A program made the position numbers and the translations under genes. The notes under the pieces were generated by a model. It was given only the letters and a program-made list of their open reading frames with translations, did not search any database and was not told where the DNA came from. Source: Mustelus asterias (Eukaryota). Taken from it: a DNA stretch of 52,044 nt. Below are positions 1-52,044 of this stretch, one piece after another (the stretch's first letter is position 1; each line of letters begins with the position of its first letter). Location: positions 11,957-64,000 of the forward strand of contig NW_027591489.1 in the NCBI RefSeq assembly GCF_964213995.1. The letters run 5' to 3'.

Positions 1-12080: not shown

Positions 12081-14117
12081 TTTCATTGGATTTGGGATGT
12101 GATTGTGGGTTTTCCTGCTATATCTCTTTCTCTTCAATCTTTCTCCCGTGATTGAGAGTTATCAGGGAGGGAGAGAGAGAGAAAGGGATGGTAACAGAGA
12201 GAGAGAGAAAGGGATGGTAACAGAGAGAGAGAGAGAGCAAAGGCAGAGGGGCAGGGAGAGGAGAGAGATTGGAGGGGAGTGGGTTAGCGGGTGGGGATGG
12301 GGGAGCCTCCGCTGTGCACTCACAGCCCAGCCAGCTCCCCAGTCTCTGGTTAGGTGCATTAACCCACTCTGGCGCATTAACAGGCGCCAGAGTGTGGCGA
12401 CTAGGAGAATTTCACAGTAACTTCATTGCAGTGTTAATGTAAGCCTTACTTGTGACTAAGAAATAAACTTTACTTTATACTTTACTCTGAGATAAAGACC
12501 CTCACTCACAGCCTCCCAGAAGGTGGGATTTATAAACAGCGACTGTGTAACTGAGGCTGAATCTGTGCTGTTGTGTTTGAAAATATATTTTCCTCATATT
12601 TGATGTGTTGTAAAGATATTGGAATGTGGCTGCTACCACATTGCAGTGAGAGAGAGATGTAGCTTTGCAGAAGGAGCTTCCCTCCCCATTTCCCCATGGA
12701 AATCACTGAGAAATAGCAAACGTGGCCCACAACACGTCATTATTTGAAACGGTCAGACAGAAACTTATCAGAGAGAGCATTTTAATCCCCATTCATCCCC
12801 AGATGGAGAAACAGAGCAGAGATCAGGACAGATTATCCAGAGTAGGAGAGACCGGGGCAGAGATGGGGTATTGGATATATATATAGATCTGGGGGGAAAG
12901 AAAAAGAGACACAGAGGGGGCTGGACAGGTTCAGAGATAGAGGCAGAGAAACGGGCAGAGAGAAAGAAACAGCGAGAGACAGAGGGAATGGGAGAGAGAG
13001 GTGTGACTGTGCTCGGAGTGGAAGGTTCCCTGTTCATATCGAATGTACAAACAGCCCCAATCCTGGAGTGACTCGTCATTATTTTTATTTGGGGTGGGGG
13101 AGAGATGGGGGGGGGGGGGGGGGGAGAGAGAGGGAGAAGTGTGGTTCCATCATTGCCCACTCACTTTAGCCCAATCCTCACTTAAAATATCACTTTGTAT
13201 CTGGCCCTGCTCAGACTGTGTGTGGGATCTTGCTGTGCCCTCCTCCCCACCCCATATTCCCTGCACTGTGACAGCACCCCACACTTTAAACATGAAAAGA
13301 TGGAGAGGAAGGAGGGTGGGGTAGAGAGAGAGGAACAGAGAATGGGTGGGGAGTGTCGGGGGCTCAGTGGAGGGGGGTAGGGGGATAGAGACAGAGGCTC
13401 TGGGGGTGGAGAGGTGTCCTCCTGCAGTGTGGGACTCCCTGTGGATCCTGATTGCAGCATTCCCAGTCTCTCTCTCTCCCTCTCACTGTGAAGCACTCGG
13501 GAGGGAGAGGGAGCTGAAATTCAAATTTCTGAGCCTGGGGGAAAGGCTTGTTCTCAATCCCAGAGTCCTGCTTGTGTTTTTAGACAGGGCGCTGGGATTT
13601 GTGGGTGTGGATGGAGAAGATTGTTCTGTTTAACTGGGGGGTGGGAGAGAGGGGGGTTTGTTCTTTCTACCTGAGGAATAATGCAGCCTCTGTGACTAGA
13701 CCGCACTTCATGGCCTAAATCTCAGCAGCACTTTTGCATTCGCTTAATTCCCCTTTAAGTGGCTGAATTCAATGGTTCAATAAAATGTGAAGCAGCCGCT
13801 TCAGGGTGGGATTGTGGATTTTCCTGCCCCCACCCCCCTCTCATTTCCCTTTTGATTGAGTTTTATTTTAAACGGTCAGACAGAAACTTAGAGAGAGCAT
13901 TTCAATCCAGATTCACCTCGAGGTAGAGAAACAGAGCAGAGATCAGGACAGGTTATCCAGAGACGGGGTATTGGACAGATAGATATCTGGGGGAAGTGTG
14001 TAGGAGACGGAGAGGGAGAAACAGAGGGCGGGGGGGGGGAGAGGTGACTGATAGAAGTGGGAACTTCATTGGGGCCTCCTGTGTTTATTCACTGGCCTGT
14101 CTCTGGAGTAAAGTTGG

Positions 14118-14805
14118 GAAAGTCCCTGAAAGTTGGGAATCAAGTAGATAAGGTTGTTAAGAAGGCATATGGTGTCTTGGCGTTTATTGGTAGGGGGATT
14201 GAATTTAGGAATCGTAGCGTTATGTTGCAACTGTACACAACTCTGGTGCGGCCGCACTTGGAGTACTGTGTGCAGTTCTGGTCCCCACATTACAGGAAGG
14301 ATATGGAGGCTTTGGAGAGGGTGCAGAGGAGGTTTACCAGGATGTTGCCTGGTATGGAGGGGAGATCCTATGAGGAGAGGCTGAGGGATTTGGGATTGTT
14401 TTCGCTGGAAAGGCGGCGGCTAAGAGGGGATCTTATTGAAACATATAAGATGATTAGAGGTTTAGATAGGGTGGATAGTGATAGCCTTTTTCCTCTGATG
14501 GAGAAATCCAGCACGAGGGGGCATGGCTTTAAATTGAGGGGGGGTAGTTATAGGACCGATATCAGGGGTAGGTTCTTTACCCAGAGAGTGGTGAGGGATT
14601 GGAATGCCCTGCCAGCATCAGTTGTAAATGCGCCTAGTTTGGGGGCGTTTAAGAGAGCCGTAGATAGATTCATGGACGAAAAGAAATTGGTTTAGGTTGG
14701 AGGGTCACAGTGTTTTTTTTTTAGTAACTGGTCGGTGCAACATCGTGGGCCGAAGGGCCTGTTCTGCGCTGTAATGTTCTATGTTCTATGTTCTATGTTC
14801 TATGT
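14118..14805 (+). mobile_element. CR1 LINE 3' end (young, 5'-truncated)
   Basis: Open ORF2 C-terminus LVRPHLEYCVQFWSPH...LERVQRRFTRM...RGDLIETYK...FFTQRVV; (TTCTATG)n tail. Confidence 0.95.
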
Positions 14806-17679
14806 AAAGCCCCCAGAATGCTTTGACGTGTTTAATAAATTCAATATCGGGACAGTCAGGAGGCAGTTCATTGCATTTGAAACGTGTTCCCATTTTGTCA
14901 GGGTTTAATAATGAGGAGGTGAAAATGAATGTTTCCCCCACCGCCCCCCCCCAGTGAGATTGTGAATTTCAGCAAGTCCTGGGATCTTGCTGTGCCTTTT
15001 ATTGTTTTTAATCAGCTTTTGTTTTGTGTTTAATCAAATTTCACTTTATTTTCTCTTTCTCTCTTCCAAGGAGAATTCCTTTGGAAACTTTGGCGATGCA
15101 GAGAGCGAATAGTTTTGCCGTGAGGAATCCTCGGACAAGAGCTATAACCAGAGAGAAAAATATTAATAAAAGTCCCCGTGTCTTTGTCGTTCATTTTTAT
15201 TCACAGATCGACTGGTGGGGCTTTTACACGGAGGGTTAGTGGTCTGTGTGTCAGGGGGAGGGGGTATTCCCAGTGATCCCTGCTCCAATGTAATCCCACA
15301 GATTTCAATCCCTCTCCCTGAAGCTCTGTCTGTGCAACTCCCCCATCCTCAGAACTGTTTCTCCACATCTTTCCAATCCCTGTCTCTCCCCATCCTTTAT
15401 ACCTCAGCCTCTCACAATGGCAGCATCTTTCCCTTTTTCTCTCCTCTCTGTCTTTCACTCTCTCTGAAACATTGTCACTCTGTCTTGCCAAAGCCCCACT
15501 TTCTACTTATCTCCACATCTCACTTTGTATCTCAGCCTCTCTGGACATCTCTCTCTCTCTCTGGATCATTTTATCTCAATCACAGCAGCCTCCTCTCCGT
15601 CTCTCTCTCTATCTCTGCTCCCCCCTCTGTCTATCTCTGCTCCCCCCTCTGTCTATCTCTGCTCCCCCCTCTGTCTATCTCTGCTCCCTCTCTGTGACTC
15701 ATTCTGTCTGAAGTACAGCAGCATTCTCTCTCTCTCCCCATCTCTATATCTTTTCACAATAACTTCATTGCAGTGTTAATGTAAGCCTACTTGTGATTAA
15801 CAAATAAAATTTTAACTTTAACTCTGCTTTTATTTGTCTCTTATCTCTCTCTCTATCGCTTCCCTCTCTCTATCTGCTTCCCCCTCTCTCTGATCTCTGC
15901 TTCCTTCTCTGTGAATCAGTCTGAATTACAGTCGCATCCTCCCCATCTCCATCTCTCTGATCTCTGCTTCCCCCTCTCTGTGAATCATTCTGTCTGAATT
16001 ACAGCAGCATTCTCTCTATCTCCATCTCTCTATCTCTGCTTCTCTGTCTCTTATATCTCTCTCTCTCTCTGCTCTCTCGTGGGGGACGGGCCAGATCACA
16101 GGTTTGCTGTTCACAAGCAGCAAAGGCCCAGGAACGCAGAGGGAGGGAATCGGGGGCAATTCAGAGGGATTCAGCACTGCTGAAAGGGGGGAGTGTGTAA
16201 TACAGGGGTTTGTTCAGAGCCAGGGGCTATTAGACAGAGAGGGAAGGGGCCGGTGGGGGAGGCTGTTGTACAAGAGGGGGGAATATTATAACACAGGCTG
16301 ACCAGAGTCAGGGGTTATCAGAGAAAGGGGGCAATGGAGGAGGGGGGAGGGGGAATCAGACAGGGGGTCTGTTGTACAGGATGGGGGTGGGGGATGTTAT
16401 AACACAGGCTGCTCAGTGTCAAGGGAATTAGTCATTTGAACGTTAATGTTTAAAATGGGCAGAGTTTCCACATCCAACTCCACCAGGAGCTGTTTACAGG
16501 GGGGTGGTGGACGGGGATGGACGCGCGGAGGGGGGGGGGGGGGGTACTAATTAGAAAGGGGGGTATCTGTCAGTCCAGAGGCTGTTCACAGGGAGGGAGT
16601 GGGAATTTGCCAGGTTGAGAGGGGCGGGGGGGGAAAGAGGGGAACTTAGAGGGATACGGGGCTCAGAGGGAAGGATCGGGAGATTTAGAGGGATTGTGAG
16701 GAGGGACGACAGATTTGGCTGGAGTGGGGGGGGATTGAGGGGGATTAAAGGGGGAGAGTGGAGAGGGATGTAGGGGTAGACTCAGGGATTGTGGTCGGGA
16801 ATTAGAGGGATTCAGGGGGATTTAAGGGTCTCATGGGGACTTTGGGATTTAGCGGGGCTGAGAGGGAGGGAATCGGGGGGGAATTGAGGGGGATTTGGGA
16901 AGAGGGGGCTCAGAGGGGGATTTCTGGGGTTCTGAGGGATACAGGAGGGATTGGGGGGTTTACGGGGATTAAAAGACATGGTTTGGTGCTCAGACAGATT
17001 GAAGGGGTGGGATTGGAGAGGGAGCAGGATTCGGGGGCAGAGGAATGTGGCGAGGGTGGGTGCGATCTCAGGAGACATTCAGGGGGGATTCCAGAGGAAT
17101 CTCAGGGGCTTAGAATCTGGGGAGGGTCTGGATGGGGTAGGGAGTCAGAGGGAGTTAGCGGGGGGGCGAGTCGGGGTGGAGGGAAAGGGATTGAGGGCGG
17201 GGTGGATTTATAGGGATTTGGGAGGGGGGAAATTCAGAGAGGGATTTAGGGTGGGGCCTTGCATCAGGGTTAGAATTGGGGGGGTGTCGAGCGATTCGGA
17301 GTGGGGGGGTGACTCAGAGGGATTCAGGGGTGGGGAGGACTGCGGAAGGATTGGGTGGCTTGATTTTGGCAGGGGGGGCAAAGGGAGCCTTTGGGGGGGG
17401 GGCTGAGGATTTGGGACAGGAACTTGGAGGATTCAGGGGGCTGAGAGTCAGATTGGCAGTGGGTGTCAGAGAGATTGAGCGGGGGGAGGGGGTGCTTACA
17501 GAGTCGGATTAAAGCAGATCGTGCAGAGGGACAGGGAATCAGGTGGGGGAAAGAGGAGGTTTGGGGGGGAATTAGTGGAGATTGAGGGCAGCGGGTTGAG
17601 AAGGATTGGGAGTGGCTCAGAGGGCTTTGGCGGTGAGTTCCTGAGAGAGAGTGAGTGGGGGGGTGATTAGAGTGGGATT

Positions 17680-18174
17680 GGGGGGGCAATTCGGGGGGCG
17701 GGCAATTCGGGGGCGGGCAATTCGGGGGCGGGCAATTCGGGGGCGGGCAATTCGGGGGCGGGCAATTCGGGGGGGGCAATTCGGGGGGGGGCAATTCGGG
17801 GGGGGGGCAATTCGGGGGCGGGCAATTCGGGGGCGGGCAATTCGGGGGGGGGGCCATTCGGGGGGGGGGGGCCATTCGGGGGGGGGGCCATTCGGGGGGG
17901 GGGCCATTCGGGGGGGGGGGCAATTCGGGGGGGGGCAATTCGGGGGCGGGCAATTCGGGGGGGGGCAATTCGGGGGGGGCAATTCGGGGGGGGCAATTCG
18001 GGGGCGGGCAATTCGGGGGCGGGCAATTCGGGGGGGGGGGCCATTCGGGGGGGGGGGGCCATTCGGGGGGGGGGGGGCCATTCGGGGGGGGGGCCATTCG
18101 GGGGGGGGGCCATTCGGGGGGGGGCAATTCGGGGGAGGGCAATTCGGGGGGGGGCAATTCGGGGGGGGGCAATT
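17680..18174 (+). repeat. G-run minisatellite (GGGGGCGGGCAATTC / GnCCATTC)
   Basis: About 33 tandem 14-18-bp units, directly visible. Confidence 0.97.
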
Positions 18175-18384
18175 ATGACAGCATTATGGTGAAGGAAGAA
18201 ACTGAAGCTAACCTTTATTTGGAATAGATTTATTTGCAGAGTAAAACATTACAAGTACATACCTCCCAACTCCACTCTGTGACAGTGTCTCTTTATTTGC
18301 ACTCGTCCAATCAATGCCCTCCATTTGTATATATTTAATCTCAAATAATTTAGTTAACACCCAGAGTTGGAGCAGATAATGTGT

Positions 18385-18835
18385 CTAATCTGAGTGATTG
18401 CCATAATGTCTCAACAGGGGTTGAATCATTCTTTTGCTCCCACACTGAGTGCCAGTAAATGGCCTCTCACCGAGATGAACTCTCTGGTTTCTCCACAGAT
18501 GATGACTCAGTGAATCCTTTCCCAAACTCAGAGCAGGTGAATGGTCTCTCTCCAGTGTGAACTTGCTGTTTCTGCAGAGCAGATGACTGAGTGAATCCCT
18601 TCCCACAGTCAGCACAACTGAACAGCCTCTACCCCAGTGTGACTGCATTGATGAGTTTTCAGTGCAGATGGGTAATTGAATCCCTTCCCACAATCCTCCC
18701 ATTTCCACTGTTTCTCCATGGTGCCAGAGTCCTTGTGTCTCTCCAGGTTGAAGCTTCGGCCACATACAGAACGTGTCTACAGTTTCTCCCCACGCTGCAT
18801 GTTGTGATGTTTTTTTCAGGCCGTGTAACTCGTCT
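18385..18835 (-). pseudogene. Degenerate C2H2 zinc-finger paralog fragment
   Basis: [29 protein letters not shown] followed by frameshifted finger remnants; DNA resembles 20900-21050. Confidence 0.78.
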
Positions 18836-18929
18836 ACAAAGAGTCAAATAGGTTTGAGAAACCCAATGCATTCCTTCTGAGCTGTAATGACTCTGACTGG
18901 AAAGATACAGCGTAGCTACATGTAATATA

Positions 18930-19212
18930 GTTTAAGTTTATTGATTAGTGTCACAAGTAGGCTTACATTAACACAGCAATGAAGTTACTGAAAATCCCCG
19001 AGTTGCCACACTCCGGTGCCTATTCAGATACACAGAGGGAGAATTTAGCATGGCCGATGCACCGAACCAGCATGTCTTTCCGACTGGGAGGAAACTGGAG
19101 CACCGGAGGAAACCCATGCAGACACGGGGAGAATGTGCAAACTCCACACAGACAGTGACCCAAGCCAGGAATCAAACCCGAGTCCTTGGCGCTGTGAGGC
19201 AGCAGTGCTCAC
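18930..19212 (-). mobile_element. HE1/V-SINE-like element
   Basis: Homologous to 1013-1300. Confidence 0.88.
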
Positions 19213-19539
19213 CATAATATGATAGTAAACTAATAAAAATAGAAATGTGTTGAATTAGAAAACCATAAAAAATGGTCCACCAATCACTTCAGTCTCCACA
19301 GTTGCATGGCTTCTCCCTAATGTGATTGAGAACGGAGTTGTTTCCTTCCATGTACAAAATTCTCTGCTGTTCAGATAATCTGATGCTTTGTGCAAGTTTC
19401 CTGACCCCAAATCCTCCTCTTCTCAAACCAACTATATTAACACTGAAACAGAGCTGAAGTTATTTTTCAATTCAGCAGAAACAGACCCAAAGGAACATGG
19501 TTTAGTTTGAATATGCTCAACAGGAAAATACAATCACAA

Positions 19540-19860
19540 TAGTTCCTTGTGAATTCGCTGGTGTCTCAAAAGAGTGGATGAGGTAACATATCCCTTCCCA
19601 CACCGGGAGCAAGTGAATGGCCTCTCCCCTTTGTGAATTCGCTGGTGTATTGCTAGGCTGGATGAGTCAATGAATCTCTTGCCACACACACAGTAGGTAA
19701 AAGGCCTCTCTCCAGTGTGAACTCGCTGGTGTACAACTAGTTTGGATGACGATTAAATCCCTTTCCACTCTGGGAGCAGGTGAATGGCCTCTCCTCTTTG
19801 TGAGTTCGCCAGTGTATTGCTGGGTTGGATGAGTCAGCGAATCTCTTCTCACACTGGGTG
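19540..19860 (-). pseudogene. Out-of-frame degenerate zinc fingers downstream of the ZNF stop
   Basis: [21 protein letters not shown]..., [21 protein letters not shown] and [21 protein letters not shown] lie in shifted frames. Confidence 0.8.
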
Positions 19861-20928
19861 CAGGTGGGATGAACAAGTGAATCCCTTCCCACAATGAGAG
19901 CAGGTGAATGGCCTCTCCCCAGTGTGAACTCGCTGGTGTGTCTGCAGGTTGGATACCCAAGTGAATCCCTTCCCACACTGAGAGCAGGTGAACGGTCTCT
20001 CCCCAGTGTGAACTCGCTGGTGTGCCCGCAGGTTGGATACCCAAGTGAATCCCTTCCCACACTGAGAGCAGGTGAACGGTCTCTCCCCAGTGTGAACTCG
20101 CTGGTGTACCCGCAGGTTGGATGAACAAGTGAATCCCTTCCCACACTGAGAGCAGGTGAACGGTCTCTCCCCAGTGTGAACTCGCTGGTGTACCCGCAGG
20201 TTGGATGAACAAGTGAATCCCTTCCCACACTGAGAACAGGTGAATGGTCTCTCCCCCGTGTGAACTCGCTGGTGCCTCCGCAGGTGGGATGAACAAATGA
20301 ATCCCTTCCCACACTGAGAACAGGTGAATGGCCTCTCCCCAGTGTGAATTCGCTGGTGTGTCTGCAGGCTGGATGACTGAATGAATCCCTCCCCACACTG
20401 AGAGCAGGTGAATGGCCTCTCCCCAGTGTGAACTCGTTGATGCATCCGCAGGTGGGATGAACAAGTGAATCCCTTCCCACATTGAGAGCAGCTGAATGGT
20501 CTCTCCCCAGTGTGAACTCGCTGGTGTGACTGCAGGTAGGATGATTGAGTGAATCCCTTCCCACACTGAGAGCAGGTGAATGGTCTCTCCCCAGTGTGAA
20601 CTCGCTGATGTCTCTGCAGGCTGGATGACAGAGTGAATCCCTCCCCGCACTGAGAGCAGGTGAACGGTCTCTCCCCAGTGTGAACTCGCTGGTGTGTCTG
20701 CAGGTTGGATGATCGAGTGAATCCCTTCCCACACTGAGAGCAGGTGAATGGTCTCTCCCCAGTGTGAACTCGCTGATGTCTCTGCAGGGTGGATGACTCA
20801 GTGAATCCCTTCCCACACTGAGAGCAGGTGAATGGCCTCTCCCCAGTGTGGCTGCGCCGATGAGCTTCCAGCAGAGATGGGGCTCTGTATCCCTTCCCAC
20901 AGTCCCCACATTTCCATGGTTTCTCCAT
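19849..20928 (-). CDS. C2H2 (Kruppel-type) zinc-finger protein, 12 complete fingers plus a truncated 13th
   Basis: ATG at [10 protein letters not shown]; repeated [27 protein letters not shown] units. Upstream acceptor tttcacAG at 21280-21281. No KRAB domain seen. Confidence 0.88.
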
Positions 20929-22589
20929 GGTGCAGGTGTCCTTGCCTCTCTCTTGGGTGGACAATCAGTTGAAGCCTCGTCCACACACAGAACACGAGTA
21001 CAGTCTCTCCCCGCTGTGAATGGTGTGATATTTATTCAGGCTGTGTAACTGGTTAAAGCTCTTTAGTCCATGCACTGGAACACTCTCACTTGAGTGTGGC
21101 AGCGTGTTGGTGCTTTTCCAGTCACACTGATGTTTGGAATCTTTTCAAATCAACAGACTGGACAATAATTTCTCCTTCTAGATTCAAAGGCCGATGATAT
21201 TCAGCTCCCAAGGAATATGACTCTGTCAGATCTAGACGTGACGTTTGAGATTTCGGCCTGTGATTCCTCTTTCAGTATCCTGTGAAACAAGTTTACAAAA
21301 GTCATCAGTGTCAGTACAGGATGGAAATTCAGAACAGACAATTCTAGTTTCTATGGAACATTCTTTCCTATTTCAGTCCCAAAACATTGTGAATCTCCAT
21401 CCCACACACTCTCCCTCCATTCTCACTCTGCTGTATCTAATATTCACCCTCCCAATTCTCCTGAAGGTGCTGATTGAGGCTGATTGACAGATCCATGCTC
21501 ACTGCTTCCTGTCCTGGACACAGAGACCATAACAAATAGGAGCTGCAGTCGGCCATTTGGTCCATCGAGCCTTTTAAACTATTCAATGAGATAATTCGTT
21601 CATCTACCTCGGCATCATTCTCCCCACACTAAACCCATATCCCTTGATCTCTTCAATATCTAGAAACCAATCAATCTCTCTCTTGAAAATAGTTGATGAC
21701 TGAGGCTTCACTGTCCTCAGGGGTTGAGAATTCCAAATCTTTACCACATCCTTGGGTGAAGAAATCCCCCCACGTATTAGCTTCTGCTCCATCTTCTTGT
21801 CTGTTCCCCATAACCCTTGTCAGTCAAAGATCTGTCTAACTGGGATATATTCAATGATCCTCAGCCTCCACTGGTCCCTGTGGAAGAGAAATCCAAAAGA
21901 CTAACAACCCTCTGAGGGAAGAGACGTCTGGAAATATATAACGTAGCTACAGTTCCATATTACAAGATATTCAGATCCCAAGGAATATGACTCTTTCTAG
22001 ATGTGGCGGTTGAGATTTTTGCCTGTGATTCCTCGTTCAAAATCCTGTGAAATGAGTTTGCAAAAGTCATCACAGTCAGTATAGGATAGAAATTCAGAGC
22101 AGACAATTCTAGTTTCTCTGGAACATTCTTTCCTATTTCATTCCCAAAAAGTTGTAAATCTCCATCCATATCTATGGATTCTATTTACAAATGAAAGTGG
22201 ATGAGCACTTGAAGGAAATAAACTTGCAGGAGAATGGGGATATCGAGTGGGAATGGGACTGGAATGTTATACAGAGAGTCAGCCTGGACTCGAGTTACCA
22301 AATGGATTCCTTCTGTGCTGTAATGACTTTATGACTGGAAGTGTATAACATCGCTGCAGCATTATATTACAATGCATGAAATAATAATAAATGTATTTTA
22401 TTACAGAAGCATAAAGAATGTATCTAATCTGAGTACCATATAATAACACTAGACATATCTCTGTCCTATATTAATTTACTGTACGCCTGAATGTCAGCCA
22501 TCTCCTGGGGAAAGCTGCCCTTTAATGTGAACATGAGGAAAAAGACCATCCTTTTCGACAGACAAATAAATGTGTCAAGCTGAGGGAGC

Positions 22590-23075
22590 AAAGGATGTTT
22601 ACCAGGCTGATTCAGGGAATCGCGGGACTGATGTATGAGGAGAGACTGACTCGGTTAGGATTGTTTTCGTTGGAGTTCAAATGAATGAGGGGGGAATCTC
22701 AAAGAGACTGATAAAATTCTAACAGGTCGAGACAGGATAGATGCAGGGAGGATGTTCCTGATGGAGTCCAGAACTGGGGGTCACAGTCTGAGGATTCAGG
22801 GCAGACCATTTAGGACGGAGGTGAGTAGACATTTCTTCACCCAAAGAGTGGTGAGCCTGTCGAATTTATTACCACAGGAAGTAGTTGGTGCCAAAACATT
22901 GAATGTATTCAAGAGGTGGCTGGATATAGCACTTGGGGCGAATGGGATCACAGGTTAGGGGAAAAAGCAGGATTAGGCTATTGAGTTGGGTGATCAGCCA
23001 TGATTGTAATGAATGGCGGAGCAGGCTCGAAGGGCCAAATGGCCTCCTCCTGCTCCTATCTTCTATGTTTCTATA
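22590..23075 (+). mobile_element. CR1 LINE 3' fragment
   Basis: SRTGGHSLRI...FFTQRVV...LPQEVV motif and CR1 3' UTR. Confidence 0.88.
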
Positions 23076-23294
23076 TCAATGTCTTTAAGAGAGAGAGAGA
23101 CCTGGGCCAACCTTCCCAGAGTCTGCAACCTCCCTGGATTCACTTCCTTTCCCTTCAGTTGCTGCAAGTCCCCAATTTCCCGCAGAATGAGAAGAGAAAC
23201 TCACAGATGTTGGCCTCCTTTAGGTCAAACTCACAGATGTGAACGACAGGAGAAAGTTTGACTCTCTCTGAATCTCCATCTTCAATCACACAAG

Positions 23295-23662
23295 GCCCGC
23301 GCTCTCAATGGCTGGAGGACCAGAGTCCTTCCGGTCCTCCAAATCTTCCTATTGGCCAGAGCTGGTAAGGGGCCGTGAATCAAAGGTGCGCATGTGCGAG
23401 TTTGGGGGGAATGCGCATGTGCGGGTGTGGGGCGGGGCCCGGGACAAAGTCGGCGCACTGACCATTGTCTGTCCGGCTCTTCCAGCCTTTCCCATTGGAC
23501 AACAGCTCAGCGCGGCTGGAGGACAAAGTCCCGCCCACCCCCACGTGGGGCTCCGCCCCTCATTGTCTGTCAACGGGGTTTGACCAATGGAAACTCCGGA
23601 GGACCAGAGGTTCTCTGGTCCTCCAGCCAATCAGAGCTCCCCATTGCCTGAATGCGGAAGTG
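23295..23662. promoter_or_regulatory. CpG-rich TATA-less promoter, likely of the ZNF gene
   Basis: Two TGCGCATGTGCG (NRF1-type) motifs, GGGGCGGGG GC box, several CCAAT/ATTGG boxes and a CGGAAG ETS motif; minus-strand donor-like GTGAGT at ~23204. Confidence 0.7.
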
Positions 23663-23863
23663 GACAATAAGACCATAAGACATAGGAGCGGAAGTAAGGC
23701 CATTCGGCCCATCGAGTCCACTCCACCATTCAATCATGGTTGATTTCGAGCTTGTTCAGCTGCTCATTCCTGCCCAGCGAAGCTGCTGCCGCTCTCTCTC
23801 TCTGAATGAAGATTGAGCTTCAGACACAGACTCAAGGAAGTGAAAAGAATCAGCCAATGCCTA

Positions 23864-24202
23864 GGGGGGCAATGCCGGGGGGGGGGGCAATGCCGGGGGG
23901 GGGCAATGCCGGGGGGGGCAATGCCGGGGGGGGCAATGCCGGGGGGGGGGGCAATGCCGGGGGGGGGGGCAATGCCGGGGGGGGCAATGCCGGGGGGGGG
24001 GCAATGCCGGGGGGGGGGGCAATGCCGGGGGGGGGGGGGGCAATGCCGGGGGGGGGGGGCAATGCCGGGGGGGGGGGGGGGCAAAGCCCAGGGGGGGGGC
24101 AAAGCCCAGGGGGGGGCAAAGCCCAGGGGGGGGGGCAAAGCCCAGGGGGGGGGGCAAAGCCCAGGGGGGGGGGCAAAGCCCAGGGGGGGGGGCAAAGCCC
24201 AG
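23864..24202 (+). repeat. G-run minisatellite (GnCAATGCC then GnCAAAGCCCA), ends at a gap
   Basis: Tandem units directly visible. Confidence 0.97.
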
Positions 24203-24383
24203 NNNNNNNNNNNNNNNNNNNNNNNNNNNNNNNNNNNNNNNNNNNNNNNNNNNNNNNNNNNNNNNNNNNNNNNNNNNNNNNNNNNNNNNNNNNNNNNNNN
24301 NNNNNNNNNNNNNNNNNNNNNNNNNNNNNNNNNNNNNNNNNNNNNNNNNNNNNNNNNNNNNNNNNNNNNNNNNNNNNNNNNNN

Positions 24384-24710
24384 GAAAGATTGAGAGGGAG
24401 ATTGAGAGAGAGAAAGATTGAGAGATAGAAAGATTGAGAGATAGAAAGATTGAGAGAGAAAGATTGAGAGAGAGAAAGATTGAGAGACAGAAAGACAGAG
24501 AGAGATTGAGAGAGAAAGATTGAGAGAGATTAAGAGAGATTGAGAGAGAGAGAGAGATTGAGAGAGAGAGAGAGAGATTGAGAGAGAGATTGAGAGAGAG
24601 AGAGAGATTGAGAGAAAGATTTAGAGAGAGAAAGATTGAGATAGAAAGACAGAGAGATTGAGAGAGAGAAAGGTTGAGAGAGAGAAAGATGGAGAGGGAG
24701 ATTGAGAGGA
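24384..24710 (+). repeat. (GA)n / GAAAGATTGAGAGA low-complexity repeat
   Basis: Directly visible. Confidence 0.95.
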
Positions 24711-24783
24711 GGCTGCAAACAGAGAGAAAAGCAGGGCTGAGGCGGGAAAGGTGTAGACAGAAAGTGAAGAGGTTCATACTCAC

Positions 24784-24839
24784 CATCGCACATGTTTTCC
24801 CTCGGTGATCTCTCCAACTCCTTCCATCCCCTCTCCCAT
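24784..24839 (-). CDS. Putative first coding exon of an unknown gene (MGEGMEGVGEITEGKHVR, phase-2 donor)
   Basis: Acceptor ctttcccAG (exon start 24874), perfect Kozak CCACCATGG, donor TG|GTGAGT. Confidence 0.4.
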
Positions 24840-25010
24840 GGTGGGGAGAGAGATCCAGGAACAGGGGCTTTGTGCTGGGAAAGGGGGGGTTACAATATCA
24901 GAGCTGGAACTCCATGCAAGCACACACTGACTCACTCACTCACAAAGACACAGCTTACCTGATACTTACCAACCCACGTGGAGAGAGAGACAGGACAATG
25001 CATCGCCAGC

Positions 25011-37573: not shown

Positions 37574-38465
37574 GTAAGGGATGCAAACCGAGGGAAAACA
37601 AATCATTCCGCTGTTAATCGGAATTAGAGATTTATTGAAGTTCGTGCGAAGCACAGAGCTGTCATGTAGTTTGCTGCAGTCGGATAGCGCCTCATTCAGA
37701 ATTTCATCACATCAGCAATTATTTTTATTCTGTCATGAGATGTTCTCCATGGCCCATCCCTGAGAGCACTTAAGAGTCGACGACGTTGCTGTGGATCTGG
37801 AGTCACATGCATGCCAGAGCAAGATAAAGACAGCAGATTTACATTTTAAAAGGGCATTCGTGAACCATTTACAGCAATGGCTTCATAATGATCGTTAGAC
37901 TTTTAAATATCGTTTTGTAATCAAATCAAAGTTGACCATTTGTGGTGGTGAGATTCGAATCTATGACCCCAGACTTTTGCCCTAGGTTACAAACCCATTG
38001 ATAACACCACCATGCCACTGCCTCTCCTTGAAACAATGCGCCCTTCTAATTTGAAGTAATATAGTGACCGAGGCGGACTTGATGTCAGCTTCTCCTGACA
38101 CAGCTGGTAAAATTTGGAGAAACAGTAGGTGTCGGACTGTTTCACAGGTCACAGCGTAGGGGTAAAATGTTGGAAAGTGCATCCACCCTATTTATAAACC
38201 AACGGCCATTAATTTTTCCTGAGTTCAGGATGGTCTATTTGTGTGGGAATGCTGCAATGCTGATTCATCAGAATGATCCCGCTGCTACAATACTTTAATA
38301 AAGAGAATAATTTCACAGAGCAACCTGGTTTTCCATTCACCATAGAAGTTGAAAGGCGATAGTTAGAGTTTGATAACTCGAAGGCGACTTCGTCTCCTTT
38401 AGGCTGAATACTGCTGTCCTGCTTCTGAAGGAGAACTTGAGTTGGTTTTCATTTTTCATTCACAG

Positions 38466-38774
38466 GTCCTTCCCACTGCCCGGATTCCACAGTGACAATA
38501 CAACCACCACCAATAGAACAGGTCTTACTCGAGGCGACTGTGACCTTAACCTGTATCATTTTCAATTCTCCTTCCGGAGTCAACGTGTCCTGGATCCGAG
38601 ACAGGAATTATTTGAAATCAGAGATTGCAGAAAAGCATGAAGAGGATCCTGACAGCATGGTCAGCAACTTAAACATCTCGACACAAGCCTGGCTGAGTGG
38701 GGCTGTGTTTGACTGCGTGGTGAGCCATCAGGATCTGCCGACTCCTTTAAGAAAATCCATCCACAAGGAAAGAG
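38466..38774 (+). CDS. IGHM: IgM heavy chain CH3 exon
   Basis: ttcacAG acceptor and G|GTGAGC donor; 309 nt. Translates [19 protein letters not shown]...NVSW...[27 protein letters not shown], shark Cmu3. Confidence 0.96.
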
Positions 38775-39250
38775 GTGAGCTGAGAGATTGAAGCAATAAA
38801 TGCGTCACTGTGTCCATTTCCAGTGTAAGTGTAATGTTCAATACTTAGTATTCAGTGCATTACCACTCCTCTGAGTGGTAACTCTGCTAACTAAACGCTC
38901 TGGGCCTGTAGATATTTTTGCGTGGGACGTTGATGAATGAAAAGTGATCTGAAGAGAATGGTATTGGTTTATGATCGAATAAGTAGGGAGTAGTCTGGTG
39001 TGGTACACAAAACCCAACGCAGAACAGTTGGGCCGAATAGCCTGTTTCTGCGTTGTAATCTTTCTGAAACTTTCCAGTCTAGCCCCGAGTTATTTGAGAA
39101 AGCGATTGTGTTCCCCTCTCCTCGAAGCTGGAAGTCAAAAATGGAAACATTTAAATTCGAAAGCAAAGCATAATTTTCTGATATCGAACCAGTGGTTTCA
39201 TTGTTTGCAGAGTTCTCCAGTTTATTGACATTTATTGCAATTTTCTGCAG

Positions 39251-39639
39251 ATCCAAATCCGCGGGAACCGTCCGTCTCTGTCCTCCTGCCCTCGGCAGAA
39301 CAAATATCCGCTCAGAAATTCGTCTCCCTCAGCTGCTTAGTGAGAGATTTCTCCCCGCGAGAGGTCTTCGTCAAGTGGACCGTCAATGACAAGCCCGTGA
39401 ATCCCGGGAACTACAGGAACACTGAGGTGGTGGCGGAGAACGGGAATGGCTCCTTCTTCATGTACAGCCTGTTATCCATTGCAGCGAAGGAGTGGGCCAG
39501 CGGCACTTCTTACTCCTGCGTGGTGGGACATGAAGCACTCCCCTTGAAGATCATCAACAAAACAGTTGACAAATCCAGCGGTAAACCCAGTTTTGTGAAC
39601 ATTTCTCCTGTACTGGTGGACCCCGTTAGTTCATGTTAA
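39251..39639 (+). CDS. IGHM: IgM heavy chain CH4 exon plus secretory tailpiece
   Basis: ttctgcAG acceptor. Translates [39 protein letters not shown]...[42 protein letters not shown]. Internal donor G|GTAAAC after 39580 gives the membrane form; AATAAA at 39679-39684. Confidence 0.97.
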
Positions 39640-39802
39640 TGAGAATTTATTGGTTATATTTCGAGCTGCAAGAAAAATAATAAAGCTTTTTTCATCTGCT
39701 TATGAGTTAACCATCCAACCTGCTAATTCATTTTGATTCCTCTGTTAGCTATGGGCATAAATGCTCCTCCGACAGCAGATACTTACCAGTGTCTTGCCTC
39801 CC

Positions 39803-40092
39803 TGTGGCACAGTGGTTAGCATTACTACTTCACAACACCAAGGACCTGGGTTGGATTCCTGGCTTGGGTGACTATCTGTGTGGAGTTTACACATTCTCCC
39901 CGTGTCTTCGTGGGTTTCCTCTGACTGTTTCGGTTTCCTCCCATAGTTTGAAAGACGTGCTTTTTAGATGCATTGGCCACGCTAGGTTCTTCCCCAGTGT
40001 ACCCGAACAGGCAACGGTATGTAGCGACTAGGGAATTTACACAGTAAATTTATCACAGTGTTACCGTAAGCCTACTGTGACACTAATAAAAA
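39803..40092 (+). mobile_element. HE1/V-SINE-like element
   Basis: TGGCACAGTGGTTAGCA A-box; reverse-complement homolog of 1013-1300. Confidence 0.85.
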
Positions 40093-42245
40093 AAGCCATA
40101 AAAAATAAACCTCAATCTTGGAGACCCAGCGCTCCAAATTGAGATAGAGTGCAGAATTAAGGTGGATTGGCGCTAATTAATTCAGTGATTACCCTGAGTA
40201 AGTTCAGCAAATTTCATCCAGTTACTGGTTGATGCGAAAACGTTCTAATTCCGAGCAACAAATGATTCACTTTTAAATATAGACGACTCGTCAATCCCAT
40301 CAAAGTTTTGATCATTTCTTCGTTGCAGAATCGCACCCAGTGGGGACTGGAGTCAGAGCGACACAAGAATAACAACGGAAACTCTCATCCCCAGTCGCAG
40401 ATAGGGCACTAGGCTGTTCAATCAATCCTCCATCAACTCGCCTGATAGAGAGGCGAGAAAATTGATTTTTTAACTCACTGTCCCCACTCACCTACCCGAC
40501 AGAGGGGGAAAAGAGCAATTGTTTACCCATTAAACTCACTGTGCCAACAGAGAGAGGGGAAAGGGCGATGGTTAACCCATTATACTCCGCCTCGCCAAGG
40601 AGACAGAGTGGAAAGGCACCGCTCCCTATTTCTGTGGACTCAGTTTATATTGGTTCAAAGTTTCTAATGGTATGATGTATTAAATACTAACAGCCCAAAA
40701 CTTCACTGGTGTTTGAATTCTTCTGGCTTTTTCCCGTTCTATCCCTGATGTTCTGAGGACTGCTGATTGAAATGCTTCTTTCATTCAGCTTGTTGTCACA
40801 TTGCAGCTCACATTACACCACATGAATTCCCAGAAAGAGGCGAATATTCCATTAATATCGTCTGACAGGGACAGTTCCGGTTCGGTTTATTTAGTAAAAC
40901 TTGGAGCAATAATAATGATGTTCACGTACTGTCAGACACACAGAAACAGAGATAAACACGCACATATACATCTCCACAAACACAGCACAAACCAGAAGAA
41001 AATACAAACATAAACATTAACAACCCATGCCCCCTCGCAAATTAAAACTAAAGCATTCCAATTAAGACTATCATAAACATTGACACGGGTGACCACTCAT
41101 ACACATGCATTAACAAACTCTAACATCCTTCCATAAACACAGGTCAACGGATTCTCTGACCCATCACATAAACACACCAATAAATATTCACTCCCTCACA
41201 GTGAAAAGGGGTACACACAGAAGCAGGCACATTAACACACACATTAATTCATAGAGATGGATAAACACTAAAATACACACATGGTCAATATATCCACATG
41301 ATAGACTTAATTTCCAAATAAAACATACTTTAATTTAGATATCTATATGGCAGAACAGAAATTGAATATCGCTGAAAAAAGAAAGATGTTTAAGCTTTTC
41401 ATCTTGCATTCCCCAGGCTCTTCACAGGAATAATAACTATCACGGGAACAGCAATTTATAATTCTTAGGGAGAGAGTGGCGAATGCAATGCATCTAACTG
41501 TGCGAGAAGCTGCATGCATTAAAGCACAGCACCCTATTCTTTGCAGAGATAAATAACACATACAGACATTGTGTTTGTATCATCTGAACAAAATAGGAGA
41601 CAGCCAAGATCTGATTCCTTTCTCAGGGCAATAACTTGACCAATTACTGTGAATGTGTCTGCTCTGAACTTAAACAAAGCTTGGCAGTTCACTCTCAGTC
41701 AACGTTTAACTGTTACATTCATCATGGAATGTCTCCACTAATCACAGTCCACTTGTCAACCAACATGTACTGTTTTCTCGTGAAGTATCAATTATTGCTC
41801 CATTTGCGTTTGATGTTTGTGCCATTGTCCTCTGACTACAAGACAAAAAACTTCAACATATCTCTTTCAAATATATTTATATCGACACCACGGTAACGTA
41901 ACACATTCTCACACACAGGGGCACACAAACAAAGATTAAAACAGATCAGTACATCCCCATGTGCACATATACAGAGGCTAAAGCACAAACAAAAATGGAA
42001 GGCTTTCAGGAAAATTAAAATTCAGTTGTTTTTACTAAGGGGTCCGTGCTGCTGTATCAAAGCCTAAAACCATGTTCTCCTTTCGAAACTGACGTGAATA
42101 AATTAACTGCCAAATCCAAACAAACAAAGAGTATAATCCTTTCCATCTGTTATCGATCATCATTTACAGTACCTCAATGAATAACTGTCTGAAGTTATCT
42201 CTAAAATCATCCAGGACGATTCGAAGAGCAAAATAAATAGTATCA

Positions 42246-42578
42246 GGGCAGCTTGGTGGCTCAATCGTTAGCATTGCTGCCTCACAGCTCCAGGGACCCA
42301 AGTTAAATTCCATTCTTGGGTGGCTGCCTGTGCGGAGTTTGCGTGCCTGCATGGGTTTCCTCCAGGAGCTCCCGTTTAATCCCACAGTCCAAAAATGTAC
42401 AGGTTAATTAGATTGGCCATGACAAATTGCCCCTTGGTGTCCCAAGATGTGTAGGGTATGTGGAATAGCCATGGGACTGTTGTGCAGTTATGGAGATGGG
42501 GTGGCTAGGTCCAATGTCGGTGAAGACTCGATGGGCCGAATGGCCTCTTCAGGACTGCAGTAATTCCATAATTCTACG
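42246..42578 (+). mobile_element. HE1/V-SINE-like element
   Basis: Diverged reverse-complement homolog of 2585-2928. Confidence 0.82.
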
Positions 42579-43149
42579 ACTTGACCAGAGGTCCAATGTG
42601 CGTTACTTCAATATTCAAATAGCTGATGTCTGATATTGCCTCTTACTCCAGTTCCCACTTACTTCTCATATCCTTTATTACCCGATAAACCAAAACTATA
42701 TCTGCCCCAGCCTTAAAAATATTCAATGATGGGGCATCCACAGTCCTCTCGGGCAGGCCACTCAGAAGAGTCATATCCCTAAGTGAAGGAATGTCTCCTC
42801 ATCTCAGCCCTAAACGAGAGCACACCTATTCAAACGCCCGTTATTTTAAATTCCCCATCCAGAGGTAACAGCAGCTCAGTGTCCAACTTGTGAAACCCAT
42901 TCGGATTATTTTGTCTCAATGTTATCGCCTCTCATTCTTCTAAACTAAAGAGAATGTAGACCCAAGTTGCTCAGTCCGCGTCAGTTATCTTCAGTCGTTT
43001 GGTCTTCATAATATTAGTTACTGATAGTTGGTACAAAATTAAACAAGACTAAACGATCGCCTAAGATTAAATAATAAAATATATGTTCAAATACATATGT
43101 TCAAATCCAGTATGAGGAACATATTGGAAGGACGGGTGCGGAATTTGTA

Positions 43150-43692
43150 ACACAGAAACTAGAAACGGGAGTACGCCTTCGAGCTGCTCCGCCATTCATT
43201 TTGAAAATGGCTGATCAACCAATTCAATATCCTGATTCTCGCCCCACCCCATATACCTTGATCCATTTAGCCCTAAGGGCTTGAATTCATACATTGTTTT
43301 GTCCTCAACTATTTTCTGTGGTAGTGAATTCCATACATTCACCATCTTCTGGGTGAAGAAATTTCTCCGCACCTCAGTTCAAAAAGGTTTACCTCTTATC
43401 CTCAAGCCATGACCGCTGGTTCTGGACTTATCCACCAATCCTTTCTGAATCTACCCTGTCTAACTCTGTTAGAATTTGATAAGTTGCTATGAGATCCCCT
43501 CTCATTCTTCTAAACTCCGGTGAATATAATCTTAACCGACTTAATTTCTCCTCATATGACAGAACTGCATCCCAGCAATCAGCCTTGTAAAATTTCGCTT
43601 TACTCTCTCTATAGCAAGGACATTGTTCGTCAGATAAGAACACCAAAGCTGCACACAATACTCCAGGTGCGGACCCACCAACGTCCTATATA
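43150..43692 (-). mobile_element. CR1 LINE 3' fragment
   Basis: LSYEEKLSRLRLYSPEFRRMRGDLIATY motif. Confidence 0.85.
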
Positions 43693-43889
43693 ATTGTAGA
43701 TTATATTACTGAGAGAGATTAATTTAATAATATATGCATTGACAATTTTATTAAGCGTTTAAGTTAATAACACATAGGCTTTGAAAAGTATATCAGAGAA
43801 CAAAATAATACCTTAAGAAGGGAAAATGAATAACCAAAATAATATCCATGACGAGAAAAAAAATCTGAAAGTATTCCCTCTCCCCGTAG

Positions 43890-44014
43890 ATTCCGCAGAA
43901 TCCACCTGGATTGAAGACCAGGATGATAACAGCAATATCTGGACAACTGCTTCGACATTCATAGTCCTGTTCTTCCTGAGCATGTCCTACAGCGCTGCCG
44001 TCACTCTGGTGAAG
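43890..44014 (+). CDS. IGHM: IgM transmembrane exon TM1
   Basis: ccccgtAG acceptor (phase 1) and AAG|GTGAGA donor. Translates DSAESTWIEDQDDNSNIWTTASTFIVLFFLSMSYSAAVTLVK, with the conserved antigen-receptor TM (CART) motif. Confidence 0.95.
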
Positions 44015-44156
44015 GTGAGATGATTCAATCCACCCACATCTGAATCAGATAGGAGAGGTTTGAAAAATATCCAGAAGTCTCAATTTAGAAGAGCCTTTAG
44101 ATAAATGTCTCAAACACATAAAATGGTTGTTGAATTATTTTATTTCTCTTTTGCAG

Positions 44157-44165
44157 GTCGGGTGA
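44157..44165 (+). CDS. IGHM: IgM transmembrane exon TM2 (Val-Gly-stop)
   Basis: Strong acceptor tatttctcttttgcAG after a 142-nt intron, then GTC GGG TGA; AATAAA at 44226-44231. Confidence 0.85.
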   Translation, partial: VG

Positions 44166-44883
44166 TTGAATTTAGGAAATCTTGTGGTTTTCGCCCATCT
44201 GTCCGCTCACAGTGTGGTGCTGTGGAATAAAAATACGTTATCATTGTGATCCTCAAAGTTAATGTGCCTTCAGTGAACAGATTCGAATCCATAACTGAGA
44301 TAGAATATAAGCTGGATTTCGTTTTTGTTTCTGTTTAAAATGAATGAGATAATCGTGTCGACAATATAATTGTATTTTGGAGTTTCACCATTGTTCAAAT
44401 TAATGTGTAAGTTAGTGGTTATTTCTTATTGAGAATTATTCACCGCCTTTTATGTGGAGGCCCTGATTTCTTGATTTGATTTGATTTATTGTTGTCACAA
44501 GTATTAGCATACAGTGCAAAGTGTTGTTTCTTTCTTTAGTTAATTACAGTTATAGACAATTGTCAGTTTAGGCGACAATGTTATGTTCTCACTGTGACGC
44601 TCAGTTTGTGTATTCACCTGGGGTCAACTTTAAACTGTATCTTATTGTAAAATGTTCTCTGTGAAATTTTAAATAAATCTTGAATGACAAATTAAATGAC
44701 TTAGAAGTTGCTACATGCTGAGCTCCACGGCATAACCTTATCACTCGATTTTCCAATCCGAACGCTCCCTCACTCACGACGCCCCTTTCAACCGATAGGG
44801 CTTTGTAATCAATCGTGTTTGGATTTTGATCAACCCGACGACACTTCAGTGAAGGTGCCGCTGCGCTATCCAGTGTCCCAAAA

Positions 44884-45640
44884 AACAAAGAACAAAGAAA
44901 ATTACAGCACAGGAACAGGCCCTTCGGCCATCCAAGCCTGCACCGACCATGCTGCCCGAATGAACTAAAACCCCCTACCCTTCCGGGGACTATATCCCTC
45001 TATTCCCATCCTATTCATGTATTTGATAAGCCCCTAAAAAGTCACGATCGTATCTGCTTCCACTACCTCCCGGTAGCAAGTTCCAGGCACCCACAACCCT
45101 CTGTGTAAAAAACTTGCCTCGTACATCTCCTTTACACTTTGCCCCTCGCGCTTTAAACCGATGCCCGCTACTCATTGACTCTTCCACCCTGGGAGAAAGC
45201 TTCTGACTATCCACTCTGTCCATGCTCCTCATAATCTTGTCGACTTCTACCAGTTCGCTCCTCAACATCCGTCGTTCTAGTGAGATTAAACCAAGTTTTT
45301 CCAACTTGTCCTCATAGCTAATGCCCTTCATATCAGGCAACTTCCTGGTAAATCTTTTCTGCACCCTCTTCAAAGCCCCCATATCCTTCTGGCATCGTGG
45401 CGACCAGAATTGAATACTATATTCCAAGTGCGGCCTAACTAAGGTCCTATAAAGCTGCAATATGACTTGCCAATTTTTAAACTCAATGGCCCGGACAATG
45501 AAGACAATCATGCTTTATGCCTTCTTGACTACATTCTCCACCTGCGTTGCCACTTTCAGTGACCTGTGTACCTGTGCACCCAGATCCCTCTGCCTATCAA
45601 TATTCTTAAGGGTTCTGCCATTTACTGTATAAATCCCATT
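44884..45640 (-). mobile_element. CR1 LINE 3' fragment
   Basis: LVRPHLEYSIQFWSP...FFTQRVVGAWN motif. Confidence 0.92.
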
Positions 45641-45814
45641 TGTGTAAAGACACCTCTACATCTGCCTTTTCATATTAAGTGGCAGAAGCAATTGACGAAA
45701 CAGTCAGCGGGAACACGTTGCTGACTTTATTCAATTATTAATCCGTTACGTTCACATATGGGTTTCCATTACAGAGCAGGACTGTGCTGCTTCATAGCCT
45801 GACACAATGGAGTA

Positions 45815-46114
45815 TAATGAAGCATCTGGTCTTCAGGCTCTGGAAGCAGATGATCACAGAACAGTCGATAGTGAAAGCTACCGTCAGCCAAACTGACCCA
45901 TCCTGTGTTGCAAAGACCAGTATGATGCCCACTGCACTCGTCAGAGTGGTGGACAGAACATTGTTAGAAAAGTAGATGCGGCCGACATGGTTGAGGGTGA
46001 CGGCAATGATGATGATCGGGAAATTGCTCATCGCTATCGGCACCAGGTAGTAGGTGATGCACCGGGAGATTCCGTAACGTCCACGGGATACGATTATAAT
46101 CACCAACATGTTGG
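45815..46114 (-). pseudogene. GPR139/GPR142-like class A GPCR fragment (exon covering ~TM1 end to TM3)
   Basis: ttcacAG acceptor, then NMLVIIIVSRGRYGISRCITYYLVPIAMSN...IYFSNNVLSTT...DGSVWLTVAFTIDCSVIICFQSLKTR. This matches the shark-expanded GPR139-like pattern (ILSRGKCGLS..TxYLV; SVWLTVAFTFDRFVAIC). The DR motif is lost and the reading is truncated. Confidence 0.8.
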
Positions 46115-46309
46115 CTGTGAACGATAAAAACATGGAGAGATATCACCGCGCAAACTCCAAACACCAGCTACTGCCCCATCTAATCTGAATACTTGCTGAC
46201 AATTCCCTTTGCCAGCTCCAGGTTACAAATCTTCCAAAGCTATTGGTGTTTGTTCTATACCCACTGGTGGGTGAAACGTGTCAATATAGTCACCATTCCA
46301 ATCAGTCCC

Positions 46310-46690
46310 CGTCACACACAATGCTCTCTGGTTCCTGAATCAATCCAAGGGGCTCACTGTGCAGCGGAAGATTATCCGAAACATTTGGTCCCACTGCCTT
46401 TATGCAAGCCCATATCAAGCCCCTACTCGCTGATGTGCATTGGCTCCCAGTCTGGCAACGTCTGCGTTTTAATATCCTGATCCTTTGAATTGTCAATCAC
46501 CTTCACTGTCTCACCCCTTCCCTCCCTGTTACTTCCTATAACTACCTGAGATCTCAGCGTATCCACAATCCTGCTCTACTGAGCATCTTTGATATTAATG
46601 TCTAGCGATTATGTCTCGCTATTGAGTATTTCATCTCTGAAATGCTCTCCCTCAAAACCTCTGAATTTTCTTCTTGCTTTTGGATGTTTA
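46310..46690 (+). mobile_element. L2-like LINE 3' remnant
   Basis: HIKPLLADVHWLPVWQRLRFNIL in one frame, typical of the L2 ORF2 C-terminus. Confidence 0.65.
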
Positions 46691-46730
46691 GTACATGGAA
46701 ACATAGAAACTAGAAGCAGGAATAGGACAG

Positions 46731-47033
46731 GGACAATTGCTAAAGATTCAGTGTTTGAAGATCGATCAGAATTCAGGTTTCTGGAAGGACAGAACATAAC
46801 ATTGGACTTTAAATACTCGACTGCTGCTCTTCAAACTCTGTACAGGTACATCCAGTATCCCCGGCAAGCTCTGAGATTTTTGATGAAGACATGTAGCTTG
46901 GCAATACCGATATGACTCCACATTTCCCAGATAGATTGTCGGCTAATTTACACAAAGGGAACAACACTTTTCCTTTAAATGTCACTAGAGCTCTTTTTTC
47001 TGACACCGTCGTGTATTTCTGTGTCATGGAGCC
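46731..47033 (+). pseudogene. T-cell receptor alpha/delta-type variable segment pseudogene
   Basis: cAG|GG phase-1 start. Reads GTIAKDSVFED...EGQNITLDFKYST...LYRYIQYPRQALRFLM (first Cys now Phe, Trp now Arg), then a frameshift near 46895, then DRLSANLHKGNNTFPLNVTRALFSDTVVYFCVMEP followed by heptamer CACAGAG. No leader exon found. Confidence 0.85.
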
Positions 47034-47065
47034 CACAGAGATTTTGCGAAACCCGCACAGAGACC
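47034..47065 (+). promoter_or_regulatory. Defective recombination signal sequence of the V pseudogene
   Basis: Heptamer CACAGAG at 47034-47040 and nonamer-like ACAGAGACC at 47057-47065; spacer is only 16 bp. Confidence 0.65.
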
Positions 47066-47429
47066 CCAGACTGGGAGTTCCAGTTAATGATCAGCAGAGG
47101 GCGCGCTCACACTGATAAACAGAAACAACAATTCAGTCTCAACAACGAGTGTCACCGAATCATAAAAAAATCAAAACAAAACACAACACTCAAGAACAGC
47201 TGAGCCGCAGTTGGTTTTTAACTTGCAACTATATTAAAAATGCATTGATGCTTAGTTAACAACCCACCTTTAGTCTTTGCTGATAGTTCGTTGCATGTGT
47301 GAATTATTCTCCATCTTCACTCTCCATTTCGAGGTCACTTTGATCAATGGGCCTATTTAGTCAGAGTATTTTGCTGGCTAAGAGACAAGTTATCTAAAAT
47401 ATACACTTCACAAGTGTGTCATAGAACCA

Positions 47430-48794
47430 TAGGACCTGTTTGGGGACTATCAAGCACTTGGAACTAAATTAAAGAACAGGTCCTCAAGGTTAATAATCTC
47501 AGGATTCCGACCCGAGCCACATGCAAATTGGCATAGGATTGAGAGAATTCCGGAAGTTAACACGTTATTAAAGGAATGGTGCGGGAAAGAGAGGTTCGAA
47601 TTCATGAGGTATTGGCATCAGTATTGGAACAGGAGGGATCTGTACCGTTGGGACTGTCTTCACCTGAACTGATCTGGGACAAGTTTTCTAGCGAAATGGA
47701 TAAATTCGGTGGTCACAAGGTCTTCAAACTAACAATTTAGGGGGGAAGGGAAGAGTAAAACTACGGGAAATATAACGGCTAACAGAAAGAAAGCAGCAGG
47801 TTAGCATGTGGAGAGAAGGTTCCAACTACATCGGAAATCAGGGGAAAAAAGTTAATAGAGAGGAGACATGATTGCTGGATGGGAATGACTGAGAATTAAA
47901 TATCCAGGGGTATCAGGCTGTTTGGAGGGACAGACAGGAAGTTAACAGAGGTAGTGTGGCTCTGATATTCAAGGATGACATCAGGGCGGTAATGAGAGAT
48001 GATATAGGTTCCATGGAAAAAAGGTTGAATCCATTTGGGTGGAAATTAGAAAAGGTAAGGAGAAAAAGGTCACTGATAGGCGTACTCTATAGACCATCAA
48101 ATTATAACATCATGGTAGGGCGAGAAATAATCAACTGATGCATATAAAACTGGTACAGCAATTATCATGAGCGATTTTAATCTACATGTCAATTGGTCAG
48201 ACCAGGAAATGAGGAAATGGCTGAGGATTTGAACAGGTGTTTAGTGTCGGTCTTCACAGTGGAAGACACAAAAAGCATGTCAAAAATTGATGACATGAAG
48301 GCTATGGCAGGTGAGGACATAGAAACTAACATTATCACGGAAGAGATAGTGTTGGTCAAGCTAATGGGGTCTAAAGGTAGACAAGTCTCCTGGCCCTGAT
48401 GGAATGCAGCCCAGGGGACTAAAGGAGATGGTGGGTGGAAGAGCAAATGCACTAGTGGTAATTTACCAAAATTCGGTGGATTCTGGGGTGGTTTCCGCAG
48501 GTTGGAAAAGAGCAAATGTGATGCCACTGTTTAAAAGAGGAGGTAAACAAAAGGCAGGTAACAATAGGCCGGTTAGCTTAACTTCTGTAGTCGGGAAAAT
48601 GCTTGAATCTATCATCAAGGAAAAAATAGCGAGATATCTGGATAGAAATTGTCCCATTGGTAAGATGCAGCAGGGGTTCATGAAGGGCAGGTCATGTTTG
48701 ACTAATTTGGTAGGATTATTTGAGAACATTACGTGCACAGTGGACAATGGGGAACCTGTGGATGTGGTGTATCTGGATTTCCAGAAGGCATTTG
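47430..48794 (+). mobile_element. Internally deleted CR1 LINE (ORF1, endonuclease and RT fragments)
   Basis: GVLYRPS endonuclease motif; WKRANVMPLFKRG..NNRPVSLTSVVGKMLE..QQGFMKGRSCLTNL..VDVVYLDFQKAF RT motifs. Confidence 0.9.
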
Positions 48795-49855
48795 CCTCCG
48801 TAACCAACACAGGCAAATACAAAATCAAATCAACCGTGTGCCAAAATAGTTAACTCTCCTTACAACTTTTCAGACGGAACAAAACACCCATCTTGAAATT
48901 GCTTTTCCTTTCCCAACATGGCAGAGCTCAAATCTCTGTCGGATTCCTATTCTCGAAAATGACCATGAATCGCACAATTACATCCTCTCTCTCTGTGCCA
49001 AACACAGAAAGTCCGTGCTGCTTTTAACTCTTTACTCCCCTCTTTGGTCCAGGATGCTTGAGACCAACCAATTTAACCCGTCTCTCTCTCTCACACAAGT
49101 GTCTCACAGGAGACCTGTGCTCCTGGGACCTCTCCCTGCTGGTTCTCTCACACGGCCTTGTCCCTTCCTCTGGAACCCCTCCCTGTGAGTTCCTTGCGCC
49201 CGCGCCACCCGCCGTCTGTACACACGGTCTAGCCACTTGATGCTTCTGTAGTTACATGGCAATTTCAGCTCCGCTGCATAGGAGTGTCCGAGAGTCCATC
49301 CCCGGCACCCTATGTTTAAGCATAGCATCTCTGCAAACTCCCCTTCTACTACGCGGCTTTTCGCTCCACTCCATAGGAGATCCGAGAGTCCGTCCCTGGC
49401 CCTTCTACGTTAAGTGTGGGCTCTTTACATACACACCACTTTTGCACCTCTCCCCCAGTCCGAGATACTCAACTTACAGCTTACGGCTGCCAGACGCAGA
49501 GCACCCTAACTGGTGGTATTGAAACAAAGTACTCACCCTCCTTTTGGGAACACGTCCTGCCAGCGGTCACCGGTGAGTACCCTGCTGTCGCAGCGCCAAA
49601 TTGTAAGAGGATTTTTCTCAGGTATCCCCTGAGGTGCTCTGTACTTGTTGAACCTCACTCAATACACAGACTGCAAAAACAGTATATAGTTAAAGAACGA
49701 AAATGAATTTATTTGCTAATGCATGCATCAGGAGAGAGACAGTCAATGAGGGTTGACTGTCCTCTCTGACCTAATATTGCCTGGTTAAATTATTATATTA
49801 TTCTGAACATTTCAATATCCCGCCGACTCTCAACAATCAGAGGGCCCAATCACAA
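48795..49855 (-). mobile_element. LTR retroelement 5' end (LTR, PBS, leader)
   Basis: Minus strand reads ...TTACA-ATT-TGGCGCTGCGACAGCAGGGT: an LTR-terminal CA followed by a tRNA-Ser-like PBS at 49579-49598. AATAAA lies within the putative LTR. The element abuts the truncated CR1. Confidence 0.6.
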
Positions 49856-49858
49856 TAT

Positions 49859-50037
49859 TCCAAAGATGTGCGGGTTAGGTTGATTGGCCAGGTTAAAAAT
49901 TGCCCCTTAGAGTCCTGGGATGTGTAGGTTAGAGGGATTAGCGGGTAAATATGTGGGGGTAGGGCCTGGGTGGGATTGTGGTCGGTGCAGACTCGATGGG
50001 CCGAATGGCCTCCTTCTGCACTGTAGGGTTTCTATGA
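49859..50037 (+). mobile_element. HE1/V-SINE-like 3' half
   Basis: Near-identical reverse complement of 2590-2777. Confidence 0.88.
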
Positions 50038-50522
50038 TGATTTATATGATGATTCAACATTATATCAATGATAGAGCTGTATAAAACGCGAGGTAGGTCA
50101 CGGTTGGAATTTGCTGTACAGTTCTCCTCACCACGTTGCAGGAAAGACGTAATAAGTTTCCCAAGCCCCATTCCGGGATAGCTGATATGTTAGACAAAAT
50201 ATAGTAACGGCAACTCTGAGAAAAGTTTAAAATTGAAGGAGAAACACTGAAATCCGACAGTGTGTCAGGTAAATGTGAGCTAAGAGTCAAATTTACATCC
50301 TGTCAATGTGTGGACCGAACTTTACTGAGGGTTTGAATCTTATCACTATTGCTGTGGCTTCAAATTGTGTAACACGAATATAGTTTATCAGAAAGGCCTG
50401 GAACATTCAAAACAGATAAAGCAATTGATGAAGATTCAAACTGAAATTCATATTAGTTCCGTGCATGGGCCCTTCTGAATTTAATTACATTATAATAAGA
50501 ATAATAGGAACAAGTAAAAATA

Positions 50523-50710
50523 CAGCAGTATAATCGTGCAACAAGATCCTTCAGTAATCTGAAATTCATTGACCTCCCAAACAGAGGCCATTTACCTTAC
50601 ATCACCACCAGAGGGAGCTCCCTCACCGTGTTTGTGTGTTCACTGTTTTAGGAGTTGGTTCCATTACACACTGATATAGGGAGACATAAATCAGGAGAAT
50701 TGGATTCATT
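50523..50710 (+). repeat. Right arm of long-range inverted repeat with CTCF-like motif
   Basis: Reverse complement of 26256-26446; CCACCAGAGGGAGC at 50605-50618. Similarity stops where the hAT element begins. Confidence 0.88.
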
Positions 50711-52044
50711 AAGTGGTTCCCAAAGGGTGTGCGGCGCGCCACACTGGTGCGGCGAGAGAGGATGGCAAGTGTGGCGGGAAGATTCAAGGACAATCAAAGA
50801 AACATTTGAACATGGATAGATATTTTTCCAAAGTGAGAGCAAGACCATCAAGTGATGCTGAGGACGGTCCGGGTCCATATTGTGATCCAGAATCGCCGTT
50901 CGAACAGGGTGCTGAAGAACAGTCGTTTAATTCTACACCAGTAGCAGGCCCAAGCAAACCTCCAAAAAAGAAAGTTTGTCAACTATGTATGGATAGCTAT
51001 CTGAGTCCCTGTTTCACATGGACTGGAGATGAAAACGTATCTCGGCCTATGTGTTTGATCTGTGGTGAGAAGCTTTCCAATTCCAACATGGTCCCAAGCA
51101 CGATGAAAAGACATCTGTTGTCAAAACATGGAAATCTGGCAAACAAGGATGTTCAATATTTTGAAAGGCTTTTGGAACAGCAGAAATGCCAACGATCATA
51201 TTTCGAAAAACGAATGACAGTCTCAGATAAGATGCAGATTGTATCTTACCAAGTGACTGAATTGATTGCTCAACAGACAAAACCACATAAAATAGCTGAA
51301 ACATTGATTCAGCCTGCCTGCAGCTTGATTGCGAAAACTTTGTTTGGTGATGATGCTGAGCGAGAAGTTATGGAAATTCCTTTGTCTGATAATACAATTC
51401 GCAGAAGAATAGTTGATATGTCAGCTCATATTGAGAAGCGTCTTTCTGAAAGTATGAAGAATTCTAAATTTGCCATTCAAGTTGATGAATCGACTGACAT
51501 TAGTGGAAAAGCACAGTTGCTTGCCTATATCAGATTCATTCACAATGATGAAATAATCACACAGTTTCTATTTTGCAAGGAACTTGGAAAACATACCAGA
51601 GGACAAGATATTTTCCAAACCTTGTCTGAGTATTTGGAAAAAGTTGAGATTTCATGGGATTCTTGCATTGGAATTTGTACGGATGGAGCGCCATGTGTGA
51701 TAGGGAATGTGAGAGGCTTGGTGGCACTCATCAAACAGAAAAATCCAGAAGTAATATCAACTCACTGTTTTTTACACAGAGAGGCATTAATCACCAAGAC
51801 TTTTGTAGCTGATTTGAAGTTGGTTCGAGATCAGACTGTGTGCATTGTGAACTTCATCATGGCAAAACCACTAAAGGCGCGGTTATTTACTCAACTCTGC
51901 AAAAACATGGAATCAAAATATCAGTGCCTAATTCTGCACTCGGAGGTTCGCTGGATGCCCCGCGGAAAAGTTTTAAATCGGGTGTTGGAACTGAAGAACG
52001 AATTAAGAGAATTTTTGGAACAAGAAGGGAACCCATTGGACCAC
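50711..52044 (+). mobile_element. hAT (Buster/Charlie-type) DNA transposon, left end
   Basis: Begins aAGTGGTTCCCAAA, similar to the CAGTGGTTCCCAA-type TIR, 100 bp before the transposase ATG. Confidence 0.85.
50812..52044 (+). CDS. hAT transposase (Buster/Charlie, SCAND3/ZBED5-like), 5' portion, runs off the window
   Basis: Hand translation from ATG 50812 is stop-free for 411 codons. Motifs: basic KPPKKK patch, BED finger CLIC...HLLSKH, PLSDNTIRRRI, catalytic DESTD and CTDGA, HCFLHRE (CxxH), EVRW. Confidence 0.93.
   Translation, partial: MDRYFSKVRARPSSDAEDGPGPYCDPESPFEQGAEEQSFNSTPVAGPSKPPKKKVCQLCMDSYLSPCFTWTGDENVSRPMCLICGEKLSNSNMVPSTMKRHLLSKHGNLANKDVQYFERLLEQQKCQRSYFEKRMTVSDKMQIVSYQVTELIAQQTKPHKIAETLIQPACSLIAKTLFGDDAEREVMEIPLSDNTIRRRIVDMSAHIEKRLSESMKNSKFAIQVDESTDISGKAQLLAYIRFIHNDEIITQFLFCKELGKHTRGQDIFQTLSEYLEKVEISWDSCIGICTDGAPCVIGNVRGLVALIKQKNPEVISTHCFLHREALITKTFVADLKLVRDQTVCIVNFIMAKPLKARLFTQLCKNMESKYQCLILHSEVRWMPRGKVLNRVLELKNELREFLEQEGNPLDH

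What the first reader, a model, noticed from the sequence alone, without database searches (positions are those of the whole stretch)
44157..47065. TCR alpha/delta-type V pseudogene 2.6 kb downstream of IgM TM2, same orientation
Seen: a V exon with TCR-like features (DSV..EGQNITL, LYxYxQYP, D..VYFC..P followed by heptamer) directly after an IgM gene. Known: shark TCR-delta uses IgH V segments, and IgH clusters have been described embedded in the elasmobranch TCR alpha/delta locus. Inference: this block derives from such an Ig/TCR mosaic region, yet here it sits next to a ZNF cluster, which may indicate a translocated orphon.
Basis: partly seen in the sequence, partly recalled or inferred. Interest (0 to 1): 0.7.

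Follow-up and report, generated by a model that had tools for sequence, protein, structure and literature searches.

The report
Dead T-cell V behind shark IgM
This is a broken T-cell-receptor variable gene carried along in several recent copies of a shark antibody (IgM) gene block, an arrangement already published for sharks, although the same genome also appears to hold many copies of the T-cell-receptor delta constant gene, which would be unusual.

Summary
A TCR alpha/delta-type V exon lies 2.6 kb after IgM TM2, on the same strand. All seven near-identical assembly copies follow IgM TM exons and share these lesions, so it died before duplicating. It groups with intact TCR alpha/delta Vs, not with VH or NAR-TCR Vs. 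'Orphon' is not supported: zinc-finger genes sit inside this genome's TCR V arrays, one copy lies 20 kb from a TCR V field, and TCR Vs between IgH clusters are published (PMC12227049). The scan noted IgM/TCR-V interleaving before on other DNA of this genome. Outside the window the follow-up found something less ordinary: 19 open TCR-delta-type constant exons (perhaps about 10 loci after haplotype duplicates), some in 20-60 kb cassettes behind IgM clusters, and 4 of 7 examined carry germline V-D joins. I found no paper on this in 7 searches; one scan note describes a similar minicluster in another genome. The window's unit has no such J or C.

The parts
19852..20964 (-). C2H2 zinc-finger array ORF (neighbour, not part of the IgM-V unit)
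   Evidence: ORF; Pfam zf-H2C2_2 E 6e-111
26501..26938 (-). LINE reverse-transcriptase fragment at the 5' break where VH-D-D-JH were lost (class recalled from the translation)
   Evidence: ORF; homology to complete clusters starts at 26931-26934; matches to both sides of this junction, at the same spacing, in 3 other contigs
26934..35986 (+). Remnant of the IgM JH-Cmu1 intron
   Evidence: colinear with C143, C127 (second copy), C166, C437; no J found in the window
35987..36289 (+). IgM Cmu1
37261..37569 (+). IgM Cmu2
38468..38776 (+). IgM Cmu3
39253..39639 (+). IgM Cmu4 with secretory tail
43890..44014 (+). IgM TM1 exon
44157..44165 (+). IgM TM2 coding part (V-G-stop); AATAAA at 44226-44231
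   Evidence: sequence
44884..45631 (-). High-copy LINE fragment
   Evidence: ORF 45014-45514; very high contig depth and loose ends at 44884 and 45631
45795..46227 (-). Fragment of a rhodopsin-family 7-TM receptor gene (GPR139-like is a recalled label)
   Evidence: 57% identical over 106 aa to a 328-aa ORF behind another IgM TM exon that scores Pfam 7tm_1 E 6e-22; the fragment alone has no Pfam hit
46695..46726 (+). Retroelement-tail-like piece that replaces the V intron and leader
   Evidence: homology to intact V loci starts at 46727; no match of the relatives' leader/intron near the V; high depth and joints to the LINE here
46731..47033 (+). TCR alpha/delta V pseudogene exon: Cys23>Phe (46808-46810), Trp41>Arg (46844-46846), 1-nt deletion near 46898
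47034..47065 (+). Broken RSS: pseudo-heptamer made by a 6-nt deletion, 16-nt spacer, nonamer with 2 changes
47066..47422 (+). 3' flank shared with the intact V family in the TCR V arrays (76-82% over about 720 nt with the exon)
50713..52044 (+). Long ORF, likely DNA-transposon (BED/hAT-like) derived, carried in the duplicated unit
   Evidence: only weak Pfam hits below cut-off (DUF4371, zf-BED)

Best explanation
The V is a dead TCR alpha/delta variable pseudogene that sits 2.6 kb behind an IgM gene and was likely copied along as a passenger when this IgM block duplicated inside the shark IgH/TCR-alpha/delta gene complex. Likely order of events: (1) IgM clusters and TCR V genes were already interleaved (shown elsewhere in this genome, published for other sharks). 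(2) A deletion joined the IgM-TM/7-TM-receptor flank, through a retroelement tail, to the V acceptor and removed the V's promoter and leader (junction shown, mechanism inferred). (3) The V decayed, and all lesions were in place before duplication (shown). (4) The block was copied into about 4-5 loci, seen as 7 assembly copies (copies shown, locus number inferred). (5) The window's copy also lost VH-D-JH (shown). The V cannot be rearranged by RAG (16-nt spacer) or translated, so it has no function.
For: 7 of the 40 scored matches (162 candidates) are 93-100% identical, and all 7 lie 2.7 kb after an IgM TM1 exon on the same strand. 7 of 7 share Cys23>Phe, Trp41>Arg, the frameshift and the 16-nt spacer, and they differ by 0-21.8 substitutions/kb. 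dN/dS against three intact relatives is 0.71, 1.15 and 1.15, versus 0.64-0.66 between intact ones (9-14 synonymous differences only). In a 97-row tree the V falls in starred clades (98/82 and 100/97) of array-type TCR Vs, apart from VH, NAR V and supporting V. Intact relatives have a leader exon and a 22-nt RSS. One of them lies on scaffold C546 with 73 TRAJ and the C-alpha exons, same strand, across one gap. 5 of the 7 copies sit behind complete clusters with a VH. 6 of 12 other IgM TM1 exons fetched (chosen by me, not at random) have a TCR or NAR V 3.2-8.1 kb downstream. Flajnik 2025 (PMC12227049, section 6 and Table S1 read) reports TCR-alpha/delta-type V exons between IgH clusters, and IgM 'missing V' in the white shark.
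Against: The chromosome placement of C1457, and of C553/C127 which it duplicates, is not shown directly; none of the 7 copies is on C71 itself. No public-run contig bridges the repeat-tail/V junction by 31 letters on both sides (best: 29, run X3), and none spans the whole interval. An eighth close IgM copy (C2117, Cmu4 98%) lacks the TM-V part. The tree holds only sequences from this genome (no IgL V and no named nurse-shark references), has 102 columns, and the pseudogene's branch is long.
Confidence: 0.85

Rival explanations
1. The unit is a decapitated relic of an IgM-TCR-delta cassette (IgM, then a few TCR Vs, D, J, C-delta) like those at C71:11.0 Mb, C71:7.1 Mb and C96, from which D-J-C-delta were deleted.
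For: At C71:11.01 Mb an IgM TM1 exon is followed after 3.2 kb by a V of the same clade on the same strand, then two V relics, 2 J and C-delta. Its TM flank is colinear with the window's up to 45716 (67-83%).
Against: That V is only 73% identical to the window's V, while array members are 79-82% identical. No C-delta exon lies on any of the 6 contigs that carry the unit (87 kb-1.4 Mb), and no J was found in the downstream stretches fetched.
Confidence: 0.3
2. Translocated orphon: an IgM/TCR-V block moved into an unrelated ZNF cluster on another chromosome.
For: The window's copy is headless and joined to ZNF-bearing DNA at a LINE; its contig is short and unplaced.
Against: ZNFs lie inside the TCR V arrays and beside the TRAJ arrays. 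C127, which the window duplicates from 29904 on, carries further IgM clusters. The C108 copy is in a TCR V field.
Confidence: 0.08
3. Assembly artefact (chimeric join of IgM and TCR V sequence).
For: The region is repeat-rich, and no short-read contig strictly bridges the V's 5' junction.
Against: The same junction is in 7 copies on 6 contigs that differ by up to 2% and have different flanks; contigs of three samples tile both sides.
Confidence: 0.03
4. A functional V: used in rearrangement, as a leaderless NAR-TCR supporting V, or spliced to IgM.
For: It is leaderless like a supporting V and lies on the same strand as IgM.
Against: Frameshift, loss of Cys23 and Trp41, broken RSS; not in the supporting-V clade; no NAR V-D-J upstream; TM2 ends in a stop followed by AATAAA.
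Confidence: 0.01

Closest known systems
Elasmobranch antigen receptor complex (AgRC) with TCR-alpha/delta-type V exons between IgH miniclusters (Flajnik et al. 2025, PMC12227049; section 6 and Table S1 read)
   Same: IgM clusters, some missing V, interleaved with TCR alpha/delta V genes, pseudogenes and NAR-TCR cassettes over megabases, with TRA J/C on the same scaffold (C71)
   Different: The paper gives no kb-scale duplicated IgM+V unit and lists at most one TCR-alpha and one TCR-delta constant gene per species. This assembly has 19 C-delta-type exons.
TCR alpha/delta V pseudogenes (V relics; general class, recalled)
   Same: Leader lost, frameshift, Cys23/Trp41 lost, broken RSS
   Different: Multiplied as a passenger of an IgM cluster rather than within a V array
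TCR-mu clusters of marsupials and monotremes (PMC7615758, passages read); relevant only to the side finding
   Same: Repeated self-contained two-V cassettes with their own J and C: platypus [V1-Dn-J1-V2-J2-C], opossum with a germline-joined second V; ZNF neighbours at the 5' end of marsupial TRM
   Different: Here the cassettes are NAR-TCR/C-delta, the second V is joined to D only, they sit among IgM clusters, and expression is untested; the window itself holds no such cassette
Germline-joined shark Ig clusters (VD-J, VDJ; PMC6795676 passage read)
   Same: Two sister clusters of the window's unit (C143; C127 at 200 kb) have a VH followed directly by the D1 3' RSS
   Different: The window's own cluster has lost V, D and J altogether

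Membership tests
TCR alpha/delta V family (as a pseudogene member) | Groups with TCR alpha/delta V, not VH, NAR V or supporting V | tested here: met
   starred clades 98/82 and 100/97; IgL V and named references not in the tree
TCR alpha/delta V family (as a pseudogene member) | Intact relatives have a leader exon, V-set domain and 22/23-nt RSS and are linked to TRAJ/C-alpha or C-delta | tested here: met
   (C546:35411 across one scaffold gap); C436 relative on a C-delta contig
Functional TCR V segment | Open frame with Cys23, Trp41, Cys104 | tested here: not met
Functional TCR V segment | Leader exon and RSS with 23+/-1 spacer | tested here: not met
   no leader, 16-nt spacer
NAR-TCR supporting V-delta | NAR V-D-J upstream, extra Cys, supporting-V clade | tested here: not met
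Non-rearranging V-set gene (UrIg type) | V and J in one exon, no RSS | tested here: not met
   relatives end at an RSS with no fused J
Orphon | Lies outside the main receptor locus | tested here: inconclusive
   Against: sister copies lie among IgM clusters and TCR V fields. The window contig's chromosome was not determined.
Elasmobranch AgRC (PMC12227049) | IgH miniclusters linked with TCR alpha/delta on one scaffold | tested here: met
   C71: 26 Cmu4 matches, C-delta x3, 19 TRAJ plus C-alpha TM
Elasmobranch AgRC (PMC12227049) | TCR-type V exons between IgH clusters | tested here: met
Elasmobranch AgRC (PMC12227049) | Linkage to PSMB5, UrIg2, IgW, IgNAR | not tested
   not searched
TCR-delta constant gene (side finding, 19 exons) | Preceded by D with 12/23 RSS and few J, used by NAR-TCR/VH-like V; distinct from the C behind the long TRAJ array | tested here: met
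   49-52% to C of a catshark VH-J-C model and three other sharks, 33% over 58 aa to C-alpha. NCBI's automatic names say 'alpha chain-like'.
TCR-delta constant gene (side finding, 19 exons) | Expressed in rearranged transcripts | not testable with these tools
   no RNA run listed

The most novel reading that the evidence does not exclude
In this shark TCR-delta has partly left the single-translocon plan and multiplied as miniclusters alongside IgM. Germline RAG-type V-to-D-delta joins collapsed the V array into 20-60 kb cassettes (for example leader-NAR V-D-J, supporting V joined to D, 2 J, C-delta), which were then duplicated with IgM clusters to perhaps 10 loci, a shark parallel of mammalian TCR-mu. 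The window's IgM-V unit would be a stripped relic of the same duplication process.
Probability: 0.5. Interest if true: 0.65.

Novelty: already known. Interest (0 to 1): 0.3.

Why it matters
The V itself matters little: it is a dead passenger, and IgM/TCR-V interleaving in sharks is published. It does show that IgM-cluster duplication drags TCR segments along at kilobase range. The side finding would matter more. Shark TCR genes are described as translocons (PMC6795676, passage read), and a 2023 paper calls marsupial TCR-mu the only TCR with germline-joined V (PMC7615758, passage read; a catfish report of germline-rearranged TCR exists, PMC6170632, abstract read). Multiple NAR-TCR/C-delta miniclusters with germline V-D joins would give a living translocon-to-cluster transition and a direct parallel to TCR-mu, and they could be tested with one 5' RACE experiment.

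Tried and rejected
Pfam DUF1968 (C-alpha) search of the genome found nothing. I first read the 19 constant exons as C-alpha (NCBI names) and rejected this when the real TRAJ arrays and a different C turned up on C71:18.37-18.43 Mb and C546 and D segments with 12/23 RSS were found before the 19-copy type. C546 shows no C-delta between its V genes and TRAJ, but a scaffold gap at 129.5 kb makes this no evidence for TRA/TRD separation. PDB searches could not tell alpha from delta. The representative-protein search gave 2484 unnamed V-set hits and no assignment. No RNA holder was listed for the stretch, so there is no verdict on expression. Contig depth on the C-delta exon gives no copy number: run X1 (possibly the assembly's own sample) shows distinct variants, one with 29 differences in 246 nt, but X3 and X4 show only 1-3 contigs per place and X5 does not cover the exon. 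Deiss 2019, Ott 2021, Criscitiello 2006 and 2010 were not held; anything about them is recalled or second-hand, and they may describe more than one C-delta. PMC10787021, PMC5931798 and PMC12698447 (passages) gave nothing on shark C-delta copy number. The PDF supplement of PMC12227049 was not read. Earlier scan notes had nothing near this place or by sequence. RAG action as the cause of the window's RSS deletion was rejected: the deletion lies inside the heptamer, between short repeats, not at the coding border.

Full report
What is in the window. The + strand carries IgM Cmu1 (35987-36289), Cmu2, Cmu3, Cmu4 with secretory tail, TM1 (43890-44014) and TM2 (44157-44165). No VH, D or JH is present. 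Homology with complete clusters on C143, C127, C166 and C437 begins at 26931-26934, beside a LINE fragment, inside the JH-Cmu1 intron, and three other contigs match both sides of that junction at the same spacing. After TM2 come a high-copy LINE fragment (about 44884-45631), a fragment of a 7-TM receptor gene on the minus strand (57% identical over 106 aa to a 328-aa Pfam 7tm_1 ORF that lies behind another IgM TM exon), a short retroelement-tail-like piece, and the V exon at 46731-47033.

The V is real and dead. Aligned with an intact relative (L008), it shows Cys23>Phe, Trp41>Arg, a 1-nt deletion near 46898 and a 6-nt deletion through the heptamer. Intact relatives have a leader exon, an intron and CACACTG-22 nt-consensus nonamer. 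Homology to intact V loci begins at 46727, four bases before the exon, and the relatives' leader and intron have no match near the V. dN/dS against three intact relatives is 0.71-1.15, against 0.64-0.66 between intact ones, on few sites.

What kind of V. A DNA search of the own genome gave 162 candidates, 40 scored: 7 at 93-100% and 33 at 82-86%. The 82-86% matches whose surroundings I fetched (on C1085, C1036, C232 and C420, plus a family member on C546) lie in dense fields of diverse TCR V genes in both orientations. On C546 an intact member lies on the same strand as 73 TRAJ segments and the C-alpha exons, across one scaffold gap. I built a tree of 97 V rows from the fetched stretches, with the pseudogene read through with X; 4 of 101 rows were dropped as identical and matches under 75 aa were left out. 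The window's V falls in starred clades (98/82, 100/97) of this family, apart from VH, NAR V and supporting V. IgL V and named references from other sharks were not in the tree.

It travels with IgM. All 7 close copies (C1457, C127 twice, C108, C143, C166, C437) lie 2.7 kb after an IgM TM1 exon on the same strand, with the same receptor fragment between. All 7 share the four lesions and differ by 0-21.8 substitutions/kb, so the V died first and was copied later. Five copies sit behind clusters with a VH. C553 ends at window position 29903 and C127 begins at 29904, both 99.6-99.8% identical to the window, so the window's contig is likely a second haplotype of that junction and 7 copies mean about 4-5 loci (inference). 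An eighth close IgM copy (C2117) stops matching at 41517 and lacks TM and V. Contigs of three public samples tile both sides of the V junction, but none bridges it by 31 letters on each side.

Not an orphon. ZNF genes lie within the V arrays on C1085 and C232, on C546 between V genes and TRAJ, and upstream of TRAJ on C71. The C108 copy is 20 kb from 8 TCR Vs and about 60 kb from a NAR-TCR cassette, and C108:572-599 kb matches C71:12.745-12.772 Mb. C71 (20.4 Mb) holds 26 of the 105 IgM Cmu4 matches at 63% identity or more (150 listed of 579 candidates), scattered TCR Vs and a TRAJ array of 19 J with the C-alpha TM exon. Of 12 other IgM TM1 exons that I fetched with 9.6 kb or more downstream, chosen partly because Vs were known nearby, 6 have a TCR or NAR V 3.2-8.1 kb downstream and 6 do not. 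Flajnik et al. 2025 (PMC12227049; section 6, passages and Table S1 read) state that some V exons of TCR-alpha/delta type lie between IgH clusters, and list IgM 'missing V' among TCR Vs in the white shark. The finding is therefore a known arrangement.

Side finding outside the window. Looking for the constant genes, I found 19 open exons of one TCR constant type (112 candidates, all scored; 82-100% aa) on 17 contigs, three of them on C71, each with its TM exon. None is on the six contigs that carry the window's unit. They are TCR-delta-type: they follow NAR V-D-J, supporting V, VH-like relics, a D with 12/23 RSS and 2-4 J, they are 49% identical to the C of a catshark VH-J-C model (NCBI description as for the entry Table S1 labels IgWVTCRD; locus identity not checked), and only 33% over 58 aa to the C behind the TRAJ array. 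NCBI's automatic names for near-identical Mustelus asterias models say 'alpha chain-like'. I examined the surroundings of 7 of the 19. Three keep a free D (C71:7.12 and 12.25 Mb, C123). In four (C436, C96, C119, C71:11.02 Mb) a V ends in 6-8 nt of the D followed by the D's own 3' RSS, that is, a germline V-D coding joint. C436, C96 and C119 share one such joint in 20-27 kb cassettes: NAR V-D-J, supporting V(D), 2 J, C (leader and open NAR V frame read in C436). By, 5 of 19 have a same-strand IgM Cmu4 within 105 kb upstream (a lower bound). Six fetched exons differ by 3-32 of 309 nt; haplotype duplicates could halve 19, but three on one scaffold plus a class about 10% divergent give at least 4-5 loci. 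Public contigs show distinct variants in one run but give no copy number. A protein search returned 7 Mustelus models, two Heptranchias models on one contig, and one each for three other sharks (12 hits of 93 candidates). Seven paper searches showed no report of multiplied shark C-delta, but four key shark papers were not held. One earlier scan note (e1-9548874, another genome) describes a D-less NAR-TCR delta minicluster; here the missing D is explained by a germline join.

Link between the two. At C71:11.01 Mb an IgM TM1 is followed after 3.2 kb by a V of the window's clade, then J and C-delta, and its TM flank is colinear with the window's. That V is less similar to the window's V (73%) than array members are (79-82%), and no J or C-delta follows any copy of the window's unit, so a common origin is possible (about 0.3) but not shown.

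Verdict. The finding as given is a dead passenger in a known mosaic complex: already known, interest about 0.2 on its own. I score 0.3 because the follow-up exposed a testable and apparently unreported multiplication of TCR-delta cassettes in the same genome, which deserves its own look.

Noticed in passing
G000 C71:7.14, 11.04, 12.27 Mb and 16 other contigs: 19 open TCR-delta-type constant exons, each with a TM exon; at least 4-5 distinct loci, perhaps about 10; 5 of 19 have a same-strand IgM within 105 kb upstream.
   Followed up: partly
G000 C436:209.9-229.8 kb (L140-L142), C96:1.434-1.459 Mb, C119:550-576.5 kb: Compact NAR-TCR cassettes in which the supporting V is germline-joined to the 3' end of D-delta and faces 2 J and its own C-delta; layout like platypus TCR-mu.
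   Followed up: partly
G000 C71:11023511-11023780 (L085): A second, independent germline V-D-delta join, on a now broken V, 20 kb before a C-delta and 9 kb after an IgM TM exon.
   Followed up: partly
G000 C143:288290 and C127:200439: Sister IgM clusters of the window's unit whose VH is followed directly by the D1 3' RSS (germline V-D1 join); the C108 copy is unjoined V-D-D-J.
   Followed up: partly
G000 C108:581-597 kb and C71:12.754-12.770 Mb: NAR V and supporting V followed after 11 kb, on the same strand, by a lone IgM TM1 exon with no Cmu exons in the stretch fetched.
   Followed up: no
window 45795-46227; G000 C127:432 kb, C306:296 kb, C108:572 kb, C71:12.745 Mb, C1987: A 7-TM receptor gene lies tail-to-tail behind the TM exons of one IgM subfamily; the C127 copy is an open 328-aa ORF.
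   Followed up: partly
G000 C546:137-242 kb and C71:18.37-18.43 Mb: Two TRAJ arrays before C-alpha TM exons with very different J counts (73 and 19 by my scan) and TM exons differing at several residues; alleles, paralogues or collapse not resolved. No C-delta directly upstream of either in the DNA fetched.
   Followed up: no
G000 C108:534239-534476: A second, 5'-half copy of the same dead V, 3.7 kb after the first.
   Followed up: no
G000 C71:7091239 and 7091300 (L074): A supporting V followed by two tandem consensus 23-RSS, 61 nt apart.
   Followed up: no
window 34300-35030: G/A-rich tandem repeat in the JH-Cmu1 intron remnant; an earlier scan note judged a similar one an ordinary minisatellite.
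   Followed up: no
window 50713-52044: Open 444-aa stretch running off the window end, with weak BED-finger/DUF4371 hits, conserved at about 97% in sister copies.
   Followed up: no
P0011 and P0164: Two different C-delta-type gene models on one Heptranchias contig, one with NAR J-supporting V-J-C layout, hinting that C-delta duplication is not confined to this genome.
   Followed up: no
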